Source of the DNA: Escherichia phage vB_EcoM-ZQ1
DNA length: 64,000 nucleotides
Strand: one strand, 5' to 3'
Sequence record: MW650886.1
Part shown: positions 1 through 64,000 of the stretch, piece by piece
Numbering within the stretch: the stretch's first letter is position 1
Layout of the letters: each line of letters starts with the position of its first letter
Program-made: the position numbers and the translations under genes
Notes under the pieces: model-generated
The model's input: only the letters and a program-made list of their open reading frames with translations
Told to the model about the DNA's origin: nothing
Database searches by the model: none

Positions 1-13
1 TGGGGATTAGTTT

Positions 14-1909
14 TTAATCAGAGAATACTAATCCGATTCGCTCCAGAATAAGGTAGTCAGAGGTGGTGGACGATACAACCTTTATAGCCACTGTAGTAAC
101 TAAATGTGGTGGGTTCGATAAATCTGTAAAAAACCACTCAACATCGCCGCCGCCTACTTTTGTGACAGTAGTATCATACACCCTACCAGATGCGATAGTT
201 GGGTTGAAAGTGAGGGACAGGGTGGCGCTGTTACTTGAACCGTTGTTGTCGGTGAAGGCTGCTATAATCGCCTCCAGACGTACTGGTCGCCCAAAGTTTA
301 TGGTGAATTGCTCCCCTGTCTTAATTCGGATAACTCCTGCTGGGTCATTCCATGTAGCAGTTGATGCAGGGTTTAGCCAGAACACATCCCCTGCGACAAT
401 AGGCTTTGTCTGGTATTTATAGCAGTTAGCGGGCAGGGCGTTAGCCTTTCGGAATAGTGTACGTATCAACTTACAGTCTTTTATTTTACTCTTGCGGATG
501 GCAAGACTTTGTTTCACGAGATTATATATCTGGTCATCGTTTTCCAGAAAGTGCCCATTTTTATCAGCATAGAAAGCCCACATGCCAATCTTAGAAAAGT
601 TTTTACAGATGAAGTTATTAACCGCTGTAATCTGTGCGGATTTTAAAGTTGGGGCCTCGTTCTCATACCAATACGCTGTTAGTAACGGGATGATACGTCC
701 TGCCCTCATCCCCTCCTCCTCCATAGCCGACCACATAGAGGCAGCATATCGACGGATACCAACTGCATCTATGAAATGCGCGTACTGGGATGTAAATACA
801 AAATCAATATCCATATGGAGCGGTAGAGAATCCCAGTTAACTTCTGCGTTACTAGCGGCGTACAGCGGTAGGTTACTAAGTGTTTTCACTTTAGCAATAA
901 TCTCCCCCTGGCGAGTAAGAGGGTATGTAGACAAATTCGGCTCGTCGAATAGGTATAGCCCTACTACAGCGTCATGGTCAAATAAAGAAGACAGCTTAGC
1001 GAAATCTGCATCCAGGTCAGATGAATATGCACCATTTGGCACTGCCTGAAGTATGACGTCGAAACCATACAACTCAGCTAAGTCCAGAAACGCACGGTAT
1101 GTATCAACACCTGCAGTCCAGGTGTAGAACATGAATGTCCCTATCCCTAAGTTACTGGCTTTTTCAAACAGAGTAGGGTCCAAGTCCAACTTAGTCCAAA
1201 CTTCTGAAAAAGCAACAATCCCATCAGAGTTTTTCTGTCGTTTAGGTTCGGAAATAGTGAATCCTTTGCCTGTAGCATCATAAAAAGTGTGTGCATTACC
1301 ACTTCCAGGAGACCCTGTGGTGCCAGTGGCACGATAACTAACCGTTCCATATTTGAACCGCAGGAGGACGCTATTTGTTTTTATCTGCGAGACTTTAGCT
1401 GTGGCAATATTTATAGCTTCGTTGACTGGTTCTCCACCCAATTTTGAACGCAAATCGGGGTCAATTTGAAGCTTCCAGTCACCATTACCCACCGGGTTAG
1501 TCTCTGACGTAATAGTTACAGGTAGAGTTCCTAAGTAGGTGTAACCTATGCCATTATGAAACAGTAACTCATTTCGAGTATTCACCACCAAACCAGTAGC
1601 AAACGAATCAGACAGGCTTACGAACTCTCTACGTGTAGCAGCCAGTTCACCCAAATCAACTGTACCTGCTGAATGTACCAGGATTGCATGTTCGTTCAGA
1701 CTTATCGCAGTCGTTCCTGAAACAATACCTGAAGGAAGAGAATAAGCCCGTTGGGTAGACTCATCATAAATTACTTTAAATCCACTGAGGTCAATACCGA
1801 CAGTGAAATAAACGACTTCGTCTTCTTTGACACCGAAATTTCGAGCGATAGATTGTTTGTTAACTTCTATGGAAGTGGAGCCGCGTGGTTGATTGAATTG
1901 AGAAATCAT
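14..1909 (-). CDS. Tailspike / tail fibre protein with C-terminal putative glycosidase (depolymerase) domain
   Basis: 631-aa ORF; N-terminal ~95 aa module (VKEDEVVYFTVGIDLSGFKVIYDESTQRAY...) is near-identical to an internal module of the adjacent 1050-aa ORF; C-terminal half has TIM-barrel glycoside-hydrolase-like motif (LYLFDEPN); late-promoter-like motif and SD upstream. Confidence 0.55.
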   Translation of the reverse strand: MISQFNQPRGSTSIEVNKQSIARNFGVKEDEVVYFTVGIDLSGFKVIYDESTQRAYSLPSGIVSGTTAISLNEHAILVHSAGTVDLGELAATRREFVSLSDSFATGLVVNTRNELLFHNGIGYTYLGTLPVTITSETNPVGNGDWKLQIDPDLRSKLGGEPVNEAINIATAKVSQIKTNSVLLRFKYGTVSYRATGTTGSPGSGNAHTFYDATGKGFTISEPKRQKNSDGIVAFSEVWTKLDLDPTLFEKASNLGIGTFMFYTWTAGVDTYRAFLDLAELYGFDVILQAVPNGAYSSDLDADFAKLSSLFDHDAVVGLYLFDEPNLSTYPLTRQGEIIAKVKTLSNLPLYAASNAEVNWDSLPLHMDIDFVFTSQYAHFIDAVGIRRYAASMWSAMEEEGMRAGRIIPLLTAYWYENEAPTLKSAQITAVNNFICKNFSKIGMWAFYADKNGHFLENDDQIYNLVKQSLAIRKSKIKDCKLIRTLFRKANALPANCYKYQTKPIVAGDVFWLNPASTATWNDPAGVIRIKTGEQFTINFGRPVRLEAIIAAFTDNNGSSNSATLSLTFNPTIASGRVYDTTVTKVGGGDVEWFFTDLSNPPHLVTTVAIKVVSSTTSDYLILERIGLVFSD

Positions 1910-1938
1910 GATAATACCCCATAAAGGATGACCAATAT

Positions 1939-1949
1939 GGGGTATTTAG
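1939..1949 (-). promoter_or_regulatory. Late-promoter-like motif CTAAATACCCC (minus strand) about 30 nt upstream of tailspike start
   Basis: Minus-strand sequence CTAAATACCCCATATTGGTCATCCTTTATGGGGTATTATCATG; resembles T4-type late promoter TATAAATA; same motif recurs upstream of other late genes. Confidence 0.4.
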
Positions 1950-1987
1950 GCTGAACTAATAAATTTATGAACAAAGGTATAACAAGA

Positions 1988-2012
1988 ACCCCGCCGAAGC
2001 GGGGGTTTTTAT
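1988..2012. terminator. GC-rich hairpin (ACCCCGC-CGAA-GCGGGGGT) with flanking T/A runs, intrinsic terminator between the two tailspike genes
   Basis: Perfect stem-loop followed by TTTTTAT on the plus strand; on the minus strand it immediately follows the stop codon of ORF 2009..5161. Confidence 0.5.
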
Positions 2013-5000
2013 AACTTACCTAGTGCGATAGCGACGTACGGCGACGTTGTATTCCCGACAACGTTATACAGCCCAATCGGCGTTCGGTCTAATGATGGTA
2101 GCCTTGCCCCTGCAACACCACCAACACAGCCCAAAGGTAATGGGGTACTAAAGTTTAAATTAAGACGCTCAAAGATGGAGAAAGCCAGCGTTGGCACTAC
2201 CGGCACCAGTTCAATTATTTGAGGTCTTGTGCTAGCCGGAATGGAAACATTGTAAAACGATGCGAATGTTGTCCCGTCAGCCCTTTTCAATAACGGAGTC
2301 ACCGTCATGCCTGACTCCACTGGACCAATCATCAGGAACAGCCTGGTGATACCTGACAATTCAGTATTAACGCTGAAATACATATTACTGCTACTGGAGG
2401 TAGAGTTCACTCCAGAGAGCGAACCGAAACACGGAGTATCTTTTATGATACTTTGCAACCAATTAGCTTTAAAATTAGTTACCCTTTGTGTTCTGTTTTC
2501 CTGGGAGATAAAGAAATTCTGCCGGTGGATGCTGGTTACAACGTTCTCACCACTTCCGGAGTCTGGGACCTCATCAAACGATATTAACTCGTACACCCCA
2601 TCGGACACTTTCTTAGCCGACGCGTAGCAGCTGAAATAATCACCTTGATACACTATCTGTGATGTACTGAATGTGCTTAGATCGTAGGTAATGGTCAAGC
2701 TTACATTGCTGCGGTACATCGGAGTCACAGGACGTGAAGTAGTACCGGTAATTACCAGTGGGTCATCGAAGTCAGTGTACGCCTCAATTCGCGGGCCAGC
2801 GTACACATAATTGCTAACCAGTATTGACCAGCCGTTCGCCCCGGTTAGGTCATTTGTTTTACAAATAGCGATACCACCTGCGGAGCTACCAGTATTTGCT
2901 CTGATTACAGCAATCATTTGCCCGCGATAGTATCCAAGACAGGTTTCATTAATCAGGCTCCGCCCTGGAAAATCACTTATCTGAAAACTTTTAGTAACTG
3001 ACCATGTAGTACTTGCATTCAGAAGTACATCTGATGAAGTTACAAGCTGAACTTCTGTACCTGTTATACTGTAACGAGAAATAATAAGTTTGCCATCCGG
3101 TGTTGTTAATACGTTACCCCACTGATAATAATCATCCGTTGTTACGATGTCAGATTTGCTTGTAAATGCACCAGAGTTATTGAGATCTACGTACCCTACA
3201 ATAGTTTTTTTATAGGTATCTGCGGCGACGTCATGCAGCGTAAAGGCGATAATTAACTGATTACCTGGGTTGCTAACCGAAATGCTTGGCTCTTTTGCCG
3301 CTATACCCGCAGGTGGCACATATTCCCATATAACAGAAGCACTCCCGTCCTTGAGAATTTCTGCGATGCAGGCACTGTGCTTACCTGTTGCCTGATCGAT
3401 GTGTGCTGGCGATCGACGGAAACATAAAAGATTACGACCATTCCAGAATACGGTGTTACCAAATCCGTCATACTGTACCGTGGTATCTGTGTCTTTTAAT
3501 GACGTGAGGGTTGAAACGGCGGTTTTTAATGATGACATTGATTCTTTGGAAGTCACATCAACTGATGAATCCAATATAGATATTTCGTTATATATTGTAT
3601 CGATATTCTCCTGCACAGTTTTCCCATTACTGGAACCTGTAATCTGGGCACCATTATCTGATAATAAATCACTTCTTAAAGAAGCATCACCAACGCTAAC
3701 CCACGCACCAAGACCAGTACCACCAGATGCTTCAGGGGTTGAGCCAGATGGGACAGTTTTTGGAAACTCCCCTTCCCAGCGGTATTTACCTGTTGTATGG
3801 GTAAGTAATTCATTTTTAACATTAAGTGTAGCACCAGAATCAAATGTCCCGGACAATGTGACGTACTCTTCACGAGATACAGCCAATTCCCCAAGATCTA
3901 CAGAACCCGCTGAATGCACCAGTATAGCGGAAGAACTAAGACTGACAGCAGTAGTACCAGGGACAATATCAGCAGGCAAGGGATAAGCCCTTTGCGTCTC
4001 CTTGTCATAAATAACTTTATACCCACTTAACGCAGCACCAACACTAAAATAAACGACCTCTGTATCTTTAACATTGGCTACACGAGCCACTTCCCGCAAA
4101 GTATAATCAATTTGATTATAGATGTTTGGTGTTCCATTGATAATTACAACAACTTCATCCTCTGGTTCCAGTTCTTGCGCCAGAGTGATTTTACTGGTTA
4201 ATGGATCGAATGTGAATCCCAGATTTTTATACTGGCGACTTCCGTTTATATCAATGGCCGGAACATCATCAACAACGACGTCCAACGTGATTTCGGTTTC
4301 ACCACCAATCGCTGAACCCCCATTATAGACCCAAGTAATCGTAGAAGAACTAGAACCACCGCCATTACCCAATTGAATAGGAGTATATTCAATCACCTGA
4401 AGTTCTGTGTTGGCTGGCAAAGAAGGACTGAAAGTGATTACATTCCCATCTAGTGAATATTTGGATTCCGCAAGACGTTTCCCATCAGCATACACGTCCA
4501 CGATTGTTGGTGGAGTATTGAGAGCGACAGAACTTGTTTCAGACGCCAAAATTTTTGTAAAGATTTCACGACTGTAGACACGACCTTGGCCAAGACCGAC
4601 GCCGGATGTGATAACCCAACCTTGTTCAGGTCCAGACCAAGTGAACGTTGCTGATACGTTATCAGTTGTTATAGCCATGTCTTCAGTGGAGCCATACAAA
4701 TTATTTCCAGAAGGAGACACGGTCAATGGGTAAGTGGCAAATTTCCCATAAGCATCACAAATAGTAACGGAATCCCCAATACGCGTAGGGGAAGGGAGAA
4801 CCACTGTAGATGCCCCTGTGGTATTATTAATGAGATAGCCTCGCCCTTCAGTGAGCGTTGCCGTAGAGGCATGCGGAAGGACTTCCCAGCGGATACCACC
4901 GCCACCCAGCGGCAACCATCCACCATTTTCATAGAAGCCCTCAAATTCGTCGGAGTCGGCATTGTAGCGAACGGAAGACGGGAGTCCTGTGCTGGCATTA

Positions 5001-5161
5001 CCCTCGGGTAAAGTCAGGACAGCATCTGGTCCATGCTCAATCGTACCCGTGTTGAGGAGACCAGCCAAAGTAGACTGCTCTTCAGCCGCCAGACCGAGAG
5101 GGAAAACAGGCTGTGTTGGTTTATTAGCCATTTCAAATACCCCTAAATGTGTTCGTTTCAT
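2009..5161 (-). CDS. Large tailspike protein (about 1040-1050 aa); start probably the second ATG at 5131
   Basis: Long ORF with Gly/Ser/Thr-rich beta-rich composition; shares the ~95-aa module with ORF 14..1909 (residues around 350); first ATG lies inside an inverted repeat and the promoter-like motif, second ATG has SD AGGGG. Confidence 0.55.
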   Translation of the reverse strand: MKRTHLGVFEMANKPTQPVFPLGLAAEEQSTLAGLLNTGTIEHGPDAVLTLPEGNASTGLPSSVRYNADSDEFEGFYENGGWLPLGGGGIRWEVLPHASTATLTEGRGYLINNTTGASTVVLPSPTRIGDSVTICDAYGKFATYPLTVSPSGNNLYGSTEDMAITTDNVSATFTWSGPEQGWVITSGVGLGQGRVYSREIFTKILASETSSVALNTPPTIVDVYADGKRLAESKYSLDGNVITFSPSLPANTELQVIEYTPIQLGNGGGSSSSTITWVYNGGSAIGGETEITLDVVVDDVPAIDINGSRQYKNLGFTFDPLTSKITLAQELEPEDEVVVIINGTPNIYNQIDYTLREVARVANVKDTEVVYFSVGAALSGYKVIYDKETQRAYPLPADIVPGTTAVSLSSSAILVHSAGSVDLGELAVSREEYVTLSGTFDSGATLNVKNELLTHTTGKYRWEGEFPKTVPSGSTPEASGGTGLGAWVSVGDASLRSDLLSDNGAQITGSSNGKTVQENIDTIYNEISILDSSVDVTSKESMSSLKTAVSTLTSLKDTDTTVQYDGFGNTVFWNGRNLLCFRRSPAHIDQATGKHSACIAEILKDGSASVIWEYVPPAGIAAKEPSISVSNPGNQLIIAFTLHDVAADTYKKTIVGYVDLNNSGAFTSKSDIVTTDDYYQWGNVLTTPDGKLIISRYSITGTEVQLVTSSDVLLNASTTWSVTKSFQISDFPGRSLINETCLGYYRGQMIAVIRANTGSSAGGIAICKTNDLTGANGWSILVSNYVYAGPRIEAYTDFDDPLVITGTTSRPVTPMYRSNVSLTITYDLSTFSTSQIVYQGDYFSCYASAKKVSDGVYELISFDEVPDSGSGENVVTSIHRQNFFISQENRTQRVTNFKANWLQSIIKDTPCFGSLSGVNSTSSSSNMYFSVNTELSGITRLFLMIGPVESGMTVTPLLKRADGTTFASFYNVSIPASTRPQIIELVPVVPTLAFSIFERLNLNFSTPLPLGCVGGVAGARLPSLDRTPIGLYNVVGNTTSPYVAIALGKL

Positions 5162-5164
5162 CTA

Positions 5165-5175
5165 GGGGTATTTAG
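5165..5175 (-). promoter_or_regulatory. Late-promoter-like motif CTAAATACCCC (minus strand) at the start of the large tailspike gene
   Basis: Minus strand reads AAATACCCCTAGATGAAACGAACACATTTAGGGGTATTTGAAATG; motif is half of an 11-bp inverted repeat. Confidence 0.4.
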
Positions 5176-5183
5176 TTTTCACT

Positions 5184-6395
5184 TTAGAAAGAAGCGACTA
5201 GATTGTAGTCAACGGAGCACGCAGTCGTCGTGTTCGCATTTGTTATCGTCAAACGAAGTTTTGAAGACACTACAGAACCCGCGAATGTCACCGTACCGGA
5301 AGTGGACTTCTGTACCAACAGCTCAGACTTGATAGTCCCGTCACGGGTGATCGTCACGCGGTACGTATCCACGACGTTGCCTGTACCCCATTGTGCACTG
5401 ATCAACACCTGGCAAAGGTTCACCAAATCGAAGTCGGGTAACGCAGAGTTCCCAGAAGCAGAGACAGTGATACCGCTTGGGTTGGTCTTCCCGATCTTCA
5501 CACGGGCAGCAATGTCGGCGTCCAGGCTTGTCATTTTGGCGTTGTAGGTCGATGTGTTGACCTTTCCAGACAACGTGGTATTGATCGTGCCGATATCACT
5601 CTGAATGCCGCTGATGGAACCGTCCAACGCCGCCATCTTCGTGTTATACGTACTGACGTTCACTTTGTTGTTCGTCAGATCCAGTATACTGGTGTCCAGG
5701 CTAGACATCTTGGAGTTGTAAGTCGACGTGTTGACCTTCGCAGCCAGAGTGGTGTTGACAGTGTTGAACTGAGACTGGATATCCAACATATCGGCATCAT
5801 AATCAACAACCTTCAGATAAGCGTTGAAACGCGTATCATTGAAGATAGAAGCCACAAACGCAGATGTGTCGTACTTGACAGTGTCGGTTCCACTCACCAG
5901 TAACATGGTAGTTGGCACACCAGTACCAGAGTAATTGGCCAGATTTGTGCCATCGAAAGTGAGTTTGTTGTAGCCGCCAGGTAACAACTCGATTTTCAGA
6001 CCAGAGTTAACCCCGGCAGTGTCTTCACTCACGCCGTGCTTGCGCAGCATAGACAGATTGACGCCATCAGTGGAATCAACTGGCTCATCTGCGATGGTAA
6101 GTTTCTTCCCCGTAGGGATACTGACACCAGCATTGGCTCGGATTTCTGCGGCAAAAGTCTTCCGCCCGTTGATAGTTTGTTCACCACCGTCGGTACGGAT
6201 CACTTTGTTTTCCAGTGTGTCGTAGATATTATCCACAGAACGCTTCAGCTCATACGTCAAATGAGCTGAAGGAGGAAACAACGAATCATCAACAGCGAAA
6301 TCGTTGACAACATCAGTCTTGCTTATTTTATCGTCAACAGAAGAAAGGATTGCATCAATCTGCTGACCTGTGTATCGACTCAGAAAATCGGCCAT
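5184..6395 (-). CDS. Tail fibre protein with internal sequence repeats
   Basis: 403-aa ORF; repeated units VNTSTYNSKM / VNVSTYNTKM / VNTSTYNAKM typical of fibre shafts; strong SD AAGGAG upstream; located between baseplate-like and tailspike genes. Confidence 0.5.
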   Translation of the reverse strand: MADFLSRYTGQQIDAILSSVDDKISKTDVVNDFAVDDSLFPPSAHLTYELKRSVDNIYDTLENKVIRTDGGEQTINGRKTFAAEIRANAGVSIPTGKKLTIADEPVDSTDGVNLSMLRKHGVSEDTAGVNSGLKIELLPGGYNKLTFDGTNLANYSGTGVPTTMLLVSGTDTVKYDTSAFVASIFNDTRFNAYLKVVDYDADMLDIQSQFNTVNTTLAAKVNTSTYNSKMSSLDTSILDLTNNKVNVSTYNTKMAALDGSISGIQSDIGTINTTLSGKVNTSTYNAKMTSLDADIAARVKIGKTNPSGITVSASGNSALPDFDLVNLCQVLISAQWGTGNVVDTYRVTITRDGTIKSELLVQKSTSGTVTFAGSVVSSKLRLTITNANTTTACSVDYNLVASF

Positions 6396-6397
6396 TT

Positions 6398-7252
6398 TTA
6401 ACTCCTTGAACTTTCTAGGAATACAGTAAACCCAGCAGGATGGAAATGCTGACGGAAGACGCGATCAAACACACCTTCAAAATCAGATACGTTGCCAGGA
6501 ACTCTTATCACATACGTGAATTCATCATAGTAGTAATCGTCACGCATTCCTGTCGCGCCGTCACATTCAAAGTTGTCGTCCAGGCCACCAATTGCTTCCT
6601 TGGGATAATACACACTCACTGGGCAACCAAAGTAAATCCAGAAGAACAATTCAATCGCTTTCTTCGTCCCGCGAATGCGATAAATGTGTTTAAGTAACTT
6701 CAACCAGCGTACATGGTCCAGTGTCCGGCGTTCAGTTCCCTCGACATACACAGAGAGTGTGTCTCCGTCTGAAGTCACCAAACTGTCCGAACCAACTGGC
6801 ACAAACTTCCCGAACTCTAGGAAGGACTTATCAACCGTTCTCTGGAATCCAAAATCAGCATACCAATCGTCGATGCGTTCGTTCTTGTCTTCCATTGAGA
6901 TTAATGGCCGACCGTCCACGTCCAGCAAATCTTCGAAGTCTAGCGCCATCATGTTCTCAAACGTGCGCGTCAGGAACTTGTCTTCCAAGAAGTCTTTGGC
7001 CTCAGTACCTGGTGTCTTGCGCTTCTTGATGTCAATCAACTGCTCAATAGGAGACTGATCCGTATTTGGGTTCACCCAACCACCAGTGTCTGCCAGATAC
7101 GCCAAGATCTCCTCTTCGGTGAATCCCTGCTGTCGATACAACCAGTTGAAGAACGTATCCATAAACTCGATGAATACTGGGAATTCATTCTGGTAAAACA
7201 ATGGGGTTTCATATTTCACCCCATTGTGTCCGTTATTAAGATCTTTGGACAT
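6398..7252 (-). CDS. Hypothetical structural protein (baseplate or fibre-associated by context)
   Basis: 284-aa ORF overlapping the end of the upstream baseplate-like gene by 17 nt (translational coupling); no recognisable motif. Confidence 0.4.
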   Translation of the reverse strand: MSKDLNNGHNGVKYETPLFYQNEFPVFIEFMDTFFNWLYRQQGFTEEEILAYLADTGGWVNPNTDQSPIEQLIDIKKRKTPGTEAKDFLEDKFLTRTFENMMALDFEDLLDVDGRPLISMEDKNERIDDWYADFGFQRTVDKSFLEFGKFVPVGSDSLVTSDGDTLSVYVEGTERRTLDHVRWLKLLKHIYRIRGTKKAIELFFWIYFGCPVSVYYPKEAIGGLDDNFECDGATGMRDDYYYDEFTYVIRVPGNVSDFEGVFDRVFRQHFHPAGFTVFLESSRS

Positions 7253-9014
7253 AACGCACCTCCGGCTCCACAGTTACAGCACCGATGCGGAGCACCTGAT
7301 TCTGTGTGGCCTGAATGTTCTGGTCAAGACCGTCTGGAGACACAATTATTGTCACACCCTCAGTGTTGTAGTTAGATACTATGATACGCTGGAGTTCAAC
7401 AACGCCAGTCGCATAATCAACCGTTCCAACAGCTTGTACCAGATATTCCTTGGTTGTGTCTGTTGTACTCACCTTGTACATATTCAGGACACCACTGACG
7501 TCGCGTATGTAGTAAGTGAATTCGACCTCGGCCGGAAGCGGCTTAAACCCACTGATACGCACAGAACCAGACGCAATCGAGCGCCCATAATCGAATGTGA
7601 AGCTGTCCAGTACCCCATAGTCTGGCTTGAAATGGCGCTTATACTTCACAGAAGTGATGTTTGACACTATCGATCTGTCCATGTCGGTGATGGCCGACTG
7701 TAACTGCTCTTTATCGAACAGTTCGTCGAATCCTTCTAGATTCCCCAAACCCCAGTTAACAACACCGTTCTTCACGACTGTCTTCAACTGCTCTTCGGTA
7801 TAGGACGTGGAAGTCGGATCCCAGAACACGCGGGTGGTGACATCAACATAAGTCAGTTCAGCGTCGACAATCTTGGGTGTGATCGTGCCCACATTGTACT
7901 TGTCTAACGTCGCCACGATATCTGCCTTCTCAGCGTCCGAGAGCGCCTCACCAACAGAAGGTATCACAGCAATGTAAACGTATCCGGAGTCAGGCGGAGA
8001 GAGCGTGTCGCCGCCATATGCTTTGGCGCGGGAGACGTTGGAGAACAGACGCTCGGTCAACACAGCATAATCGACTTCGGCTACCGCCGCACCCTCAGCC
8101 TGATAAGCCAGCGGAGCAAGGCGCTTGATGTCCTCAATGCTCTCTGGGTCCGCACCGCCGGAAGAACGTTCTGACACCAGCTCAACATCTACAAGGTTGA
8201 ATCCCCCGATGGAAGACGCGGAGGACAAGGCAGTGATGTCATTGCCGTCTGCACCAGCTGTCTCCAGATACTGGAGGTACACGACGTTCCCGTCTTCTAC
8301 TCGCTTACAGATATACCCATCACCGAATTCGAACGTGTACATCCCGTCCAACCCCAGCTCAACGAAGTAGAGTTGCGCATACTGGCTCAAATCGAACGGG
8401 CTGACATATCGTGAGAAGGTAGACCGCACGTCAGATGTCTCAGATTCCTGCACCTGCACCACCATATGGTCGATGTCCACGGAAGAAGATGGGATCACAT
8501 AGGTAGAGATCGCGCTGCCTTCCACATCATAGGACTTGTACAGCCAGTTACCCTGTATGAGTTTGATGTTCTCGAACTTGTAAGAGCCGTCTACAAGAGA
8601 GGCACTCACAGGTTGGTCAACCGTGAAGTTATAGGATTTGCCATCCTTCACCCCAATGAACATCGCGCGGCGATCCATTACAATCGTTTCTGGAGCCGTG
8701 CTGGCGTCATATGGAGTGACTGTGACGTTTGCGTACAGGTACGCTGCCTGGTAGTTGTGAGGGGTGTAAGACAAGAACCCAGCCGCAAGACCGACATTAG
8801 AACGCTGTTGAGCAGAGTGAAGATGGCTTTCGCCATTCAGCATGTTCTGCATGAACCCGATAGAGTTGGCATCCGAGGCCAAGATACGCACGATTGCACT
8901 GAGACCAGAACCTTCAAAGTCATAATCCTTGAAAGTTGGATCAGCTTTCATGCGCTTCTTGATAAGATACTCGAAAGCCCTGACATCGAGTGAAGGGACT
9001 GTTTGCGTGGCCAT
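7236..9014 (-). CDS. Baseplate wedge protein (gp6 / baseplate J-like), assignment by size and context
   Basis: About 590-aa ORF; track start is a TTG at 9065, more likely ATG at 9014 (MATQTVPSL...); CTAAATA motif upstream; first gene of the minus-strand structural operon. Confidence 0.4.
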   Translation of the reverse strand: MATQTVPSLDVRAFEYLIKKRMKADPTFKDYDFEGSGLSAIVRILASDANSIGFMQNMLNGESHLHSAQQRSNVGLAAGFLSYTPHNYQAAYLYANVTVTPYDASTAPETIVMDRRAMFIGVKDGKSYNFTVDQPVSASLVDGSYKFENIKLIQGNWLYKSYDVEGSAISTYVIPSSSVDIDHMVVQVQESETSDVRSTFSRYVSPFDLSQYAQLYFVELGLDGMYTFEFGDGYICKRVEDGNVVYLQYLETAGADGNDITALSSASSIGGFNLVDVELVSERSSGGADPESIEDIKRLAPLAYQAEGAAVAEVDYAVLTERLFSNVSRAKAYGGDTLSPPDSGYVYIAVIPSVGEALSDAEKADIVATLDKYNVGTITPKIVDAELTYVDVTTRVFWDPTSTSYTEEQLKTVVKNGVVNWGLGNLEGFDELFDKEQLQSAITDMDRSIVSNITSVKYKRHFKPDYGVLDSFTFDYGRSIASGSVRISGFKPLPAEVEFTYYIRDVSGVLNMYKVSTTDTTKEYLVQAVGTVDYATGVVELQRIIVSNYNTEGVTIIVSPDGLDQNIQATQNQVLRIGAVTVEPEVRYVQRS

Positions 9015-9054
9015 GATAATCTCCATCACCTGAGTTTGAATATGGTGTTGAAGA

Positions 9055-9061
9055 TATTTAG
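9055..9061 (-). promoter_or_regulatory. Late-promoter-like CTAAATA motif upstream of baseplate gene
   Basis: Minus strand reads GGCTAAATATCTTCAACACC about 40 nt upstream of ATG 9014. Confidence 0.35.
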
Positions 9062-9368
9062 CCAACGGGAATCAAAACGCTCGCGCGCGTTTAATTTATT
9101 CGAATATAACTCGCGAGGGGGCTGACGCCCTCGCTCGTAACACCGCCCTGTGCGGGCAGCACCATTCCACAGCCATGGAGGCTGCTTCTCGTTGTTCGTT
9201 GACACTCACAACTCGAAGGGCACTGCGTTAGGATACAGTTTCTTGATGTTGTAGAAAAGTAGTTTTTACCTATTAATAAACCGAACTCCTATTTTGTTGG
9301 TCTTTAATTCAATAACACTTGCACGAATATAATAGCCCGGACAATCAACCGTTATCAAGGAACCTCTC

Positions 9369-9941
9369 ATGCATATCAACACTGCTGTATTAAAACACAT
9401 CATCCCTTTGTTAGAAAAATATGAAGGGAAAGTAATGTCTGAAGTGCCATTTGAGAAAATTCGCACCGAAATAAAGCACCTGACAAATAAAGATGTCAAT
9501 TACCGTCGTATCCTTTCTTCTGGGCTAGAACTTGCAAAGTCTGACTTCAAAACATCTTCGACATTCTCTTTTAATATCGATGCCACTACGACACTAATAG
9601 ATGAATTAACGCAGTCATCGCAATCTCGCCGCGACCGCTTTCGTCATTTGTGTGTTTCCAATGATTTCCCCAGCACCCGCGTTGGGATCAAATTGGAGGC
9701 GATTCGTTCTGACATTTGCTTCACGATAAATTATATTGTCGAGCCAGGCTCCCAACACATTTATTTTGCCGCAGTGATCGGTTTCTATGGCACTTCTATC
9801 AATGGGTGGGCTGAGCGCGTTGAATTAAAAGAGACACTGAACAAACACAGCACTCCTTCCACTCATTATATGTCACAGGCCGCTGCTCGTGAATATGTGT
9901 ATCTGATCGAGCGCGATGTGAAGTTAAAAGTGGTAAAATAA
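9369..9941 (+). CDS. Hypothetical protein
   Basis: 190-aa ORF with SD AAGGAACC; diverges from the minus-strand structural operon; no recognisable motif. Confidence 0.45.
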   Translation: MHINTAVLKHIIPLLEKYEGKVMSEVPFEKIRTEIKHLTNKDVNYRRILSSGLELAKSDFKTSSTFSFNIDATTTLIDELTQSSQSRRDRFRHLCVSNDFPSTRVGIKLEAIRSDICFTINYIVEPGSQHIYFAAVIGFYGTSINGWAERVELKETLNKHSTPSTHYMSQAAAREYVYLIERDVKLKVVK

Positions 9942-9998
9942 CGCTTTATTCAATAAAGAATTGCAGTAAAGTTAGTTGCATGGAAGGGAGGGAACACT

Positions 9999-10145
9999 AT
10001 GTTTTACATGATGTTACTCCTCATCCTTCTGATCGGGATTACCTTTACTCTCCTGGGTCTACCCGATCAGTCCGGTAAACAGTCGCCCACTTCGGCGCAT
10101 CCGGTTTTGTGCGAAGGTTCGTCCGCACTGCTGTGGGCAGTGTAG
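9999..10145 (+). CDS. Small hydrophobic peptide (47 aa, one predicted TM helix)
   Basis: ATG preceded by SD GGAGGG at 7 nt; MFYMMLLLILLIGITFTLLGLP...; below the 60-aa cutoff of the ORF track. Confidence 0.3.
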   Translation: MFYMMLLLILLIGITFTLLGLPDQSGKQSPTSAHPVLCEGSSALLWAV

Positions 10146-11923
10146 CTCAAAGAGGAGAGGACTTTTCAAATTAGCTGGGCTGCAGTAAAGTATTAAGCGT
10201 GAGGCGAACAACGCATCGAGTTAGGCATCTAAAGCCGACCTCGCTAATCCCAGTCTCAGGGGCATGCGTGAATAGAGGCGTGATATCCACCTTGCATGGT
10301 GTCAGTGGACGCACTTGACCGTCGGAGAACGAAACTCCCTGTTGTAGCGTGATTAGCTCAGAATCAGAGAGCACCCTGTTGGCAAGTCGACACCAACATA
10401 TAAGGGGAGGTCGGGGGCGCTAATCTCCATCACGCCGGCAACATTATGAGTCTTCCACAGAGGGTTCATAATGTTGCGTCAAAGGGCAACAAGGTTCCTG
10501 TTGGTTGAATTAACTTGATTCATAGTTCCTACTGATCTTCCCGGATTCGAAGGAGCACCAACAGGCGAGGCCGGATGCGTAAGTTCCGGTAAATCGATGG
10601 TGATACCCTCGCCAACAAAAATAAAAGGTTTTATCAATAACGGGTTACAAAGTATAGTTAACCCACTGAAGCGAAAAGCTGTTTGGGCATTAGACAAACA
10701 CTTCGATGTGAACCCAGGACATGGCGTCTTGTGCTCAAACAGGTTTTCGTTTTCGTTGTGAGTGACTTTGCGGGTTTTTAGAAACTGACCAAGCAAATAA
10801 CTGCTAATGATTCCGAAGTTCTGATGGCGGCGTAACAGCCTATAAGTCAGTGAGGTCTTCCGATTCCTCATCACCAAATTCGGCGCACTAAAATAGACGG
10901 GAGGGTGTGATTAATAATCTCCCGTCGACAATGCCGTTATATCTGACTGTCCAAAGGGGATAAGCTCCTGAGTAAGCAGAGGTGGGTTGCCTAAGTCAGA
11001 TGGGATGTAAGGTCAGCGCTGGCCAAGCATTTGGGTTCGACTCCTAAAAACGGCTCCACATCTTTGAGGATATTCTCACGAGTATCTTGAAAGATGTGAG
11101 CGAAGTCTTGCCATCAGCCCTGATCCCTGGCAGGTGAAGGGCACACAAATCGAAGTGCCTTGACAATTTATCTTAAACCCAAAGGTTGATCTACAAATTG
11201 GACGGCCAATCCGGTGGACGATAACAGCATATTGGGCTATACTGTTGAGTCAGGGCACTTCGATTTGTGAACTTGAGAGAGCGTTGGGTGAAATAGACCA
11301 TGCCTTGCAGATTGCGATGCCTACACATTCCGGACACTGGTGGGCACCAAGAAGAACTCAGTAGCAGACGAGCCATCAGGGTTAGCTACCCGGCGCGGCG
11401 AGGACTGGGAGGCCGAACTAAGGGGAAACCCGAGACAGGCGTAGTATTCTCAAGTTCACAAAATGAAGAGCATTTAAAGAGTTCGATTCTCTTTCAGGCC
11501 ATTCGTGGTGTGATGTGAGTCATGAATGTTCTTCATCTTTGGGTGATTCTATGTTGCCGGGCTATCAACCCATGCTTGCTAGAGCAACCAGCCAGCCTCG
11601 TTTGGTCCGAGCGTTAGAGGACAAGTTGCTTCTACATGGAAGCTGCGAGTTGCGACATTGGTTGCAACTTTGATGGCTCTGGATTTTATAAACCATGTCT
11701 ATGGGTGACGCGGGATCTTTAGTACCAGAGCTATCAAAGTTGTGTCCAACCCGATCTTACAAGCCCGTATCCCGGTCTGGTTAAGACTTGTAAGTGGAAA
11801 GCCCTGGAAAAATAAACGCCTGTGGCGAGGCTATGGTGCAAGCCAAAGACCCACAGAAGCGCATGCCGTGAGGCAGCACAAACAGGCATGCATGAACTGA
11901 TCATGTACAAACGGGATAAAGGG

Positions 11924-11952
11924 TTGACAGTCCTTGGTTGGTACACAATAAT
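11924..11952 (+). promoter_or_regulatory. Possible sigma70-type promoter upstream of tRNA-Met (TTGACA ... AATAAT)
   Basis: Consensus -35 TTGACA at 11924..11929; AT-rich -10-like element follows, but spacing to the tRNA 5' end is tight. Confidence 0.25.
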
Positions 11953-11954
11953 TT

Positions 11955-12031
11955 GGTCCTGTAGCTCAGTCGGTTAGAGCAGTGAACTCATAATTCATTG
12001 GTAGTTGGTTCAAATCCAACCAGGATCACCA
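11955..12031 (+). tRNA. tRNA-Met (anticodon CAT; could also be Ile-lysidine type)
   Basis: Hand-folded cloverleaf: acceptor GGTCCTG/CAGGATC, D-stem GCTC/GAGC, anticodon loop CTCATAA, T-arm GTTGG-TTCAAAT-CCAAC, encoded CCA. Confidence 0.85.
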
Positions 12032-12283
12032 TATTAAGGGGTGTGAAACATGACACTCCGACAAACACAGTAAGCGTTGCAGCCAGCTGTGTATAAAATG
12101 GGATGACTCCACATCGGAAACGATGCCCCAACTTCCAGAAATGGTCGGGCGCAAAGCCTGTAAAGTTCCAGGAGATCGAACCAGAAGGCACTGGTCGCCA
12201 GTTAACCAATCGGCGCTGAGAAGCGCGGGGAGTTGGGCTACGGCAGATCAAATGCTCAATCGGGTGTGAAGCCCGTCCAAATT

Positions 12284-12372
12284 GGAAGGTTGCCCGAGAG
12301 GTTTAAGGGACTCGACTGCTAATCGAGTGGGGCTTTTAGCCCCCGAAGGTTCGAATCCTTCACCTTCCGCCA
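12284..12372 (+). tRNA. tRNA-Ser (anticodon GCT), type II with long variable arm
   Basis: Acceptor GGAAGGT/ACCTTCC, D-stem CCC/GGG, anticodon loop CTGCTAA, variable arm TGGGGCTTTTAGCCCCC, T-arm GAAGG-TTCGAAT-CCTTC, encoded CCA. Confidence 0.85.
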
Positions 12373-12588
12373 AATTACGGTCGTGACTTCCTGAAGAGTT
12401 AGAAGATGTGCATGTCGACTCTCTCGTAATCGGGTGTTTAGGAAGTTAAGAAAATCGCGGCGAGGATAGTGAAATGCAAATAGCTTTCTCTACGTCGACG
12501 ACTTCAGGTTCGACTCCTGACGCGCTCTCCCATAGGGTAGTACCAGTGCAAGCGTGTAGTCTTTCAACCCATCCCATCGATGTGGTGT

Positions 12589-12620
12589 AGCCGGATATCC
12601 TATCCGGCTTTCTTTTTATC
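12589..12620 (+). terminator. Intrinsic terminator downstream of the tRNA cluster
   Basis: Stem AGCCGGATA / TATCCGGCT with loop TCC followed by TTCTTTTTATC. Confidence 0.6.
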
Positions 12621-12741
12621 CCTGTCTTATTATCTTCTTATCGACCCAAGCATGTCCTCCTTTATCGTAGTTTGTTCAATGATACAAAGGGGGTTTAAAA
12701 TTTAACCGTTAACCCCCTATCATAGATTTGAGGATACACTA

Positions 12742-13398
12742 ATGCGTAATGTTTCTATCTGGGAATTGAACGAAGTGATTTCCCATGACACCCCTCCAAT
12801 TGTCAGACTCTTCCGATACAAGGGTGTCAAGCGCACTCTGAATGAGTTCCTGTCGCCTGTTTACGTCTACCGTGATGGCGGGTTCTTCTGCCGCGATAAA
12901 AACATCCCGAACCTTGGTATGACGTTTGATTTGAGTATCAAAGGCCAGGTTGTATTGATGGGTTATGGTAGCCTGGAACAATCTGAGAAAGGCCAGGGCG
13001 CTCCACTTATGGTCTTCGGTTCGTTTGAACAAGCCGTGCACTGGCTGATCAGAAACGGATATGATTTCTATGGCGAAGAAAGCGCCAATTGGCGTCGTCG
13101 CAAGGTCAAGTCTGTTGATCTGGTGGATTTGAATCTGATGTACCAGGCCATGGCTCGCGAGTACGAAAAGAATCTCGTCAAGCCTGTCGCTCAGGAGAAC
13201 AATGTTGTTAACGACGCAACTGAGTCTTCTCATCATGACGTGAACATCGTTCCAGCCTGTGAAACGAAAGCGCCGACACCACCTACTCCTCCGACCAGTC
13301 GTGTTCTGAATGATCAGGGCGCTCCGGTAAAACAAAAGGTCAAGAAGCCGACTTTCATGGAAAACATGATGAAGTTCCTTCGTCTGTTCAAGAAGTAA
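12742..13398 (+). CDS. Hypothetical protein
   Basis: 218-aa ORF with SD GAGGAT; the overlapping antisense ORF 12739..13335 is judged a shadow. Confidence 0.45.
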   Translation: MRNVSIWELNEVISHDTPPIVRLFRYKGVKRTLNEFLSPVYVYRDGGFFCRDKNIPNLGMTFDLSIKGQVVLMGYGSLEQSEKGQGAPLMVFGSFEQAVHWLIRNGYDFYGEESANWRRRKVKSVDLVDLNLMYQAMAREYEKNLVKPVAQENNVVNDATESSHHDVNIVPACETKAPTPPTPPTSRVLNDQGAPVKQKVKKPTFMENMMKFLRLFKK

Positions 13399-13468
13399 TC
13401 CGAGATTCTCCTTTTCTATACTCCTGTAGATACACTATGATAAGCCAATGTCTACAGGAGAAAATAGA

Positions 13469-14662
13469 ATGAACAAGACCATCTTCGATATCCTTTCCCT
13501 CGACCGCAACCTGGTCCATTGGGAAGATTATCTCTACAAGCACACCCCGTGCGAACTTGTCGTCAACCACGAAACCAACCAGCAGGTCTGGTTCAAGCGT
13601 GAAGATTATTTTGCGCCGCTGTCCAATTATGCAAATGGCCAGCAGGGCATCAACGGCAGCAAACTCCGCCAGGCCATCTGGTTGATGGTTGAGCACCTCA
13701 AGGCCGGAGGCTCCCCTGACATCATCCATGGTACTGTCGTTGGTAGTCCGCAGTCCCCTATGGCGACGGCAGTCTCTCGGCACTTCGGCGGCAAGACAAC
13801 CACTGTACTCGGAGCGACCAAACCCACCACCTGTATGAACCATGAAATGGTGAAAATGAGCGCCTGGTTCGGTAGTGAGTTCAACTTCGTCGGCTCGGGT
13901 TACAACAGCACGATCCAGCCGCGCTGTAAGAAGTTGATCGAACAACAGAATCCAAAGGCGTATTATCTGGAGTATGGTATCACCCTCGACCATACAACCC
14001 ACTCCCCTGAGCGCATTGCTGGGTTCCATATGCTGGGTGGCGAGCAGGTTGCCAACATTCCTGATCACATTACTGACCTGATCATCCCAGCCGGATCGTG
14101 CAACTCTTGCACAAGCATCCTGACCGGGCTGGCAATGCATCCGAAGCCTAATCTGAAGCGTGTGTATCTGATTGGCATCGGTCCGAACCGCCTGGACTTC
14201 ATTGAGAGCCGTCTGCGCATCATCGGCAAACATGCCAATCTGCCGCACATTGTCGACTTCACCCGTCGTTATCACGACAACCCAGACTATGTACACGGCA
14301 AGAAGGAGCTTCAGCATGCCTCTAAGAGCGTTTCGCTGGCTGGCCTCCTAAGTGGTATCAGGCAGAAGGAAGAGCCAGAGGTCGTGCTTCCTCGCTTTGA
14401 GGTACACCATTGGGATCTTCATACCACTAATTGGGTTCGTTATAATGACCTGATGGAATATCAGTGGGGTGATATTGAGTTGCATCCTCGCTATGAAGGC
14501 AAGGTCATGACCTGGGTTCAGCAACACAAGCCCGAGTTGCTCAACGAGAACACTCTGTTCTGGATTGTGGGCAGCAAGCCGTACATTGAGCCAATGAAGG
14601 CTGCATGTCCTGAACTGGCTATCCCCGAAGCAGTACCTGTGAACGGATTCACCCCTTCCTGA
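13469..14662 (+). CDS. PLP-dependent enzyme, fold type II (ACC deaminase / D-cysteine desulfhydrase / tryptophan synthase beta-like)
   Basis: Motif GINGSKLRQAIWLM...GTVVGSPQSPMATAVSRHFGGKTTTV resembles the GGNKxRKL...QSNHxRxxAAxA signature of the family; start moved to the ATG with SD AGGAGA. Confidence 0.55.
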   Translation: MNKTIFDILSLDRNLVHWEDYLYKHTPCELVVNHETNQQVWFKREDYFAPLSNYANGQQGINGSKLRQAIWLMVEHLKAGGSPDIIHGTVVGSPQSPMATAVSRHFGGKTTTVLGATKPTTCMNHEMVKMSAWFGSEFNFVGSGYNSTIQPRCKKLIEQQNPKAYYLEYGITLDHTTHSPERIAGFHMLGGEQVANIPDHITDLIIPAGSCNSCTSILTGLAMHPKPNLKRVYLIGIGPNRLDFIESRLRIIGKHANLPHIVDFTRRYHDNPDYVHGKKELQHASKSVSLAGLLSGIRQKEEPEVVLPRFEVHHWDLHTTNWVRYNDLMEYQWGDIELHPRYEGKVMTWVQQHKPELLNENTLFWIVGSKPYIEPMKAACPELAIPEAVPVNGFTPS

Positions 14663-14768
14663 CCCTCCTGAATACCCCATACAATCCGTGTGGGGTATCT
14701 ATGAAAACCTTCCTCCAATATTTCCGGAGAGTCGTCCTGTACAAACCAGACCTCGCCAAGCGGGAAGC

Positions 14769-14779
14769 CTAAATACCCC
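14769..14779 (+). promoter_or_regulatory. Late-promoter-like motif CTAAATACCCC upstream of ORF 14809
   Basis: GCCTAAATACCCCCATATGG about 30 nt upstream of SD GAGGAA and ATG 14809. Confidence 0.4.
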
Positions 14780-14808
14780 CATATGGCTAACCCACTGAGG
14801 AACCTAAC

Positions 14809-15267
14809 ATGCCAACCTCCAAATTGTTTGAATCAGAATACACCAATGACATCCCTGTATGGACTGGTGTTCAAGACGGTATCACGATTGAGCTGTTTGA
14901 TCGTGAAGAGACAGGCGCGGAAGAGATCTATGCAGGCGTTGAAGGCACTGATGTTGTCCGCGCCGCCGTAGCACTTGCTACCTTCCTGGAAGATGCGCCG
15001 ATTGATGGCGTGCCGTTCGAGGCGCACGTAGATCCCAAGGATCCGACCTCTATCATCATTACAGTGAATGGGGTGCCATACACTTCGTACAGTATCGAGA
15101 CGGACGAAGAGGGCAGCGGAGCGCTGTATATTGCCACTGACCTGCAGCTGGAAGACGATGAGATGGATTATCTGATTCAGAACGGGGTGCTGCCACCGTT
15201 TACCGATGAAGAACTGGACACGGAACTGGCCGCCGTCGGGGACGACGAAGACTTCTGGGAAGAATAA
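14809..15267 (+). CDS. Acidic hypothetical protein
   Basis: 152-aa ORF, very acidic C-terminus (DEDFWEE); SD GAGGAA. Confidence 0.5.
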   Translation: MPTSKLFESEYTNDIPVWTGVQDGITIELFDREETGAEEIYAGVEGTDVVRAAVALATFLEDAPIDGVPFEAHVDPKDPTSIIITVNGVPYTSYSIETDEEGSGALYIATDLQLEDDEMDYLIQNGVLPPFTDEELDTELAAVGDDEDFWEE

Positions 15268-15271
15268 GAAA

Positions 15272-15297
15272 AGGGGCTTAACGCCCCTTTCTTTATT
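15272..15297. terminator. Bidirectional intrinsic terminator between convergent genes
   Basis: Hairpin AGGGGC-TTAAC-GCCCCT flanked by A-run upstream and TTTCTTTATTT downstream. Confidence 0.6.
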
Positions 15298-15898
15298 TCA
15301 CCTTGCGAGTTGGATATTGGTTAAAGAGTTTGCCTAGCTTAGACACGTTGATGATCGTTTGGGTCTTCCAGCGCTGGATCCCTTCCGGGGTAGTCACGGT
15401 CAGGATTGAATGCCCCCAAATGTGGGAACCGTCCAGCACCGCCGCGCTGTGGCTACCAATCTTATCTTCCAGTTTGCAAATGAAAGATTCATACTGATGG
15501 GCAGCGTTGCAACGGGCTTCCTTGATGAACAGACGCTGGCGCTCTGGATCGGCCTTGACGATGTTAGGCGCACCCACTTGATAAGAGCGGTTCGGCGGGT
15601 TATTGTCGGCGGTCAGGCTCATATACAAAGACTGCTTTGCCTTCATGCGTTGGTAATCGTGGTGACCCATTCTGATGCCAACAGTTGATGGCCAAGGAGC
15701 GCACTTCTGAAGATCCCAGCCGTTGGCGGCTAGATCGTCCATCACGTTCTTGATGATTTTGTTCGCGTACTGCTCGGCAGCTTCTTCGGCCTGCGACAAT
15801 AGAGGCTCAACAGCGATACGGACAGCAGTTTTTGGTATTGTCATGATATAGCCCTTCAGTTCAAAGTAAGCCCCCGGAGGGGCTTTGTAATTAGACAA
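15293..15898 (-). CDS. Hypothetical protein
   Basis: 201-aa ORF in a minus-strand island between plus-strand blocks. Confidence 0.45.
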   Translation of the reverse strand: MSNYKAPPGAYFELKGYIMTIPKTAVRIAVEPLLSQAEEAAEQYANKIIKNVMDDLAANGWDLQKCAPWPSTVGIRMGHHDYQRMKAKQSLYMSLTADNNPPNRSYQVGAPNIVKADPERQRLFIKEARCNAAHQYESFICKLEDKIGSHSAAVLDGSHIWGHSILTVTTPEGIQRWKTQTIINVSKLGKLFNQYPTRKVK

Positions 15899-16199
15899 AG
15901 ATGAATTTAGAATCTTTGAATGTCAAGCGGGAGCAAACTTCTTCAACCGCGTCAACCACCATAAAATCGTTGAATGCTTTGTGTAGGGCTTTCAGGAAGG
16001 AAGCCGGAACCAGCCCACACGCTGGGTTGTCAAACAAAGCCGAAGAGACGACAGAGTTGAAAGTTGAGTCTGGAGTACAAGACTGGGCAATCATAAGCGC
16101 TTCTGCGTTTCTCACTGCGTGGAACTTAAAGGTAGCAACAACGGTTTCTTTGTTATATTTAGCCAGTTGTGCTTCAAATTGTTCTTTTGTGATTGCCAT
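15891..16199 (-). CDS. Hypothetical protein (start placed at MAITKEQ with SD AAGGAAAT)
   Basis: Track ORF extends to 16286, but the internal ATG at 16199 has a good SD and the extension covers an AT-rich intergenic motif region. Confidence 0.4.
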   Translation of the reverse strand: MAITKEQFEAQLAKYNKETVVATFKFHAVRNAEALMIAQSCTPDSTFNSVVSSALFDNPACGLVPASFLKALHKAFNDFMVVDAVEEVCSRLTFKDSKFIFV

Positions 16200-16294
16200 G
16201 ATGTATTTCCTTCTCTTCAGATTGTTGTTTGTTCGTACTACAATTAGAAGTATACGCCAGTTATTGAAGAAGTAAACTTTATTCAATAAATATT

Positions 16295-16507
16295 TTAATA
16301 AATTTTGAACTCTGCTCCTTTATACACAGCCGACCCTCGTTCTATGAGACCGTCTGGGACAATCACCTTTGTTGGCCAACCACCATCGGGAGCCTTAACA
16401 GTCAGGCGTGTCTTGTGATCACCCAGCTGTGTTTGTTCATAGATCCTTCCGCGTACTATCGTCGCCCCGCCTTGGGTGACGAGCAATCTCTTGTTTACCA
16501 CATTCAT
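16295..16507 (-). CDS. Hypothetical small protein
   Basis: 70-aa ORF. Confidence 0.35.
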   Translation of the reverse strand: MNVVNKRLLVTQGGATIVRGRIYEQTQLGDHKTRLTVKAPDGGWPTKVIVPDGLIERGSAVYKGAEFKIY

Positions 16508-16549
16508 TCCCTAAACACCAAAAGAAAGGGGAGTTTCCTCCCCTTGAAC

Positions 16550-17140
16550 TTATTTCTTCAGATCAGGCCACGCACCAGAGGTCGCAGTAGACCCAGCTGG
16601 GGGAGCAGACTCAAGATCGGGAGAACCCGACTGAGTAACAACAGTGGGATCTTTCTGTACGACCCGAACCCCAAATTGCTTGAGAGCATCCATAGCTTGG
16701 GCTTTTCGCCTGTTGCTTTTGTAGTGGTTGTAGCCTTTGATACCGAATGATGCACTAATTGCTGTCAATAACGAATAGGTATACCATTCAGGTGCGGTAT
16801 CTAGTGCCTGAAGGCCACCGATTACTGCTTTGATGAAATCCCCTTTATGATACTCACCAGGGAACAGAATCAGTTCCACAACCGGAGCAGTCATGACGAG
16901 GATGGCGGGTATGGCCAACACGATAGTCCAGAATTCGTCTTTCCAAGACCCGCCGACTTCGGTAATCTTAGACAGCTCCCAATCTGAGGAGGACTTGATG
17001 GCCTCCAGCTTGACGTCGTGTTTGGCCTGTACAACTTCCCGCTTATATTGGATCAAATCAGTCCCGAGGTTCCAGAGTTGCTTGAGCACCCCTGGGATCA
17101 TACCAACGAGGGGGATTGCCATAATAAACTCCTTGGTCAA
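16550..17140 (-). CDS. Membrane protein (hypothetical)
   Basis: 196-aa ORF with hydrophobic segments (IPLVGMIPGV; WTIVLAIPAILVMTAPVV); minus-strand terminator hairpin AAGGGGAGGAAACTCCCCTT downstream at about 16531..16550. Confidence 0.45.
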   Translation of the reverse strand: MTKEFIMAIPLVGMIPGVLKQLWNLGTDLIQYKREVVQAKHDVKLEAIKSSSDWELSKITEVGGSWKDEFWTIVLAIPAILVMTAPVVELILFPGEYHKGDFIKAVIGGLQALDTAPEWYTYSLLTAISASFGIKGYNHYKSNRRKAQAMDALKQFGVRVVQKDPTVVTQSGSPDLESAPPAGSTATSGAWPDLKK

Positions 17141-17201
17141 TGAATGGCTCTATGGTTAAATATGCCCACGTGCTAACGGCACGGATAACCTGGAGAATTA
17201 C

Positions 17202-18619
17202 ATGACCGTTTTCTATACGAACGTTGCCCGCAGGGGTAATGACCTGTTGATTCGAATTGCAGATGACATGGGTAATCGCCGTCTGTTGAAAAAGAAATTC
17301 GAACCTACTCTCTATTTACCCACGGCTGACTATTCAAATGTTGAAAAGGTCGGTCTTCTCAATGAACCCCTGGTAGCCAAGCAGTTCCCTTCCATGCGTG
17401 ACGCTGACAACTATCTTGAAGAGTACAAGGAAGTCCAGGGTGCTGCCATTTACGGGCAGACCGATTATGCATACCAGTTCATCGCCCATAGCTTTCCTGG
17501 AAAGATTGAGCCGGATTATTCCAACATCCATATTGCTAACCTCGATATCGAAGTGTTCTCCGCCGGGTGGAAAGATGGAAAGATGACCAAAGGTCCATTC
17601 CCTCACCCAACCATTGAGCAGCAGACGTTCAAAGGGAATGAGGCGCGCATTCGCCGCTTCCATCAGCAGGTACTGGCCAACCATGACTTCATCCGTGAGC
17701 ACTTTCCCAGTTCCTTTATCAGCAACAACGTCACTGATCAGTTCCCTATCATTGACAGCAACGGCAAGATCACCCAAGACATGAATGCGGCGTTCCCCAT
17801 TACCCTGATCCAGCTTCAGGATATGGCGACCAATAAGTTCATGGTCTGGGGTATGCCCTGTGCCAAAGACCGCAATAAGTTCGCATACGACACCGAAGAC
17901 AAAGAGATCGGCGGCCTTGAGGTTGTTTATCAGGAGTTCACCACAGAACAAGATCTGCTGCGCTCGTTCCTAGACTTCTGGTCGGAGCGTCAGTTTGATG
18001 GCTGGACTGGCTGGAACATTGAGACGTTTGATAGCCCTTATCTTGTTGAGCGCATGAATCAGGTTCTGGGTGAGGCTGAAACGTCGCGCCTCAGTCCTTG
18101 GGGTATCATTAAGAAGCGTATCATTCGCGATAAGAAGGGCGATATCACGACGTATCAGTTCGTGGGTTGCCCTATGCTCGATTATATGCAGATCTACAAG
18201 AAACACACGTACACCACCCGTGAACGCTACTCTCTTGACTGGATTGCGTATTGTGAGCTGGGTGAGAAGAAGATGGACTACAGTGAGAGCAAGTCGCTCT
18301 TTGATCTGTACTTCAACGACTACTGCAAACACACCCGATATGGTATCAAAGACGTTAAGCTGGTATGGCGACTTGAACAGAAGCTGCGCCTGCTCCAACT
18401 GATGTTCGTCCTGGCCTACCGCACCAAGTCCAACTATGAAGACGGTCTGGGCACTGTGGCTCCGTGGCTGGCCATGTGCTACTATCGCCTGTACGAGAAG
18501 GGGATAGTGCCTAAGATCCAGCGTGTATACGATGGTCCGACCGACTTTGAGGGTGCATACGTCATGGATGTGACACCAGGAATCTACTTCTGGGTCTTCT
18601 CGGAAGATTTGAACTCCCT
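17202..18619 (+). CDS. DNA polymerase, family B (T4 gp43-like), exon 1 (N-terminal exonuclease half)
   Basis: Exo I motif NLDIEV; ORF terminates 5 codons after the sequence DLNSL, which is the first half of polymerase motif A. Confidence 0.75.
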
Positions 18620-19802
18620 TAAGTTAGCAGCATAGGGGCTTTGGTTGGCGACAACCATCGAATAACTCTCTTAATTGCTGGGAAGTCTCTTTAGAGATAA
18701 TCAGCAGCCAAGGTCGGCCACGAAGACCTAAATACTCTGTAACCACGGTGAAGGAGTAAGGTCATGAAGGAAATCAAGAGTCTGTTCTATCGAAATGATT
18801 TGGTAATTGAAGAATCTAAGATAGAAGAATATTTGAAGTTCTGTAAGGAACACAGTTATGATGGTGATGGATACAGTGAACGCCATCATGTACTGCCTCA
18901 GGCACATTATCCTGAGTTCTCTAAAGAAGAATGGAACATCGTAAACCTGTTGTACAAAGATCATGTGGAGGCTCATCGCCTATTGCATGAAGCATTACCA
19001 GAAGATAAATCAGCGTTCTTCGCCTACTTCATGATGAAATCCCATAACGGGGAACTAAGTGAGGAATTGAGAAGAAAGAATGTTGAAATGTTGACGGGAG
19101 AAGGGAATCCTTCGAAGAGGGAAGATGTCAGAAGAAAGATATCCAAATCTAAGAAGGGTGTTAAAAGGGCAGATATGAAGGGTAAGGCTTATTTCGGCGC
19201 TGATAAAGAAACAGCTGAAAGAATTAAAGCCAATTCCAGTCTTGTTCACAAAGGCACTGTCCCCGTAAGACTCCTGGATGGTAGTGTTATCAAAGTTTCA
19301 ACGCAAGACCCGAGATATTTGAGTGGTGAGTTGAAATGTATAATAGGTGCAAAGAAAGGTCAGGTGGGACCAAACACCGACCCAAAAGCGAAGAAGAAAT
19401 TTAAAGATTCTTTAGAGAAAAGGAAGGAAATGTTTGCCAGAATGAGTGGGGAAGAAATAACCACTCATTGCTTGACACAACAGGATTTAGGTAAGAAGAC
19501 TGTAGAGTGGGGCAAGTTGGCAAGAAACTTCAAACGACTCTTTGGTTACGCTGGGTTAAACCCAGATGATTTCCTTGAAGTAGTGGGCGACAAGGTTCAA
19601 CGACTATCGAAAGCAAGACCGACGACTAAGCGTCTGATCTGAAGCGAGTAGAGTAGGGGCAAGCGCCTCGAAATGGAGAGAATCTCTAGACAGTTCTGGA
19701 GATTGTGATATAGTCTGGCCTGTATGGTGACATACAGCAGTGTTCGGTAAACTGAATGACGAACACGGGGGATGAAATAGCGAGCATCCCTGAACACAAG
19801 CG
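18620..19802 (+). mobile_element. Putative group I intron carrying an HNH homing endonuclease, inserted in the DNA polymerase gene
   Basis: Splicing 18619 to 19803 restores the frame and yields DLNSLYPHII (motif A); exon 1 ends in U, intervening sequence ends in G; internal ORF has an HNH motif. Confidence 0.6.
18764..19642 (+). CDS. HNH homing endonuclease (intron-encoded)
   Basis: HNH motif ERHHVLPQAHYPEF...NIVNLLYKDHVEAH; NUMOD-like repeats GEGNPSKREDVRRKISKSKKG; SD AAGGAG. Confidence 0.7.
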   Translation: MKEIKSLFYRNDLVIEESKIEEYLKFCKEHSYDGDGYSERHHVLPQAHYPEFSKEEWNIVNLLYKDHVEAHRLLHEALPEDKSAFFAYFMMKSHNGELSEELRRKNVEMLTGEGNPSKREDVRRKISKSKKGVKRADMKGKAYFGADKETAERIKANSSLVHKGTVPVRLLDGSVIKVSTQDPRYLSGELKCIIGAKKGQVGPNTDPKAKKKFKDSLEKRKEMFARMSGEEITTHCLTQQDLGKKTVEWGKLARNFKRLFGYAGLNPDDFLEVVGDKVQRLSKARPTTKRLI

Positions 19803-21150
19803 ATATCCACACATCATTCAGCAGTACAACCTCGGTCCTGAGACTATCGTTGGCGACAAACACCAGCGCCGCGAGATTATTGAGGCTATGTGTGAAGAGC
19901 TGGCTGCTCAGATGAATAACATGGCAACGCCGATGCACAAACGTCGGTTGATGAAAGCCCTTCACGACAAGCTGTTGCGTGCGGTTGACGAACGCCTGCA
20001 GGTTGTTGATGAGTTGGTTGCCCTGGGTGAGTTCCACTTTGAAACCCTGCGCCGCTACAACGTGTCGTTCACGCCGAACGTTCAATTCTTCAGCAACGAG
20101 AAGATGTCGTTCCTGTCTGAAATCATGCGTGGTATCTACAGCGACCGTAAAGTAGAGAAGGCCAAGGGTCTGAAGTATGAGCAGTGGGCTGGCTGGTGTA
20201 AAGAGATGTCGAAGGGCGACTTCCATCTTGAGTCTGCCATAAAGTCTCGCTACTATGACCCAGAGTGGTATGAAGAGCACAAGAACATTGATCTTGATGC
20301 CCTGACCGAAGTGATGAAGAAGTGGGAAGATCTGGGTGTTGCTCAAGATACCCTACAGCAAGGTCTGAAGATCTTGATGAACGCAGGTTATGGCGCTATC
20401 TCGAACGTCTGGTTCAAAGAGTACTTCAACCTCAACATTGCCGAAGCCATCACCACATCCGGTCAGCTGATCAATAAGTGGAACAAGCGTTACACTGATG
20501 ACTATCTGAACAAGCTGTGTGGTACAACAGGCCAGGACTTCGTCATTGCAGGGGATACCGACTCCAACTACATCTGTATTGAGCGTCTTGTCAAGCAGTT
20601 GTGGCCTGATGTTACTGACCATCATGCTATGGTTGATAATATCGACCAATGGATCAAAGACAACTACCAGCCGAAGACCAATGAGTGGGCACAGCTTCTG
20701 TGTAACACCATGAACGGATTTGAACAGCGCATGGTGTGGGAGCGTGAGGTCATTGCGTCAGCCGCTGTCTGGCGAGCCAAGAAGATGTATGCCATGGCCG
20801 TGTACGACAGTGAGGGTATCAAGTACGAGAAGCCGAAGATCAAGTTCAAAGGTCTGGAAGCCCGCAAGTCCACCACGCCGGAATGGTGTCGTGAGCGTCT
20901 TGTTAAGTGCTATGAGAAGATCCTACTCGGCACCGAAGAGGAAGTACAGACGCTCATCTCCCAGTACAAAGAGGAGTACATGAAGCTCTCTGTAGACGAT
21001 ATCGCCAAGGCATCCGGTGTGTCCGACATAGAGAAGTGTGTGGCCGCCGACGGCTCGTTCATCTCTGGTGCTCACTATGCTGCCAAGGCTTGTGTGGGTT
21101 ACAACCGTCTGGTTGAGAAGAACGAAGACCTCGGGCCTGCCGATGATTGA
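19803..21150 (+). CDS. DNA polymerase, family B, exon 2 (polymerase half)
   Basis: Begins YPHIIQQYNLGPETIV (motif A continuation); motif B KILMNAGYGA; motif C VIAGDTDSNYI. Confidence 0.75.
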
Positions 21151-21446
21151 GTCGGGTGATAAGGTCAACATGGTACTGCTGAAGAATGGCAACCCGTTTG
21201 GCCAGAATTACTTCGCATACCTGAGTTCTTCCCCGAGGAGCTTGGTCTGGGCAAATGGGTGGATTATCAGGCGGCCTTTGAGAAGTCCTTCATTGATCCG
21301 ATTCAGTCTATCCTCGACGTGGTCGGCTGGTCACACAAGCGCCGTGTGAACCTTCTTGCCATGATGCAAAAGAAGAAAGGTTGATTCAATAAACCAAAGG
21401 GGGATATAATTCCCCCTGTTAACCCTTTGACAAACAGGTGATTGAA

Positions 21447-21788
21447 ATGAAACTCAATAAGATTCTTCTGGTGTGTGCTCTGGCTTTCTCTACCACTGCG
21501 TGTTCCACCCTTCTGGACGTTGCATCTACTGTAGACCTTGACGCGCCGACGTTCACCAATGAGCAGGCCGTGTCTAAGATGGAAGACACCATCAAAGCAC
21601 ATGCAGCACTGGACAACACTACCCCAGGTCCGCTCCAAACTGTCTGCAACTATGACGATTCCATCCAGGAAGACGAAACTTACCACTGCATCACCTACGT
21701 GAAGCAGGCCTCCGTCGTTCTGTATGCAGATTGTACCGAAGAACAGTGTGTTGCTACAGGCTACGATAAAGTTGAGGAAGACAAATGA
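21447..21788 (+). CDS. Putative lipoprotein
   Basis: Signal peptide MKLNKILLVCALAFSTTAC with Cys at the lipobox position; SD AGGTGA; track start 21438 is a GTG. Confidence 0.45.
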   Translation: MKLNKILLVCALAFSTTACSTLLDVASTVDLDAPTFTNEQAVSKMEDTIKAHAALDNTTPGPLQTVCNYDDSIQEDETYHCITYVKQASVVLYADCTEEQCVATGYDKVEEDK

Positions 21789-22561
21789 ACAACCTGGTTT
21801 GTATCTATGATATGAAATCAAAGGTCGGTGGCCTGTATCGCGTCCTCGTGGATGTTGACCTGACTTTGGTCGACAGCCTCTCCCCTTGGGTGCAGTGGTT
21901 CAACGAAGAGAATCTCAGCTTATCCAAGCATTATGACGGTCATGGACCAGCGCCGTTCCAGCCGATCACTAAAGAGTGTTATATGTCCCATGCTGGCGAC
22001 CTGGCTATTCTGATGCGTGAACGTGCGCATCCGGCGTGGCTATACCATGAAGTCCAATTGGGGCTGCACAAACAACGTGTGCCAAGCGGTAACGATCCTA
22101 TGGACTGGTGGCGTCGCCCTGACCTGTACGCCAAGATGAACCCACTTCCAGGCGCTTACGAGTTCCTGGTGAATCTGAAGAAGATTCTACTCGAAGACTT
22201 TGACAATGTTGAATTCATCGCAGTGTCCAAGTGTGAGCCGGAACACGAGCGCAGCAAGCGTCAGTTTGTCTATGACAAGTTCCCTGGTATCTTCAACGGG
22301 TTTGTCAGCACCGACGAAAAGCATCTGCTGGCTGGCGATGTCCTGATTGATGACAATCCGAAGTATGTCGAGCCATGCGGCCTGAACAACATCTTTGTCA
22401 TCTTTGTTCCTCAGGGCAATTATGAAAAACTGGATCTTTCGAATTCGGAAGACATGCTTTATATTAAACCAGTAGAAGGCCAGAATCACTTCGACTTCCT
22501 GAACCGCAATATTGTCGAAGTGGTGAACCGCCTGATTAGTCATTATCAATACGTCCGATAG
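21785..22561 (+). CDS. HAD-superfamily phosphatase (5'-deoxyribonucleotidase-like)
   Basis: HAD motif I VLVDVDLTLVDS (DxDxT) and C-terminal DD motif (VLIDDNPKY). Confidence 0.55.
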   Translation: MNNLVCIYDMKSKVGGLYRVLVDVDLTLVDSLSPWVQWFNEENLSLSKHYDGHGPAPFQPITKECYMSHAGDLAILMRERAHPAWLYHEVQLGLHKQRVPSGNDPMDWWRRPDLYAKMNPLPGAYEFLVNLKKILLEDFDNVEFIAVSKCEPEHERSKRQFVYDKFPGIFNGFVSTDEKHLLAGDVLIDDNPKYVEPCGLNNIFVIFVPQGNYEKLDLSNSEDMLYIKPVEGQNHFDFLNRNIVEVVNRLISHYQYVR

Positions 22562-22570
22562 GAGGACATC

Positions 22571-22876
22571 GTGCAAGAACAATCCAAGTTTGGGGAAACC
22601 CCAGACAAGCGTTCCGGTGATAGCGACATGGATAGCGTGATTAACCATGTGAACAACTTCATTCGTCAGCAGGAGACTCCAACTCCTATCGGTGCAGCCA
22701 AGGCTCTTCATGATATACTGGTGAAGATCGGCCAGCGCTCTGAAGCAGATGAAATCTTCTATAACTTCGACGACCAGTATAAAGTGAAGTTTGAAGAGAA
22801 TGGCCACCCACAGGTTGCTGTGTTCTGGGCACCTTGGCTGGGTGGCGTGAGCTGGCGTATTGAGGATGCTGTGTAA
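22571..22876 (+). CDS. Hypothetical protein
   Basis: 101-aa ORF. Confidence 0.4.
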   Translation: MQEQSKFGETPDKRSGDSDMDSVINHVNNFIRQQETPTPIGAAKALHDILVKIGQRSEADEIFYNFDDQYKVKFEENGHPQVAVFWAPWLGGVSWRIEDAV

Positions 22877-24474
22877 TGGCTCGCTACCATTACACATATA
22901 GGATAACTCATGTCCCAACTGGGAGATTCTACGTCGGGATTCGGTCTTGTTCATGCACCCCCGAACAAGACCCCTATATGGGTTCTGGTGTTATCATCAA
23001 AAGGTTGTTGGAATCTCACCCCGCTTCTGAATTCTTAAAGACGATAATAGAAAAGTTTGAAACCAGGTTGGAGGCGTCCGACCTGGAGTCTATTATTGTT
23101 ACGGAAGAGTTACTGTTGGACCCATTATGCCTGAACCTGAAATTGGGAGGAGACAATTCTATCATACCAAACCAATTTAAGGCGGCGTTGGCCAGGACTG
23201 GCAAGAAATACAAATCTGGTATAAATCCTTGGGATGATCCAGAATACCGGGAACGTGTAATAAAATCAATAAAGGAGAACAGGGGTAATTCTCCCTACCC
23301 ATTCATGGTTTCAAATGGTTATTGGTGGGTTTGGAAGGACGCCCGTAGGATCTATGATAGATGGGTGAACAACGGCGGTACTGTGAATCCTACCTGTATG
23401 CCAAAACGAGGATGTGGTTACAAATCTATCGGATTGTGGTATTCTAAACTACTGGACACAGAGTATCGTAATCTAAAGGGCGATGAGAGCGTCTTTCGTA
23501 ATATGATCGCCATGTTTAAAGATGGTTGGATTCCCAAAGAGGACAAACGTTTTATGACTATGATAAATTCTAGCGTGACGCCGGGTATTGTCGTTATTCG
23601 CGGGACAAGTGGAACGGGAAAGGGGACTCGTGTCGTTCAATTCCTTGAGTGGTTGAGAACCAAATATGAGCCAGAACTCATAGAATACGAATTCGACAAG
23701 AAGATGATCCAGGTTGGGTTTTGGTTCAAGGAAATCAATCTGGTGTTCATCGGCAAGTATACAGTGTCCAACAAATCAGGTCTAGCATCATGGACTTCTA
23801 TGGATTTCATACACTCCACTCTCAAGTCTTCTGAGATGGCCAATTCGTTGTTGAAGTATCTCAAAATAAAGTTCAAAGATGCAACTATCATCTTGGAGGG
23901 GGAACCTATGATGCAGAGCCATCGATGGCGTCCCGAGTTCGTACACCAGGACTTGGGGTTCAACAACATGGCATTCATCTCCTTTATTTACCAAGCGCGG
24001 GAAGATTACGACAAACGTATCATCGGTCGTTCTGGTAAGGCGGCGAAGGACACTGGCTGGGGAAGAAATGAACAATACACCAAGGATCACGTCAAGATCA
24101 TGGGTGAGTACGCTTCCATCGGATACGAACTTGAACCAGACTCTCAGAATGAGTTGTTCATTGCAAAGGCAGCGAATGAAAATGGTGTAAAGGCAGTTGG
24201 TTGGAATATACTGAAATTCTTCGATGCCCCTCTCCACTTTATTGGTAGTTTTATTATAGATTTTGTTGGATTGAGAGGGTTGTCCAAAGAAGAGTTTCAA
24301 AAATATTGCGACACCACACCAATGTTGCGCAAGATTAAGGGTAGCAACCCTTTGGCGCACAGAGTCCCTGAGAAGCCGCAGAAGGCATCCAAAACTAAAA
24401 CCAAGGCGAGCGCCCAGCCAGAAGCAACGAAGGCAGCGTCGCGCTCTCTCCTTGACCTGATGAAGAAGGGGTGA
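22876..24474 (+). CDS. P-loop kinase with GIY-YIG-like N-terminal extension (candidate 5-hydroxymethyl-dU DNA kinase-type enzyme)
   Basis: N-terminus YHYTYRITHVPTGRFYVGIRS resembles a GIY-YIG nuclease motif; Walker A GIVVIRGTSGTGKGT at about residue 235, preceded by an internal ATG. Confidence 0.5.
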   Translation: MARYHYTYRITHVPTGRFYVGIRSCSCTPEQDPYMGSGVIIKRLLESHPASEFLKTIIEKFETRLEASDLESIIVTEELLLDPLCLNLKLGGDNSIIPNQFKAALARTGKKYKSGINPWDDPEYRERVIKSIKENRGNSPYPFMVSNGYWWVWKDARRIYDRWVNNGGTVNPTCMPKRGCGYKSIGLWYSKLLDTEYRNLKGDESVFRNMIAMFKDGWIPKEDKRFMTMINSSVTPGIVVIRGTSGTGKGTRVVQFLEWLRTKYEPELIEYEFDKKMIQVGFWFKEINLVFIGKYTVSNKSGLASWTSMDFIHSTLKSSEMANSLLKYLKIKFKDATIILEGEPMMQSHRWRPEFVHQDLGFNNMAFISFIYQAREDYDKRIIGRSGKAAKDTGWGRNEQYTKDHVKIMGEYASIGYELEPDSQNELFIAKAANENGVKAVGWNILKFFDAPLHFIGSFIIDFVGLRGLSKEEFQKYCDTTPMLRKIKGSNPLAHRVPEKPQKASKTKTKASAQPEATKAASRSLLDLMKKG

Positions 24475-24476
24475 TC

Positions 24477-24674
24477 ATGAAACGGTTGTCTAATTATCTG
24501 TTGTTCATTGGTCTGGTTATGGCAGCCGTTTCAATGTGTACTGCCCTAGCCTATCATTTCACCCCTCTGGACTTAACAACCTCAGAGAAGTTAAACGTGA
24601 CTGTGATGTACTGTATTGGCGCGGTGATGTCTATCGGCGCTGCTGGTTACAAAATATTCAAGGAACCAAAATGA
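24477..24674 (+). CDS. Small membrane protein
   Basis: 65 aa, two hydrophobic helices; SD GAAGGGG; track start 24471 is a GTG. Confidence 0.4.
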   Translation: MKRLSNYLLFIGLVMAAVSMCTALAYHFTPLDLTTSEKLNVTVMYCIGAVMSIGAAGYKIFKEPK

Positions 24675-25048
24675 AAATTCAAATTCCTCGCGATGCTGTG
24701 GCTGTTGCGATCGACTACACCGGAAACGCCAAGCACATTACTGCCGTGCGCCTGATTCCTGAAAAGAACTGCGTCATCCCTCAGTTCCAACTGAATGCCA
24801 ATCCGTCATCCAAAGACTTTGGCAAGTGGTTGCAGGCTGCTCCGTTCCGTACCCAGACGAACGCTCAGATGTTCATCTCGAGTAAGACCCACACCGCAGC
24901 CCGTCTGTGGTTCGTGACCGCTGACCGTCGCTTTGTCGATATGTGGGAACGTCCGATGGGGTTCGTGAAGCCGGAAGATATTCAGCTGGCTCCTGAGCCT
25001 GAAGCTGTGGCTCCTGAAGAGGAAGCGAAAGATGCATCATTTATCTAA
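24671..25048 (+). CDS. Hypothetical protein
   Basis: 125 aa; ATG overlaps the upstream stop (ATGA); the track ORF 24536..25048 has an unlikely upstream start. Confidence 0.45.
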   Translation: MKIQIPRDAVAVAIDYTGNAKHITAVRLIPEKNCVIPQFQLNANPSSKDFGKWLQAAPFRTQTNAQMFISSKTHTAARLWFVTADRRFVDMWERPMGFVKPEDIQLAPEPEAVAPEEEAKDASFI

Positions 25049-26267
25049 AATGCCGACGGGCTATACGCCTCCGGCTGAATGGAAGTACCCGATTGACCTG
25101 GCTGTTGATTATCGCAAGCCTGAGAATCGCATGTACCTGCTCAAGGCTTGGGTGGAGGCGCTGTCCTACACAGAAGAGCACAACCAGCAGATGCGTCTGA
25201 TGGACTATGCGATCGAAGTCACTGAAGGCATCAGCCTCGAACAGAAAGTCGAGCGCAAGATCTGGATGGCATTCCTGTGGGGTTGTTGCTATAACGCCGT
25301 CGGGCCGTGGACGATCTACAGTGAGTTCCCTGTGCCGCCTCAGTCTAAGGAAGATATGCAGCGCTTCTCTGATTGGTACAACCTGAACTTTGATCGCATG
25401 CGATTCGATACCGACTGTCGCTACCGCAAGTCCAAGATGATTCCGTGTGTTCAGTCCTATATTGACTGGCTGGCTGGCCGTACTCAATATGACGCTTTCC
25501 GTGGGATGTTGGTGTGCATCGATAAGACAGAACAATTCACCCAGCTGTGGGACACGGCGATGTCCTGGAAATACTTCGGTCGCCTGAGCGCCTGGAACTT
25601 CCTGGAAGCCCTGAACATGGTATTCGGAAACGAATACACCATTGACGTCCCTGGCTTCATGTTGCGTGATCGTGATGGAAGCGAGTCCAACCGTAATGGC
25701 GCGGCGTTCTTGTCCAACCGTGACGATTGGGTGACTAAACACGGGAAGAAAAAGATCAACGGTTGTCCTATCATGGATGAAGAGTGTGACATCCTTGAGG
25801 CCGACCTTGAGCAGGCGTTCCAGGATTGTGTGGCTGAGTTCGGGCACCTGACGTTCATCAACCGCCTGAACTTTGAAACCTCCGGCGCTTGTTGGCTGAA
25901 GAAATTCTTCCGACTGAAGAATACCCGTTACATCGGGTGGGACGCAGAGCGTACTTGGGATGAGATAGACTACATGGAACGCGTCTGGCCTGAATACTCC
26001 TGCGCAGCGCTCTGGGAAGCCCGTTCGCTCTGGCTGCCAGATACCCTGTTGTGCGAAAAGGCTCCTGTAGGGCACGTTCCAGGCGTCCAGAAGTGGAAGA
26101 TGCCTGTATTCTTTGAGACTGGTGTTCCTCTGCATATCTGGCACCTGCAAAAGGGTACGCGCTGGGAACCATCCGAGGTATGTACGAACCTGAAGATGCC
26201 TGTGCGCAAGGTTGAGGACAAGTCGAAGTCCAGCAGCGTCAACCTCATGGCACTCTTGAAACGCTGA
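25032..26267 (+). CDS. Hypothetical protein (candidate DNA base-modification enzyme by context)
   Basis: 411-aa ORF directly downstream of the kinase; SD GAGGAAG; the antisense 369-aa ORF 25041..26150 is judged a shadow. Confidence 0.45.
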   Translation: MHHLSKMPTGYTPPAEWKYPIDLAVDYRKPENRMYLLKAWVEALSYTEEHNQQMRLMDYAIEVTEGISLEQKVERKIWMAFLWGCCYNAVGPWTIYSEFPVPPQSKEDMQRFSDWYNLNFDRMRFDTDCRYRKSKMIPCVQSYIDWLAGRTQYDAFRGMLVCIDKTEQFTQLWDTAMSWKYFGRLSAWNFLEALNMVFGNEYTIDVPGFMLRDRDGSESNRNGAAFLSNRDDWVTKHGKKKINGCPIMDEECDILEADLEQAFQDCVAEFGHLTFINRLNFETSGACWLKKFFRLKNTRYIGWDAERTWDEIDYMERVWPEYSCAALWEARSLWLPDTLLCEKAPVGHVPGVQKWKMPVFFETGVPLHIWHLQKGTRWEPSEVCTNLKMPVRKVEDKSKSSSVNLMALLKR

Positions 26268-26301
26268 TATAAATATCCTCGCCTATAAAGCGAGGATATT
26301 A

Positions 26302-26472
26302 TCATGTTACAAGATCTGTTGGTTTATGCGCTTCCTGGCGCGGTTGTCGGCTTCATCGCTGGTGCTCTGGTCTTCCGTAAACACGCGCAAGATGGTGAAG
26401 TGATTGTTCAGAAGGGTAAGGACATCCTGGAACAAATCGAAGCCAAGCTGGAAGAGCTGAAGAAAAAGTAAT
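26302..26472 (+). CDS. Small single-TM protein (56 aa)
   Basis: MLQDLLVYALPGAVVGFIAGALVFRK... followed by a charged tail; preceded by a hairpin containing TATAAATA. Confidence 0.35.
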
Positions 26473-26497
26473 CTGACTGGGTTGCTTCCTTCAATAA

Positions 26498-26536
26498 AGG
26501 GGAATGGGTTATTATTAGCCCGTTCCCCTTTCTTTT
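26498..26536 (+). terminator. Intrinsic terminator
   Basis: Stem GGGGAATGGG / CCCGTTCCCC followed by TTTCTTTTT; preceded by TTCAATAAA. Confidence 0.6.
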
Positions 26537-26638
26537 TGCAAGAATATACATCATGGCAATGCAACGAATTGAAGATATGTCTCTACTCAACATGGAAGCG
26601 ACTTTTGGCGCTTCCGTTATCGTCATGGGAGAATCCAA

Positions 26639-26857
26639 ATGATCAAGAATACCCGAACAATGAAGCGCGCAATCGCTCACTGTGTCCATTCAGTGGCAAC
26701 TATTATGTTCCGCCACCACATCACATTTGATGAAGCACTGGACCCACAGTACCATGAAGAGCGTTGGGATTTGTTGTTAAAGAACGGCGCCAATCCTGAG
26801 CATAAAGATCAACTCCTTGGGATGACCAAGGCGCAGCTCGTCGGTGAATCCAAATGA
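26639..26857 (+). CDS. Hypothetical small protein
   Basis: 72-aa ORF whose stop overlaps the next start. Confidence 0.4.
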   Translation: MIKNTRTMKRAIAHCVHSVATIMFRHHITFDEALDPQYHEERWDLLLKNGANPEHKDQLLGMTKAQLVGESK

Positions 26858-27966
26858 TCTACCTCCTGTTTGGTGTGCCATTGGTACTGGCTATCCTGTT
26901 TGTGACCTACCACCGCAAGACCCATGAGCCGAAAGAGACTCTGATAGCGACCGCGATTGTAGTGGTGCTATCCTGTCTGATTCAGGCGGGGACTTATGCT
27001 GCGTTCTCCCTTGGCAGTTCAGGGGATATTGAGATCCTGAACGGGTACGTCACTGCAAAGGAGCGGAATGAGGTGAGCTGTGAGCATTCATATGAATGCA
27101 ACTGTTACTACACCACATCTTGTACAGGTTCAGGAAATAACCGATCTTGTACACAAACGCGTCATTGCAGCACATGCTATGAGCACTCTTATGACGTGGA
27201 CTGGGATGTGTTGACGACTGTCGGTAATTTGACGATTGACCGCATTGATCGTCGCGGCCTTGGTCAGCCCCCGCGCTGGGCGCAAGTTCAGATCGGCGAA
27301 CCCGCAGCCCGTGAGCATTCCTACATGAACTATGTGCTGGGTAACAAGGACTCTCTGTTCTCTCGCTCGGACCAGCAGTTTGCTGAGCGCTTCAAAGACA
27401 AGATTCCGAAGTACCCTGAGGTCTATGACTACTATCGCGTCACTCGTGTACTGAATGTGTCAGGGATGGACATTCCTGTTGATTACTGGAATGACTATCT
27501 GAACAATACTCTGAAAACATTAGGTGCTTCACGCCAGGTCAATATCGTCTGGGTTGTGACATCCGGTCAGCCAGTTGAATACTTCCAGGGCTTGGTCTAT
27601 GCTTGGGATGGTGGTAAAAAGAACGACGTTATCGTCGTGACCGACATCAGCAAAGATCTGAAGATCAACTGGGGCAAGAGCACTTCGTTCGCTGATGGTA
27701 TGCACAACCGTGAACTCCATTCTCGCAATGGCATGGCTCTCACAGGCCACGACATGGGCGTCGGTGTCATGGCTGATGTTGTCGCTAACATCACCAAAGG
27801 CTACAACCGCGTTGAGATGAAGGAAATGGAGTACCTGAAGTGGCGGGAACTCAAGACCTGGGAAGTTGTGGTTGTTGTTCTGCTGGGCTGCTTACCATTC
27901 ACCGCAATTTTCATATTGCAGCGAATGGAGTACAATGGTGGCCGTCGTTATCCGTTTAATTTTTAA
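26854..27966 (+). CDS. Cys-rich membrane protein (N- and C-terminal TM helices, large extracytoplasmic domain)
   Basis: TM helices at both ends; Cys cluster CEHSYECNCYYTTSCTGSGNNRSCTQTRHCSTCYEHSY; immediately upstream of the LemA-family gene. Confidence 0.5.
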   Translation: MIYLLFGVPLVLAILFVTYHRKTHEPKETLIATAIVVVLSCLIQAGTYAAFSLGSSGDIEILNGYVTAKERNEVSCEHSYECNCYYTTSCTGSGNNRSCTQTRHCSTCYEHSYDVDWDVLTTVGNLTIDRIDRRGLGQPPRWAQVQIGEPAAREHSYMNYVLGNKDSLFSRSDQQFAERFKDKIPKYPEVYDYYRVTRVLNVSGMDIPVDYWNDYLNNTLKTLGASRQVNIVWVVTSGQPVEYFQGLVYAWDGGKKNDVIVVTDISKDLKINWGKSTSFADGMHNRELHSRNGMALTGHDMGVGVMADVVANITKGYNRVEMKEMEYLKWRELKTWEVVVVVLLGCLPFTAIFILQRMEYNGGRRYPFNF

Positions 27967-27984
27967 TCAAAAGAGGAAGTAAGA

Positions 27985-28554
27985 ATGTCTCAATCTAAGG
28001 GTATTGCAACAGGTTGGATAATTGGTTTGGCTTTGCTGGGTGTAGTGATTCTCGGCATCGGTACAGTCATCAGCTACTTCAACGACTTCAACCGCACTGA
28101 GCAGCAGGTCAAGAAGTTCAACAAAGACTCCGAGAACTACCTGAGCAACTACACGCTCAAAGTTCAGGAGACGGCGCAGATTCCTGACATGTATAAAGAC
28201 GGCCTGAAGGAAGTGATCAAAGGCACGTTCGAAGGGCGTTATGGCGCTGATGGTTCCAAGGCCGTCATGCAGTGGATCCAGGAGCAGAATATTCAGTTCG
28301 ATTCCAGCCTGTACAAAGAGATCCAGGTGGTGATCAGTTCTGGGCGTGATGAATTCCGCATCAGCCAGACCAAGAAGCTGGATATCTGCACAATATACGA
28401 AACCAAGCTGGCTCAGTTCCCTGGTTCGTTGATTGCTGGCATGTTTGGCTACCCGCGTATCGACCTTGACAAGACCTGCCAGGTGGTGAGTGATACCCGT
28501 ACCCAGGCCGCGTTCGACGCTGGTATTCAGAAACCGATTAACTTCAAAGGCTGA
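27985..28554 (+). CDS. LemA-family membrane protein
   Basis: N-terminal TM helix, then LemA-like sequence ending in the characteristic motif KLAQFPGSLIAGMFGY. Confidence 0.6.
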   Translation: MSQSKGIATGWIIGLALLGVVILGIGTVISYFNDFNRTEQQVKKFNKDSENYLSNYTLKVQETAQIPDMYKDGLKEVIKGTFEGRYGADGSKAVMQWIQEQNIQFDSSLYKEIQVVISSGRDEFRISQTKKLDICTIYETKLAQFPGSLIAGMFGYPRIDLDKTCQVVSDTRTQAAFDAGIQKPINFKG

Positions 28555-28558
28555 TGTC

Positions 28559-28972
28559 ATGAGCGTGAAACTCACTGAATCCCTGACACTGGACCAACAG
28601 CAGGCTCTGTTGGATGAAGTAGTGATCTCTGCTATCAAGCAAGGGATCATCAAAGACGACATGTTGATTGACCGCCCCGAGATGATCCATCATCTGGTGG
28701 TGTGCCTGGGTGAGGCCAGCAACCCTCGCAAGAAGATCGTGCTGTTTACTGATGGTGTGATCCTTCCGAGCGGGAAATGTGCGTTCTTGGATGTGGTTGA
28801 ACATCCGAACACGAAAGGCAAAGAGGTCAAGACTTCTGTTCCGGTGACTCCATACACCGAGGGTGTTGACCAGCTGTCTTGGTTTGAGACAATCAACACC
28901 ATTTATGTGATGACACCGGACGGTAAACCAGTTCGGGATCTACGAGGCGGCAAAGTAGAATCTGAAGACTAA
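28559..28972 (+). CDS. Hypothetical protein
   Basis: 137 aa from the ATG just after the LemA stop; the track ORF starts earlier at 28490 overlapping LemA. Confidence 0.4.
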   Translation: MSVKLTESLTLDQQQALLDEVVISAIKQGIIKDDMLIDRPEMIHHLVVCLGEASNPRKKIVLFTDGVILPSGKCAFLDVVEHPNTKGKEVKTSVPVTPYTEGVDQLSWFETINTIYVMTPDGKPVRDLRGGKVESED

Positions 28973-28988
28973 TCGTTCTTCAATAAAA

Positions 28989-29021
28989 GGGGATAGGGTA
29001 TTATTGCTCTATCCCTTTTTC
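28989..29021 (+). terminator. Intrinsic terminator
   Basis: Hairpin GGGATAGGG...CTCTATCCC followed by TTTTTCG; preceded by TTCAATAAA. Confidence 0.5.
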
Positions 29022-29034
29022 GTGGACAGGAAAC

Positions 29035-29385
29035 ATGACAGACAAGCCAAGAAAGATCGTGATTGTTGGAGCCGGACTGGGTTCTCGGTTGATCAAAGTT
29101 CTACTGGAAGAGAAGCTGCCGGGAGTTGAGGTTGTGCACATCACCCCCGATGATATCCCGAAGCGTCGGAATGAGCCTGGTGAGCGCATGATCATCTGTG
29201 ACGAGTTAGAACAGATGCCGGACACCAAGGCTCTGATTGCCAAACTTAAACAACGAGACACTGAATGTGATATGCGGGAGTTCTATGCCGACCGCCGCTA
29301 TCAAGAACCCACACGCCTGCGTGGAGCCGCTTCTCACAAACGTCAGGCCAAGAAGATGAAGAACAAACGCCGGAGCAAACGCTGA
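29035..29385 (+). CDS. Hypothetical protein with basic C-terminus
   Basis: 116 aa; N-terminus KIVIVGAGLGS is GxGxxG-like; SD GGAAAC is weak. Confidence 0.4.
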   Translation: MTDKPRKIVIVGAGLGSRLIKVLLEEKLPGVEVVHITPDDIPKRRNEPGERMIICDELEQMPDTKALIAKLKQRDTECDMREFYADRRYQEPTRLRGAASHKRQAKKMKNKRRSKR

Positions 29386-29840
29386 TGACTACCAAACCAA
29401 CTTATGAAGAACTGGCGCAGACAGTTCTGACCTTTGACAGCACCCTGAAGAATCTTTACAAGGTGCTGGGAAATAACCCGACTTCAGAGTCAGGAGAAAC
29501 AGTTAATCTTCTGTTACTGATGAACCCTCTGTGGGATATTGATACCACTGTTGCTGCCCTGAAAGATCCTGGGGCAAAGGAGCCGGAGCCAGCCCCTGTA
29601 TCCACTGGGATTCAGAAATACCTGGAGAACTTTGATGAGTACTCCTTCACCGATCTGCTCCTGCGTGATATGATCAACACAGAACGCCGTCGCCAGGGGA
29701 AGAACTGTTCTGTGGTCCAGTCTGATGAAGAAATCGAGCAGAGTGTTCGAGAAGATCTGAACAGCACCTACTCGCCGATCGATCTGGCTGTAATGATTGT
29801 TCAGGCGCTGTCCTACGCCGCCAAAGGAGAAACGAAATGA
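29385..29840 (+). CDS. Hypothetical protein
   Basis: 151 aa; start overlaps the upstream stop (ATGA). Confidence 0.45.
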   Translation: MTTKPTYEELAQTVLTFDSTLKNLYKVLGNNPTSESGETVNLLLLMNPLWDIDTTVAALKDPGAKEPEPAPVSTGIQKYLENFDEYSFTDLLLRDMINTERRRQGKNCSVVQSDEEIEQSVREDLNSTYSPIDLAVMIVQALSYAAKGETK

Positions 29841-30037
29841 AGAAATCATCTGCGGCTGTTGCTGCTATGCTAGCGCTGTCAGAAATGGAAATCGTCGCCG
29901 CGCATCGTGGTGATGATATGTGGGGGCGTCGTTACACTCAGGGTGGCACACCCGGCGAACCGGGACATGGTCGCCCGTCTGTAACCCGCAAGAAGAAGGC
30001 GAAGACTCATGGAAAGAACAAGCGCAAACGTAAGTGA
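29837..30037 (+). CDS. Small highly basic protein
   Basis: 66 aa ending RKKKAKTHGKNKRKRK. Confidence 0.35.
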   Translation: MKKSSAAVAAMLALSEMEIVAAHRGDDMWGRRYTQGGTPGEPGHGRPSVTRKKKAKTHGKNKRKRK

Positions 30038-30178
30038 GGAGTGCCTGCAGAAAGATCCTTCAGGCACTCCAAAGTTGGCTAGACCATGGGTGATGTTTGA
30101 TGACCGACGAGATAATCTTCCTTCGAGCAGAGGTCGCTCGATTAAGTAAAACCGAACCCAAAAAGTAGAGGATATGTT

Positions 30179-30526
30179 ATGAGTTCTATTGAACAGCTGA
30201 TCACCCCACAGTATGTGTACTCCAACATTGTTGAGCACCTGCGCTCACAGTTGAACGTGGGAACCCTGAACAGCACTGACCTGAAAGATCTACAAATCGT
30301 TAAAGTCGAAGTGGCGGCCTTTGGTTCTCGCTATCACTTCAATGTGGAATATACGCGTGTAGAAGAGCAGCAGTCCTCTATCATCGCGCTGGCTACTCCA
30401 GTCAACCCACGCAAAGAGCCTGTGTCGGTCACCCGCACCATCATCGGCTATCTGGAAGAGAAGTTGGAACCTGGTGCCCAGCGCCCAATATTCGACTTCC
30501 AGGCGCGATTTGCCACCGAAGATTGA
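30179..30526 (+). CDS. Hypothetical protein
   Basis: 115 aa; SD GAGGATA. Confidence 0.45.
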   Translation: MSSIEQLITPQYVYSNIVEHLRSQLNVGTLNSTDLKDLQIVKVEVAAFGSRYHFNVEYTRVEEQQSSIIALATPVNPRKEPVSVTRTIIGYLEEKLEPGAQRPIFDFQARFATED

Positions 30527-30631
30527 TCTGAACAAAGCCCTCAGCCGAGGGCTTTTCAATTGAAGACACCCACCGTATTATACCCACTCAACCAATATGT
30601 TCCCCTTTGACATTGATAGGATTTCTATACT

Positions 30632-33388
30632 ATGAAAATGCGCAAGTCCGAGCACTTTATCCGCTCGTCGTCTTCCATTCAGGGGCAGGCGTTCAACGTG
30701 AAGATGAACGATAAGATGTTTGAGACTCTGTTCTCATCATTGTATCGTTACAAAGAGGCTGCAGCCCTGCGCGAAACCGTCTGTAACGCCATCGACTCTC
30801 ATGGCATGCGTGATCGTATGCACCGTATGATAGCATCCCACTACGTGCCTCTCACTCCGCCTCCTGCCCGCCATAGCAAATACCTTGCACCGAAGGGTAA
30901 GCAGGTTGTTGTGCATCTACCTGATGACTTTGAGCCATGGCTGGAAATCCGTGATTACGGTATCGGTCTGCCACTTGAGAAGATCATTGGTGAGCCTATC
31001 CCAGCACAGGAAGATGAGGTGCTGCTGGAAGGCAATATGGTCGTGAAGGAAGACGAGATCCCTGACTCAGCTGAGGTCATCGGTGTGCCTGCGTTCTATA
31101 ATGGTGGTCTAGTGTTCCGTCGCGAAGATGGTGAAATCATTCGTACGCCTGGGTTGTATACCACTCTCTTCCACAGTACGAAGGAAGAAGATGATGATCA
31201 GATTGGGGCATTCGGTCTTGGCTCCAAATCACCATTTGCGGTATCGGATTCGTTCACTGTGGAAAGCCGCATGGACGGTAAACTCCATCGCTTCCTGATG
31301 TACCTGAATGCCAAGCGCATCCCGACTGTTGATCTGATCACCAAAGATCTTGAAACCCGTGATCCTAAGCCGGAAGACACCGATGAGTTCAACGGCATGA
31401 CGGTGAAGATCCCGGTGAAGAACGCTCGCTTCTCCGCATTCTCTGATGAGCTGGTTCGCCTTGGTCGTGTTATGCGCCCTGAACAACGTCCAATTGTTGA
31501 GAACGCTTCATACCGCTTCAGCTGGGAAGATATCAGTTATGATTTTAAGGTCAACAACACGTACATCCAGCCGAAAGGCCAGGGGAACACCCATTATGCT
31601 GTAATGGGTGGCGTGTCGTACCCGATTGACCTGAATCAGCTCGACCCAGACACTTCCTCTATCATGAGTAAGTTTCCATCGTCCTACACGTTCTTCGAAC
31701 TTGGCTCGCTGAACGTACCACCGTCGCGTGAAGACCTTTCATATGACGAATTCACGCGTGAGACGCTCTCTGAGGAGTTTAAAGAGACCGCCAATGCAAT
31801 CTTGAAAGAAAAGATGCGTGACCTGGAGCTGGCGTGTAAGCGCGGTCCTCTTGCCCTGTATATGGAGAAGGTAAAACTGAGTGAAATGTTCGGCAGTGGG
31901 TTCCGCAAGATGGTTGAAAAGGAATACCCGGCAGACAAGCGCTTTCATGATTCATATTACCGTTACCCGCTGCCTGTTGAGATTGATCGCGATTATGACC
32001 ATACCGCGCCGTTCAATGAATTGTCATCGCCGTTCTCTATGGAGATCTTCTATGACTGGGGTGAGTCCAGTAATTTGACCATTTCAGAAATCCAGAAGTG
32101 GATTGATCGCGGCCAGCATGTTACTGTGGTGATCGAAGATAGTGTTCGTGCTCGTAACCTGAAGATCAAGCAGCTGAAAGATACAGGGACGATAGTCATC
32201 GTGGCCAAGCCGAACACATCCTATGTCACCAAGCGCAACCAATCTAAGGACAACCCTGCGTTCAAGAATTCTCAGGCTCTCTATGATTTCTTTGAAACTT
32301 GGATTGGTAAAGAAGAAACGACGGTTGATTATCTGTGCTTCGCTGACAAGTTCGTCGATTGGCTGAGTGCGGTGCTGGAGCCTGCCGAAGTCAAGTTCAT
32401 GAACGAACTGACGTATGTCACACCCCCGGTCACCAAAGACCCTGGCCTATTTCCGTTCACGCGCAGCAACTTCGACATATACCAGTCTGAAGAACTGACG
32501 GGCGACCAGATCTCAGATATCATCAACAAGGGCGAGCGCATCGTCTATATTGAGGTGTCTGGTTATGAGTGTATCCATCAGGTGATGGGCAGAACGTTGA
32601 CCGCAGCTGCGGCGCGAGGCATCCGCGAGTCTCTCTACAAACATGCCGTTCACGCGGATGAAGATGGCAAGCCGGTGTATATCAGCGATATGTTGAACGT
32701 TCACAACCGAATCTTCTTGGCTCGCCGTAAATCCGTGCCAATGATGAAGAAGTTCCCAGAGGTCTTCATACCGATTGATGAGATTCTGAAGATTATGTTG
32801 GAGAATGCCAGGCCGATGCTGGAACGCCACAACGCGATACGGTTGCTGAAATCTCATCAGAGGCTTCACCTTGGTTCTAATCGCCTGAAATACGGGTGTC
32901 ATCTGGTAAAACAGGCGTTCGGTGAAGGGGAAGACGGGCGTTATAATCAGCTGGTTAATCGGTATAACCAAATGCTGGATTATGTTGACGATATCTTGGA
33001 CGAACAAACTATCCGCCATTATCAGGCGATGTCGAAGCGTAATGTTTCTCTTCATGAGGTTCGCCGCTTCAAACATTTCCAGGATACGATCAGCACTCTG
33101 AATCTGAATCTGTATACCAATGAGCGGGATGAAAGGGTGTTCCGCGCAGAACAACGCATGTTGCAAATCTTCAGTCACGCATCGGAAGTTCTGAGGATTC
33201 ATGGATTCGTGCCGTTTGATTTACTGAAGACGCCAACACGGAACGCGAAAAAGGCGAACCGCATGACCGTAGAACGTCATCGTGTTGTCCGGTTCTTGAA
33301 AGAGAATTACAAACCAAGCGCCCTGAACCCGATTGAAAATTCTTCGGATTACTTGGACGTTATTTCAAATTCCATCATCAGGGCATAA
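30632..33388 (+). CDS. rIIA: rIIA protein (GHKL-type ATPase domain)
   Basis: N-terminal motifs SLYRYKEAAALRETVCNAIDSH and IGAFGLGSKSPFAVSDSFTV match the rIIA / GHKL ATPase signature. Confidence 0.75.
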   Translation: MKMRKSEHFIRSSSSIQGQAFNVKMNDKMFETLFSSLYRYKEAAALRETVCNAIDSHGMRDRMHRMIASHYVPLTPPPARHSKYLAPKGKQVVVHLPDDFEPWLEIRDYGIGLPLEKIIGEPIPAQEDEVLLEGNMVVKEDEIPDSAEVIGVPAFYNGGLVFRREDGEIIRTPGLYTTLFHSTKEEDDDQIGAFGLGSKSPFAVSDSFTVESRMDGKLHRFLMYLNAKRIPTVDLITKDLETRDPKPEDTDEFNGMTVKIPVKNARFSAFSDELVRLGRVMRPEQRPIVENASYRFSWEDISYDFKVNNTYIQPKGQGNTHYAVMGGVSYPIDLNQLDPDTSSIMSKFPSSYTFFELGSLNVPPSREDLSYDEFTRETLSEEFKETANAILKEKMRDLELACKRGPLALYMEKVKLSEMFGSGFRKMVEKEYPADKRFHDSYYRYPLPVEIDRDYDHTAPFNELSSPFSMEIFYDWGESSNLTISEIQKWIDRGQHVTVVIEDSVRARNLKIKQLKDTGTIVIVAKPNTSYVTKRNQSKDNPAFKNSQALYDFFETWIGKEETTVDYLCFADKFVDWLSAVLEPAEVKFMNELTYVTPPVTKDPGLFPFTRSNFDIYQSEELTGDQISDIINKGERIVYIEVSGYECIHQVMGRTLTAAAARGIRESLYKHAVHADEDGKPVYISDMLNVHNRIFLARRKSVPMMKKFPEVFIPIDEILKIMLENARPMLERHNAIRLLKSHQRLHLGSNRLKYGCHLVKQAFGEGEDGRYNQLVNRYNQMLDYVDDILDEQTIRHYQAMSKRNVSLHEVRRFKHFQDTISTLNLNLYTNERDERVFRAEQRMLQIFSHASEVLRIHGFVPFDLLKTPTRNAKKANRMTVERHRVVRFLKENYKPSALNPIENSSDYLDVISNSIIRA

Positions 33389-33419
33389 TAGTCCTGTTAA
33401 CCAACGTGGGAACTACAAG

Positions 33420-34985
33420 ATGAACAAGATTGACGAAAAGATCCTGAAGCATTTGAAGGAAGGCAAAAGCCAGAGCGCAATTGCTACTCTGTTGGGCATA
33501 CCCCGCTCGACTGTACAACGTGTTTCCGACAAGGAAATCGGTGTTGACCCTACTTCGCTGAAATCTCTGACAACAGATCAGATCGCCAATATCCAAAGGG
33601 ATTCGGCGGCAGGTAATGTCAGCAATGCATTCTTGGCCAAGGTGTACGGTGTGTCCGCCAAGACCATTGCTCGCGCTCTGTTGGTCCGCATTACCGAGGA
33701 GGAAAACAAGGTAACTGTGATCTCTCCTATCAAGCCGGAAGAGCAGGAAGTATTCGAGGTCCAACCGGGCGGCACGGCCAAAGACAAAGATGGCACAGAA
33801 TGGTATGTTGGGGCATATCTGCCGAACCACAACAAGTATCTGTGTCTCACTAACGACGACAATTTCAAAGGGGCTTTCTTTGAAAAGTCTGAATTGACTC
33901 CTGTGGAAGGTGATAGTCGTGCTTTCGATGTTGAAGATATCGGCAAGATGGCAGAAATTTCTGTGGCGCTGTCAGAAGGTGCGGACAAAGTCCCGGGCAA
34001 CGTTGAAATCAGCGTTGTGGTTGACGGGGAAACCTATCCTATCCGTGGATCCTTGGATGCCCGTCGCCGTGTTGGTTACTTTGATGGCATCCTCGGTCGC
34101 ACCCTGCGCCTGGCTCTGTCTTCTGTAGAATTCGCCGTCGCTGTCAAAGACGTTGAAGAAGTGGCTGATGATAAGAAGACCAAGCAGGACTTCGGCGCGA
34201 AAGACCTGGACGTGTTCCTGAACGAACACCAGATCCTGATTCTTCCTGACAGCGTTGTTATCGCGATTGACGGCAAGCCGGAAACGATCACCACTTCACA
34301 CCCGGCCTATGACCGCATCGTACAGGCGATCAAAGACAAAGACGTGAAACTGGCATACTCGCTGATGCGCCCCCGTGAAGCCATCGCGAAGTACGCTGCT
34401 GGTCTAGTAGACGTGTCTGACAACCGTGTCCGCTGGTCCGGTCATGACATCACAGGCACATCCATCGCCAAGCGTGTACTGGCGCTGATGCTGAAGGGTG
34501 ACTTCCACAACCTGGACCGCATGGCGAAGTTTATGGACAAAATGTTCCAGAACCCGTCAGCTTCTCTGGTTCAGTCTGGGCGCATCTATGAGTTCATGGC
34601 GTACTCTGACATCGAAATTGACGACGACGGTGACATCATCCTCTACAAATCGGTGCGCGGCAACTACATGGACAAGCACAGCAACACGATCAGCAACGCC
34701 CCAGGCACTATCGTGCGGATGGCTCGCTCATTCGTGAACGACAACAACTCTGAACTGTGTTCATACGGTTTGCACGTTTGCTCCCTGGCCTATCTGAAAC
34801 AGTGCTTCGGTTCTGTTGGCCAGCGTGTCGTTCGCTGTAAGCTGAACCCGCGTGACATCGTGTCGGTCACCGATGATTTTGGTTCAAGCAAAATCCGCTG
34901 CTGTGAATACCTGGTGTTGGATGACTACACCGCTGAGTACAACCGCCAGCACAAGTCTATTGACGTGACAGGTCTGTACAAGTAA
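33420..34985 (+). CDS. rIIB: rIIB protein
   Basis: C-terminal region YKSVRGNYMDKHSNTISNAPG...CSYGLHVCSLAYLKQCFGSVGQRVVRCKLNPRDIVSV closely matches the conserved rIIB C-terminus; N-terminal HTH-like segment. Confidence 0.75.
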   Translation: MNKIDEKILKHLKEGKSQSAIATLLGIPRSTVQRVSDKEIGVDPTSLKSLTTDQIANIQRDSAAGNVSNAFLAKVYGVSAKTIARALLVRITEEENKVTVISPIKPEEQEVFEVQPGGTAKDKDGTEWYVGAYLPNHNKYLCLTNDDNFKGAFFEKSELTPVEGDSRAFDVEDIGKMAEISVALSEGADKVPGNVEISVVVDGETYPIRGSLDARRRVGYFDGILGRTLRLALSSVEFAVAVKDVEEVADDKKTKQDFGAKDLDVFLNEHQILILPDSVVIAIDGKPETITTSHPAYDRIVQAIKDKDVKLAYSLMRPREAIAKYAAGLVDVSDNRVRWSGHDITGTSIAKRVLALMLKGDFHNLDRMAKFMDKMFQNPSASLVQSGRIYEFMAYSDIEIDDDGDIILYKSVRGNYMDKHSNTISNAPGTIVRMARSFVNDNNSELCSYGLHVCSLAYLKQCFGSVGQRVVRCKLNPRDIVSVTDDFGSSKIRCCEYLVLDDYTAEYNRQHKSIDVTGLYK

Positions 34986-35209
34986 CCAAACCCCATCCAC
35001 CAAGGAGGCTTCGGCCTCCTTTCAGTTCGAAGGCGAGACCAGGGAATACTCCCACAAGAACTTTCCTCCCCGTGATGTTCATGACCAACAGTTCGTGAAA
35101 TTGTTCTGTCGCTGTGGTGGTTGCGACTTCACAGACGAAGGATACGCGATGCACGTATACTGCTGCAATTGCTGTGGTAAATACGTAACAGTCTATAGGA
35201 GAACCAAAC

Positions 35210-35635
35210 ATGGCGAAGAAACCTGAAGTCAAGAAAGTTGAAATTAAAACCGAAGCCCCAGTCGATGACATCCAGGCGAAGGAGGAAGGTGTGTTGCCTA
35301 CCTACCTACAACGCGCCATCGATAACATCCCTCCAGGGGGAGACGGAGGCGTCGTCTACGCTGGCGGGTACGGTTGGGTGTGCGAATACCAAGACGGCAC
35401 GAAGGAACTCCTCCAGGAGCTTCCAGGGCTGGCTGCGACCCTCAAGCGTTATGGTCGCGACAAGTTCGGCAAGCCGTTTGAAACCGGGGCTGTGATTGAA
35501 ACCAACATCACAGTCGAGACTCTGAACCTGCTGGGTGAAGATGATCTCAAGTTGTTGGCTGCGCCGCTGGGTATCACAGAAGAAGATCGCATTCAGCTGA
35601 TTGCGAAGCTGATCGAAAAATTGCAGATTAAATAA
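35210..35635 (+). CDS. Hypothetical protein
   Basis: 141 aa; SD AGGAGAA. Confidence 0.45.
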   Translation: MAKKPEVKKVEIKTEAPVDDIQAKEEGVLPTYLQRAIDNIPPGGDGGVVYAGGYGWVCEYQDGTKELLQELPGLAATLKRYGRDKFGKPFETGAVIETNITVETLNLLGEDDLKLLAAPLGITEEDRIQLIAKLIEKLQIK

Positions 35636-35665
35636 GCCGGTGTACAACAGCTGAACTTATTCAAT

Positions 35666-36058
35666 ATGCCTATCGTTGACGAAAGCAACTTGATGGATTA
35701 TGCACTGAGGCATTATATTGTAGATTCTGTCTCGTGGGATGAACTGCTGGTAGACATTCAGCGGATTTCGCTAATTAATCAATCATTGAAGAGATTTGTC
35801 CCTGGTAAGAGTCCTCGGTTGATTCTCAATCAATTGATTACTGTCTTCAATACGTTCGAAACAGAGGCTGCTTGTCGCATGCTCGTTTTGAAGGTGGATA
35901 AGCCCCAGTTGCCACGCCTCAAGGCTGCTTTGTTGACATTAGGCGTATGGCGCGATGATTTATGTTCCGGTTCATACGAACCAGATAATGAGCTGATGAT
36001 GGCTCTGAACAACGATTTGGATGAGTGGAGGAAACCATGCCAACGATCACTGTATTAG
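35666..36058 (+). CDS. Hypothetical protein
   Basis: 130-aa ORF. Confidence 0.4.
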   Translation: MPIVDESNLMDYALRHYIVDSVSWDELLVDIQRISLINQSLKRFVPGKSPRLILNQLITVFNTFETEAACRMLVLKVDKPQLPRLKAALLTLGVWRDDLCSGSYEPDNELMMALNNDLDEWRKPCQRSLY

Positions 36059-36846
36059 TAGCACCGGAAGTTGTTCGCAACAAACCGGAAACTGAGCGTC
36101 TTCACACTGTAACAGGTACTGCTCGGGGTTGGGAAAAGACCAGTCTTAACCAAGACCCAGACGAGATCCTGACTGAGTGTAAAGGTCTGGATGCACTGCT
36201 GACCAAGAGCAATTTGCAGGCCGATGGCGTCACCAAAGTGGATCCAACCAAGCCCGTTGGCTTCCAGCTGTCTTATGAAATCCACGACCCAAGCGCTGTG
36301 CTGACCACTGGCCTGACCATCACCCCTGAAACTGCTAATGGTGAAGTCGGTCAGGTTGTTGAACTGAAGGCGGTCGTCGCTCCGGAGAACGCGACCTACC
36401 AGGGTGTCAACTGGTACTCTGGCGATCTGACCAAAGCTGTGCATATCGGTGGTGGTAAATTCAAGCTGCTGGCGCCGGGTTCAGTGACTGTTTACGGTGT
36501 AACCATCGAAGGTGACCACACTGACTCTACCGTCATCACAGTGGCTGGCGCTCTGTCTCTGTCTACCGATCTGGCTGCTTCTCAGGATGTAACAACAGGT
36601 GAATCCGCAACCTTCACCATCGCTGCTACAGGCGGCACTACCCCATACACACATACTTGGTACTTCTCTGATGTCCCTGGTGGTGAAGGTGAGGTGATCG
36701 ATGCTGGCACTAACCCCACTGCTGCAACTGCGAGCCTGGTTATCACCACAGTTGCTGCCGAAAACGAGGGTGAGTACTGGTGTGTTGTTGAAGACGCTGA
36801 CGGCCACTCTGTGACCTCTACTCGTTGCGAAATGGCTGCGGTCTAA
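36037..36846 (+). CDS. Ig-like domain protein (Big_2 / I-set-like; possible virion decoration protein)
   Basis: Big_2-like segment (ITPETANGEVGQVVELKAVVAPENATYQGVNWYS) and Ig-like segment ending GEYWCVVEDADG; start at ATG with SD GGAGGA. Confidence 0.5.
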   Translation: MPTITVLVAPEVVRNKPETERLHTVTGTARGWEKTSLNQDPDEILTECKGLDALLTKSNLQADGVTKVDPTKPVGFQLSYEIHDPSAVLTTGLTITPETANGEVGQVVELKAVVAPENATYQGVNWYSGDLTKAVHIGGGKFKLLAPGSVTVYGVTIEGDHTDSTVITVAGALSLSTDLAASQDVTTGESATFTIAATGGTTPYTHTWYFSDVPGGEGEVIDAGTNPTAATASLVITTVAAENEGEYWCVVEDADGHSVTSTRCEMAAV

Positions 36847-36848
36847 TC

Positions 36849-37082
36849 ATGAAAGGCTTCCAGGACTTCCTTGAAGACTCGGCAGCCCCCGGAACCACGA
36901 CCGCCGATGTGGGGAAACCCGAAGGCGGTATGGTGAAAGAGCCTGTCAAGAAGCCCAAGGATCTTGAGGAAGAACAAGAGCAGACCTCCTTCCAAAAGAT
37001 CTTTGGAAACATCTTCAAAGACCTCGACCTGAAGAATGCGCGAAAGTGGAACTTCAGGACAGGCAAATATGAAGAGGAATGA
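36849..37082 (+). CDS. Hypothetical small protein
   Basis: 77 aa from ATG 36849. Confidence 0.35.
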   Translation: MKGFQDFLEDSAAPGTTTADVGKPEGGMVKEPVKKPKDLEEEQEQTSFQKIFGNIFKDLDLKNARKWNFRTGKYEEE

Positions 37083-37111
37083 GCCATGAACGCGATGATC
37101 ATGGGTTAACA

Positions 37112-37136
37112 AAAGAGGCTCCGGCCTCTTTTTCAT
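37112..37136 (+). terminator. Intrinsic terminator
   Basis: Hairpin AGAGGC-TCCG-GCCTCT followed by TTTTTCATTT. Confidence 0.6.
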
Positions 37137-37200
37137 TTCCAGCATTTAGTGTATAATGGACCCGTTCCCCATGAGCGGAACCTAACTGAGGATACACCAA

Positions 37201-37701
37201 ATGAAATCCATGGTCAAACGTAAAGTTGAAATCTCCCTGACTGCCCATATTGAAATGGTCCAACAACTTATCCTGGATGCGTATGAAATCCAGAAAGATC
37301 GCCAATCGAGGGGAGGTGTGACGGACCCCACCTGTCCTGGAAACATACTGTACTATCGCATGCTGCGCCAGACTGGGCACACCGCCGCGCTGAAGAAGAT
37401 TCTGTCCTATGATTTCCAGACAGAGAACAACCTCAACATCATGGGCGTCTTCCATAGCGTTAGTGAACGCGATTCTTTCTTCCGCTCCCGAGCAGGCGCG
37501 GATGTATCATTGCCCGATGTAGACAAGAAACAGCACACGACAACCATCTCCCATTACATGGGCACGGATATCGATAAAGCAAACATCATCGTGTTCTCTG
37601 ATACGTTGCATGACCCCAAGCGCCTTGCATCTGCGCATGAAATGCTGCGGGAAGGTCGCAGCACCCTCACTAATTTGACTTTAGTAGTGTTTCTGGGCTA
37701 G
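37201..37701 (+). CDS. Hypothetical protein
   Basis: 166-aa ORF. Confidence 0.45.
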   Translation: MKSMVKRKVEISLTAHIEMVQQLILDAYEIQKDRQSRGGVTDPTCPGNILYYRMLRQTGHTAALKKILSYDFQTENNLNIMGVFHSVSERDSFFRSRAGADVSLPDVDKKQHTTTISHYMGTDIDKANIIVFSDTLHDPKRLASAHEMLREGRSTLTNLTLVVFLG

Positions 37702-37746
37702 ATAGTTACAGGGGAGGAAACTCCCCGCTTCAACCAGGAGGCGCAT

Positions 37747-37944
37747 ATGTTCAGGTTCAAGATCTACAAAGAACGAAACTCGTTCAAATTCGGTGTCGTC
37801 GCTGGGGTGTGTTTCTTCCTGACGATCGAAAACGTGATCGGGCTGCTCACAATACCACAAATGCAGATAACCCGATTTGTCCTTGCTATCGTATTCGCCG
37901 CTATCGGCTTGGCCTGTAGTTATATGGGCTGCATGAAGAAGTAA
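37747..37944 (+). CDS. Small membrane protein
   Basis: 65 aa with two hydrophobic helices; SD AGGAGG. Confidence 0.45.
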   Translation: MFRFKIYKERNSFKFGVVAGVCFFLTIENVIGLLTIPQMQITRFVLAIVFAAIGLACSYMGCMKK

Positions 37945-37986
37945 TTTCACTACACACAGCAATACTTTGATTTGAGAAACTACATC

Positions 37987-38475
37987 ATGATGCTGTTAAT
38001 GAGCGTTCCACAGAACAAGATGACCCCTGCAACAGAGGGCAAGAATCACTTCAACATCTACAGCCGGAGCCAGACGGAACTCGGGCGCTTCCTCTCGCAT
38101 TTTACCCATCATCCAATGACTACCCATGAACATGGTGTGTTTAACTCCATGGAGGGGTACTGGTATTGGCTGAAGTATAGGGATGACAACCTGCGCCTGC
38201 TCGACGGTTATGAGGCCAAGCAATATGGACAGGGATTGGCGGCTTCCCGCGTCATTGTCCTGGACCCGTCTACCGAAGAATTCAAGCGCGATATCCTATT
38301 TGCAACTAGCATGAAACTCCAGACAATGCCTGAACGTCTGAAGATCAGATTGGCGTACAGTCGCCTACCCCTGATCCATGCATATGTTCAGAACGGGAAA
38401 TACAGTTTTCAAAACTCTATGGACTATATCATTGCCCACATTAATCGTCTCCGCATACAAGGAACTTTGAAATGA
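37987..38475 (+). CDS. Hypothetical protein
   Basis: Track start 37972 is a TTG; first ATG is at 37987. Confidence 0.4.
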   Translation: MMLLMSVPQNKMTPATEGKNHFNIYSRSQTELGRFLSHFTHHPMTTHEHGVFNSMEGYWYWLKYRDDNLRLLDGYEAKQYGQGLAASRVIVLDPSTEEFKRDILFATSMKLQTMPERLKIRLAYSRLPLIHAYVQNGKYSFQNSMDYIIAHINRLRIQGTLK

Positions 38476-39053
38476 AATTTCTACACACTATCGTCGACAC
38501 TTCTTATGACTGCACTGCTCATACCCCAGACCGTTCGCCTGTGTTTGTTCTGAACAAACTAGGTGAAGAGATCTGTGAACTGTCTGATGTGTTTCATGGC
38601 ATAGTATCTTCCGAGCCGTTGAATGGCGAAGTTGCTGATGTCATTATCTCTGCTATTGACCTTCTGTACGTCATGGATTATGACGACGTCCAATTGCGCG
38701 GCTCTCTGAACAAGGCCGAAATGATCGACTCTGTCATCAACCACATGGCGACAGTGAACGATATTTCTTCTAATCTGTTGGAAGAAGACTGGTTCCGTCT
38801 GATTGATCGTGATCCTCAAAAGCATCTGAATCTTATCCATCATTATCATGGCCGGATTATCCGATTGTGCAACCAGCCTTATCGCAGTCAAGACAGATTG
38901 GATCAACTCGTCAATGACCTAATCAAGCATGTTGCGCGCATGGGGTGTGGGGAAGGGGCGATACGTGGATCCTCTTTGATGGCCACTCGCATTAAAGTGG
39001 AGCACGCTATTGAACACAAGGTTGAAAAGTGGCGTACTGAATTTGGCTTATGA
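38472..39053 (+). CDS. MazG-like nucleotide pyrophosphohydrolase (putative)
   Basis: All-alpha NTP-PPase-like motifs LGEEICELSDVF and EVADVIISAIDLLYV. Confidence 0.4.
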   Translation: MKFLHTIVDTSYDCTAHTPDRSPVFVLNKLGEEICELSDVFHGIVSSEPLNGEVADVIISAIDLLYVMDYDDVQLRGSLNKAEMIDSVINHMATVNDISSNLLEEDWFRLIDRDPQKHLNLIHHYHGRIIRLCNQPYRSQDRLDQLVNDLIKHVARMGCGEGAIRGSSLMATRIKVEHAIEHKVEKWRTEFGL

Positions 39054-39319
39054 ATAACATACAACCTTGGGAACACCCGACTGTCGTAAAGACGGGTAAA
39101 TCCCGACAATGGCTCTTGGCTGGTGAATTCTTTGAATGGTGGTATAGTAACGGTGAAGACAAAGTGAAGAACCGTTATTGTTTAATGTTGAAAGAAACCG
39201 GGTTAAGCTCTGTGTGTTCTAAGGCCACAGCACAAACTTGTATATCTAAATTTCAGAAAGGTTGGATACCAAAAGAAGATTCCGCCTGGTTGAAATTTTA
39301 CGGAGATAATAATGGTTGA
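39050..39319 (+). CDS. Hypothetical protein
   Basis: 89-aa ORF. Confidence 0.4.
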   Translation: MNNIQPWEHPTVVKTGKSRQWLLAGEFFEWWYSNGEDKVKNRYCLMLKETGLSSVCSKATAQTCISKFQKGWIPKEDSAWLKFYGDNNG

Positions 39320-41210
39320 TGTAAACAGAAAATACAAAAAGCTCTCACACATCGAGCATATACTCCTTCGCCCAGAGCGCCATCTAGGGAGTATCCGTTC
39401 TTCTGTCGGGATGGCTTGGGTATATGATCTCAGCAAAGACAAAGTTGTGTTTAAAGACAATTTTGAATATAACCCCGCTCTTATCAAACAGTTTGATGAA
39501 ATCATCACCAACTGTGTTGACCACAGCAAGACCCCTGAGGGCAAATCCCTGACGGAAATCACCGTCACAGTTTCCCCGATGAACGGTCAAATCATCGTTG
39601 CTGACAACGGGGGTATCCCTGTGGTCAAGCATGAATCTGGTATGTGGTTGCCAGAAATGTTATTTTCAGAATTGTTTGCTGGATCGAACTTCAACGACGA
39701 AGACGAAGAGTACAACAACCAGAAGTCCGGTGGTCAGAATGGCGAAGGGGCGTCCCTCGTCAACGTGTTCTCCAAATGGTTCCGCGTCACGACTAATGAC
39801 GGCAAGAAGTCTTATACTCAGACGTTTGAAGACAACATGAGCAAGAAATCTAACCCAGTCATCAGCAACGTGAACAGTCCTGGCACATCCATCGCCTGGA
39901 TCCCTGACTATGCTCGTCTGGGCGTCAAAGGACTTGACCAGAACAACCTGCTGATGATCTATCGCCGCGCGTTTGAAGTGGCTGCGTGTAACCCGCGCCT
40001 GAAGATTGTTCTCAACGGGAAGCAAATCCGGATTGACCGCTTTGGCCATTTCGTTGATTACTTCCATGCTGGCTCGGCTGTTGACGAAACCGGGGATTGG
40101 TCTGTTGCTGTAGCCCCTTCATCCGGTACGTTCATGCACGCATCATACGTGAACTCTATTGCCACCCACATCGGTGGTCCTCACGTTGATTATGTTGCCG
40201 ACCAGATCGTGGCAGCGATTCGTCCCCAGCTGGTGAAGAAGTTCAAGACCGAGCTGAAGCCAGCAATGATCAAGAACCACATGTCCTTGTTCATCGCTGC
40301 CGACATCAACAACCCGCGCTTTGACAGCCAGACCAAGGAGCGCATGACCACTCCTGTCAGCCAGTTCGGTACGTCGTACAAGCCCAGCGATAAACTGATC
40401 CGCAAGGCGCTTGAGTTCGTTACGGCTGGTCTGAGCAAAGAACTGGCTTCCCTACGCAATGAGCAGGATGATGCTGAGTTTGAAAAGGCCAAGAAGGATA
40501 TCAGCAAGCGGGATTATCGTGAGATTGAGAAGTATTACCCGGCGACCGCCCGTGGTGACCGCAGCGGATGCTCCTTGCTGCTGACCGAGGGTGATAGTGC
40601 ATCCAACCCTATCCTGAACGCCCGTGACACCAAGAAGATCGGGTTGTTCCCGCTTCGTGGTAAGTTCATCAACTGCCTGAACGCCCCGCGCTCAAAGGTG
40701 ATGAACAATGAAGAGTTCAAGAACCTGTGTACGATCCACGGCGGCGCAGTGCCAGGCCAGCCCCTTGATATCACCCGTTACCCACAGACTGTTGTGGCTA
40801 CCGATGCGGACGATGACGGCATCCACATCCGTGGGTTGTTGATCACCCTGTATTGCACCTACTGGCCGGAGTACGTCCGTCAGGGCAGGCTGAAGCTCCT
40901 GCGCACCCCTTACATGCGTGTGTGGTGTGGTAAGGTGATGCATGAGTTCATGAACAACGCCGAGTATGAGGAGTTCCTGAAGACTCCCGATGCCAAGAAG
41001 ATCACGAAGAAGAAATATCTGAAAGGTCTGGGTGGTAACAGCACTGAAGACTTCAAACGTATTCTAAACAACCTGGATGCGTATACTACGACAGTCACGC
41101 TGGACGATGGCTACCAACAGTCACTGAAGAATGGCTTCGGTGATGAGGCCGCCGATTACCGCAAAACCTGGTTTAGCGATGTTTGTCTATTTGAGACTGA
41201 GGATGAATAA
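39312..41210 (+). CDS. DNA topoisomerase II large subunit (GyrB-like; T4 gp39/gp60 equivalent)
   Basis: GHKL ATPase region plus Toprim motifs LLLTEGDSASNP and DADDDGIHIRGLLITL. Confidence 0.8.
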   Translation: MVDVNRKYKKLSHIEHILLRPERHLGSIRSSVGMAWVYDLSKDKVVFKDNFEYNPALIKQFDEIITNCVDHSKTPEGKSLTEITVTVSPMNGQIIVADNGGIPVVKHESGMWLPEMLFSELFAGSNFNDEDEEYNNQKSGGQNGEGASLVNVFSKWFRVTTNDGKKSYTQTFEDNMSKKSNPVISNVNSPGTSIAWIPDYARLGVKGLDQNNLLMIYRRAFEVAACNPRLKIVLNGKQIRIDRFGHFVDYFHAGSAVDETGDWSVAVAPSSGTFMHASYVNSIATHIGGPHVDYVADQIVAAIRPQLVKKFKTELKPAMIKNHMSLFIAADINNPRFDSQTKERMTTPVSQFGTSYKPSDKLIRKALEFVTAGLSKELASLRNEQDDAEFEKAKKDISKRDYREIEKYYPATARGDRSGCSLLLTEGDSASNPILNARDTKKIGLFPLRGKFINCLNAPRSKVMNNEEFKNLCTIHGGAVPGQPLDITRYPQTVVATDADDDGIHIRGLLITLYCTYWPEYVRQGRLKLLRTPYMRVWCGKVMHEFMNNAEYEEFLKTPDAKKITKKKYLKGLGGNSTEDFKRILNNLDAYTTTVTLDDGYQQSLKNGFGDEAADYRKTWFSDVCLFETEDE

Positions 41211-41211
41211 T

Positions 41212-42543
41212 ATGGTTGCCAAGAGCATTACTGTAACGGACTTTGTCAACACTGACCATAAACAGTTTTCTGTGGTCAACAGCATCCGTCAAATCCCTCA
41301 GCTGATTGACAGTCTCAAGCCAAGCCAGCGCAAGATCCTTTTCGCTGCTCTTGAGTACAACAAGGAGGAGATTGTTGACCGCCTTGGTATGTTCGCCGCC
41401 GCTCGGACCAACTACAAGTCTGGTGGGGAGAACATGAGCGGCACTATCGTGAACATGGCCCAGGGGTTCCCAGGTACGAACAACATCCCGTACTTTGACC
41501 GCGATGGCCAGTTTGGTTCTATCATGGGGCGTGATGCTTCATCTGCCCGATACATATCCGTCGCTGTATCTGACGTTATCCGCAAGATCTTCCGCAAGGA
41601 GGATGAGGGTATCTTGGAATACAACTACCTTGGTGAAGAAAGGCTGGAGCCGAAGTTCTTTCTACCCATCCTGCCCATGTTCCTGGTGAATGGGATCAAT
41701 GGTATCGGCACCGGATATTCCACCGACACCCCGTGTCATTGCGTTAAGTCCGTGCTGAATGCCCTGAGAGCGCTTCTCCGTGGCGAAGACCCGAAAGACT
41801 TAAAACCGTACTGGAACGGCTTCAAAGGAGAGACAGGCTATACTGAGGAAGGAAGAGCATACAGTCGCGGCATCTTCCGTCGCGTCAATGCCACCACCCT
41901 GCATATCACCGAAGTCCCAGTGGGCTGGTTTGCCAAAACCTATGAGACCAAGGTGTTGCTGCCTCTGTACAAGGCAGGTATCCTCACCGAGTACGCCAAC
42001 GACACGACGGAAGATGGCTGGGATATCACGGTTGTGTTTAAGCGCGGCGAACTCTCTAAGCTGAGTGACGAGCAGGTTGAGCAGATGTTCAAACTGTATT
42101 CAGCTACCAAGCCTGTGTGGACAGCATGGGATGAAGACGGTGTTATTCATCGTTATTCTGGTTGGCGGGACATGTTGCTACCGTTCTTCAATTATCGCCT
42201 ATCACGGTACGAAGACCGTCGCCAGTATCTGTTGAAGGACATGGCAGACAGGATCCGCAAGCTGGGTGACCGGGCGGTGTTCATTGAATGGGCGACGCGT
42301 GTTGATCTCCGCCAAAAGATTGACGTGCTGAAGTCTCTGTTCATGCAGGACTACCCGGACTTTGGTGGTGATCTTGACGAGTTGTTCAAGATGCCTCTGT
42401 CGTCTATTACTCTGGACGCCCGTGAGCGCCTACTCAAGCAGATTGAGAACCTTGAAGCACAACATAAGGAATTAAGTAAGAAAGAGGACATCGATCTTTA
42501 CACTGAAGACCTTGATGACCTTGAAAAGGCTCTTGGCCTATAA
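41212..42543 (+). CDS. DNA topoisomerase II medium subunit (GyrA-like; T4 gp52 equivalent)
   Basis: Directly follows the large subunit; GyrA/ParC-like N-terminal breakage-reunion region; start placed at the ATG after the upstream stop. Confidence 0.7.
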   Translation: MVAKSITVTDFVNTDHKQFSVVNSIRQIPQLIDSLKPSQRKILFAALEYNKEEIVDRLGMFAAARTNYKSGGENMSGTIVNMAQGFPGTNNIPYFDRDGQFGSIMGRDASSARYISVAVSDVIRKIFRKEDEGILEYNYLGEERLEPKFFLPILPMFLVNGINGIGTGYSTDTPCHCVKSVLNALRALLRGEDPKDLKPYWNGFKGETGYTEEGRAYSRGIFRRVNATTLHITEVPVGWFAKTYETKVLLPLYKAGILTEYANDTTEDGWDITVVFKRGELSKLSDEQVEQMFKLYSATKPVWTAWDEDGVIHRYSGWRDMLLPFFNYRLSRYEDRRQYLLKDMADRIRKLGDRAVFIEWATRVDLRQKIDVLKSLFMQDYPDFGGDLDELFKMPLSSITLDARERLLKQIENLEAQHKELSKKEDIDLYTEDLDDLEKALGL

Positions 42544-42584
42544 CATCGGAGGGGTTCGCCCCTCCTCACCCGGAGGGTTGCGCT

Positions 42585-42872
42585 ATGTTCTATCTCCGTT
42601 CTGCAGCACCTGTGGTATTCATCATTTCCCTATTTGATTTCTTGGTTCCTCGCTTTATCAAAGAAGAGGTAGCGTTTGGTCTCTATGGTGAGACGGAAGA
42701 CCCAGAGGTCGATGAATATTACCCAATGTGCGCCCTGAAAGATATCGAGGAAGGGGAAGATGTTGCAATGGTCGGCACCATGCGTTCTTTCAATCTGTTT
42801 GGGCTTGCACTCTTTCCGAAACTGGTTGGTGAACTGCGCCCCTACGATCCTGAAGCCACTGTAGATGGTTAA
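42585..42872 (+). CDS. Hypothetical protein
   Basis: 95-aa ORF. Confidence 0.4.
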   Translation: MFYLRSAAPVVFIISLFDFLVPRFIKEEVAFGLYGETEDPEVDEYYPMCALKDIEEGEDVAMVGTMRSFNLFGLALFPKLVGELRPYDPEATVDG

Positions 42873-42919
42873 TCATAACATAGCTTCTGAGCCCTAAACT
42901 TCTGTCTACGGATGATTCC

Positions 42920-43129
42920 TTGTATTTTCATTGTCCTGGGTGTGGTATACTTCATCTATATCGCATTAAGGGCGAAACCCAAGGTCCGATGTGGATGTGG
43001 AACAACAATGTTATTGAGCCTACGTTCACACCGAGCCTGCTGGTGAATGCAACTGATCCAGCATTATTTTGCCATCTGTTCCTGACCGACGGCAAATACA
43101 ATTCCTCGGAGACTGTTTCCATGATCTGA
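42920..43129 (+). CDS. Small zinc-ribbon-like protein
   Basis: 69 aa with N-terminal CPGCG motif. Confidence 0.35.
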   Translation: MYFHCPGCGILHLYRIKGETQGPMWMWNNNVIEPTFTPSLLVNATDPALFCHLFLTDGKYNSSETVSMI

Positions 43130-43188
43130 AGAACCAGACAGTGGATATGGTCGACATCTCTGAACCTGAAATTTGGATTGAATAGATT

Positions 43189-43599
43189 ATGAAATTACTG
43201 GGATATTTTCGTGAACTCCCAACGGGAACTGAAGGCAAGTTGTTCTCACAGGTGAAGGGGGATGACATTGGTGATACGATGATTCCCCTGTACACTCGTG
43301 AACTTCCTGTCGAAGGTGCCTGGGAGCGCCGTGTGGTCGCTGCCGCCAACAAATATGGTGATGTAATCGTCGTTGCTGACCGTCACCACAGCCGATTCAT
43401 GAACAGCCAGCTCAAGATCCTGAAAGAAGCAGGCGTCATTAAATCCACCCATACCCGCGAACAGGGCTTCATCGACAACCAGGGCAACTTCCTCACTCGT
43501 GAAGAGGCGTGCATCGTAGCCCGTGAAGCTGGACAGATCAATCAGGTGCGCCTGAAGACAACCCCTTTCCGCGAACTCTTTTCCGAAGACCTCTATTGA
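43189..43599 (+). CDS. Hypothetical protein
   Basis: 136-aa ORF. Confidence 0.45.
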   Translation: MKLLGYFRELPTGTEGKLFSQVKGDDIGDTMIPLYTRELPVEGAWERRVVAAANKYGDVIVVADRHHSRFMNSQLKILKEAGVIKSTHTREQGFIDNQGNFLTREEACIVAREAGQINQVRLKTTPFRELFSEDLY

Positions 43600-43649
43600 A
43601 GAAAAAGGCGGTATTATTACCGCCTCGACCCCTTGTTTGGTAACATCAA

Positions 43650-43892
43650 ATGAGCCCAGAATTTGAAAATCTGTTCGAGCGATGCTTCGAACCAGGTTCT
43701 GTGTCCGGTTACATGGACCGCCTTTGCACTGCCATTGTAATACGCCTTGCTGCCAAGGGTATCGTTGTCAACACCATTATCAACAATGGGAACAACTTTA
43801 TCATGCAGATGACTGATTATCACCACCGCACAGGCATCATCCAGGTGTCATGTGTTGACAACAGCATTATTGAATGGAGACAGTACGCATGA
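43650..43892 (+). CDS. Hypothetical small protein
   Basis: 80-aa ORF. Confidence 0.4.
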   Translation: MSPEFENLFERCFEPGSVSGYMDRLCTAIVIRLAAKGIVVNTIINNGNNFIMQMTDYHHRTGIIQVSCVDNSIIEWRQYA

Positions 43893-44488
43893 CAACTTAT
43901 GTAATCAATGGTGGTGATCTACTGAAAGCCGCCTGTAGCTTCAATCTGATCGACATCTTTGCCCACGGTGCCAACTGTTGGTCTACCATGGGCGCGGGCA
44001 TTGCTCTGCACATCGGTAACAACTTCCCAGCCCTGCGTGAAGTCGATGCGAACGACCCTCGTGGTCCAGAGCAACGCCTGGGTGGCATGTCCTATGCATT
44101 TGACCACAGCACTGGTGTCTGGGGCGCGAACCTCTACACTCAGTTTTATCCAGGTCCGAACGCTCGCATGCCGTCTGTCATCAGTTCTGTTCAGATGTTG
44201 TTTGAGCAGGTTCACGAAATTGTGGAAGCAACTAAAGACGAAACCGTCTATGTCGGCCTGCCTGCTATCGGTTGTGGTATTGGTGGTCTGAACCTCTACA
44301 GTGTAGTGCGCCATATCAATCGAATCTCTGAAAGCGTGTATGAAGAGACCCGCCGTCGTGTCGTCCCAGTCTTCTATATCAGGGAAGGAGACGGATTCGA
44401 TGATGATCTGATGGAACTTTCTCATCTGGACACAGAAGGTATCATGATTGTCGAAGATGAGCAAGAAATCATCGACGAGGAGGCGTAA
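43874..44488 (+). CDS. Macro-domain protein (ADP-ribose binding / hydrolase fold)
   Basis: Macro-domain signature IFAHGANCWSTMGAGIA and second glycine-rich loop GLPAIGCGIGGL. Confidence 0.6.
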   Translation: METVRMTTYVINGGDLLKAACSFNLIDIFAHGANCWSTMGAGIALHIGNNFPALREVDANDPRGPEQRLGGMSYAFDHSTGVWGANLYTQFYPGPNARMPSVISSVQMLFEQVHEIVEATKDETVYVGLPAIGCGIGGLNLYSVVRHINRISESVYEETRRRVVPVFYIREGDGFDDDLMELSHLDTEGIMIVEDEQEIIDEEA

Positions 44489-45121
44489 ATGTACAAGTCT
44501 AATTTCCTTGCAGTTGCCGACAGCGAAACCCTGGGGCGCTGGGATGATGCAGTCATGCTGTCTTGGGCACACACCATCGCCGACCTGACCAAGCGTTATA
44601 CTCTTCAGCAGCTGGTTGAGGAGCGCACGACGTTCATTAAGCTGAATGTCAAAGAGCAGATCGAACTCGGTCGCGTGAAGGACCAGGGGACGGTAGAATG
44701 GTGGTTGGGGACGGGTAAACGTAACCCGTGTGATGCGGCTCGCGCCGTCAGTCTGTACCCCAAGGAAGATGACATCTCTATCTTCCAGCTGGCCGATGAA
44801 ATCCGCAAGGGTTGTCATCGTCTTGGGGTAGACCCGCGCTCGGTTGACTGGTGTGATCGCAACCTGTTTGATCTGCGCAAGGCTCAGCACATCATTGAGG
44901 TGACATGTAAGCAGGACTCCAACGAGCCTTGGGATTACCACCACACCTTCGACATCGTGAGCTGGCTGAAGGGTGTTGGGCAGCAGGATCGGTATGCTGG
45001 CATCAAGGCATGGGAACTGGAAGGTATGGTCTATCATGACCCTCGTTATGACGCTGCGCTTGACTGGCTGCGTATTCAGAAGACCATGGAAGATCTGATG
45101 GGTCTGGAGGTTGTGGGATGA
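44489..45121 (+). CDS. Putative DEDDh-type 3'-5' exonuclease (DexA-like)
   Basis: N-terminal FLAVADSETLG (DxE) and later YHHTFDIVSW (H-x4-D) resemble DnaQ-like exonuclease motifs. Confidence 0.4.
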   Translation: MYKSNFLAVADSETLGRWDDAVMLSWAHTIADLTKRYTLQQLVEERTTFIKLNVKEQIELGRVKDQGTVEWWLGTGKRNPCDAARAVSLYPKEDDISIFQLADEIRKGCHRLGVDPRSVDWCDRNLFDLRKAQHIIEVTCKQDSNEPWDYHHTFDIVSWLKGVGQQDRYAGIKAWELEGMVYHDPRYDAALDWLRIQKTMEDLMGLEVVG

Positions 45122-45420
45122 TTGTATTCACTGTCATCGGTGTGATCGTAACAGCTGGGGTGTTCACAGCCATATTGGGCTACCTGTACTTCATGTTCCT
45201 TCATCCGTTATTTCAGGCGTTCAGTCTCACGAATTGGTACTTGGCCTGCCTAAAGGCCGACGGCGGCGTGAACATGGCCTCTCTTCCTTACTGGCGGCTG
45301 GTAGCGCATTACTACTCGGTCGGTGGCTGGCCTGGGGAAAGGACATGGAACTCTATCGGTGAGTGGTATGGAATAGGTCGATGGCGTATATTCCCTGATG
45401 AAGACGATCAAGCCCCGTGA
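45118..45420 (+). CDS. Small membrane protein
   Basis: 100 aa with N-terminal TM helix; terminator hairpin overlaps its stop. Confidence 0.4.
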   Translation: MIVFTVIGVIVTAGVFTAILGYLYFMFLHPLFQAFSLTNWYLACLKADGGVNMASLPYWRLVAHYYSVGGWPGERTWNSIGEWYGIGRWRIFPDEDDQAP

Positions 45421-45431
45421 GGGGCTTTTCT
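45411..45431 (+). terminator. Intrinsic terminator
   Basis: Hairpin AGCCCC-GTGA-GGGGCT followed by TTTC. Confidence 0.5.
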
Positions 45432-45484
45432 ATATCCTGGATAGAGTATCATTGGTTCACCAACGAATCCTCGGGAGAGGTGAT

Positions 45485-45826
45485 ATGAAACGTTCGGTTG
45501 TTGTAAATGACATCACGAGATTGATAAACCTTGTCAAAGATGTGTTTCCACAACAGGTGGATGTCGAGTACGTGGGGAAGAACGGGAAGTGCTATCAGGT
45601 TGCTCTACTTCTGAAGCACGTGTATCCCCAAGCAGAGATACATTACAGTCAGACCGAAGGTCATGTGTATACTCTGATTGATGGGCATTACTACGACATC
45701 GACGGCATCCACTTCAGTGTCCCACCGGATACGTGTTTGCTCGAACACAACAGAGGCCATAAACCCCATCGCTGGCATAAAGGGTTTGTGAACGTACCGA
45801 TTTTAGAATGGTTGAGGAGACCATAA
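45485..45826 (+). CDS. Hypothetical protein
   Basis: Start moved to the ATG with SD GGGAGAGGTGA, downstream of the terminator hairpin; track start 45398 lies inside the hairpin. Confidence 0.4.
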
Positions 45827-46386
45827 TGGCAGGAATTGTGAAGTATCTGGGAGACACCCACCTTGGGCACAAGAAGATCTTCAAGCCCCGTGGGTTCGAT
45901 ACCCAAGAGGCGCATGATGCTGCAGTTATCGACAGTATCTTTCAGGGGCTGAAGTCTCGAGACGTCCTTGAACTTGCAGGCGACATCTGCTTCATCGGGG
46001 CTGAGGGGTTCATTCGCCTGATGCGCGAGGGTGCCAAGCGGAATATTGATGAGTTCAAGCGCCGCCCGGTTCCCGATGACTGGCGACCGAACTTTATCAT
46101 CAGGGTGGCGCAAGGCAACCATGACAGATTCAAGATGTTGATGCAGCTGTATCAAGAGGGATGGATTAGCTCCTTTGGTGCGATGTATGAGCGTGATACC
46201 CCGGTTGGTTGTGTGCTGACCACTCACGTTCCTTATCAATTAGGCCGCTGGGCTTATAATATCCATGGTCATCTTCACAGTAAAATGCGTGAAGAACGTG
46301 AATACCTGAACTGCAGCTGGGAACAATTCAAGCGCCCTGTGACATTGGCCGAGCTGCTCTACACCAATCTGGGGATTGAAATATGA
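45826..46386 (+). CDS. Calcineurin-like metallophosphoesterase (Ser/Thr phosphatase-like)
   Basis: Motifs GDTHLGH, GNHD and HGHLH; start at the ATG overlapping the upstream stop (TAATG) with SD GAGGAG. Confidence 0.6.
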
Positions 46387-46700
46387 AAATTTATTTTCCT
46401 GGCCAAAAGGTGCCTTCTGAAGTGCAGAAGGTCACAATCACAGGCTACCGGAAAGGGGATCCATATCTGCGCTTCTCCTCTCCATGTATCGTGAAGCAAA
46501 CTAAAACGGGTTATTATATCAGGCCGATTGTGTTGATGGGCTGTGTAATGACATTCAGAGCTTCCTGTGAACACGTTCTTATACAAGGAAGTCCGAACAT
46601 CGAAGGTGGAGAAACCCACATGAACTGCAAGCCGATTATCCCGACATGGTTGATTATTGGTGTGCTTTCCGTTTTAGCTCTGAAAGGAGTATTGTCATGA
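46383..46700 (+). CDS. Hypothetical protein with C-terminal TM helix
   Basis: 105-aa ORF. Confidence 0.4.
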
Positions 46701-47035
46701 AAAAGCCGCGTATTACAGGACACCAACTCTTGGTTCTCTACGGGATGGAGAACTTTGAGAAAGGTCATTGCCGTTATGGTGAATGGTACTTGCATCCCAA
46801 ATCCTGGACCAATGACAAGGGCAACACCGTCTGGACGTTCCAGGTATGCCCGAACACTGGTGGTTTCACCTCCGTCAAAGGCGACCCATGGGACACCCGC
46901 ACAGGGGCTTCCCTGCTAGCCAAGGGGTTGATCGAACCAGCTGGCTCAATGGTTCATGACGGTTCTTACGTGAACTGGCCGAACACTGAGGTGACGTTCT
47001 ATCGCCTGACTGAACTCGGTAAATCTTATCTCTGA
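46698..47035 (+). CDS. Hypothetical protein
   Basis: 112 aa from ATG 46698 with SD GGAG. Confidence 0.4.
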
Positions 47036-47057
47036 ATAAAGATTCAGCGGTTATTGA

Positions 47058-47090
47058 AGAAGGGGGAGTATATACTTCCCCTTAGTTTAT
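47058..47090 (+). terminator. Intrinsic terminator
   Basis: Hairpin AAGGGGGAGTA-TATA-TACTTCCCCTT followed by AGTTTATT. Confidence 0.5.
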
Positions 47091-47105
47091 TAAGAGGAAC
47101 CGGAA

Positions 47106-47420
47106 ATGACCCCATTAAAAGAAATGTATGAGCGTCTGGCTGAACTACAGGCGAAGGAAAAGCGCTTCTCAGAAGAAGAGTCTGAAATCGCCGAGCTGAA
47201 CAACCTGATTGCCACTCGTGAGAAGTACCTGCATCGCTACATTAATCACCCGCCGCGCATGGTAGACCGCGTCAGCACTATCATGGACCTGGATGAAGTT
47301 ACTCCTGGCAAAGAAATCATTGTCAGGGAAGTCCACCAGATGGTCGCCATGGGTCAGATCTTTGGTCGTGCAGACCAAGACGACATGATCTTCCTCCTTG
47401 AAAAGAAACTGGTGATGTGA
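47106..47420 (+). CDS. Hypothetical protein
   Basis: 104 aa; SD GAGGAA. Confidence 0.45.
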   Translation: MTPLKEMYERLAELQAKEKRFSEEESEIAELNNLIATREKYLHRYINHPPRMVDRVSTIMDLDEVTPGKEIIVREVHQMVAMGQIFGRADQDDMIFLLEKKLVM

Positions 47421-47926
47421 TGGCTATCAAACCCCGTATGTTATTTGCGCATATGCGCTCGGCTCATGCATACGCTCTGTCCAGCTATGCCCAGCGCCTG
47501 AAGGTCGGCTGTGTTATCGTTGACCCGCGTGTTGACCAGCCCCTGTCTATCGGTTGGAACGGGACTGCTCCTGGCGCTCCTAATGTCTGTGAGAAGGAAG
47601 TAGACGGTCAACTGGTATCGGTGGGTGTTATCCACGCCGAGGAGAATGCTCTGAGCAAACTCCCCCAGCACACTGAAGACTGTTGTGGCCTGGTGATGTT
47701 TGTCACTCATAGTCCATGCCCAGAGTGCACCCGTCGTATTATCGGCAGTGGCAAGATCGCTAAAGTATTCTATGACCGACCATATCGTATCATAGACGGC
47801 ATTATTGAAATGCTGGCTGCTGGGATTGAAGTGTATCGCATGGTCGATCAGATTGTTGTAGTCCAGCATTCTGTGAAGAACGGCGAACTGGTATCCACCC
47901 CTGTTTTAGTGAACCCTGACAAATAA
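47417..47926 (+). CDS. dCMP (deoxycytidylate) deaminase
   Basis: Zinc-binding deaminase motifs HAEENAL and PCPECTRRI. Confidence 0.7.
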   Translation: MMAIKPRMLFAHMRSAHAYALSSYAQRLKVGCVIVDPRVDQPLSIGWNGTAPGAPNVCEKEVDGQLVSVGVIHAEENALSKLPQHTEDCCGLVMFVTHSPCPECTRRIIGSGKIAKVFYDRPYRIIDGIIEMLAAGIEVYRMVDQIVVVQHSVKNGELVSTPVLVNPDK

Positions 47927-47936
47927 GGAATTTATC

Positions 47937-48344
47937 ATGCGTTATGTAGATCGTATGCTCGGCAAAGACGAGCACGTTATTGCCTTCACCCGCCCGACTT
48001 GGTGGAGCGGTTTTTGGATTTACGTTCTGGTTATTTTAACGTTTATCCCAACATTTGGATTCAGCTTGTTATTTCTGATACCAACAATTTTAAATGTATT
48101 GACAACTGAATTCGCTGTGACTAACAAGCGTGTCATCGTCAAACGTGGTTTCATCCGTCGTGATGCTGATGAGTTGCGCATCGGTAAGGTGGAGACAGTG
48201 AAGGTTGATCAGTCCATCACAGGCCGCATCTTGGGCTTCTCAACAATCAGCGTGATCGGTACGGGCGGCACCCGCCTGCTGGCCAAGGGTTGTGCTGGTG
48301 GTAATGCGTTCCGTCAGAAGATCTACGATCACCTAGAAGACTGA
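47937..48344 (+). CDS. Membrane protein with bacterial PH-like (YdbT-type) domain
   Basis: Two TM helices followed by a soluble domain (EFAVTNKRVIVKRGFIRRDADELRIGKV). Confidence 0.45.
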   Translation: MRYVDRMLGKDEHVIAFTRPTWWSGFWIYVLVILTFIPTFGFSLLFLIPTILNVLTTEFAVTNKRVIVKRGFIRRDADELRIGKVETVKVDQSITGRILGFSTISVIGTGGTRLLAKGCAGGNAFRQKIYDHLED

Positions 48345-48346
48345 TT

Positions 48347-48559
48347 ATGATCACTTCAGGTTACACCATCGATCTTTATTGTGAATGCTCAGATTGCAAG
48401 GCATGCAGTTGGGCTTGGGAAGAGCATCACACCAAGCGCGGGTTCAAACAATACACTGGTGAGACTTGGGGTGATTGTGTCAGGCAGGCTCGGGCTGATG
48501 GTTGGCAAATCGGGCGCGACAGACATACCTGTTACGCCCCTGGTCACAAGAGAAGTTAA
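48347..48559 (+). CDS. Hypothetical small Cys-containing protein
   Basis: 70-aa ORF. Confidence 0.4.
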   Translation: MITSGYTIDLYCECSDCKACSWAWEEHHTKRGFKQYTGETWGDCVRQARADGWQIGRDRHTCYAPGHKRS

Positions 48560-49170
48560 GGTAAGAGCAGTCCATCATCCCGCTCCGTTGGGGCGGGTTT
48601 AATCTCCTTCCGCATCTGTTCCTTCAGCACCCTGACACGCTCAGCATGGCGACGGTCTTGCATCTCCATATCCCGTTTCTTTTTCGACTTCAGCTCAAAC
48701 TGTTTACGAACATCCGGATCTTCACCCGGAACAAGATGCTCTTCGGTCCATATAATGAACTTCCAGTTCTTCTTGGCACACAGTTCGCGGGTGGCCTCCC
48801 ACTTGGCAGAGTTGACCAACCAGGTTCGCATCGCATTGTTGAATGTCGACTCCTTCATGTTCGGAGTCTTCTTCGGCTGCTTGATCTGGTCTTTGGGCTT
48901 GATCTCAATGAGGGTGACCTGTAGTTCCTCTTGCCCTTCACGGCGCGTCCAGACCTTGAGGTCCATGAAGTAACGATGGGTGCGCCCGTCGACTGGGGAA
49001 ATGTAAGGGATTACGGTCTCCTCACTAGACCACTTTACTATCGCGGAGTTCATATCACAGAACTTGAAAGCCACCAACTCCAGCGAAGAGCGGAAGATGA
49101 TGTTATTCACATTCCCCTGATACTTCTTGGGATTAACTGGGGTGTACTTCCCCTGAAGATAGTTGCTCAT
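48556..49170 (-). CDS. Head completion protein-like (T4 gp4-like), tentative
   Basis: N-terminus MSNYLQGKYTPVNPKKYQGNVNNIIFRSSLELVAFKF resembles the head-completion family as recalled; divergent from the downstream structural block as in T4. Confidence 0.4.
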   Translation of the reverse strand: MSNYLQGKYTPVNPKKYQGNVNNIIFRSSLELVAFKFCDMNSAIVKWSSEETVIPYISPVDGRTHRYFMDLKVWTRREGQEELQVTLIEIKPKDQIKQPKKTPNMKESTFNNAMRTWLVNSAKWEATRELCAKKNWKFIIWTEEHLVPGEDPDVRKQFELKSKKKRDMEMQDRRHAERVRVLKEQMRKEIKPAPTERDDGLLLP

Positions 49171-49179
49171 AATCTAGTC

Positions 49180-49186
49180 CTAAATA
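49180..49186 (+). promoter_or_regulatory. Late-promoter-like CTAAATA motif upstream of structural gene 49221
   Basis: TCCTAAATAGCTATAAC about 35 nt upstream of the ATG. Confidence 0.35.
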
Positions 49187-49220
49187 GCTATAACACTCTA
49201 TCTATTTAAGGGCTGAGACC

Positions 49221-50189
49221 ATGGCCGACTTCAAGAAGACAATCGATAAGATCAAGGTTCTGAACACGAAGGGATTGTCCCAGGCTCAGAAGCAATTGTC
49301 TTATCCCCTAGACGTTACTGGGGGTAAGACCTTGGGACACTATGTCCTATTCAACATCAACCGTATCTCCGGTTCATCTTATGGCAACACGGCTACTCAG
49401 ACTATCGAGAACCCAATACAGAACCCTCTGGGGAATACTCCTGTGGTCTATGGGTCCAAGTCTGGTTCCATCACCAAATATGCATGGGCGCGTCACGTTC
49501 GTTCAAACGAGTCTATCGTACTTTGTATGCCTGAGTCCATTACAACCAACTATGGTGTTGGCTGGAACGGTAGCGAGCTGGGGCTGGCTGGTATGGGGGC
49601 ACAGTTCCTTTCCCGCGCCGCCCAAGACATGACTCAGTTTAAACTGGGTGATGCGCTCAACGTCGGGAAGGAGATGGGGCGATTCGCTGCCACCAAGGCT
49701 ATCCAATCTGCGTCGGAGGCTATTCCATTCCTGCCGAGCATTAACGCTCATGACACCCTTGAGTTGTTCACAGGCACCATGACCAACCCATATGTGGAGA
49801 TGATCTTCCAGGGTGTTCGCAACCGTGAGATTCCATTTACATTCAAATTCACGCCGCGATCTCAGAAGGAAGCCAAGATGGTCCGTGAGATCATCCGCAT
49901 GTTCAAGATGCACATGTACCCAGAGTACAAGTACAACAAGAATTCCAGCGCGTTTTACTTGCATCCTTCAACATTCGACATTACGTTCATGGTCAATGGG
50001 GAGCGTAACCAGTGGCTGCACCGCATCTCCACTTGTGTGCTTTCCAACATGTTCGTCAACGAGACGCCGGACAGTTCATACGCGGTTCACAAAGATGATG
50101 GTATCGTGTCCACGCAGGTTGACATGACCTTCATCGAACTGGAGCCTCTGCATAAAGGGCGCTTTGAAACCGAAGGCGATAGCTTCTAA
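49221..50189 (+). CDS. Putative baseplate / tail-tube-initiator-like structural protein
   Basis: 322-aa ORF, first gene of a plus-strand late block; assignment by context and size only. Confidence 0.35.
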   Translation: MADFKKTIDKIKVLNTKGLSQAQKQLSYPLDVTGGKTLGHYVLFNINRISGSSYGNTATQTIENPIQNPLGNTPVVYGSKSGSITKYAWARHVRSNESIVLCMPESITTNYGVGWNGSELGLAGMGAQFLSRAAQDMTQFKLGDALNVGKEMGRFAATKAIQSASEAIPFLPSINAHDTLELFTGTMTNPYVEMIFQGVRNREIPFTFKFTPRSQKEAKMVREIIRMFKMHMYPEYKYNKNSSAFYLHPSTFDITFMVNGERNQWLHRISTCVLSNMFVNETPDSSYAVHKDDGIVSTQVDMTFIELEPLHKGRFETEGDSF

Positions 50190-50200
50190 GAGAGGATGCC

Positions 50201-50755
50201 ATGAAATATTTTGAGAAGTTTCCACTTGTTTGGCATCAATTGCAAGATGTCCAAGAGAATGATCAGGTGCTGTTACAGAACTTAACGCGCCGGGTGATGA
50301 TCTTACAGAAAATTAAGGACATCGAAGGGCTTCTCCTGCCGTATACGATCCAAGATGGGGAAACCCCAAGGTCTTTCGCAGAACGCGTTTACGGATCCTT
50401 CGAGTTGTTTTGGATACCTTGTCTGATAAACGGCATCATGGACATCAATAAGGACTGGCCGAAACCGGAACGCCGTATTGTTGAAGAACTGACTGCAGAT
50501 TATGGCATCGATGGTATGTGGGATACAGCCTATTATGTCGACCAGTTCAACAATGTGACCGACGCCCGTGCTATCAAATTTGCATATAACCTAGACCTGG
50601 ATGAGCCGTCCATAATTGCTAACTATGGTCTGACGGCAGTTTCATACCATGATGATGCAATCAGTAAGAATGAAGCCAAACGGAACATCCAAGTACTCGA
50701 CCCAGATTATGTGTCTTCGTTTGTCAATCAGCTGGAGCAGGAGTTGGCGAAATGA
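50201..50755 (+). CDS. Hypothetical structural protein
   Basis: 184-aa ORF within the late block. Confidence 0.35.
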   Translation: MKYFEKFPLVWHQLQDVQENDQVLLQNLTRRVMILQKIKDIEGLLLPYTIQDGETPRSFAERVYGSFELFWIPCLINGIMDINKDWPKPERRIVEELTADYGIDGMWDTAYYVDQFNNVTDARAIKFAYNLDLDEPSIIANYGLTAVSYHDDAISKNEAKRNIQVLDPDYVSSFVNQLEQELAK

Positions 50756-52140
50756 TCGAAAACAGAGAGACCCAAGACGGTATTGTAACACCGTCAACAA
50801 CATTTGACCTGAAGTATATGGCGATACTCCCTCATACACCCCAGGGCGGATCACCAACGCCATATGACCTGACGGCGTTGTTTGAGGAGTTCAACGTCTT
50901 CCAGGATCTGGGTCTTGAAGGGAAGTCATCTCCATCACTTACAGCCAATGTCTTGATAAAAGAGGGGTGGGACATTCTTGACACAATGCCTATCTTGGGT
51001 GGTGAAGAAGTTGTGGTGTCATTCAAGAGTCCGGCGGCCTCGGAATACACCACTCTCTCCCTGCGCGTAGCGCGTGTTGGGCGCGTAGCTGATGAGTCCA
51101 ACAGCTCGTCCAAGAAAGCATTCTGGTTGCACATGGTGACCACCGATGCCTATAAGGACAGCATGATCCGATGCTCCCTCGGTCTTGACGGTTCGTATTC
51201 TGACATGGCGAAGACAATCTTCAATCAGCTGGAGTCGCGCACCAAGTTCGAAGACATCGACCCGTCATATGGAATTCAAGAGCGGTTCGCCACCCCGCTC
51301 TGGCCTGTGCTGCGATCTATTGATTATATGGCGAGCCGTTCTTATGACGAATTGTTCATGCCATTCGTGTTCTATGAAGACTTCAATGGCTATCACTTCA
51401 AGAGCCTGACGACGTTGTTCAACCAGGGTAGCCAGTCATTGACAGCAGAAGAGAAGCAGGAACTAGCTCAGCAGAACAAGTTGTTCCGTGATCCTCAGGA
51501 CGCGCCGCTCATGCAGGATAACAACTTCAACTCTGAGCGCTTTATGCGCACGATCATCAAGGCAGAGAAGAAGCTGGCGCGTGACCAGTTCATGGCAAAC
51601 TACCGCGATGTCCTGGCAGTGAACGAGCGCGTCTACGACTTTGAGACCAAGACAGTCACCCCAACACAGCGCATCTATACTGAGTGGTTTGCAGAGACGG
51701 CTCACCTTGATCCGTTCCCGATGTTCTCAGATGAATTCAATCGTCAGAACGTCCGTTACATTGAAGCCCAGCCGGATGGAGCGGAGCAGATTGATTATGC
51801 TCGTCGTGTTATCAACTTCAGTCTTGCCAGCACTGTGATGCGCGTGTTGCTCGTTGGTGATAACCGCCTGAACGTCGGTCAGGTGTTCTACGTCGAAGAC
51901 CAGTCCAACCGTCCTAAGAAGAACGAAAACCTGGCAGAGTTAAGTAAGCTATCGACAGGCCACTATATCGTGACCAAAGTGCGTCACAAGATTTCCCGCC
52001 TGACCAAAGATTATCAGTGCATCGCTGAGATTGCCAAGGACAGTTTGCTGGAGCAGGTGCTTCCACCTCAGACCAATCAGACAACTGCTTCCACCACTAC
52101 TCCTCAGGCGATTGAGAAAGGCCAAGCACAGAAGGTTTAA
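50752..52140 (+). CDS. Putative baseplate hub protein (gp27 / gpD-like), tentative
   Basis: 462-aa ORF immediately upstream of the tape-measure-like gene. Confidence 0.3.
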   Translation: MIENRETQDGIVTPSTTFDLKYMAILPHTPQGGSPTPYDLTALFEEFNVFQDLGLEGKSSPSLTANVLIKEGWDILDTMPILGGEEVVVSFKSPAASEYTTLSLRVARVGRVADESNSSSKKAFWLHMVTTDAYKDSMIRCSLGLDGSYSDMAKTIFNQLESRTKFEDIDPSYGIQERFATPLWPVLRSIDYMASRSYDELFMPFVFYEDFNGYHFKSLTTLFNQGSQSLTAEEKQELAQQNKLFRDPQDAPLMQDNNFNSERFMRTIIKAEKKLARDQFMANYRDVLAVNERVYDFETKTVTPTQRIYTEWFAETAHLDPFPMFSDEFNRQNVRYIEAQPDGAEQIDYARRVINFSLASTVMRVLLVGDNRLNVGQVFYVEDQSNRPKKNENLAELSKLSTGHYIVTKVRHKISRLTKDYQCIAEIAKDSLLEQVLPPQTNQTTASTTTPQAIEKGQAQKV

Positions 52141-52151
52141 CGAGGTGACCC

Positions 52152-54098
52152 ATGGCACAGGAAGCAACGAACAATGATGTTGTCAAAGTTCTAGACAAGA
52201 TCAAGGCGGAGATGATGCAGCGCAAACAACTCCGCGCTCAGAATGAAACCAACAAACAGCTTGACCGGATGAACAAGAATCTGGCCAAGCTGGAATCTGC
52301 CACTAAACAGGGCACCAAGGCCGAGTCCAAGCCATTTGAAATCCGTATCCCGACAGTCAATGAGATCGTCATGGGATTCGCTCGCATGTCTCCGATCTTC
52401 ACCCGCGACTTCAGCGTATGGATGAAGGATACTGTCGATGTGGGTAACGAAGGCAATCGGGAACTGGAGAATATTGCAGGCAAGATTGACCGCCTCGGTG
52501 AGATCACCCGCATGCCAACAGATGACACGTCCCTGGAGTATCTTAACCTGATCTCAGACCAGCTGAAGTCTGCCAATGATGACACCCTCAAGCGCATGGA
52601 CGAGCAGAGTGTGTCTCTGGTCCGCGTGGGATCATTCTTGAACATGATCGACGGAGTGATGATCGAGGTTCGTGACGATGTTGCTGAACTGAAAAAGAAC
52701 TCCGATGACACCCTTACTCGATTGTCTAGCATTGAAAACAAGATTGGGCGCACGGGCGGTCATATCGTTGGAGTGCTGACACGCATCTTTGATGAAGACC
52801 AGAAGTGGCGTGAGAAGGACGAGATGCGCCGTGGGGAAACCGACAAAGAAACGGGTGGTCATCCTCAGGCGGGTTCTGTTATACCCAAAGACGATGACCA
52901 GAAAGACGATTCCTCCGGTATCGGGGCTGCTGTGGCGGCCATGCTTGGCCTGAATGCACTGAAGGGCTTCTTGCTCAAGCCGTTCAAGATCATCGGTGGT
53001 GTTGTCGGGACTTTCCTCGGCATGTTCTCCAAGCTGGGAGAAGGTATCACCAAACTTCTGGGTCCATTTGGGAAGGTGTTTAAGTTCCTGAAAGTCGGCC
53101 CACTGGCTCTCCTGTCTATGATCTGGGACTTCGGTAAAGGCTTCATTGATGCGAAGGAGATCCTGGGTAAAGGTGCTGTCACGATAGTTGACCGAGTACG
53201 GGCGGGGATATCAGAACTGGTTGGTGGATTTGGTGATCTATTTGACTGGGTGTCCAAGATCTTTGGCTTCGATACCAAGGCGGGAGAAACCCTGCGCAAA
53301 TACACCCTCATGATCACTGAGGCTCCCGCTCGTTGGCTGAATGGTATTATCGACTGGATTAGCAACGACTTGTTTGCAGGGATCGGGAGAGACACGTCTC
53401 TTACGGATATCCCTGGCAAGTTAGCAGACAACCTACAGTCCGAGTTGATGAAGCTGGTAGACTGGATCACAGGGGGTATCAGTAGTGTGATCGACGAGGG
53501 CATGGGTGTGGCCAACAAGGTCATTGACGATATCAAGAAGGGATTTGCCGAAAATGTGAAGAAACCTTTCTTCAACATGCTGAACACAATCACCAATGCG
53601 ATGTTCGATATCGTTGACAAGTTCGTCAGCATCATCCCTGACGCTCTGGGTGGACAGGCTGCGAAGCAGAAGATGGATGAGGCTCGCCAGTCTATGCTGA
53701 TTGACACTGATGAGAATCCATCTCCTAATGTGACAGAGACCCAGCAGCCACAGACGCCAGCACAACCGAACATCGATCCACAAACGCTGACTCCAATACC
53801 TTCTGGTGCGTCTTCGGATGACAAGAATATGACTAATGACCGCACCTCTCAGCTGAAAGCTGCGTATGGTTCTATCGGGGGTGGTACTCTGGGCGGGGCC
53901 ATGCCATCACAAGGGAGGGCGCTGTCTAATATTGAGCAAGTACAAGGCGGCTATTCACCGCCTCCAGCCAGCGTCGTGATGCCAGTACAGCAGAATGTGG
54001 ATGCTTCTAAGAGGATCAACACGACCAATAACTTCAACAGCTCATATCTTGAGCCTGAGAACAAAACAGATAATTCCCGCATCCTGTGGGAATGGTAA
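52152..54098 (+). CDS. Putative tail tape measure / hub protein
   Basis: 648 aa; N-terminal coiled-coil-like region and central Gly-rich hydrophobic region (GIGAAVAAMLGLNALKGFLL). Confidence 0.4.
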   Translation: MAQEATNNDVVKVLDKIKAEMMQRKQLRAQNETNKQLDRMNKNLAKLESATKQGTKAESKPFEIRIPTVNEIVMGFARMSPIFTRDFSVWMKDTVDVGNEGNRELENIAGKIDRLGEITRMPTDDTSLEYLNLISDQLKSANDDTLKRMDEQSVSLVRVGSFLNMIDGVMIEVRDDVAELKKNSDDTLTRLSSIENKIGRTGGHIVGVLTRIFDEDQKWREKDEMRRGETDKETGGHPQAGSVIPKDDDQKDDSSGIGAAVAAMLGLNALKGFLLKPFKIIGGVVGTFLGMFSKLGEGITKLLGPFGKVFKFLKVGPLALLSMIWDFGKGFIDAKEILGKGAVTIVDRVRAGISELVGGFGDLFDWVSKIFGFDTKAGETLRKYTLMITEAPARWLNGIIDWISNDLFAGIGRDTSLTDIPGKLADNLQSELMKLVDWITGGISSVIDEGMGVANKVIDDIKKGFAENVKKPFFNMLNTITNAMFDIVDKFVSIIPDALGGQAAKQKMDEARQSMLIDTDENPSPNVTETQQPQTPAQPNIDPQTLTPIPSGASSDDKNMTNDRTSQLKAAYGSIGGGTLGGAMPSQGRALSNIEQVQGGYSPPPASVVMPVQQNVDASKRINTTNNFNSSYLEPENKTDNSRILWEW

Positions 54099-54758
54099 TC
54101 AGACTCCGTGGGCTTGTATTAGCTCACGGAGTCTCTGTTTTGAATATGTGGTATCCTCATCCGGAACCACAGCATTCGTCTTCCTGAGCAAGAACGCCTC
54201 TGAGTTCCAGTAGATGTCATCACGCAGAATCGTATCGTATAGATGAATGAAACCAACGATCTTGTTCAGACCGACAAGGAACCAAATCGGGAACTTCTTG
54301 ATGATGATGTCTGTCAGCAACGGTGGATGACCTGTACCCGTCCCCTTGATGTACTCAATGAAGGTGCAGTTGCGCTCCCTTATGGCAGGGATCATCTCCC
54401 GCTCGAACTCCTCAAGGAAGTTATATGTAAAGTTCTCGTACAGCTTACGGTATTCATCATAATTGGCCTGAGCCTGGCGTGTAAGCAATGTCGTCACCCA
54501 GGTCTTGGGTGATTTGATGAAGTTGGCAATGATGTAGTTCTCTACCACTTCACCCTGTGATGACTCGAACCGACGGGCAAGGCGAGCAAACTGTTTGCAC
54601 ACGGCCTCCTTCGCCAAGAACGTCTCGAACTTGTAATTCATCGGTCCATACAAGCTGTAATCGAAGTCCTTAGTGGTGAAGTGCAGCTTGATCGCCATGA
54701 AGACACAGTAAACGTTGAACGCCCGCTCGAACTCCATCTTCTGCCACTCTGTTAGCAT
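54099..54758 (-). CDS. Hypothetical protein
   Basis: 219-aa ORF. Confidence 0.45.
   Translation of the reverse strand: MLTEWQKMEFERAFNVYCVFMAIKLHFTTKDFDYSLYGPMNYKFETFLAKEAVCKQFARLARRFESSQGEVVENYIIANFIKSPKTWVTTLLTRQAQANYDEYRKLYENFTYNFLEEFEREMIPAIRERNCTFIEYIKGTGTGHPPLLTDIIIKKFPIWFLVGLNKIVGFIHLYDTILRDDIYWNSEAFLLRKTNAVVPDEDTTYSKQRLRELIQAHGV
54101..54141 (+). terminator. Intrinsic terminator after the late block
   Basis: 10-bp stem AGACTCCGTG / CACGGAGTCT followed by CTGTTTTG; overlaps the 3' end of the convergent minus-strand ORF. Confidence 0.55.
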
Positions 54759-55006
54759 TTGCGTTCCTCTTCTTTAATAAATTGCAATAACTCTTCCATC
54801 AGCCCTTTCTTCTTGATGAACTGTAACACCAGGATGAAGCGACGGAAGGAGCGGGGGACAACACGATAACCCTTCGCCCAGTAGTTCACAACATTAGAAC
54901 AATCCAATAAACGAGCCAGCCCAGATTGTGACACCCCGAGGCTCAGCAGAACCTTGTACATGTACTTCTTGTCATTTACCGGAAGCTCTTTCATTCTTAA
55001 ACTCAT
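54752..55006 (-). CDS. Small HTH (XRE-like) DNA-binding protein, putative
   Basis: Segment LGVSQSGLARLLDCSNVVNYWAKG resembles a helix-turn-helix. Confidence 0.4.
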   Translation of the reverse strand: MSLRMKELPVNDKKYMYKVLLSLGVSQSGLARLLDCSNVVNYWAKGYRVVPRSFRRFILVLQFIKKKGLMEELLQFIKEEERKC

Positions 55007-55229
55007 GATATTTGTCCGCTAATGTCTTATAATATTTGTTAGGATTATACTCCTGTTTGGAATAGTGAAGAGTAAGGGAAGCACTCAGACCTAGGATAAT
55101 CACGACAACGAGCGCCTTGTGGTTATTGATCTCGGGAATAGCTATCCACACCAGCAACAACACAAGCGAGCTGATAATCAAGGACAGCAAGAACGTTAAT
55201 GCAATCACCAATGCGAATAGCTCGTCCAT
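54972..55229 (-). CDS. Small membrane protein
   Basis: 85 aa with two TM helices. Confidence 0.35.
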   Translation of the reverse strand: MDELFALVIALTFLLSLIISSLVLLLVWIAIPEINNHKALVVVIILGLSASLTLHYSKQEYNPNKYYKTLADKYHEFKNERASGK

Positions 55230-55459
55230 CAGATCACACCTCTTTGTGATTCTTCATCTTGCGGACAGTGCCCACAAACCCAAGATCCTTCCCGCAATGG
55301 GTGCAGATAGCATGGCAAGCATGGTTCTCACGATAGGTGCTGTGTTTGCAGCGCCATTGCTTGAACGCCGAACGGGCAACTGGGATCAAGGCGATCAAGA
55401 AGACGATGCCGGACATCTGAAGTTCAACCAAGAACTTCGCCCACCAGAAACTCATATAC

Positions 55460-56890
55460 TCACCCATTACCCTTCTCCAACAGGAATGCGATGTTTTCAA
55501 TGTACGCTTTCTGTATCGCATAGACTTCATCCAGTGTGTTGGCCACTTTCTTGTCAATGCGGACTTCTACAAGGCGAGGTAGGAACAAAGACTTCATCGC
55601 ATCATCTGTCTTATCCTGTACGCCATTGGAGAGCACTGCGGCGATTTTGCCAATGTAGTCGCCCTGGTTCTCCCACATATGGCGTCTCAGCTCATCTGAG
55701 ATCCCTGATACGCCAACAACAAGCAGGCTGTCGGAAGTTTTACAAATCAGTGAGCCAAAAGTCTTGGCGTGTTTGCCTTTCTTGTCGGCCTCGTTGAATC
55801 CCACGATTTCAAGGTCACACTCAACCTCCATCTTCAGCTTCAGACCTTCAGAAGAAGTACCATCTTCCCACGGCATGTCTGCGGCCTTACATATCGTGCC
55901 TTCTTCTTTGCGAGCCAGCGCGTCTTTGAAGTGGTCGACGGCTTCGGCAAATGAGTGAACAACACGAGTTTCTTGAACCTGAACCAGACCGTCGTCTTCA
56001 TCAAACAGTTGCTGGATGATATCGAAGCGGCGCTCATACGGGGTATCCACGCGTTGGGCGTTGAACCATTGTTCATACGGCACAACATCCCACACCCGGT
56101 AGATCACCCGATAACGATCTTCTAGGGGTTCTCCTGTCTGAATCACGCTGTTGAGTTTACCGTTACCGACAGCACGAGGCAGGATGGTATTCGACTTGAG
56201 GTCAACAACGAGAAGTTCACCATGGAACACACTCTCACCAATCCCCGTATCGTAGATCAGGTCTTTGAACACCAGTGAAAGGTTATCAACAGAACCACCT
56301 GCGATAAGGGAACCGGAGCGAGAGCGAATCTCAGGCTCTTTATTGTACCGACATATGATGTTGGCGAACATACCGTCTGACTTCAGCTGGCTGTAGACGC
56401 CACGCTTGAAGTCCATCTTCTTCAGCAGGTCAATTGTCATGTTGTCATAACGATGATACGGAAGAATGTTGATCAGGCGTCCAGTGCCTCCGGCGGCGTT
56501 GAATGCAGCGTTGATACCCTTCTCAGCGATACCCGCCTTGATATCACGGTCTAGGATCATCTGAATGAGTTCGTGGTATTGGGGATCCATCTTCAGGGCG
56601 ACAGAGGCCAACAGGGCATCAGCCTTTTGGCCACTGACAAGGCGCTGTGCCATCTGGTCGAGGACGTCATAGACTTCGCTGATGTCATCAGTCTTCTCAC
56701 GGACGAGCATGCGAGGGTACGCGCTGAGCTTCAACTCAGTCCGATAGAACGACGTCATTGGGTCATAGACATACTGCAGGAAGTCTGCCAAGTCTGGGTT
56801 GTTCTTGAATGCTTCGGTCAGCACGGCTTTCTTCGCATTGCTGCCTTTGGTTTCGCGAAGTCGGTGGACTGTTTCAAGGATAGGGATCAT
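55460..56890 (-). CDS. ATP-dependent DNA ligase (T4 gp30-like)
   Basis: Adenylation motif KSDGMFA (KxDG) and ligase-like C-terminal region; 476 aa. Confidence 0.75.
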   Translation of the reverse strand: MIPILETVHRLRETKGSNAKKAVLTEAFKNNPDLADFLQYVYDPMTSFYRTELKLSAYPRMLVREKTDDISEVYDVLDQMAQRLVSGQKADALLASVALKMDPQYHELIQMILDRDIKAGIAEKGINAAFNAAGGTGRLINILPYHRYDNMTIDLLKKMDFKRGVYSQLKSDGMFANIICRYNKEPEIRSRSGSLIAGGSVDNLSLVFKDLIYDTGIGESVFHGELLVVDLKSNTILPRAVGNGKLNSVIQTGEPLEDRYRVIYRVWDVVPYEQWFNAQRVDTPYERRFDIIQQLFDEDDGLVQVQETRVVHSFAEAVDHFKDALARKEEGTICKAADMPWEDGTSSEGLKLKMEVECDLEIVGFNEADKKGKHAKTFGSLICKTSDSLLVVGVSGISDELRRHMWENQGDYIGKIAAVLSNGVQDKTDDAMKSLFLPRLVEVRIDKKVANTLDEVYAIQKAYIENIAFLLEKGNG

Positions 56891-57004
56891 GTGGTGTCTC
56901 CAGGGTTATATGTGCTGCTATTATAACCCTGGGGACTTCAATAGATTATTGGTGGGTGTGGGATCTTGCTTAGCCGATAATGACCGCAAATGTTTCTGTA
57001 TCCA

Positions 57005-57565
57005 TCATGAACCCTCCGCCCAGACAAAGCCGTATTTGTTCAGTAGATCCACGGTTTCACCACGAGCGCGAGCCACGATAGATTCTACTGATTCTTCCAC
57101 CTCGAGTGGTGGGCAACCAGCCTTTTCGTACGTGTTAAGCAAGAGAGCAAGTTCTTTTACGAACTCTTCTTGTTCCTCTCCTCCAAAGAACCACATCCGC
57201 AGATCGTCGCGTTCCCCGTGCTTGTTCAGAGAAGCCATATTCACGTACACGTAATCGTTTTTCTGAACAACGTCATTTATCTCCGGCCAATGCAACCCAG
57301 TCATCGCATAATTGAAGAATTCCGAAGGGGTGACTTCATCCGACAAATAATACAAACGGAAGTCACCGCTGGGGCCATGTTTGCAAGTTCTATCCAGCAT
57401 TATTTTGTGGATGTCAACACGGTCTCGCTTCAAGACTTCCCGTTTCTTCAGTCGACCTCTCAGCCAGGCACTGCCAATACACAAAAGAACGAAAGCAGTA
57501 GCACCAGTGAGTATGTTGAAAGAATCAATAATGTTCATAAGATCCCCGAAGTGATAAAGGGGCAT
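57005..57565 (-). CDS. Membrane-anchored hypothetical protein
   Basis: 186 aa with N-terminal TM helix (ILTGATAFVLLCIGSAWL). Confidence 0.45.
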   Translation of the reverse strand: MPLYHFGDLMNIIDSFNILTGATAFVLLCIGSAWLRGRLKKREVLKRDRVDIHKIMLDRTCKHGPSGDFRLYYLSDEVTPSEFFNYAMTGLHWPEINDVVQKNDYVYVNMASLNKHGERDDLRMWFFGGEEQEEFVKELALLLNTYEKAGCPPLEVEESVESIVARARGETVDLLNKYGFVWAEGS

Positions 57566-57579
57566 AAGCCCCTCCGATG

Positions 57580-58188
57580 TTATTTGCTCAGGCTGGCGAG
57601 GTAGTTGTCGGCTTCGATAGACGACGGGCTGTTGGCGGAGTAGCTCGAATCAGCGATTTCGGTTTCGCGCAGGATGGCATCGATATCGATGGTGGTCATA
57701 CCAGCGGCATAATCGATATCTTCAGGGAGCACCAGACCCAGGTCGTTCGTCTCTTTCTGAACACGAACCAGCTCGAGATTGGACTTGACTTCGTCCAGTT
57801 TGTCACCCAGCTGGATGATCGCACCGTTCAGTTTGTCGCTGCTTGCTTCGATGTCCTTCACCTGAGCCAACAGGGCTTCACCGATACGGCGGCGATGCAG
57901 AATAATCAGGGCGTCGGCGCGGGTTGGTGTGACACCACGAGCGATGGCGTCCTTCAGAACTTCTTCGCGCTTGGCGGCTTCACTCAGGTTCTGTTCTGCG
58001 GTCTTCTTCAGTTTGACGCCGTTGCGGACGTTGGTGACACGGGCTTCCTCCAGGCGACGGATTTCGTCAGACAGCTTGCGAGCAGCCAGGTTCAGGCGCT
58101 TTTCGGTGTCGGTCAGTTTATCCAGACCTGCGGTGACGTTGGCTTCAACAGTGGTGAAGATGCGTTTCAGTAAGTTTTTCAGTGACAT
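57580..58188 (-). CDS. PspA / IM30-family (ESCRT-III-like) coiled-coil protein
   Basis: N-terminus LKRIFTTVEANVTAGLDKLTDTEKRLNLAARKLSDEI parallels the PspA N-terminal helix; heptad-rich throughout; 202 aa. Confidence 0.5.
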   Translation of the reverse strand: MSLKNLLKRIFTTVEANVTAGLDKLTDTEKRLNLAARKLSDEIRRLEEARVTNVRNGVKLKKTAEQNLSEAAKREEVLKDAIARGVTPTRADALIILHRRRIGEALLAQVKDIEASSDKLNGAIIQLGDKLDEVKSNLELVRVQKETNDLGLVLPEDIDYAAGMTTIDIDAILRETEIADSSYSANSPSSIEADNYLASLSK

Positions 58189-58205
58189 CAGTGTGTAGTC
58201 CTCAG

Positions 58206-58547
58206 TTATTTCTTCGGGGGTTCAATTGAGGTGAAAGAATCCTTCCAACTCTTGAATTTTTCAACTAGGGCTTCTTCACCCAGCTCGTCATTTGACACGC
58301 TGTGAATATAGGCGAATGCTCCATAGCCGGATCCTGGCATAGCCTTGCAGATGCGCAGACTGACCAAAGAATCTCCTACGGAAACAAGATAGTGGTCACG
58401 ACGATTGTTCAGGGCATAGTGGTTGTCATGAAACTTGTCGATAACAACACAGTTCTGAGGTTCGACGTCAATCGGTAGCCCGTTGGCTTCGGATCCACCG
58501 CGCCCAAGCACGCAGCCTGGGAATAATGTTTCTACGAGTGTGGTCAT
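58206..58547 (-). CDS. Hypothetical protein
   Basis: 113-aa ORF. Confidence 0.45.
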   Translation of the reverse strand: MTTLVETLFPGCVLGRGGSEANGLPIDVEPQNCVVIDKFHDNHYALNNRRDHYLVSVGDSLVSLRICKAMPGSGYGAFAYIHSVSNDELGEEALVEKFKSWKDSFTSIEPPKK

Positions 58548-58776
58548 GGTCTGTTCCTTCTGTAAGTTCCCATGTATTATATGGGTGAATCGTTTAATGA
58601 ATTATTTGTTATGGAAACCCAGAGCCTTGTAGACTTCTTCACGATTTTAATTTCGGCCTGAGCCTCTGTGTGATTAATCCGGCGCTTGTGTTGTCGGGCG
58701 TCAATGGCATCGATTAGACAACGGATCTCAGCGCATCAGGGGCTTACCCAACAGCCAGTTGAAATACTCGCGCATG

Positions 58777-58989
58777 TCACTTCCTCATCAGTGAGAGCAG
58801 ATTGACCGTAGCCGGGCGCGCATCAGGGGCGTAGAAGACGTCCTGAGAGTGCCTCTTACAGCACGGGCAATCCTTCGTGGCGATTACACAGGGAGCCTTG
58901 CTTACGGCAAATCCGGCGGCTTCGGCTTCCTTCACAGTGGTGAATGGCATGTAAGCACTTGTGCCCTGCCCTCCGCATGAACATTCCAT
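58777..58989 (-). CDS. Small Cys-rich protein
   Basis: 70 aa with CSCGG and CPCC motifs. Confidence 0.35.
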   Translation of the reverse strand: MECSCGGQGTSAYMPFTTVKEAEAAGFAVSKAPCVIATKDCPCCKRHSQDVFYAPDARPATVNLLSLMRK

Positions 58990-59101
58990 CAGCGTTTCCT
59001 CTTAAAGGGGATGACCAGGGCTATGATGAGAAGCATAGCTGTAATCATCCCACATGCTATCAGACCAAAGGCGAACGACTTCAGAACAAACTCAATCAAA
59101 T

Positions 59102-60328
59102 TCATAACTTCCTCAATTTGGCTCTGGTGACCTGAGTTTGTTTAACGCCGTTGTACTCAGTCAGTTCTTTGACACGACCACGGATGATCATATCGCCCTG
59201 CAAGAACTCTGTATCCATATAAGAGGTCTTCCAGGTAATTGTATTGCCTTCTGCTGTTTTGAAAGTAAACAGGTAGCTATCACCATATTCATTGGAGAAG
59301 AGGAAGGTGCGCTTGTCGAACCTGACTTGCACTTCCAGCATTTCACCGACTTCTCCCACCCATTTGTTCTCCGCCTTGCGGTCAGTACGAGGACGATGGA
59401 TGTAATCGTAATACTTCTTGGCACCCCAGCGGACTGTGTTGTTATCCTTGATGAGGTGATAGCCGGGTTCACACATGCGTTTCAGGCGAACATTGAACTC
59501 ATTAGATTCGGACAGCGCACTGATGAAGAGCTTCATATGGTACATTTCCGACTCGGCGTCTTCACGGTATTCGTGTGCCTTGTTTACGAAATACTCTTCA
59601 TCGGAACCTGCTTTTGGTTTCTGGTGAGACCGGACATAGCCCAGTACTTTGTCAAACAGTTCAGACTTGATATCCACGCCTGCCAGCATCACCTGGAAGC
59701 ATGCGCGCAGGTAACTGTGGGTGTCGGTGAAGCGCTCATTTTGGACGCGATATATACCCTCTGGGTCGTCCTCGTCTGGCATGAAGAACTCTTGGATTTC
59801 CAGATAGTAAGACATAATCGCGTCAAGGGACTTCTGATGAGGCACATAATGATGCATACAGGTGCTACCAATCAGCATCTGGGTATGCGTTTCCTCATTT
59901 TCAATCACATACGTGTTCTTGCGACGGATGGCTAGATTGCAATGCTGACACCAAGAGACGTTCTCTGTCTCGAAGCGACGGATGAAGTCAGGATTGATGT
60001 TGTCGGACAGGCGGTTAAGAATAACCTTTGGATATTCGTGATTGAACTGACCGATGATCTTCCAGCCACCATAAGAGATGGGGCGGTCAATGCCTTCGCC
60101 TTCGAGAGTGACAGGTTTCCACCAGTGAGTAAGGATCTCACCAGTGAAGTCGCGGGTGTGGGTTTTGAAGGGTTCACCATAAGTCACAGTCGGAAACGGA
60201 ACACCCAACCTTTCGGCAGTGCGCTCGAGCTTCTTCAGTCGCTCAACTACCAACCCTTCATTGTCGATCGGAATATTGAATGTTTTGACGTTCATTTCCA
60301 GCCTCATGATGTAGTTGTAACTCTTCAA
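59102..60328 (-). CDS. Hypothetical protein (in the gene-order position of a T4-type primase, but no Toprim motif seen)
   Basis: 408 aa; CQHC...CMHH zinc-binding-like cluster. Confidence 0.45.
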   Translation of the reverse strand: MKSYNYIMRLEMNVKTFNIPIDNEGLVVERLKKLERTAERLGVPFPTVTYGEPFKTHTRDFTGEILTHWWKPVTLEGEGIDRPISYGGWKIIGQFNHEYPKVILNRLSDNINPDFIRRFETENVSWCQHCNLAIRRKNTYVIENEETHTQMLIGSTCMHHYVPHQKSLDAIMSYYLEIQEFFMPDEDDPEGIYRVQNERFTDTHSYLRACFQVMLAGVDIKSELFDKVLGYVRSHQKPKAGSDEEYFVNKAHEYREDAESEMYHMKLFISALSESNEFNVRLKRMCEPGYHLIKDNNTVRWGAKKYYDYIHRPRTDRKAENKWVGEVGEMLEVQVRFDKRTFLFSNEYGDSYLFTFKTAEGNTITWKTSYMDTEFLQGDMIIRGRVKELTEYNGVKQTQVTRAKLRKL

Positions 60329-60374
60329 TACAGATTAAATATTAGGCGATTATTTCTTGAAAGTAAAGTTATTG

Positions 60375-60404
60375 AAGTAAAAAGCCCAGTACTTGACTGG
60401 GCTT
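60375..60404 (-). terminator. Intrinsic terminator (minus strand)
   Basis: 9-bp stem AAGCCCAGT / ACTGGGCTT with 5-nt loop, followed on the minus strand by TTTTTAC. Confidence 0.55.
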
Positions 60405-60421
60405 CTTGGTGTTCGATTGGC

Positions 60422-60736
60422 TTATTCGCCACTGACATTCGGATCTCGATCGGGCTTGGCGTTCGGGAACAGGGACTCGTAGAGATCCTGATACTTCTCG
60501 CTCGTTTCGATCGTCTTATGGTAAGTTCCATTGGCGCGGTCGGATACAACCTTGCGCAAGTCGCTGGCCTTGATACCCGTATCTTTCGCCAGCTCGGCCA
60601 GAGTCTCAGTAATGAAAGTCTGTTCCGACTTGATGCGGACCTGGGCGGCACGACAGTTTTCAATCGCACCTATCAGCTTGCGACGGGATTCAGGATCAGA
60701 TGGTAGTACATAAAAGCCGATTTGTTCTACAGACAT
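60422..60736 (-). CDS. Hypothetical protein
   Basis: 104-aa ORF. Confidence 0.45.
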   Translation of the reverse strand: MSVEQIGFYVLPSDPESRRKLIGAIENCRAAQVRIKSEQTFITETLAELAKDTGIKASDLRKVVSDRANGTYHKTIETSEKYQDLYESLFPNAKPDRDPNVSGE

Positions 60737-60751
60737 TTGGTGTTCCTCTTG

Positions 60752-61087
60752 TTAAGATCTCATACCTTGTGGGATCAGATTAGTCCCGCAACGGCGTAAA
60801 AAGAAGTTTACGATTGAGTGATACTGGAACTTCGGGATGATCTCTACACCATCTTCCGTCGTATACCATTCCACTGTGTTGGTGCGCACTGGAAGGGGGA
60901 ATGACGGCAGATCCAGCTGTACGAGTTCACCCTCTTGGCATATCATACCAATTCCATATTCCTCCCAGATTTTACGATTGCTGAAGAACTCCAGAGTCTG
61001 CTCCGGACTCAGCTCAATCGCTTGTTTGGTGTGGCACACCTGTTTGGCGGCCTGCACCAGGCCAGCCATAAAATCATTGTGTGACAT
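60752..61087 (-). CDS. Hypothetical protein
   Basis: 111-aa ORF. Confidence 0.45.
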   Translation of the reverse strand: MSHNDFMAGLVQAAKQVCHTKQAIELSPEQTLEFFSNRKIWEEYGIGMICQEGELVQLDLPSFPLPVRTNTVEWYTTEDGVEIIPKFQYHSIVNFFLRRCGTNLIPQGMRS

Positions 61088-61151
61088 GATGTGCTCCTGG
61101 TTTATATTCAGATCATAAAATTATACCCTATGACCCGCTTTATTGAATTAC

Positions 61152-62576
61152 CTAGAATTTCCAATTATTGACTGTTTGGGCTTTCTGCTCATCGCTGGCA
61201 GCAGCTCCGGACTTGTTGAGGTCATGTTTGATGTGTACGTTTTCGACATATTTGGCCTCAGCCTCAGTCAGGTCCTTCTTAACTTCATTCCAGTCCAGGT
61301 CAAACAGGATCTGTTTGTCTTGGTCCATACCAAACAGGAATGATTTCAGCTTCTGCTTGTTGGCATAACGGTTCTTGAGTATTGAGGCTCGGGCTTTCTT
61401 GACCGCCGCCAGTTCGTCGGGAGCATAGAATGCCATGATGAAGTCGGCCACCTTCGGAATACCGATAGCATCTGCCAAATCACTGATTCCACCATCAGTG
61501 CTATTCTGATTCTCACGATTGAACTGCATACCAGTCCATACAGGGACATCAAACTCAAATCCCAGCGCACGAAACTCACGAGCCACAGACGTGTAATAGA
61601 CGTTCGTGTTCTGCATCAGGTGGGCAGGCAGGCGCGAGGAAGCAGCTTCGCCAAGATAGTCAATAACGATAACATCAGGAGCACGACCAGTTGCCTGGAT
61701 GTACTCAAGGATATCGCGGCGGAATAAACCCGTGTGTCCAGCACCGGAAGGATATTCCTTGATGACGATATCACCCTTGGGCGCACCATCTTGGCGACTG
61801 CGGAGCTTCTCTATCGTTGCAATATACTCGTGCCTTGTGAGTTTCTCTAAAGACTCAAAGTCGCGACGCATGATACGGGCATCAAGACGGTGTCGCCAGA
61901 CGTTCTCGGCCACTTCAAGGGTGAAGACAAAGACGTTCAGCCCCTGCTCCGAGTACCCTGCGGTCAGGTCAATCAGCGTTGTGGTCTTACCTGCGTTGAT
62001 CGCGCCTGTTACGATGTTCAGTGTCTTCTTACCAACGCCACCACGTGTCGCCTTATTGAATATCTCAACTGCGAACGGGATCTTGGCCTCGTTGGAGTTC
62101 ATGTGGTCATACTGCTCTGCCGCCATCTCCCAATAGATGTGACCGAGGTATGAATCAAACCGGATCGCCAGGGCTTCCTGCAACATGGTCGGGATGTTGT
62201 TCATCTCGTCCTTGCGCTTCTCGTCACCGTAGATGTTGACGGCAGTCTTGATTGCGTTGTGTACGGCCTTTTGCCGCGCCCAAGCCTCGGTTTCCTTCGC
62301 CAGCCACTCTTCATTGAAGGTGTTGTCGTTGATGTTCTCCAGGGCAGATACCGCCTGGTCAAACACATATTCGTTCAGCTTTGTCCGTTCAAGAATTATA
62401 GATAGTGCTTCGACAGACGGGCGGGCATTGTACTCTGAGGTATAACTGTCAATCAGACCAAAGATGACCTTTTCGCCTTCGTTGTCAAAATAATCGGCTT
62501 TCAGGTACGGCAGGATCTTTCTTTGGTAATCTTCATTGTAAATCAACTGTGAAAGCACGACAGATTCGAGTAACAT
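61152..62576 (-). CDS. Replicative DNA helicase (DnaB-like; T4 gp41 equivalent)
   Basis: Walker A TGAINAGKTT; DnaB-type N-terminal domain; 474 aa. Confidence 0.8.
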   Translation of the reverse strand: MLLESVVLSQLIYNEDYQRKILPYLKADYFDNEGEKVIFGLIDSYTSEYNARPSVEALSIILERTKLNEYVFDQAVSALENINDNTFNEEWLAKETEAWARQKAVHNAIKTAVNIYGDEKRKDEMNNIPTMLQEALAIRFDSYLGHIYWEMAAEQYDHMNSNEAKIPFAVEIFNKATRGGVGKKTLNIVTGAINAGKTTTLIDLTAGYSEQGLNVFVFTLEVAENVWRHRLDARIMRRDFESLEKLTRHEYIATIEKLRSRQDGAPKGDIVIKEYPSGAGHTGLFRRDILEYIQATGRAPDVIVIDYLGEAASSRLPAHLMQNTNVYYTSVAREFRALGFEFDVPVWTGMQFNRENQNSTDGGISDLADAIGIPKVADFIMAFYAPDELAAVKKARASILKNRYANKQKLKSFLFGMDQDKQILFDLDWNEVKKDLTEAEAKYVENVHIKHDLNKSGAAASDEQKAQTVNNWKF

Positions 62577-62582
62577 TGGCCA

Positions 62583-62912
62583 CTACCCCACCAAAAATTT
62601 ATTATATTCCTGAGCATTACGCTGCATGAGGTCTACAAGGATATCCCCTGACACCTCAGTGAACAAGTCATTTTCTTTCAAATTCACAAACATCAGACGC
62701 AATGGTTTCTTCAATATATCAGTCACGAAAGACAGGCGGGGTTCGCCGTCCACTTCGTTGATGGCCACCTTGCCGAACCTGAATTGAACACCACGGAATT
62801 TGCCAGAAGTGATCTTGATGATCGCCAGCTGATCAGCACCAGGGTCGATGATTGTGTAGTTATTGGGGGAGTCTCCTCCCCCTCCACTGTTATTCGCTTG
62901 TGTTAATAACAT
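62583..62912 (-). CDS. Hypothetical protein (in the position of T4 gene 40 between uvsX and the helicase gene)
   Basis: 109 aa from the internal ATG; track ORF extends into uvsX. Confidence 0.35.
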   Translation of the reverse strand: MLLTQANNSGGGGDSPNNYTIIDPGADQLAIIKITSGKFRGVQFRFGKVAINEVDGEPRLSFVTDILKKPLRLMFVNLKENDLFTEVSGDILVDLMQRNAQEYNKFLVG

Positions 62913-63975
62913 GGTCCATTTGCTCCAGCATGTTAGCAGGCATAACAGTACCGTTAGAAACACCGAACATTTTCTTCACGTCATCGGCGAAGTTGACATT
63001 CTCCAGCAGCGGATACCAGAAATCATCATCCATCTGACGCTTCTGATATTTCTTTTCCTTCTCAGGATCGAAACCACCCTTGGTTGTACGCACATACCAA
63101 CCGGAAGACGGCATATCAACATAACCCAGAGCACGAGCGATCTCAAGCAGGCCGCTCCAGCGATCAATACCGCCGTTGTACAGTACCGTCACAGGGAGCT
63201 TGGCTTTCTCTTTGACATGGCGACCTTTCATGATGCTTATGTTGAAGTTCCAGCCCAGCAGATCTTTGTCTTCCTTCACCTGAGAACGGGTGATAAACCA
63301 GATCAAGTTGGAGGATAAGAAGCCCTGCTTGCCGCCTTTGATGTTAGGCTCGGCATATTGGTTGCCGATCTCATCGTAATAGGAGTTGATCCAAACACAC
63401 ACGAGATTTTTGCTATTGATTTCAGGAGTCATGACACGCCAGAAGCTGTTGAGGGCACGGGCGCGGGTCATGTCTTGAGTGTCGTTCCCTTTGATCGCAT
63501 CTTCAACTTCCTTGGTGGAGGGAAGTTGGCTGATAGAGTCGATGAAGATTATAACATGGTCGCCTTTCTTGACTTCCTGTAGGATCTGCAGCAAGCGGAT
63601 CTTGGTCTGTTCAACGTTGTCGATCGGTACGTACAGGACGCGGTCCATGTCAATGCCCATAGAGGTCCAGTAATCAGCGTTGGCACCCTTTTCCGAGTCA
63701 GCAAATACACAGATAGCATCAGGGAACTTGTCCATATAAGCCTTGACATCGACCAGGCCGAACATCGTTTTGAAGGTACGGGAATCACCCACCATCATCT
63801 TGATACCGGAGATCAGGCCGCCGTCAATACGCCCAGACCATGCGATATCGATCAGGGGAATACCAGTAGAACAGATGATAGACGGTTCCAGAGCGTCGGA
63901 TTTGGACAGCACTGAAGCCTGGTCATCGTGTTTCTTAGCAACCTTCAGCATGCGATCCATTAATGAACTGGCCAT
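62890..63975 (-). CDS. uvsX: UvsX recombinase (RecA-like)
   Basis: RecA-fold P-loop region MMVGDSRTFKTMFGL and conserved blocks HVIIFIDSISQL, DMTRARALNSFWRVMTP, GGIDRWSGLLEIARALGYV matching T4 UvsX. Confidence 0.8.
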   Translation of the reverse strand: MASSLMDRMLKVAKKHDDQASVLSKSDALEPSIICSTGIPLIDIAWSGRIDGGLISGIKMMVGDSRTFKTMFGLVDVKAYMDKFPDAICVFADSEKGANADYWTSMGIDMDRVLYVPIDNVEQTKIRLLQILQEVKKGDHVIIFIDSISQLPSTKEVEDAIKGNDTQDMTRARALNSFWRVMTPEINSKNLVCVWINSYYDEIGNQYAEPNIKGGKQGFLSSNLIWFITRSQVKEDKDLLGWNFNISIMKGRHVKEKAKLPVTVLYNGGIDRWSGLLEIARALGYVDMPSSGWYVRTTKGGFDPEKEKKYQKRQMDDDFWYPLLENVNFADDVKKMFGVSNGTVMPANMLEQMDHVINTSE

Positions 63976-64000
63976 TTCACTTCCTCTTTGTTGTTAATCG

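Follow-up and report, generated by a model that had tools for sequence, protein, structure and literature searches.

What is the function of a perfect inverted repeat in a stretch of phage DNA that appears to encode no protein? The window analyzed here is a 64,000-nucleotide stretch of Escherichia phage vB_EcoM-ZQ1, an Agtrevirus-like phage of the Ackermannviridae, and the first-pass annotation of this window had claimed that CACAAATCGAAGTGCC (11144-11159) is exactly complementary to GGCACTTCGATTTGTG (11254-11269). The pair had been read as either a long RNA stem closing a structured domain or a paired operator. In GenBank, this kilobase is left blank or filled with small "hypothetical proteins."

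An inverted repeat of 21 bp in an ORF-free stretch

The exact 16-bp complementarity was borne out, and the repeat was found to extend to 21 nt per arm (11144-11164 and 11249-11269) with 84 nt between the arms and 95% complementarity, the sole non-Watson-Crick position being a T·G. By chance, perfectly complementary 16-mers no more than 400 nt apart would be expected ~0.006 times per window (64000 x 400 x 4^-16), and the repeat far exceeds what chance would produce. In the whole window, the three longest inverted repeats all fall at 11.1-11.75 kb. The setting was described correctly as ORF poor, as the repeat lies in an ORF-free stretch of ~1.3 kb (10.66-11.95 kb).

The finer details of the first-pass annotation stood only in part. 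Both arms were said to be preceded by GGG; GGGCAC indeed occurs at 11139-11144 and 11253-11258, but on the left the GGG sits 2 bases before the arm, and on the right it overlaps the arm. The small hairpin GGCAC...GTGCC within the left arm is real in the window and is lost in the Kuttervirus relatives (GGGCAACGC...AGTTCT). The hexamers TTGACA (11160-11165) and TATACT (11238-11243) are present in the loop, but they are 72 bp apart instead of the 16-18 bp that a sigma70 promoter needs, both differ in the Kuttervirus and Ag3-type copies, and the promoter scan paired TATACT only with a weak TGGACG (9/12). Neither the hexamers nor the left-arm hairpin is conserved, so these details were unsupported, and the loop has no promoter function.

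The loop also has no coding function. The "hypothetical protein" annotated here in PQ306799 was rejected because both overlapping ORFs are broken in relatives: the ORF at 11191-11376 on the minus strand has stops or frameshifts in 13 of 16 distinct relatives, and that at 11300-11518 on the plus strand in 14 of 18. An intrinsic terminator at the right arm was rejected as well, since the arm is followed by AACUUGAGAGAG and not by a U-run, and the terminator scan was silent here. The complementary G-rich ends led us to consider the a1/a2 repeat of a retron; no reverse transcriptase was found in the flanking ORFs, in which Pfam scans revealed gp6-like baseplate and PALP domains only.

Covariation of the two arms in related phages

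The region is carried by 232 phage records, the closest relative being AV101 (99.5% identity over 11100-11300), and its modules have been gained and lost independently among relatives. A pattern scan of IMG/VR returned 15 loci, all on contigs of 154-162 kb, a length that matches the genomes of these phages, and a metagenome scan returned 1 locus. The searches that we ran found no homolog outside the Ackermannviridae and, in the E. coli genomes and plasmids searched, no homolog of the part of the region from the repeat to 11954. The genome-reduced "selz" mutants retain the region, which says little because the selz method targeted annotated genes only. Several records are linearized inside the region, and no statement was found that these points are physical ends.

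As a check, the first-pass annotation had proposed a search of related genomes for the repeat and for compensatory changes in it. The arms stay complementary in 24 distinct relatives. Across three lineages, 9 of the 21 pairs of the helix formed by the arms (P1) showed compensatory change and 98.1% of cells were paired, whereas sliding the partner by 1-3 columns left only 20-48% of cells paired. Four pairs were changed on both sides in sets of 17 and 24 distinct variants. The divergent copy in phage Ag3 was missed by BLAST and found by the covariance model (41.7 bits, E 7e-9). In this copy, the core AAAUCGAAGU/ACUUCGAUUU of the window is replaced by AAAGUAGAGU/ACUCUACUUU, so that in Ag3-type phages compensatory changes affect four successive pairs of a P1 core that is invariant elsewhere. 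The length of P1 is 21-22 bp in all three lineages despite the sequence change. Weak spots occur at the base of P1 (C·U in the Taipeivirus types, A·C in SJ3 and EP75), and one mismatch is tolerated in Ag3. The diversity is shallow, as three lineages are represented and the compensatory changes amount to few independent events.

The one-sided changes in P1 gave 18 G·U cells and 2 A·C cells on the plus strand. Since one-sided changes give G·U on that strand, the helix is RNA and is read in the direction of the tRNA genes. Folding energy was low in each of the three lineages (z = -7.2, -9.5, and -4.8), although thermodynamics alone does not tell the plus from the minus strand. Together, the compensatory changes and the G·U/A·C asymmetry support the first of the two original readings, and on comparative grounds the arms of the inverted repeat form a genuine RNA helix that evolution has maintained and that closes one domain.

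P1 closes the first domain of a two-domain RNA

The domain closed by P1, M3, spans 11144-11269 on the plus strand (~126 nt), with the left arm (11144..11164) as the 5' strand and the right arm (11249..11269) as the 3' strand of the helix. For the 84-nt interior (11165..11248), alignments and folds gave a predicted fold only, and the minimum-free-energy fold of Ag3 differs; in the window and Vi01 types, a three-way junction with helix P2 (UUAUC/GAUAA) and hairpin P3 is predicted. Several motifs of the interior are kept in the three lineages: UUAA(A)CCC, AAGG(G)U, ACA, CGAUA, ACAA/ACAG, and GGG. The conserved single-stranded motifs are likely to form the working surface of M3, which may face a partner protein, the ribosome, or a tRNA-related factor.

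A second domain, M4 (11271-11455, 185 nt, plus strand), adjoins M3 one base on. Its closing helix of 8 bp, the fourth helix of the RNA, pairs ACUUGAGA (11271..11278) with UCUCAAGU (11448..11455); 100% of cells are paired, and 3 pairs vary between G-C and G-U or between U-A and U-G. The interior of M4 (11279..11447) folds into four hairpin arms (helices 5-10), in which 12 pairs showed compensatory change. In Ag3-type phages, the whole of M4 is swapped for an 11-nt hairpin, GCAGGTACTGC.

M3 and M4 together comprise 10 helices and 71 pairs, 16 of them with compensatory change, and 99.3% of cells were paired, a value that was reached in 0 of 500 shuffle controls. RNA-type covariation was seen in nine further helices beside P1. 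The structure as a whole had 167 G·U but only 2 A·C cells, and 1692 of 1704 cells were canonical on the plus strand compared with 1527 on the minus strand. The mosaic junctions in relatives coincide with the base of P1. These results establish the helices, the strand, and the domain boundaries of a two-domain, 10-helix RNA in which P1 joins the ends of M3.

A further partner for the left arm was rejected: the similar CACTTCGATGTG at 10699-10710 becomes CATAGCGATGTG in several Kuttervirus variants while the arms are unchanged.

The RNA lies between a tmRNA-like gene and two tRNA genes

A sigma70-type promoter-like site, TTATCA-16-TATAGT, was found at 10631..10658 by the site scan and the alignment of relatives. 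It is kept as TTATCA/TTGTCA...TATAGT in 15 of 16 aligned sequences, the exception being 0507-KN2-1, and is the only well-conserved site of the sigma70 type seen among the aligned relatives. It is followed by a tmRNA-like region (10678..11058), by a 19-bp hairpin (11057..11098) directly 3' of the CCA end of the tRNA-like module, and by a small spacer hairpin, CUUGCC...GGCAGG, at 11107..11134 before P1. The spacer hairpin was read by eye, as were its variants: CUUGCC/GGCAGG is matched by CUUGUU/GGCAAG, and CUUACC/GGCAAG has one mismatch.

Downstream of M4, further covarying hairpins continue up to 11950. A further domain, M5 (11591..11954, plus strand), contains a 25-bp hairpin at 11658-11749. 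M5 is the best-conserved part of the non-coding stretch, and phages of Dickeya and Serratia have it too; when their loci were searched with the covariance model, unrelated long hairpins were the only matches. A long-range pairing between M4 and M5 (11370-11383 with 11666-11679) was rejected because it is lost in the Taipeivirus types, in which the M5 hairpin arms change and M4 does not. M5 is followed by tRNA-Met (CAT) at 11955..12031, 686 nt downstream of the right arm, tRNA-Ser (GCT) at 12284..12372, and an intrinsic-terminator-like hairpin with a T-run at 12589..12609.

The promoter-like site, the tRNA genes, and the terminator-like site all lie on the plus strand. The site at 10631..10658 would be the start and that at 12589..12609 the end of an RNA operon running from the conserved promoter through the tmRNA-like gene to tRNA-Met and tRNA-Ser, and host RNA polymerase would then make the RNA early, within a polycistronic stable-RNA transcript. 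No transcript data for any Ackermannviridae phage were found in the literature searched, and transcription, RNA ends, and abundance are therefore deduced here. Our search for work on transcription, non-coding RNA, or tmRNA in Ackermannviridae likewise found nothing relevant, and a 2024 review of the family is silent on tRNAs, promoters, and non-coding regions.

At the gathering threshold, Rfam 15 matched only the two tRNAs in the whole window. At E <= 10 (10400-12800 and 10600-11300), the matches within 11100-11500 were microRNA/snoRNA-type noise far below threshold. The RNA is a previously undescribed and highly structured non-coding RNA of Vi1-like (Ackermannviridae) phages, encoded between a tmRNA-like gene and tRNA genes.

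Role of P1

P1, the helix that closes M3 in the two-domain plus-strand RNA, probably has an architectural role within an apparent stable-RNA operon. In such a role, P1 would insulate the folding of M3, stack coaxially on the M4 stem, and give M3 double-stranded, nuclease-resistant ends. This architectural function in a new phage RNA is the likeliest reading, and P1 may in addition serve as an RNase III processing stem.

It is conceivable, if rather doubtful, that RNase III cuts the two-turn double-stranded RNA of P1 to excise M3 or to split the tmRNA-like/tRNA-like part from M3-M5, which would be compatible with the architectural reading. The size of an E. coli RNase III substrate is ~20 bp, and in E. 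coli rRNA operons the RNase III sites lie in stems flanking the 16S and 23S rRNA. As in these processing stems, the flanks of an RNA domain pair in P1 over at least ~20 bp, in what would be a polycistronic transcript with tRNAs. The strands of P1 flank a discrete module whose mosaic boundaries match the helix base, the length stays at 21-22 bp in each of the three lineages as the sequence varies, and the setting is an apparent multi-RNA operon. On the other hand, many stable RNAs keep long closing stems uncut, and the mismatch in Ag3 and the weak basal pairs in the Taipeivirus types are tolerated. Unlike the rRNA stems, P1 encloses 84-94 nt and not kilobases and has no sequence relation to them, and its cleavage is hypothetical.

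A conformational switch appears unlikely. A left-arm-like copy, L' (UCACAAAAUGAAGAGC, 11456..11471), follows M4 directly, and the resulting inverted repeat (11255-11278 with 11448-11471; 24 nt, 88% complementary) overlaps the right arm, the last 6 nt of which, TTTGTG, can alternatively pair with 11457-11462. The right arm could then alternate between the left arm and L', the second state extending the M4 stem to 15-24 bp and altering exposure, processing, or multimerization. The CRCAAA of L' and the base of the right arm covary, which makes L' a partner for alternative pairing: CACAAA/UUUGUG/CACAAA of the window type becomes CGCAAA/UUUGCG/CGCAAA in Kuttervirus and CGCAAA/UUUGCG/UGCAAA in Ag3. 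Since the base of P1 can pair with L' instead, the helix may be dynamic and not purely architectural. However, the competition covers only 6 nt of P1, the extended alternative helix of Kuttervirus has a U·U mismatch, L' diverges beyond CGCAAAA in half of the Kuttervirus variants, and RNAalifold favors P1 with the 8-bp M4 stem. The shared 6-mer might equally be a recognition motif.

A DNA-level element, consisting of two inverted protein sites (the paired operator of the first-pass annotation) or a cruciform at a replication origin, is very improbable. The region does lie at a gene-orientation switch, with genes on the minus strand to the left and on the plus strand to the right, near the cumulative GC-skew minimum (~9-10 kb), and the concerted change of the three motif copies could mirror co-evolution with a binding protein. 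However, G·T is accepted in a single orientation in P1 and in the full structure, which a DNA site would not allow. Complementarity is retained along the whole 21-bp arm, even at the four consecutive core pairs changed in Ag3, which is predicted by helix maintenance and not by a conserved recognition sequence, and the nine neighboring helices show the same RNA-type covariation. The paired operator was thus unsupported.

That the arms are terminal inverted repeats of a MITE-like module of ~126 bp is hardly credible: size and arm length fit and the module boundaries are sharp in mosaic relatives, but the module is found at a single locus, with the core 10-mer exact only in both arms and at one unrelated site, its flanks (GAAGGGCA and AACTTGAG) have no target-site duplication, no empty site was found, as relatives lacking the known sequence carry either a divergent copy (Ag3) or an altogether different region, and the G·U asymmetry points to RNA.

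Comparison with other RNAs

The tRNA cluster of phage T4 encodes stable RNAs, species 1 and 2 (rnaC/rnaD), of roughly 100-140 nt, which are co-transcribed and processed with tRNAs and whose function is unknown. The RNA described here is, by description, likewise a phage-encoded structured RNA near tRNA genes; it belongs to another phage family and appears multi-domain and much longer. In Y RNA and YrlA, the two ends pair into a long stem, which closes a large loop or module bearing the functional surface, and P1 resembles that stem; unlike for those RNAs, there is no Rfam match and no recognizable tRNA-like T-loop inside M3.

GOLLD and ROOL are reportedly large, ornate, many-helix RNAs of phages and prophages, typically encoded next to tRNA genes. 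Their 3' part is better conserved than the variable 5' part, and their function is unknown. We entertain, with considerable reserve, that a new large, ornate phage RNA of ~0.8 kb (11.14-11.95 kb), or of up to 1.3 kb with the tmRNA-like part, has P1 as its first helix and is the counterpart of GOLLD/ROOL in enterobacterial phages. Like GOLLD and ROOL, this RNA would be encoded in a phage beside tRNA genes, with a variable 5' half (M3 and M4) and a 3' half (M5) that is strongly conserved even in Dickeya and Serratia phages, and it may act with its tmRNA-like and tRNA-like neighbors on host translation or ribosome rescue. As for a single transcript of >500 nt with many conserved helices, ten covarying helices were found over 11144-11455 and more covarying hairpins beyond them up to 11950, and the modules are gained and lost independently. 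The covariance models of GOLLD and ROOL gave no match even at E <= 10, the host range here is that of enterobacterial phages, and 11.14-11.95 kb as one molecule is a conjecture.

Vi1-like phages find wide use, and are engineered, as biocontrol agents against Salmonella, E. coli O157, Klebsiella, and Dickeya. The covariation corrects the annotation of the stretch in such phages, showing conserved RNA helices one after another on the strand of the tRNA genes, and defines a new RNA family, which is a candidate for Rfam. Phages AV101, CBA120, and S117 are all genetically editable and offer a tractable system for asking the role of large structured RNAs beside phage tRNA genes, a question that GOLLD and ROOL raise as well.

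The tmRNA-like neighbor

The tmRNA-like region upstream of the repeat, and not part of it, was recovered by ARAGORN at a lowered threshold and is apparently unreported. Like tmRNA, it has a resume-codon context, AAAUAACU followed by GCU, and a 10-codon tag frame, ANDSEVLMAA with a stop codon (10803-10835), and downstream of the tag a tRNA-like cloverleaf with a T-arm and encoded CCA end (10934-11058). The tag has the same length as the enterobacterial ANDENYALAA and shares the AND...AA pattern. The tag stop codon lies in a hairpin loop, the stem of which changes from CUGA.../...UCAG to CUGG.../...CCAG in relatives. The tag itself varies among ANDSEVLMAA, ANDNTFLAVA, and ANDDVVLMAA (the last with two stop codons), with synonymous changes.

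The G3·U70 acceptor pair is absent from the candidate stems GCUGUUU/AAACGGC and GCCGUU/AACGGC. The element scored 22.3 bits with RF04321, compared with a gathering score of 47, and RF00023 matched its T-loop only. Nothing in tmRNA corresponds to M3, and in prophages and plasmids the tag module is present but M3 is not. The module is common to lambdoid prophages and to non-mobilizable plasmids of ~95-112 kb, which are possibly phage-plasmids. The shared tag module points to interference with, or exploitation of, trans-translation by enterobacterial phages.

An inverted repeat in a conserved non-coding stretch

The first-pass annotation described two 16-mers (11144-11159 and 11254-11269) as a perfect inverted repeat that could be an RNA stem closing a structured domain or a paired operator. 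The two 16-mers are exactly complementary, and with their extension the arms are 21 nt each (11144-11164 and 11249-11269), with one T·G and 84 nt between them. By simple arithmetic, about 0.006 perfect 16-nt inverted repeats within 400 nt are expected per 64 kb, and the three longest inverted repeats of the entire window are all inside 11.1-11.75 kb. The folding energy was far better than that of shuffled sequences on both strands (z = -4.9 on the + strand and -6.5 on the - strand). Since both strands fold well, energy alone cannot pick the relevant strand. In the records of Salmonella phages dinky and bering (compared loci L002 3159-3179 and L003 3159-3180), the depositors had labelled the right arm 'repeat_region', with no product or note.

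BLAST placed the window in the Ackermannviridae, genus Agtrevirus or near, with 99.5% identity to AV101 over 11100-11300 and 94-97% identity to A221, RPN242 and CECAV_050. The left-hand ORFs encode gp6-like baseplate proteins on the - strand, and the inverted repeat sits within about 1.3 kb of ORF-poor sequence. This stretch is bounded on the left by a sigma70-type promoter-like site, TTATCA-16-TATAGT (10631-10658, + strand), and on the right by tRNA-Met (11955-12031, + strand) and tRNA-Ser (12284-12372, + strand), the latter followed by a terminator-like hairpin (12589-12609, + strand). The promoter-like site is kept in 15 of the 16 aligned sequences, the exception being 0507-KN2-1, in which the homologous stretch is broken by an HNH insertion. 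The best sigma70 match of the region, TTGACA-17-AATAAT (11924-11952, 11/12), is only partly conserved; its end is just 2 nt short of tRNA-Met, too near that gene for a normal start site, and the segment may alternatively form a hairpin AAGG...CCUU.

The non-coding stretch is kept in 284 phage records of Kuttervirus, Agtrevirus and Taipeivirus, and its 3' third also in Limestonevirus (Dickeya) and Miltonvirus (Serratia) phages. It is a mosaic, with blocks independently retained, replaced or split by insertions. IMG/VR and a metagenome collection contained extra copies in Ackermannviridae only. The Rfam search found only the two tRNAs and assigned the repeat region to no family, the literature search found nothing on this non-coding region, and the words tRNA, promoter, intergenic and non-coding are all absent from a 2024 Ackermannviridae review.

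Covariation of the P1 helix

The first-pass annotation had proposed a search for compensatory changes in relatives, and such changes were found in the helix formed by the two arms (P1). Among 17 distinct repeat-region variants, the window type (CACAAAUCGAAGUGCCUUGAC / GUCAGGGCACUUCGAUUUGUG) and the Kuttervirus type (ACGCAAAUCGAAGUUCUCUGGG / CCCAGAGAACUUCGAUUUGCGU, a perfect 22-bp helix) differed on both sides of four P1 pairs; the enclosed loop is about 40% diverged and contains indels. A covariance model built from these variants detected a copy in Shigella phage Ag3 (compared locus L015, 1773-1905; 41.7 bits, E = 7e-9), where BLAST gave no match. The 10-bp P1 core AAAUCGAAGU/ACUUCGAUUU, invariant until then, is AAAGUAGAGU/ACUCUACUUU in Ag3 and EspM4VN, with four consecutive pairs replaced on both sides; the core was read in these two phages, 13 further records also matching the Ag3-type copy.

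Across the three lineages, 9 of the 21 P1 pairs had compensatory changes, which amount to few independent events. Standard pairs made up 98.1% of cells (single pair positions in single sequences), versus 20-48% when the 3' partner was slid by 1-3 columns, and the covariation score was reached by none of 500 column shuffles. The P1 covariation thus supported the reading of the repeat as an RNA stem closing a structured domain.

One-sided changes in P1 gave G·U on the + strand (18 G·U versus 2 A·C cells); pair 11160/11253 is U·G or C-G in Taipeivirus-type and Kuttervirus copies and C-G in the Ag3 type. Since a - strand RNA or a DNA palindrome would read the 18 G·U as A·C mismatches, these results showed that P1 is a conserved RNA helix of the + strand.

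Domains M3, M4 and M5

When 24 distinct sequences were analyzed by RNAalifold over 11135-11480, the model contained 71 pairs in 10 helices, with compensatory changes in 16 pairs. In this model 99.3% of cells were paired, versus 30-45% when slid, and there were 167 G·U versus 2 A·C cells. Canonical cells numbered 1692 of 1704 on the + strand versus 1527 on the - strand.

P1 closes domain M3 (11144-11269, + strand). One base after the 3' strand of P1 begins the 8-bp closing helix of M4 (ACUUGAGA/UCUCAAGU, 11271-11278 with 11448-11455, + strand). M4 (11271-11455, + strand) is a 185-nt five-way junction with 12 covarying pairs and four hairpin arms, which carry most of the covariation. M3 and M4 behave like domains of a single RNA, not like unrelated genes: in Ag3-type phages the entire M4 is replaced by an 11-nt hairpin, GCAGGUACUGC, while the flanking sequence continues on both sides. 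The P1 base is itself a mosaic junction at which two unlike upstream sequences join exactly (...GACAUC before CACACAAAUCG in the 0507-KN2-1 type and ...CCCCCAC before AACGCAAAUCG in the S117/Ag3 type).

The short motifs UUAA(A)CCC, AAGG(G)U, ACA, CGAUA, ACAA/ACAG and GGG of the M3 interior are common to the three lineages. For the window and Vi01 types, minimum-free-energy folding predicts a common three-way junction, with a P2 (UUAUC/GAUAA in the window versus UAUAU/GAUAU in Vi01) and a P3 hairpin, whereas another fold is predicted for Ag3. Two details of the first-pass annotation were not supported: the TTGACA and TATACT hexamers of the loop are 72 bp apart and missing in other lineages, and the mini-hairpin GGCAC/GUGCC of the left arm is not conserved.

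Conservation within the non-coding stretch is highest in M5 (11591-11954), where even Dickeya phage Ds5CZ keeps long invariant runs and Serratia phage 3M is 78% identical. Several of its hairpins have visible compensatory changes, such as CUUACAAG/CUUGUAAG versus CUUGCAAG/CUUGCAAG and GAUGGCUCUGG/CCAGAGCCAUC versus GAGGAUACUGG/CAGUGUCCUC. The GenBank records of several relatives (loci L002, L003 and L004) are linearised inside the stretch, bering at about 11463 and AV101, dinky and heyday at about 11681, a break that falls inside the left arm of a 25-bp hairpin.

Searches of 5,426 E. coli genomes and 72,556 plasmids found no homologs of M3, M4 or M5, the one exception being a 77-nt tRNA-like 3' half (11457-11533). 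A tRNA-like 3' half at 11462-11500 (AAAGAGTTCGATTCTCTTTCAGGCCA, T-arm and acceptor strand), for which a recognisable 5' half is absent, occurs in some relatives only; within 11.1-11.96 kb it alone has a homolog in E. coli plasmids (about 110 kb).

Together, the results showed that a conserved + strand helix closes M3 and abuts a second domain, M4, in a helix-rich non-coding stretch directed towards the tRNAs. P1 belongs to a new structured RNA that is specific to the family, as one of its helices, and is an entry point to an RNA cluster of about 1.3 kb missed by current annotations.

Proposed role of P1 and alternative readings

Most probably, the stretch would form a polycistronic stable-RNA operon, transcribed from the early-type promoter conserved at 10631-10658. 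P1 would be an architectural closing helix that insulates M3 folding and provides double-stranded ends, and the conserved M3 loop motifs are the likely working surface. The closest analogies in working are with the processing stems of rRNA operons, with stable RNAs from the T4 tRNA cluster, and with GOLLD and ROOL, large tRNA-adjacent phage RNAs; as in GOLLD, the 5' part of the stretch is variable and the 3' part (M5) strongly conserved.

P1 could also serve as an RNase III processing stem, a role compatible with the closing helix. Its length, held at 21-22 bp (two turns), and its position flanking a discrete module speak for this role, which we nevertheless consider rather unlikely.

Just past M4 lies a left-arm-like copy, L' (UCACAAAAUGAAGAGC, 11456-11471, + strand), with which the right arm and the M4 stem can pair over 24 nt (88%). 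The basal hexamer covaries three ways: CACAAA / UUUGUG / CACAAA in the window type and CGCAAA / UUUGCG / CGCAAA in Kuttervirus, with UGCAAA as the third copy in Ag3. The competition between P1 and L' is limited to the six basal P1 pairs; in some relatives the weakest pairs are found here too, with C·U in Taipeivirus types and A·C in SJ3 and EP75. The overlap may represent branch migration at the helix junction, or it may be a conformational switch.

A DNA-level role for the arms, as an origin or as the paired operator suggested initially, is contradicted by the strand asymmetry of G·U versus A·C; its sole hint is a nearby cumulative GC-skew minimum (9000-10000), coinciding with the point where - strand structural genes give way to + strand genes, which fits a nearby replication origin or terminus, or simply transcription-linked skew. 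A terminator was rejected because a U-run is absent after the P1 stem, and mobile-element repeats because a second copy and a target-site duplication are absent. The ORFs at 11191-11376 (- strand) and 11300-11518 (+ strand) were rejected as coding, having stops or frameshifts in most relatives; record PQ306799 lists the former as a hypothetical protein.

A tmRNA-like element upstream of P1

ARAGORN called a tmRNA at a lowered threshold at 10678-11058 (+ strand), with a tag ORF at 10803-10835; a tmRNA-like element was also recorded at compared locus L037 (3781-4620). The element has the resume context AAAUAACU followed by GCU, a 10-codon tag (ANDSEVLMAA-stop) whose stop codon is inside a hairpin loop, and a T-arm with encoded CCA (11030-11058). 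The tags of relatives are ANDNTFLAVA-stop or ANDDVVLMAA-stop-stop, with synonymous changes, and the flanking hairpins have compensatory changes. The element does not qualify as a tmRNA: its score is 22 bits, with the threshold at 47, and the G3·U70 pair is lacking. In an exhaustive 2014 survey (PMC4131195), mycobacteriophages and Bacillus phage G are the only phages listed with ssrA, and the tag sequence was absent from the papers searched.

The tag module, without M3-M5, was found in 559 of the 5,426 E. coli genomes. In strain 55989, for instance, it is part of a lambdoid prophage and lies between the Q antiterminator and holin genes, downstream of a promoter-like TTGACA...CACTAT and a hairpin-plus-T-run read from the sequence, and is followed by a 59-nt match to the tRNA-like end of the tmRNA model (E = 4.8e-6). 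The module also occurs in non-mobilizable plasmids of Klebsiella (about 108-112 kb) and Escherichia (about 94-97 kb), and in one 1.4-Mb E. coli record.

The 3' part of the element is a 125-nt tRNA-like cloverleaf (10934-11058) with acceptor stem GCCGUU/AACGGC, a long first arm, T-arm UUGGGUUCGACUCCUAA, discriminator U and the encoded CCA; ARAGORN called its 3' 77 nt as 'tRNA-Leu' at a lowered threshold only. Between genera, identity is about 95% in block 10929-11075 but only 75-80% in its flanks. Position ~10930 is an insertion hot spot: relatives have 91-380 extra nt here, of which some resemble tRNA or match the prophage version exactly. Klebsiella phage 0507-KN2-1 lacks the tRNA-like block through a deletion, and its HNH endonuclease gene lies inserted within the first hairpin of the tmRNA-like region (~10742-10754; locus L013, 798-1358).

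On the opposite strand, a 132-aa ORF (10479-10877, - strand) overlaps the promoter and the tmRNA-like region and is annotated as a hypothetical protein in S117 (orf170), CECAV_050 and SeKF_19; it is probably spurious because the alignment has 1-nt indels between relatives inside it. Some Kuttervirus phages carry tRNA-like genes just upstream of the conserved promoter (loci L002 2383-2470, L005 1680-1767 and L009 1166-1235); these have unusual anticodon loops (called 'tRNA-???' by ARAGORN, with anticodons of 2 or 4 bases) or take the form of a weak tRNA-Ala, which is annotated as tRNA-Ala in SeKF_19.

Follow-up and report, generated by a model that had tools for sequence, protein, structure and literature searches.

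Phage T4 carries in its tRNA cluster two small stable RNAs of about 120–140 nt, species 1 and 2 (rnaC and rnaD), which are matured by the tRNA-processing machinery and whose function is unknown. The MALAT1 mascRNA is a non-decoding tRNA-like fold at which cleavage by tRNA enzymes defines the end of the neighbouring transcript. Plant mitochondrial t-elements are likewise non-decoding tRNA-like folds, and tRNA-processing cleavage at them sets the ends of the transcripts beside them (PMC1920247). Among phage relatives of tmRNA, an RNA consisting only of the tRNA-like domain (TLD) is known from mycobacteriophage DS6A (Hudson, Lau and Williams 2014, PMC4131195; PMC11915505); our searches of the literature on phage tmRNAs and tag RNAs found only the mycobacteriophage, Bacillus phage G and DS6A cases, and a tag RNA lacking a tRNA-like domain was not described in the literature searched.

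The 64,000-nt stretch of Escherichia phage vB_EcoM-ZQ1 analysed here (record MW650886.1; 'the window') contains, at positions 10933–11058 on the plus strand, an element that can be compared with all of these. With a probability of roughly 0.55, we consider this 126-nt element (hereafter, the module) to be a genuine conserved gene for a processed, CCA-ending, non-decoding small RNA derived from tRNA-Thr(UGU). A sequence-only reading had drawn attention to its 3′ part, and the elements then picked out prove to be correct to the base: a T-arm at 11031–11047, with the stem UUGGG/CCUAA (TTGGG, 11031–11035; CCTAA, 11043–11047) and the loop UUCGACU (TTCGACT, 11036–11042), is followed by the 3′ acceptor strand AAACGGC (11048–11054, read directly from the sequence) and then, completing the segment 11048–11058, by a discriminator U (11055) and an encoded CCA (11056–11058). 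That reading took the 5′ half to be missing, the only complementary strand, GCCGTTA at 10933–10939, seeming too distant. This strand is in fact the true partner: to judge from compensatory changes in relatives, GCCGUU (10933–10938) and 11049–11054 form the acceptor stem that closes a 126-nt, cloverleaf-like RNA, pair 5:68 being U-A in 13 sequence variants, U.G in 1 and C-G in 2, and the intervening arms covarying. A different acceptor register, CGGCUCC-A, like that of E. coli tmRNA, was considered and set aside: the upstream GGRGCYG strand that it calls for was not seen on reading, and position 11055 varies between U and A as a discriminator does, while the CCA is invariant.

Between the acceptor strands, the D stem and anticodon stem of a tRNA have been replaced by two new arms. 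Arm A, at the position of the D-arm (10941–11001), is closed by an 8-bp helix (10941–10948 with 10994–11001) around a conserved interior that includes a relic of the D-loop, GGGGAUAAGC, and a relic anticodon hairpin, CUG-AGUAAG-CAG (10968–10970 with 10977–10979). Arm B (11005–11030), which directly adjoins the T-arm, is a two-step hairpin (11005–11008 with 11027–11030, and 11011–11015 with 11020–11024) ending in the tetraloop GCGC. What has been retained is the 'top half' of a tRNA, comprising an acceptor stem of 6–7 bp, a canonical T-arm, the GG of the D-loop (as a relic), a discriminator and CCA.

When this fold was aligned across 16 sequence variants from relatives, 95.7% of cells were paired and five pairs had changed on both sides, against 0–1 double-changed pairs in slid-partner controls, and none of 500 shuffles matched this support for pairing. 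All six pairs of the acceptor stem were kept in 16/16 variants. Three of the double changes lie in the closing helix of arm A (in GOT/N6 and MK-13), and arm B has one (A-U to G-C), together with several changes that preserve wobble pairing (U.G/U-A and C-G/U.G). In the T-arm, the loop and three G-C pairs are invariant, and most relatives have CCCUA in the stem, giving a U.U mismatch at the fourth pair. The long unpaired interior is invariant, as is the CCA; the discriminator is U in 14 variants and A in 2. Since the double changes all come from three related genomes (GOT/N6 and MK-13), few independent events back the fold. The folding energy of the module, which is not better than that of shuffles (z −0.4 to −0.9), is uninformative.

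The module is part of an RNA island of roughly 2.1 kb (about 10470–12610) which, in addition to a tag RNA discussed below, includes tRNA-Met(CAU) (11955–12031) and tRNA-Ser(GCU) (12284–12372), both on the plus strand with encoded CCA, and which is closed by a plus-strand terminator-like hairpin with a T-run (12589–12609). A composite motif (a 5/5-paired T-stem, TTCRANT, 7 nt, any base and CCA) occurs four times in the window, compared with a mean of 0.01 (maximum 1) in 200 dinucleotide-preserving shuffles, and three of the four sites, all on the plus strand, are the module and these two tRNAs. On the minus strand, a T-arm-plus-CCA-like site at 18618 is situated within apparent coding sequence. 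Directly 3′ of the module's CCA is a hairpin, CAUCUUUGAGG...CUUGAAAGAUG (11059–11096, plus strand), again read from the sequence, whose stem in relatives encloses inserted modules, some of them with a T-arm of their own (L003, 1710–1795; L017 and L018).

Why should such a gene have been overlooked? The closing acceptor stem, 5-bp T-stem, 7-nt T-loop, discriminator and CCA end are those of a canonical tRNA, but the 70–95-nt cloverleaf, the D stem and an anticodon stem with a 7-nt loop are missing. ARAGORN, which had been proposed as a check on the sequence-only reading, made no call in its default, tmRNA, intron or mitochondrial modes, and yielded a tmRNA only when the threshold was lowered (-ps70); Rfam did not call the module at the gathering threshold or at E ≤ 10, and RF00005 had no match at E ≤ 10.

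Where might the module have come from? Among 141 phage tRNAs of 20 isotypes, its six best matches were all tRNA-Thr(UGU) (scoring 42.9, with the next isotype at 31.7), bearing out the earlier suggestion of a degenerate tRNA or tRNA-like module, and the best non-self matches of a covariance model were tRNA-Thr genes. These matches show that the module descends from a gene of the tRNA-Thr(UGU) type. It shares with the tRNA-Thr(UGU) genes of phages and enterobacteria an acceptor stem GCCG..CGGC, UA at positions 8–9, GG in the D-loop, the anticodon-arm segment ..GUAAGCAG.., the variable-loop bases AUGU/GUC, the T-loop and an encoded CCA. Unlike tRNA-Thr(UGU), it is 126 rather than 76 nt long, has a long-range 8-bp helix in place of the D stem and an extra hairpin before the T-arm, carries a discriminator U in most copies, and escapes both ARAGORN and RF00005. 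Its relic anticodon loop, which lacks positions 32–34, has collapsed to 6 nt, so the module cannot decode.

Unannotated copies of the module are present in about 230–245 genomes of Ackermannviridae, where they are 93–100% conserved. Across Kuttervirus, Agtrevirus and Taipeivirus the module retains this 93–100% identity, compared with 72–83% in the flanks. The neighbouring tRNA-Met has diverged more between the window and Kuttervirus than has the module, its T-arm and acceptor segment reading GTTGG-TTCAAAT-CCAAC CAGGATC in the window and GCTGG-TTCAAGT-CCAGC CAGGGTC in the Kuttervirus relatives. The boundaries of the module are exact despite six different upstream sequences in relatives, with BLAST breakpoints at 10929–10933, the proposed 5′ end, and U as the base preceding G1 in most of these differing contexts. 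No module was found in other phage families or in bacterial genomes; scanning 185,579 species genomes for the pattern gave zero matches, all matches in IMG/VR were on contigs of 154–162 kb (the size of Ackermannviridae genomes), and a covariance model of the module (R1), with which the window copy scores 158 bits, matched only true tRNAs outside Ackermannviridae when run over 40 loci. These surveys show the module to be conserved in the Vi1-like phages (Ackermannviridae) and limited to that family.

Conservation of this kind need not imply function. The module might be a decaying tRNA-Thr pseudogene, or a functionless hitch-hiking cassette, that looks conserved through recombination among Ackermannviridae, which homing endonucleases may have promoted. 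Mosaicism of the island is plain: it shows insertions and deletions of a cassette-like kind and has HNH endonuclease genes inside or adjoining it, so the identity across genera might stem from a recent exchange of cassettes and not from selection; the island also contains several further degenerate T-arm relics, the anticodon loop of the module is destroyed, and the module is lost or truncated in some viable Ackermannviridae (SKML-39, 0507-KN2-1 and fGh-Ecl02). We nevertheless think this explanation unlikely. The divergent lineage represented by GOT/N6, MK-13 and Vi01 (81–88% identity) retains every helix through compensatory or wobble-preserving changes, with few that are disruptive, and mere decay or hitch-hiking would also have to accommodate the invariance of the CCA, T-loop and long interior and the exactness of the boundaries in all six upstream contexts.

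Immediately upstream of the module, on the same strand, is a second unannotated RNA (10742–10926) that resembles the mRNA-like part of tmRNA and is separately conserved. Its 5′ tail (GGUUUUCG..GUGAC), a hairpin and an A-rich AAUAACU are accompanied by a tag frame that resembles the degradation-tag frame of tmRNA and has 10 codons (10803–10832, GCU..GCG) and a UAA stop (10833–10835), encoding ANDSEVLMAA. A helix holds the stop codon in its loop (10821–10824 with 10847–10850, and 10829–10831 with 10838–10840), and there are an H-type pseudoknot (10851–10855 with 10866–10870, and 10860–10863 with 10880–10883) and a terminal hairpin (10896–10926). The frame in relatives is invariably 10 codons long before its stop, and 24 nucleotide variants specify 13 tags (two more were found separately), with entropies of 0.67, 0.42 and 1.00 at the three codon positions; 17 of 30 pairs are double-changed, which none of 500 shuffles reached. 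On the evidence of codon-level conservation, a hairpin like helix 5 and a covarying pseudoknot, the tag RNA is real, and its frame appears to be translated. A long plus-strand hairpin, CUGUUUGGGCA...UGCUCAAACAG, followed by a U-rich run, precedes it (10679–10741), and covariation in the distal stem of this hairpin is seen both in Kuttervirus and in a module-less Serratia phage.

It is tempting to combine these parts into a phage tmRNA of which the module would be the tRNA-like domain, either in one piece (10678–11058) or as a two-piece or 5′-extended partner of the tag RNA, the molecule being aminoacylated, entering stalled ribosomes and supplying the ANDSEVLMAA frame. The ARAGORN call at -ps70 is exactly this (10678–11058, tag ANDSEVLMAA), and agrees with the earlier suggestion that the module might belong to a larger RNA. 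The tag RNA itself seems real and translated; every copy of the module except that of GOT has the tag RNA 4 to about 380 nt upstream of it, on the same strand; the region of the tag RNA gives weak, sub-threshold Rfam matches to permuted tmRNA models in every relative; and, like the tRNA-like domain of tmRNA and the TLD-only RNA of DS6A, the module is phage-borne and has an acceptor stem, T-arm and CCA without an anticodon, with the additional tmRNA-like feature of a tag frame beside it. We nonetheless regard a tmRNA as improbable. Pair 3:70 is C-G in 16/16 variants, where a tmRNA has G3:U70, and A73 is replaced by a U in the window and most relatives; two extra arms stand in place of the D-loop and helix 2; and no tmRNA model is as close to the module's sequence as tRNA-Thr is. 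RF00023 gave no match, and the permuted, alpha and beta tmRNA models reached only 15–25 bits, against gathering scores of 47–84, on the tag region and not on the module. The tag frame (10803–10835) and pseudoknot are not between the halves of the module but outside and 5′ of its closed acceptor stem, a topology that is neither standard nor permuted, and the arrangement of a two-piece tmRNA, with the acceptor piece encoded ahead of the coding piece and an acceptor stem to which both contribute, is not seen either, the module being downstream of the tag RNA and supplying both of its own acceptor strands. The 5′ strand that ARAGORN borrows, GCUGUUU, is the 5′ arm of the covarying local hairpin at 10679–10741, kept in phages without the module, and the call is best seen as a chimera of real parts. 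Moreover, a tag RNA whose frame is intact is found in the absence of the module in SKML-39, 0507-KN2-1, Serratia and Erwinia Ackermannviridae, and in P1-like, P22-like, N4-like and siphoviral phages and prophages of enterobacteria, so any functional link between the two RNAs is hypothetical. No convincing complementarity between them was found: duplex prediction of the module against the tag RNA gave values no better than about 2 s.d. from shuffles and no specific helix, and against E. coli ssrA, too, it revealed no specific signal.

That the module is a tRNA which still decodes, its intron or insertion (one or several) being excised from the transcript, is barely conceivable, for although both its ends are like tRNA-Thr and there are about 50 extra nucleotides, the additional bases are at no fewer than four sites and three anticodon-loop bases have been deleted, so that no single excision restores a cloverleaf, Rfam finds no group I or group II intron, and the intron mode of ARAGORN finds nothing, lowered thresholds giving only an ill-fitting tRNA-Leu (10982–11058) that is itself a chimera of real parts.

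We therefore return to the reading of the module as a processed, non-decoding RNA of tRNA-Thr ancestry. It would be transcribed on the plus strand as part of the RNA island, and RNase P would cut between U(−1) and G1. The tag reading frame is about 100 bases upstream. G1 is 6 nt past the tag RNA's terminal hairpin (10926), and the same cut would also create the 3′ end of the tag RNA, 4–6 nt beyond its last hairpin. Trimming on the 3′ side to the encoded CCA would then leave a stable, non-decoding tRNA-like RNA that accumulates. In size and in location among phage tRNA genes such a product fits T4 species 1 and 2, but no similarity to their sequences was detected and no T4-type phages appeared in the organism tally of the module's BLAST matches. 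The module would at the least punctuate the island as a tRNA does, which fits the observation that modules bearing a T-arm, or tRNAs, directly flank the tag RNA in other phage families. This is also the role of the t-elements and mascRNA, which the module resembles as a non-decoding tRNA-like fold at the end of another RNA, with its predicted RNase P site 6 nt past the last hairpin of that RNA. Unlike those eukaryotic and organellar elements, it is phage-encoded with its own CCA, and it is conserved at almost every base, beyond what punctuation alone would need. This base-by-base conservation exceeds that of the neighbouring tRNA-Met and suggests that the module may also engage a factor that handles tRNAs, candidates being ThrRS, EF-Tu, SmpB and a host tRNA-targeting enzyme.

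A bolder scheme would join the two RNAs in a two-part device by which the phage rewires host trans-translation. The conserved 5′ arm of the tag RNA (GUUUUCGU...GCGACU) shows complementarity, of up to 19 bp, to the stretch of E. coli tmRNA that extends from position −4 through codon 6, and could thus mask the host frame; the tag RNA would ride on host tmRNA–SmpB and substitute a phage tag, and in Ackermannviridae the module would add a dedicated tRNA-like handle or act as a decoy for SmpB or EF-Tu. We consider this distinctly improbable.

The module represents a phage tRNA gene rebuilt as a non-decoding RNA, with the acceptor and T-arm face still presented to the tRNA machinery of the host. Among sequenced therapeutic and biocontrol phages, several hundred (Vi01, CBA120 and their relatives) have it, either unannotated or under spurious 'hypothetical protein' calls, and its analysis has also brought to light a tmRNA-like tag RNA that is widespread and has no tRNA-like domain. 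Should trans-translation prove to be the target of either RNA, this would represent a new viral way to manipulate ribosome rescue.

The tRNA-like 3′ half remarked on in the sequence-only reading is present base for base on the plus strand, as a T-stem and T-loop UUGGG-UUCGACU-CCUAA (11031–11047), a 3′ acceptor strand AAACGGC (11048–11054), a U in the discriminator position (11055) and an encoded CCA (11056–11058). That reading had rightly taken it for tRNA-like, but had found no matching 5′ half; this half exists, in that GCCGUU (10933–10938, within GCCGUUA, 10933–10939, +) pairs with 11049–11054, and pair 5:68 of the stem changes on both sides. The whole, a 126-nt element at 10933–11058 (+), is referred to here as the module. 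The window has four matches to its composite 3′ motif (a T-stem paired at 5/5 positions with a TTCRANT loop, then 7 nt, a single base and CCA), where 200 dinucleotide shuffles average 0.01; three of the matches are the module and the window's two real tRNAs. The fourth (18590–18634, −; GGGAG-TTCAAAT-CTTCC ... CCA) is located outside the RNA island described below, in apparent coding sequence, and is probably due to chance. Among detectors, Rfam made no call for the module at gathering threshold or at E ≤ 10, and ARAGORN, suggested in the sequence-only reading, was silent in default, tmRNA and intron modes, responding when its threshold was lowered to 70% with a tmRNA at 10678–11058 (+). The element is conserved: a BLAST search with 10880–11110 found 245 phage records, almost all 93–100% identical over 10930–11075, an interval that carries an annotated feature in almost none of them.

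Escherichia phages A221 and vB_EcoM-RPN242 show 96–97% identity to the region, and its homology to Kuttervirus, Agtrevirus and Taipeivirus genomes (c. 155 kb) places the phage in the Ackermannviridae (Vi1-like). No credible protein gene was found from about 10470 to 12610, which we treat as a plus-strand island of RNA genes that includes tRNA-Met (11955–12031, +) and tRNA-Ser (12284–12372, +), both with encoded CCA, and ends in a terminator-like hairpin (12589–12609). The sole long ORF (10479–10877, −) was rejected as a protein gene: it has no Pfam match and is not collinear with the annotated genes of relatives. In several deposited genomes (GEC_vB_N6, L152 487–1349; also loci L003 and L001), strings of 'hypothetical proteins' of 30–70 codons are laid over the island, overlapping the module and its upstream neighbour, the tag RNA; these are probably annotation artefacts. 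Taipeivirus islands also contain STnc100 (RF02076) above the Rfam gathering score (L016 2114–2328, L020 2079–2293, L021 1911–2125), of which an Rfam search found no counterpart in the window.

The proposed fold comprises the acceptor stem (10933–10938 with 11049–11054), arm A (10941–10948 with 10994–11001), a small inner hairpin (10968–10970 with 10977–10979), arm B (11005–11008 with 11027–11030, and 11011–11015 with 11020–11024) and the T-arm pairing (11031–11035 with 11043–11047). In an alignment of 16 distinct variants, 95.7% of cells were paired, and both partners changed in five pairs (three of arm A, one of arm B and acceptor pair 5:68). All these double changes belong to a single divergent lineage, made up of GOT/N6 and MK-13 with Vi01 in between, and so represent few independent events. 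Sliding the partners left zero or one such pair, and none of 500 shuffles matched the observed value. Folding energy alone was uninformative.

Outside its own family, a covariance model of the module recovered true tRNAs only, scoring best with tRNA-Thr genes of P1-like phages. When the module was aligned pairwise, with gaps tolerated, to 141 phage tRNAs that ARAGORN had called from 20 isotypes, tRNA-Thr(UGU) took the first six places, scoring 42.9 where the next isotype reached 31.7. The features kept from tRNA-Thr are both acceptor ends, U8-A9, a GG-containing relic of the D-loop, ..GUAAGCAG.. of the anticodon arm, variable-loop bases and the T-arm; at both ends the module also resembles E. 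coli thrW. There are insertions at four places, and three anticodon-loop bases have been lost, leaving a relic loop of 6 nt that cannot present an anticodon. The module is thus a remodelled tRNA-Thr, with the acceptor/T-arm 'top half' kept and a new 'bottom half'. The comparisons show it to be a conserved and structured derivative of tRNA-Thr that ends in CCA but does not decode.

The module is confined to Ackermannviridae: all IMG/VR matches are on contigs of 154–162 kb, there was no match across 185,579 bacterial and archaeal species (one genome each), and it was not found beside the tag RNAs of other phage families. Within the family it is absent from SKML-39, Serratia phage 2050H1 and Erwinia phage phiEa2809; in 0507-KN2-1 only UAAAACGGCUCCA remains, and in fGh-Ecl02 the 5′ half has been replaced.

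The flanking DNA is only 72–83% identical to that of relatives, with alignments breaking at 10929–10933, and G10933 is preceded by at least six unrelated sequences. The window has no extra sequence here. In CBA120 the module follows 92 nt of inserted DNA bearing a separate T-arm and CCA; KP6F1, Vi01 and N6 share a stem-closed insert of 157 nt, to which an insert in MK-13 is related, the latter also including a duplicated part of the hairpin of the tag RNA; P01 has about 380 nt at this point, and GOT a different context. The unit therefore begins at G10933. RNase P, for which U at −1 is the preferred base, would excise the module at U(−1)/G1 (U occupies −1 in five of the six contexts), and the 3′ side would be trimmed to the encoded CCA, as in the neighbouring tRNAs. 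The same cut would also define where the tag RNA ends on its 3′ side; the final hairpin of that RNA runs to 10926. In other families, tag RNAs have real tRNAs and other tRNA-like modules beside them, in some cases with a T-arm directly ahead of the 5′ tail of the tag RNA, which fits a tRNA-type punctuation of RNA islands. The near-invariance of unpaired bases suggests that the module may have an additional, factor-binding role.

The CBA120 insert (L017 1255–1346; also in L005, L007, L008 and L013, and absent from the window) has a T-arm GAAGG-TTCGAGT-CCTTC, CUCCAAU-C-CCA and a GAAA-capped 7-bp hairpin, and is a further CCA-ending tRNA-like unit. Upstream in the window lies a second tRNA-like relic, GGCGAGG..CCUCGCC-A (10566–10614, +; also L003 1196–1266 and L148 about 688–780), which has lost its T-arm in the window, keeps it in Kuttervirus (where one record annotates a 67-nt 'tRNA-Ala'), and in Serratia phage 2050H1 has a full D arm and an expanded anticodon arm. 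Directly 3′ of the module's CCA, a hairpin (11059–11096, +; L003 1710–1795, L017 from 1477) marks an insertion slot, the equivalent stem in relatives enclosing inserts of 60–150 nt, some with a T-arm GCGGG-TTCGAGT-CCCGT. Beyond it, a perfect 16-nt inverted repeat, CACAAATCGAAGTGCC / GGCACTTCGATTTGTG (11144–11159 and 11254–11269, +; spacing 94 nt), both arms of which change together in SeKF_19 (to CGCAAATCGAAGTTCT / AGAACTTCGATTTGCG), looks like another stem-closed RNA module. Two orphan T-arms drew no ARAGORN call and are possibly further tRNA-derived modules: AAGAG-TTCGATT-CTCTT (11477–11493, +), conserved in Agtrevirus and Taipeivirus relatives, and TCAGG-TTCGACT-CCTGA (12504–12520, +).

The tag RNA itself (10742–10926, +) is an unannotated element resembling the mRNA-like part of tmRNA, with no tRNA-like domain of its own. 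Its frame encodes ANDSEVLMAA, ten codons and a stop, with no in-frame start codon before it and, as read by eye, an in-frame stop eight codons upstream. Ten codons plus stop are found at every one of 57 loci, where 24 nucleotide variants specify 13 tags (e.g. ANDNTFLAVA, ANDDVVLMAA, ANEEMYLAVA, ANDDLMMVAA); one Serratia and one Erwinia phage add two more. Third codon positions vary most (0.67/0.42/1.00 bits for positions one to three), and synonymous substitutions are seen at Ala1, Asn2, Leu7 and Ala10. The bases before the first codon (AUAAAU|GCA, AAUAACU|GCU) recall E. coli AAUAGUC|GCA, and the last codons fold together with the stop into a hairpin whose loop contains the stop, the arrangement of tmRNA helix 5. 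After it come an H-type pseudoknot, which covaries, and a terminal hairpin whose loop, GUGUGAUUAAUAAU, is conserved. Both-side changes affect 17 of 30 pairs (76 cells, 24 diverse sequences), compared with 5–11 for slid partners and none matching in 500 shuffles. The tag element is real.

Could the module be the tRNA-like domain of a tmRNA that includes this tag? We consider this unlikely, and retain it because the module, where present, always follows the tag RNA, 3′ of it and in the same orientation (GOT excepted). The relaxed ARAGORN call does include the tag ANDSEVLMAA, but the strand it takes as the 5′ acceptor, GCUGUUU, forms the 5′ side of a long hairpin at 10679–10741 (+), CUGUUUGGGCA..UGCUCAAACAG with a U-rich stretch after it. 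This hairpin is conserved in phages lacking the module, its distal stem covaries between genera, and in Klebsiella phage 0507-KN2-1 an HNH endonuclease gene takes its place. Moreover, the acceptor stem is closed without the tag, which sits on its 5′ side, position 3:70 is a C-G pair, U serves as discriminator, no tmRNA model reached threshold, many phages without the module keep an intact tag frame, and a search for specific pairing between module and tag RNA found none.

At its 5′ end the tag RNA has a conserved tail (10742–10770, +), made up of GUUUUCGU, a variable linker and GCGACU, that is complementary to nt 86–105 of E. coli ssrA (L147 94–456), a stretch that begins four bases ahead of the resume codon and reaches through codon 6; longer tails give 10+3+6 = 19 bp. 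Such pairing is equalled by only 0.5–4.5% of random 363-nt segments (empirical P 0.005–0.045 per target; z −1.7 to −4.1 against shuffled tails), and the second-motif variants GUGAC, GCGGC and GCGAU all still pair with GUCGC via G.U. A competing prediction pairs the tail intramolecularly with GAAAC, and an antisense relationship to host tmRNA is suggestive, not proven.

Tag RNAs, about 165–185 nt long, occur in several unrelated settings: in HK620 between qut and the late terminator, in P1/P7 after the C1-controlled Op(ban) operator and before the tRNA genes, in N4-like phages and Ackermannviridae, and in several siphoviruses directly after what reads by eye as a sigma-70-like promoter. Of 5,426 complete E. 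coli genomes, 350 also carry the element. They are unannotated in nearly all the HK620, P1/P7, N4-like, siphoviral and E. coli settings. Long stems GGUAAGAGCA...UGCUCUUUCC, in many cases lengthened by CACAAC/GUUGUG, recur on both sides of tag RNAs, bracketing variable inserts, at loci outside Ackermannviridae (L022, L024, L026, L074, L112 and others); in some a T-arm abuts the 3′ strand, and these units have the appearance of tRNA-like modules whose acceptor stems are closed and extended. Published tmRNA censuses place phage ssrA only in cluster C mycobacteriophages, Bacillus phage G and, as a tRNA-like domain alone, DS6A (PMC4131195; PMC11915505), and we found no description of the tag RNA in the literature searched.

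The module, then, belongs to the known class of tRNA-derived, tRNA-like small RNAs of phages, unannotated in a well-studied phage family, and its chief interest is that it adjoins a novel tmRNA-like tag RNA.

What the first reader, a model, noticed from the sequence alone, without database searches (positions are those of the whole stretch)
12373..12620. About 215-nt spacer between tRNA-Ser and the terminator may hold another small RNA
The two tRNAs are followed by about 215 nt with no ORF before a strong intrinsic terminator (12589..12620). The spacer contains a T-arm-like element (TCAGG-TTCGACT-CCTGA near 12497..12515) but no acceptor pairing. It may be a decayed tRNA or a stable RNA co-transcribed with the tRNAs.
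Basis: seen in the sequence. Interest (0 to 1): 0.3.

Follow-up and report, generated by a model that had tools for sequence, protein, structure and literature searches.

The report
Phage tRNA-like structured RNA gene
The "empty" spacer after tRNA-Ser holds a conserved 154-nt RNA gene with the acceptor stem and T-arm of a tRNA but two long arms in place of the D and anticodon arms; it has no annotation or Rfam family, is shared by unrelated enterobacterial phages, and its function is unknown.

Summary
The window comes from an Ackermannviridae phage about 98% identical to Escherichia phages YX22 and AV101. The T-arm is real but lies at 12504-12520.

The element spans 12379-12532 and folds as a four-way junction: acceptor stem, a 61-nt arm, a 47-nt arm and a canonical T-arm, followed by the invariant tail UCCCA. 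Across 18 sequences from five clades, 98.5% of cells are paired, against 43-50% in slid controls, and 32 of 38 pairs show compensatory changes.

It occurs in several Ackermannviridae genera and in Klebsiella SSU5-like phage-plasmids. In one phage it sits between two tRNA genes with 5-6-nt spacers, like a tRNA cistron. It is not coding, not a decayed tRNA and not in Rfam.

Its layout and position match T4 species 1 RNA (RNAC), but no specific homology is detectable. The most likely reading is a stable tRNA mimic released by tRNA-processing enzymes. What it binds is unknown. The remaining 56 nt are a trailer hairpin before a covarying terminator.

A tmRNA-like tag block upstream deserves separate follow-up.

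The parts
11955..12031 (+). tRNA-Met(cat), the first recognised cistron of the unit
   Evidence: ARAGORN; Rfam tRNA model, 70.9 bits.
12284..12372 (+). tRNA-Ser(gct) with an encoded CCA at 12370-12372, immediately upstream of the element
   Evidence: ARAGORN; Rfam tRNA model, 56 bits.
12373..12378 (+). 6-nt linker AAUUAC between the tRNA-Ser CCA and the element
   Evidence: Sequence. The same CCA-AAUU junction follows other units here and in T4.
12379..12532 (+). The tRNA-like structured RNA: whole element, 154 nt
   Evidence: Models R1 and R2 score it 180 and 169.6 bits. Homologues occur in five clades. Covariation is shown.
12379..12385 (+). Acceptor stem, 5' strand GGUCGUG. The U at 12381 is a window-specific change from G and gives a U-C mismatch.
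   Evidence: It pairs with 12521-12527. In alignment A2, helix 1 is 99.2% paired and 4 of its 7 pairs have double changes. Relatives read GGGCGTG.
12386..12446 (+). Arm P2, in the D-arm position. It has a 7-bp stem (12386-12392 with 12440-12446). An inner hairpin ends in the invariant loop GUGCAU (12408-12413). An internal loop AAUCGGGUGUUU (12428-12439) carries a conserved UGG.
   Evidence: All 7 pairs of helix 2 have double changes, and helices 3-5 also covary. The loop is invariant in 18 of 18 sequences.
12447..12454 (+). Purine-rich linker UAAGAAAA between P2 and P3
   Evidence: Alignment A2.
12455..12501 (+). Arm P3, in the anticodon-arm position. UCG+CGGCG (12455-12462) pairs with CGUCG-A-CGA (12493-12501). 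The apical conserved sequence is GUGAAAUGCAAAUAGC (12469-12484).
   Evidence: All 7 pairs of helix 6 have double changes. AUGCA(A/C) at 12474-12479 is invariant.
12504..12520 (+). T-arm UCAGG-UUCGACU-CCUGA
   Evidence: Helix 8 is 98.9% paired and 3 of its 5 pairs have double changes.
12521..12532 (+). Acceptor 3' strand CGCGCUC (12521-12527) followed by the tail U-CCCA (12528-12532)
   Evidence: CTCTCCC is invariant in the first ten-sequence alignment and in all 18 sequences of A2. The conserved BLAST block ends exactly at this A.
12533..12588 (+). 3' trailer with hairpin ACCCAUC-CCAUC-GAUGUGGU (12567-12586)
   Evidence: It is conserved even in Limestonevirus, which lacks the element: 87% over 12533-12616.
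12589..12620 (+). Intrinsic terminator of the unit
   Evidence: Scan result. The stem covaries between clades: CCGGAU/AUCCGG, CCAGGU/ACCUGG, CCCGAUC/GAUCGGG.

Best explanation
Positions 12379-12532 (+) are a gene for a tRNA-like non-coding RNA. It is the last cistron of the tRNA operon.

Shown: it folds into a four-way junction. A 7-bp acceptor stem stacks on a canonical 5-bp T-arm. Two long arms take the places of the D arm and the anticodon arm.

Inferred:
- The RNA is cut out of the polycistronic transcript by the host tRNA-maturation enzymes. RNase P would cut at G12379, which in most homologues follows a U at -1. 3' nucleases would trim up to the C-rich tail UCCCA. The product would accumulate as a stable RNA of about 150 nt.
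- The conserved UGG in the P2 internal loop docks on the T-loop to form a tRNA-like elbow.
- The two invariant loops, GUGCAU and AUGCAA, kiss and lock the two long arms together.

Proposed function (inferred, low confidence): it does not decode. It acts as a tRNA mimic that occupies or titrates a host tRNA-binding factor, such as a tRNA-targeting defence nuclease or a translation or ribosome-rescue factor, to the phage's benefit. This would explain why it moves on its own between unrelated phages without any partner protein gene.

The rest of the spacer is a trailer hairpin and the operon terminator.
For: Structure:
- RNAalifold recovers the cloverleaf-like fold on a MAFFT alignment that was not fitted to any structure.
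- On 18 sequences from five clades, 98.5% of cells are paired against 43-50% when partners are slid. 32 of 38 pairs have changes on both sides. The covariation score is 0.615 against 0.09-0.12 for slid controls.

Conservation and spread:
- 230 phage records match the spacer, and the conserved block ends exactly at the CCCA tail.
- The family is found in Agtrevirus-like phages, Kuttervirus, Klebsiella Taipeivirus and KWBSE43-6.
- It is also in about 110-kb SSU5-like phage-plasmids and in 29 Klebsiella plasmids of PLSDB.

It behaves as a tRNA-type cistron:
- In KWBSE43-6 it lies between tRNA-Tyr and tRNA-Gln with 6- and 5-nt spacers.
- Its order relative to tRNA-Gln is inverted in Klebsiella phage HMGUkp5.

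It moves alone and is phage-specific:
- No protein gene travels with it.
- It is absent from 5,426 E. coli genomes.
- Among 100,044 species genomes only a 607-bp contaminant contig carries it.

It is not coding: the ORF starting at the conserved ATG is 2 to 41 codons long in different clades.

Precedent: T4 RNAC (species 1 RNA) is a 139-nt stable RNA at the end of the T4 tRNA operon. It has a T-arm and the same arm layout in its minimum-free-energy fold.
Against: - No expression or processing data were available, so stability and the RNA ends are inferred.
- Single-sequence folding of the window copy is no better than shuffled sequence: z = 0.05 for the element and -1.28 for the whole spacer.
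- The 3' tail is UCCCA, one C longer than a tRNA N73-CCA end. This argues against a normal aminoacylatable end.
- The window copy has an acceptor-stem mismatch at 12381.
- The loop-loop kiss rests on invariant bases, so it has no covariation support.
- The element is dispensable. Limestonevirus lacks it, and a P46FS4-like phage keeps only its last 17 nt or so.
- Nothing in the data identifies the binding partner.
Confidence: 0.6

Rival explanations
1. The element derives from tmRNA. It would be a small RNA made mostly of a tmRNA tRNA-like domain (TLD). It would interfere with or supplement host trans-translation, for example by titrating SmpB, possibly together with the tmRNA-like tag block upstream.
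For: - If the ends are read so that the RNA finishes in C-CCA, the third acceptor pair is G-U and pairs 2-5 (G-C, G-U, G-C, C-G) match E. coli tmRNA. This holds in four of the five clades.
- The P3 loop GAAAUGCAAAU resembles the resume-codon context of Rfam's tmRNA consensus, cAUAAaUGCaAACGAu.
- A tag-like block occurs in the same RNA island and lies directly upstream of the element in SSU5-like plasmids. The block and the element are the only two modules shared by those islands.
- Precedent: mycobacteriophage DS6A carries a TLD-only tmRNA, and such molecules inhibit tmRNA, perhaps by titrating SmpB (PMC4131195).
Against: - Neither ARAGORN nor any Rfam tmRNA model reports the element, even at E<=10.
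- Similarity to E. coli ssrA is not significant: 135 of 300 shuffles match the score for the window copy and 19 of 300 for Det7.
- The fold is a four-way junction with a closed 7-bp arm in the D-arm position, not the three-way junction of a TLD.
- Kuttervirus has A-U at the critical pair.
- No conserved tag frame or stop codon follows the GCA.
- Predicted pairing between the tag block and the element is no better than for shuffled sequence.
Confidence: 0.15
2. The element is a passive structured spacer. It would be a cis-acting processing or stability scaffold of the tRNA operon, with no function of its own after excision.
For: - It is always found inside tRNA clusters.
- It is dispensable in some lineages.
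- Other inter-tRNA spacers in these phages are also structured and conserved.
Against: - The loop sequences GUGCAU and GUGAAAUGCAAAUAGC and the 3' tail are invariant across clades whose stems have changed completely.
- It has been transferred between unrelated replicons as a discrete module, independently of the flanking tRNAs.
- Its position within the arrays varies.
Confidence: 0.15
3. The element is a decayed tRNA pseudogene.
For: - It has a T-arm and an acceptor stem but no anticodon arm recognisable by ARAGORN or Rfam.
- The window copy has an acceptor-stem mismatch.
Against: - Compensatory substitutions occur in 32 of 38 pairs across five clades.
- The 154-nt length and architecture are maintained in every clade.
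Confidence: 0.03
4. The spacer encodes a small protein: the 38-aa ORF at 12474-12590, or the 43-aa ORF on the minus strand.
For: - The ORFs exist.
- GAGGA lies 7 nt upstream of the ATG in the window copy.
Against: - The ORF is 2 aa long in L013, 5 aa in HMGUkp5, and 28-41 aa elsewhere with unrelated C-termini.
- Substitutions follow base-pairing, not codon positions.
Confidence: 0.02

Closest known systems
Bacteriophage T4 species 1 RNA (annotated as rnaC in NC_000866, with species 2 as rnaD)
   Same: - It is a small stable RNA of 139 nt encoded at the 3' end of the phage tRNA operon, just before the terminator.
- It contains a canonical T-arm (CCGGG-UUCGAAU-CCCGG) closed by an end-to-end stem.
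- Its minimum-free-energy fold has one long arm, an 8-nt linker, a second arm and the T-arm, the same order as here.
- Its function is unknown (PMC3014915, PMC9697503, PMC12685909).
- Ackermannviridae and T4-like phages are placed in the same order, Pantevenvirales, in one record's taxonomy line.
   Different: - No specific homology is detectable. The five-clade model R2 scores RNAC 18.0 bits, below ordinary tRNAs at 19.9-22.2 bits, and only through the T-arm and acceptor stem.
- There are no shared loop motifs.
- The T4 RNA has no CCCA tail.
- BLAST finds RNAC only in T4-type phages of about 165-194 kb: 751 records, 684 of them at 95% identity or more.
tmRNA tRNA-like domain, including TLD-only phage versions such as mycobacteriophage DS6A
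   Same: - Both have an acceptor stem plus T-arm without a decoding anticodon.
- A G-U pair lies near the top of the acceptor stem.
- A UCUGG-type loop could contact the T-loop.
- TLD-only RNAs are known in a phage and inhibit tmRNA (PMC4131195).
   Different: - It is not detected by ARAGORN or the Rfam tmRNA models.
- It is a four-way junction, not a three-way junction.
- It has no tag reading frame.
- The tail is UCCCA, not ACCA.
- The G-U pair is not universal.
Canonical tRNA (Rfam RF00005)
   Same: - 7-bp acceptor stem, 5-bp T-stem and a 7-nt UUCGAnU T-loop.
- It sits in a tRNA array with tRNA-like spacing and a -1 U / +1 G junction.
   Different: - It is 154 nt long.
- The D arm is replaced by a 61-nt arm and the anticodon arm by a 47-nt arm with a 12-16-nt loop.
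- The tRNA models do not report it.
Bacterial Y-RNA-like RNAs (YrlA) with a tRNA-like domain (comparison from my own knowledge)
   Same: It is a non-coding RNA that mimics part of a tRNA, and such RNAs are sometimes phage-borne.
   Different: - No Rfam family other than chance-level matches hits the element.
- No Rsr/Ro60 gene was seen near it. The flanking ORFs tested are a PLP-dependent enzyme, proteins of unknown function and a baseplate wedge protein.

Membership tests
tRNA | 7-bp acceptor stem stacked on a 5-bp T-stem with a 7-nt T-loop | tested here: met
   Helices 1 and 8 are 99% paired and covary. The loop is UUCGACU.
tRNA | D arm of 3-4 bp, and an anticodon arm of 5 bp with a 7-nt loop that presents an anticodon | tested here: not met
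   These positions hold a 61-nt arm and a 47-nt arm with a 12-16-nt apical loop. Neither ARAGORN nor Rfam RF00005 reports the element, even at E<=10.
tRNA | 3' end of the form N73-CCA | tested here: inconclusive
   The encoded tail is U-CCCA, invariant and one nt too long in the 7-bp register. The mature end is unknown.
T4 species 1 RNA (RNAC) family | Stable RNA of about 140 nt encoded at the distal end of the phage tRNA operon | tested here: met
   For position and size only: 154 nt between the last tRNA and the terminator. Stability could not be tested.
T4 species 1 RNA (RNAC) family | Closing stem plus T-arm with two internal arms | tested here: met
   The T4 RNAC minimum-free-energy fold compared with the consensus fold here. 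The T4 side rests on a single-sequence prediction.
T4 species 1 RNA (RNAC) family | Detectable sequence or profile homology to T4 RNAC | tested here: not met
   R1 gives 18.9 bits and R2 18.0 bits, no better than ordinary tRNAs. BLAST with RNAC finds only T4-type phages.
T4 species 1 RNA (RNAC) family | Excision by RNase P and other host RNases from the tRNA precursor | not testable with these tools
   This needs in vitro cleavage assays or RNA-end mapping.
tmRNA | Acceptor stem with G3-U70 (the AlaRS identity element) and an ACCA end | tested here: inconclusive
   The G-U is pair 2 in the RNase-P register and pair 3 only if the end is read as C-CCA. It is A-U in Kuttervirus.
tmRNA | mRNA-like region with a resume codon, a conserved tag frame and an in-frame stop | tested here: not met
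   The frame after GCA is not conserved and most clades have no stop before the 3' end.
tmRNA | Recognition by tmRNA covariance models or ARAGORN | tested here: not met
   There is no tmRNA hit on 11800-12800 at E<=10, and ARAGORN finds none. Similarity to ssrA is not significant.
Any Rfam 15 family | A match at or near the gathering score | tested here: not met
   Only the two tRNAs pass. The other matches are chance-level.

The most novel reading that the evidence does not exclude
The element is one member of a previously unrecognised toolkit of mobile 'giant tRNA-like' RNAs. These are exchanged as free-standing RNA modules among unrelated enterobacterial phages and phage-plasmids.

In this reading it works together with the co-transferred tmRNA-like tag block (window 10757-10900, tag ANDSEVLMAA). 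Together they would manipulate host ribosome rescue or tRNA-directed immunity, for example as a TLD-like decoy plus a tag-bearing RNA, that is, a tmRNA-type system split into separate genes.
Probability: 0.12. Interest if true: 0.85.

Novelty: new member of a known kind. Interest (0 to 1): 0.5.

Why it matters
Stable tRNA-like RNAs co-transcribed with phage tRNAs have been known in T4 for decades, as species 1 and 2 RNAs. Their role is still unknown.

This element is a second, unrelated family with the same design. Unlike the T4 RNAs it has deep covariation support, invariant loops that point to specific contacts, and clear horizontal transfer between lytic myoviruses and temperate phage-plasmids of Klebsiella, Salmonella and E. 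coli. That makes the question of what these RNAs do testable by comparative genetics and simple knock-outs.

In practical terms, more than 200 phage genomes, many of them candidates for therapy or biocontrol, and at least 29 clinical Klebsiella plasmids carry an unannotated RNA gene here.

Tried and rejected
- Rfam at gathering and permissive thresholds: nothing except the two tRNAs.
- Homology to T4 RNAC: rejected as unsupported, because RNAC scores below ordinary tRNAs with the broad model.
- Similarity to E. coli tmRNA (GTGCATGCCGA in the PK1 region, and the T-arm): not significant against shuffles.
- A two-piece tmRNA formed by the tag block and the element: predicted duplex energies are no better than for shuffled sequence, and no conserved alternative acceptor partner was found by eye.
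- Small-ORF reading: rejected.
- Single-sequence thermodynamic support: absent.
- Looser pattern scans: the viral-contig, bacterial-genome and metagenome scans returned no new clade. The extra matches were tested with R1 (viral and genome scans) or inspected by eye (L202, metagenome scan) and judged chance. The one real extra hit is a 607-bp contaminant contig.
- A shared neighbouring protein gene that might be a partner: none found.
- Literature searches for a description of this RNA in Ackermannviridae or SSU5-like plasmids: none found.

Full report
**Origin and layout**

The window is from an Ackermannviridae (Aglimvirinae) phage. The region 11800-12800 is 98.2-98.6% identical to Escherichia phages YX22, PC3, A221, RPN242 and AV101 (annotations).

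ARAGORN and Rfam find tRNA-Met at 11955-12031 and tRNA-Ser(gct) at 12284-12372, and nothing else in the 64 kb. The only terminator-like site in 10500-13500 has its stem at 12589-12609 followed by a T-run.

Its ORFs are 25-43 codons long. The one that starts at a conserved ATG is 2, 5, 28, 29, 38 or 41 codons in different relatives, so it is not a gene.

**The observation**

The T-arm motif is real but lies at 12504-12520. Perfect T-arm-like hairpins are rare in the window. There are six on the + strand, and five of them fall in 11031-12520.

The statement that there is no acceptor pairing is wrong. GGUCGUG (12379-12385) pairs with CGCGCUC (12521-12527), directly 3' of the T-arm, in six of seven positions. 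The mismatch is caused by a T at 12381 seen only in this window. AV101, YX22 and L141 read GGGCGTG and pair perfectly.

**Conservation**

A BLAST of the spacer finds 230 phage records. There are two blocks:
- Positions 11-160 of the query (12383-12532) are conserved in Kuttervirus (75-80%) and in Klebsiella Ackermannviridae (about 71%). This block ends exactly at the A of CTCTCCCA.
- Positions 161-244 (12533-12616) are conserved at 87% in Dickeya Limestonevirus, which lacks the first block.

Under nearly all matches the records carry no annotation.

**Structure**

RNAalifold was run on a plain MAFFT alignment of ten sequences from three clades. It gives a four-way junction:
- a 7-bp acceptor stem;
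- directly after it, a 7-bp stem (P2) closing a 61-nt arm;
- an 8-nt linker;
- a second arm (P3);
- 2 nt, then the T-arm, then the acceptor 3' strand.

A covariance model built from that alignment (R1) found two more divergent clades. One is phage KWBSE43-6 at 34 bits. The other is a group of contigs of about 110 kb at 75-80 bits.

On the 18-sequence, five-clade alignment the counts are as follows:
- 98.5% of cells form standard pairs, against 43-50% when the 3' partners are slid by 1-3 columns.
- 32 of 38 pairs have changes on both sides.
- The covariation score is 0.615, against 0.09-0.12 in the slid controls.
- No shuffle out of 500 reaches the observed values on four of the five measures.

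That alignment was fitted to the model, which favours the structure. However, the same helices came out of the unfitted alignment, and whole stems are replaced between clades. For example, P2 is ACUUCCU/AGGAAGU in most clades and GGCCUUU/AAAGGUU in the phage-plasmids.

Single-sequence energies give no support: z = 0.05 and -1.28. The evidence is comparative.

The following are invariant in all 18 sequences:
- the T-loop core;
- the 3' end CUCUCCC;
- the hexaloop GUGCAU (12408-12413);
- AUGCA within GUGAAAUGCAAAUAGC (12469-12484).

The two loops are complementary over 5 bp, and over 6 bp in the Klebsiella clade, where A becomes C. A loop-loop contact is therefore plausible but unproven. The P2 internal loop carries a conserved UGG in a D-loop-like context. 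I infer from established tRNA architecture that it contacts the T-loop.

**It behaves like a tRNA cistron**

In KWBSE43-6 the element lies between tRNA-Tyr (which ends at 2952) and tRNA-Gln (which starts at 3113), with spacers of 6 and 5 nt. In Klebsiella phage HMGUkp5 the order is tRNA-Gln, then the element, then the trailer. In the window it follows tRNA-Ser after AAUUAC.

The base before the first G is U in most clades, the usual context of an RNase P site (established knowledge). Processing of the neighbouring tRNAs alone would release it.

It is also dispensable. Limestonevirus lacks it, and a P46FS4-like phage keeps only about its last 17 nt.

**Distribution**

The contigs of about 110 kb encode proteins 70-72% identical to those of SSU5, Cyrano and Klebsiella phage-plasmids. 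The element is 97-100% identical in 29 Klebsiella plasmids of 44-114 kb, unannotated in all of them.

Between the RNA-rich island of the window and that of the phage-plasmid only two modules are shared: this element and a tag-like block. No flanking protein is shared. The window's neighbours are uninformative: a PLP-dependent enzyme and proteins of unknown function.

The element is absent from 5,426 complete E. coli genomes. A pattern scan of 100,044 species genomes returned only a 607-bp contaminant contig as a true hit. Viral and metagenome scans added no new clade. The RNA is therefore specific to phages and phage-plasmids, and it has been transferred horizontally as a free-standing module.

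**Comparison with known RNAs**

- **Rfam.** Rfam 15 has no family for it.
- **T4 species 1 RNA.** The nearest known thing is T4 species 1 RNA (rnaC). It is a 139-nt stable RNA at the end of the T4 tRNA operon, with a T-arm and the same order of arms in its minimum-free-energy fold. Its function is still unknown (PMC3014915, PMC9697503, PMC12685909). Homology is not demonstrable: the broad model R2 scores RNAC at 18.0 bits, below ordinary tRNAs. BLAST finds RNAC only in T4-type phages. So the element works like RNAC in design and position but is not a member of that family.
- **tmRNA.** A tmRNA origin was considered because of three features. There is a G-U pair near the top of the acceptor stem. 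The loop AAAUGCAAA resembles the resume-codon context of tmRNA. A tag block is a neighbour. However, tmRNA detectors do not see the element and similarity to ssrA is not significant. The junction is four-way, there is no tag frame, and no predicted pairing with the tag block exceeds shuffled controls. A TLD-only tmRNA in mycobacteriophage DS6A, and inhibition of tmRNA by such molecules (PMC4131195), keep this open as a minority reading.

**Mechanism: what is shown and what is inferred**

Shown:
- a conserved four-way-junction RNA with a tRNA-type acceptor and T-arm module;
- placement like a tRNA cistron;
- horizontal transfer without a protein partner;
- no coding capacity.

Inferred:
- excision by RNase P and 3' nucleases;
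- accumulation as a stable RNA;
- elbow formation and the loop-loop kiss;
- action as a tRNA mimic on a host tRNA-binding factor.

The extra C in the invariant UCCCA tail suggests that the RNA is not meant to be charged like a tRNA. That favours a decoy or binding role over decoding. I give about 0.8 to 'a processed, stable tRNA-like RNA gene'. I give about 0.3 to the decoy function specifically.

**The rest of the spacer**

Positions 12533-12588 form a trailer with a conserved hairpin (12567-12586). Positions 12589-12620 are a terminator whose stem covaries between clades. I found no evidence for a second independent RNA there.

**Verdict**

The element is a new, undescribed family of a known kind of phage RNA. 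It is of moderate interest in itself. The interest would be higher if the link to the tmRNA-like tag block proves functional.

Noticed in passing
window 10757-10900 (tag frame 10803-10835): This is a block resembling the mRNA-like region of tmRNA. The frame GCT AAT GAT TCC GAA GTT CTG ATG GCG GCG TAA encodes ANDSEVLMAA*. It has no start codon, and its stop codon lies in a small hairpin loop.

Relatives encode ANDDVVLMAA, and three of the differing codons are synonymous (GCU/GCA, AAU/AAC, GCG/GCU). The block gives sub-threshold Rfam hits to tmRNA_permuted: 22.3 bits here and 28.9 bits in Salmonella phage FSL SP-058, against a gathering score of 47.

It is present, unannotated, in 402 phage records. 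These include Ackermannviridae, N4-like phages of about 71 kb and Klebsiella and E. coli phages of 46-48 kb. It also lies directly upstream of the element in SSU5-like plasmids. ARAGORN finds no tmRNA, and no tRNA-like domain could be assigned to it.
   Followed up: partly
window 10934-11062: This is a second tRNA-like unit with the same layout. GCCGUU(A) pairs with (A)AACGGC, and there are two internal arms, a T-arm at 11031-11047 and a U-CCA tail. It scores weakly with the element's models (11 and 13.8 bits). It is 94% identical in KWBSE43-6.
   Followed up: partly
window 11477-11493 (possible unit about 11411-11501): A third T-arm that is not part of a tRNA, AAGAG-TTCGATT-CTCTT, followed by TCAGGCCA. 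It may be another tRNA-like RNA. ARAGORN does not call it.
   Followed up: no
window about 9950-12740: About 2.7 kb have no ORF of 70 codons or more that looks real, and relatives carry no annotated CDS here. The stretch appears to be an island of structured RNAs around just two bona fide tRNAs. It is 72-94% identical to the corresponding region of KWBSE43-6.
   Followed up: partly
window 12032-12283 (Met-Ser spacer): This spacer is conserved with the Tyr-Ser spacer of AV101 and Det7, and partly with LIMEstone1. Compared with AV101, the window lacks tRNA-Asn, tRNA-Tyr and two structured spacers. The junction (12040-12068) keeps remnants of them, including a hairpin GGGGUG...CACUCC. The spacer ends in the hairpin CGGGUGUGAAGCCCG followed by UCCA-AAUU just before tRNA-Ser, the same CCA-AAUU junction seen after T4 RNAD.
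   Followed up: partly
window 12381: There is a T where the closest relatives (AV101, YX22, L141) have G. It creates a U-C mismatch in the third acceptor pair of the element. It could be a strain polymorphism or a sequencing error.
   Followed up: yes
window 11924-11952: The best sigma-70-like site (TTGACA, 17 nt, AATAAT; 11 of 12 matches) ends only 2 nt before the first base of tRNA-Met. A normal start site would then fall inside the tRNA. The real promoter of the unit may lie further upstream.
   Followed up: no
L005 2400-2488 (Det7) and L130 3118-3206: An odd tRNA-like gene sits between tRNA-Ser and the element in Kuttervirus and P46FS4-like phages. It is annotated 'tRNA-OTHER, possible 15 bp intron', and ARAGORN reports a 2-nt anticodon. 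The window lacks it.
   Followed up: no
L007 1843-1980 (Dickeya phage LIMEstone1): A different tRNA-like unit follows tRNA-Met directly. GUCGGGU pairs with GCCCGAC, and it has a T-arm-like AGGG-UUUGAAU-CCCU. It contains AAAUGCAAACUAA, that is, GCA AAC followed by a stop. It scores only 12.6 bits with R1.
   Followed up: partly
L193 (NZ_JAALLN010000140.1, 607 bp, Flavobacterium poyangense assembly): This contig carries the element at 174 bits. It is almost certainly contamination of that assembly by an Agtrevirus-like phage.
   Followed up: partly
L181 (Salmonella phage FSL SP-058, KC139517.1): The tRNA coordinates annotated in this record do not agree with ARAGORN calls on the same stretch. 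ARAGORN finds only tRNA-Leu at 30-115, whereas the record lists six tRNAs at other positions.
   Followed up: no
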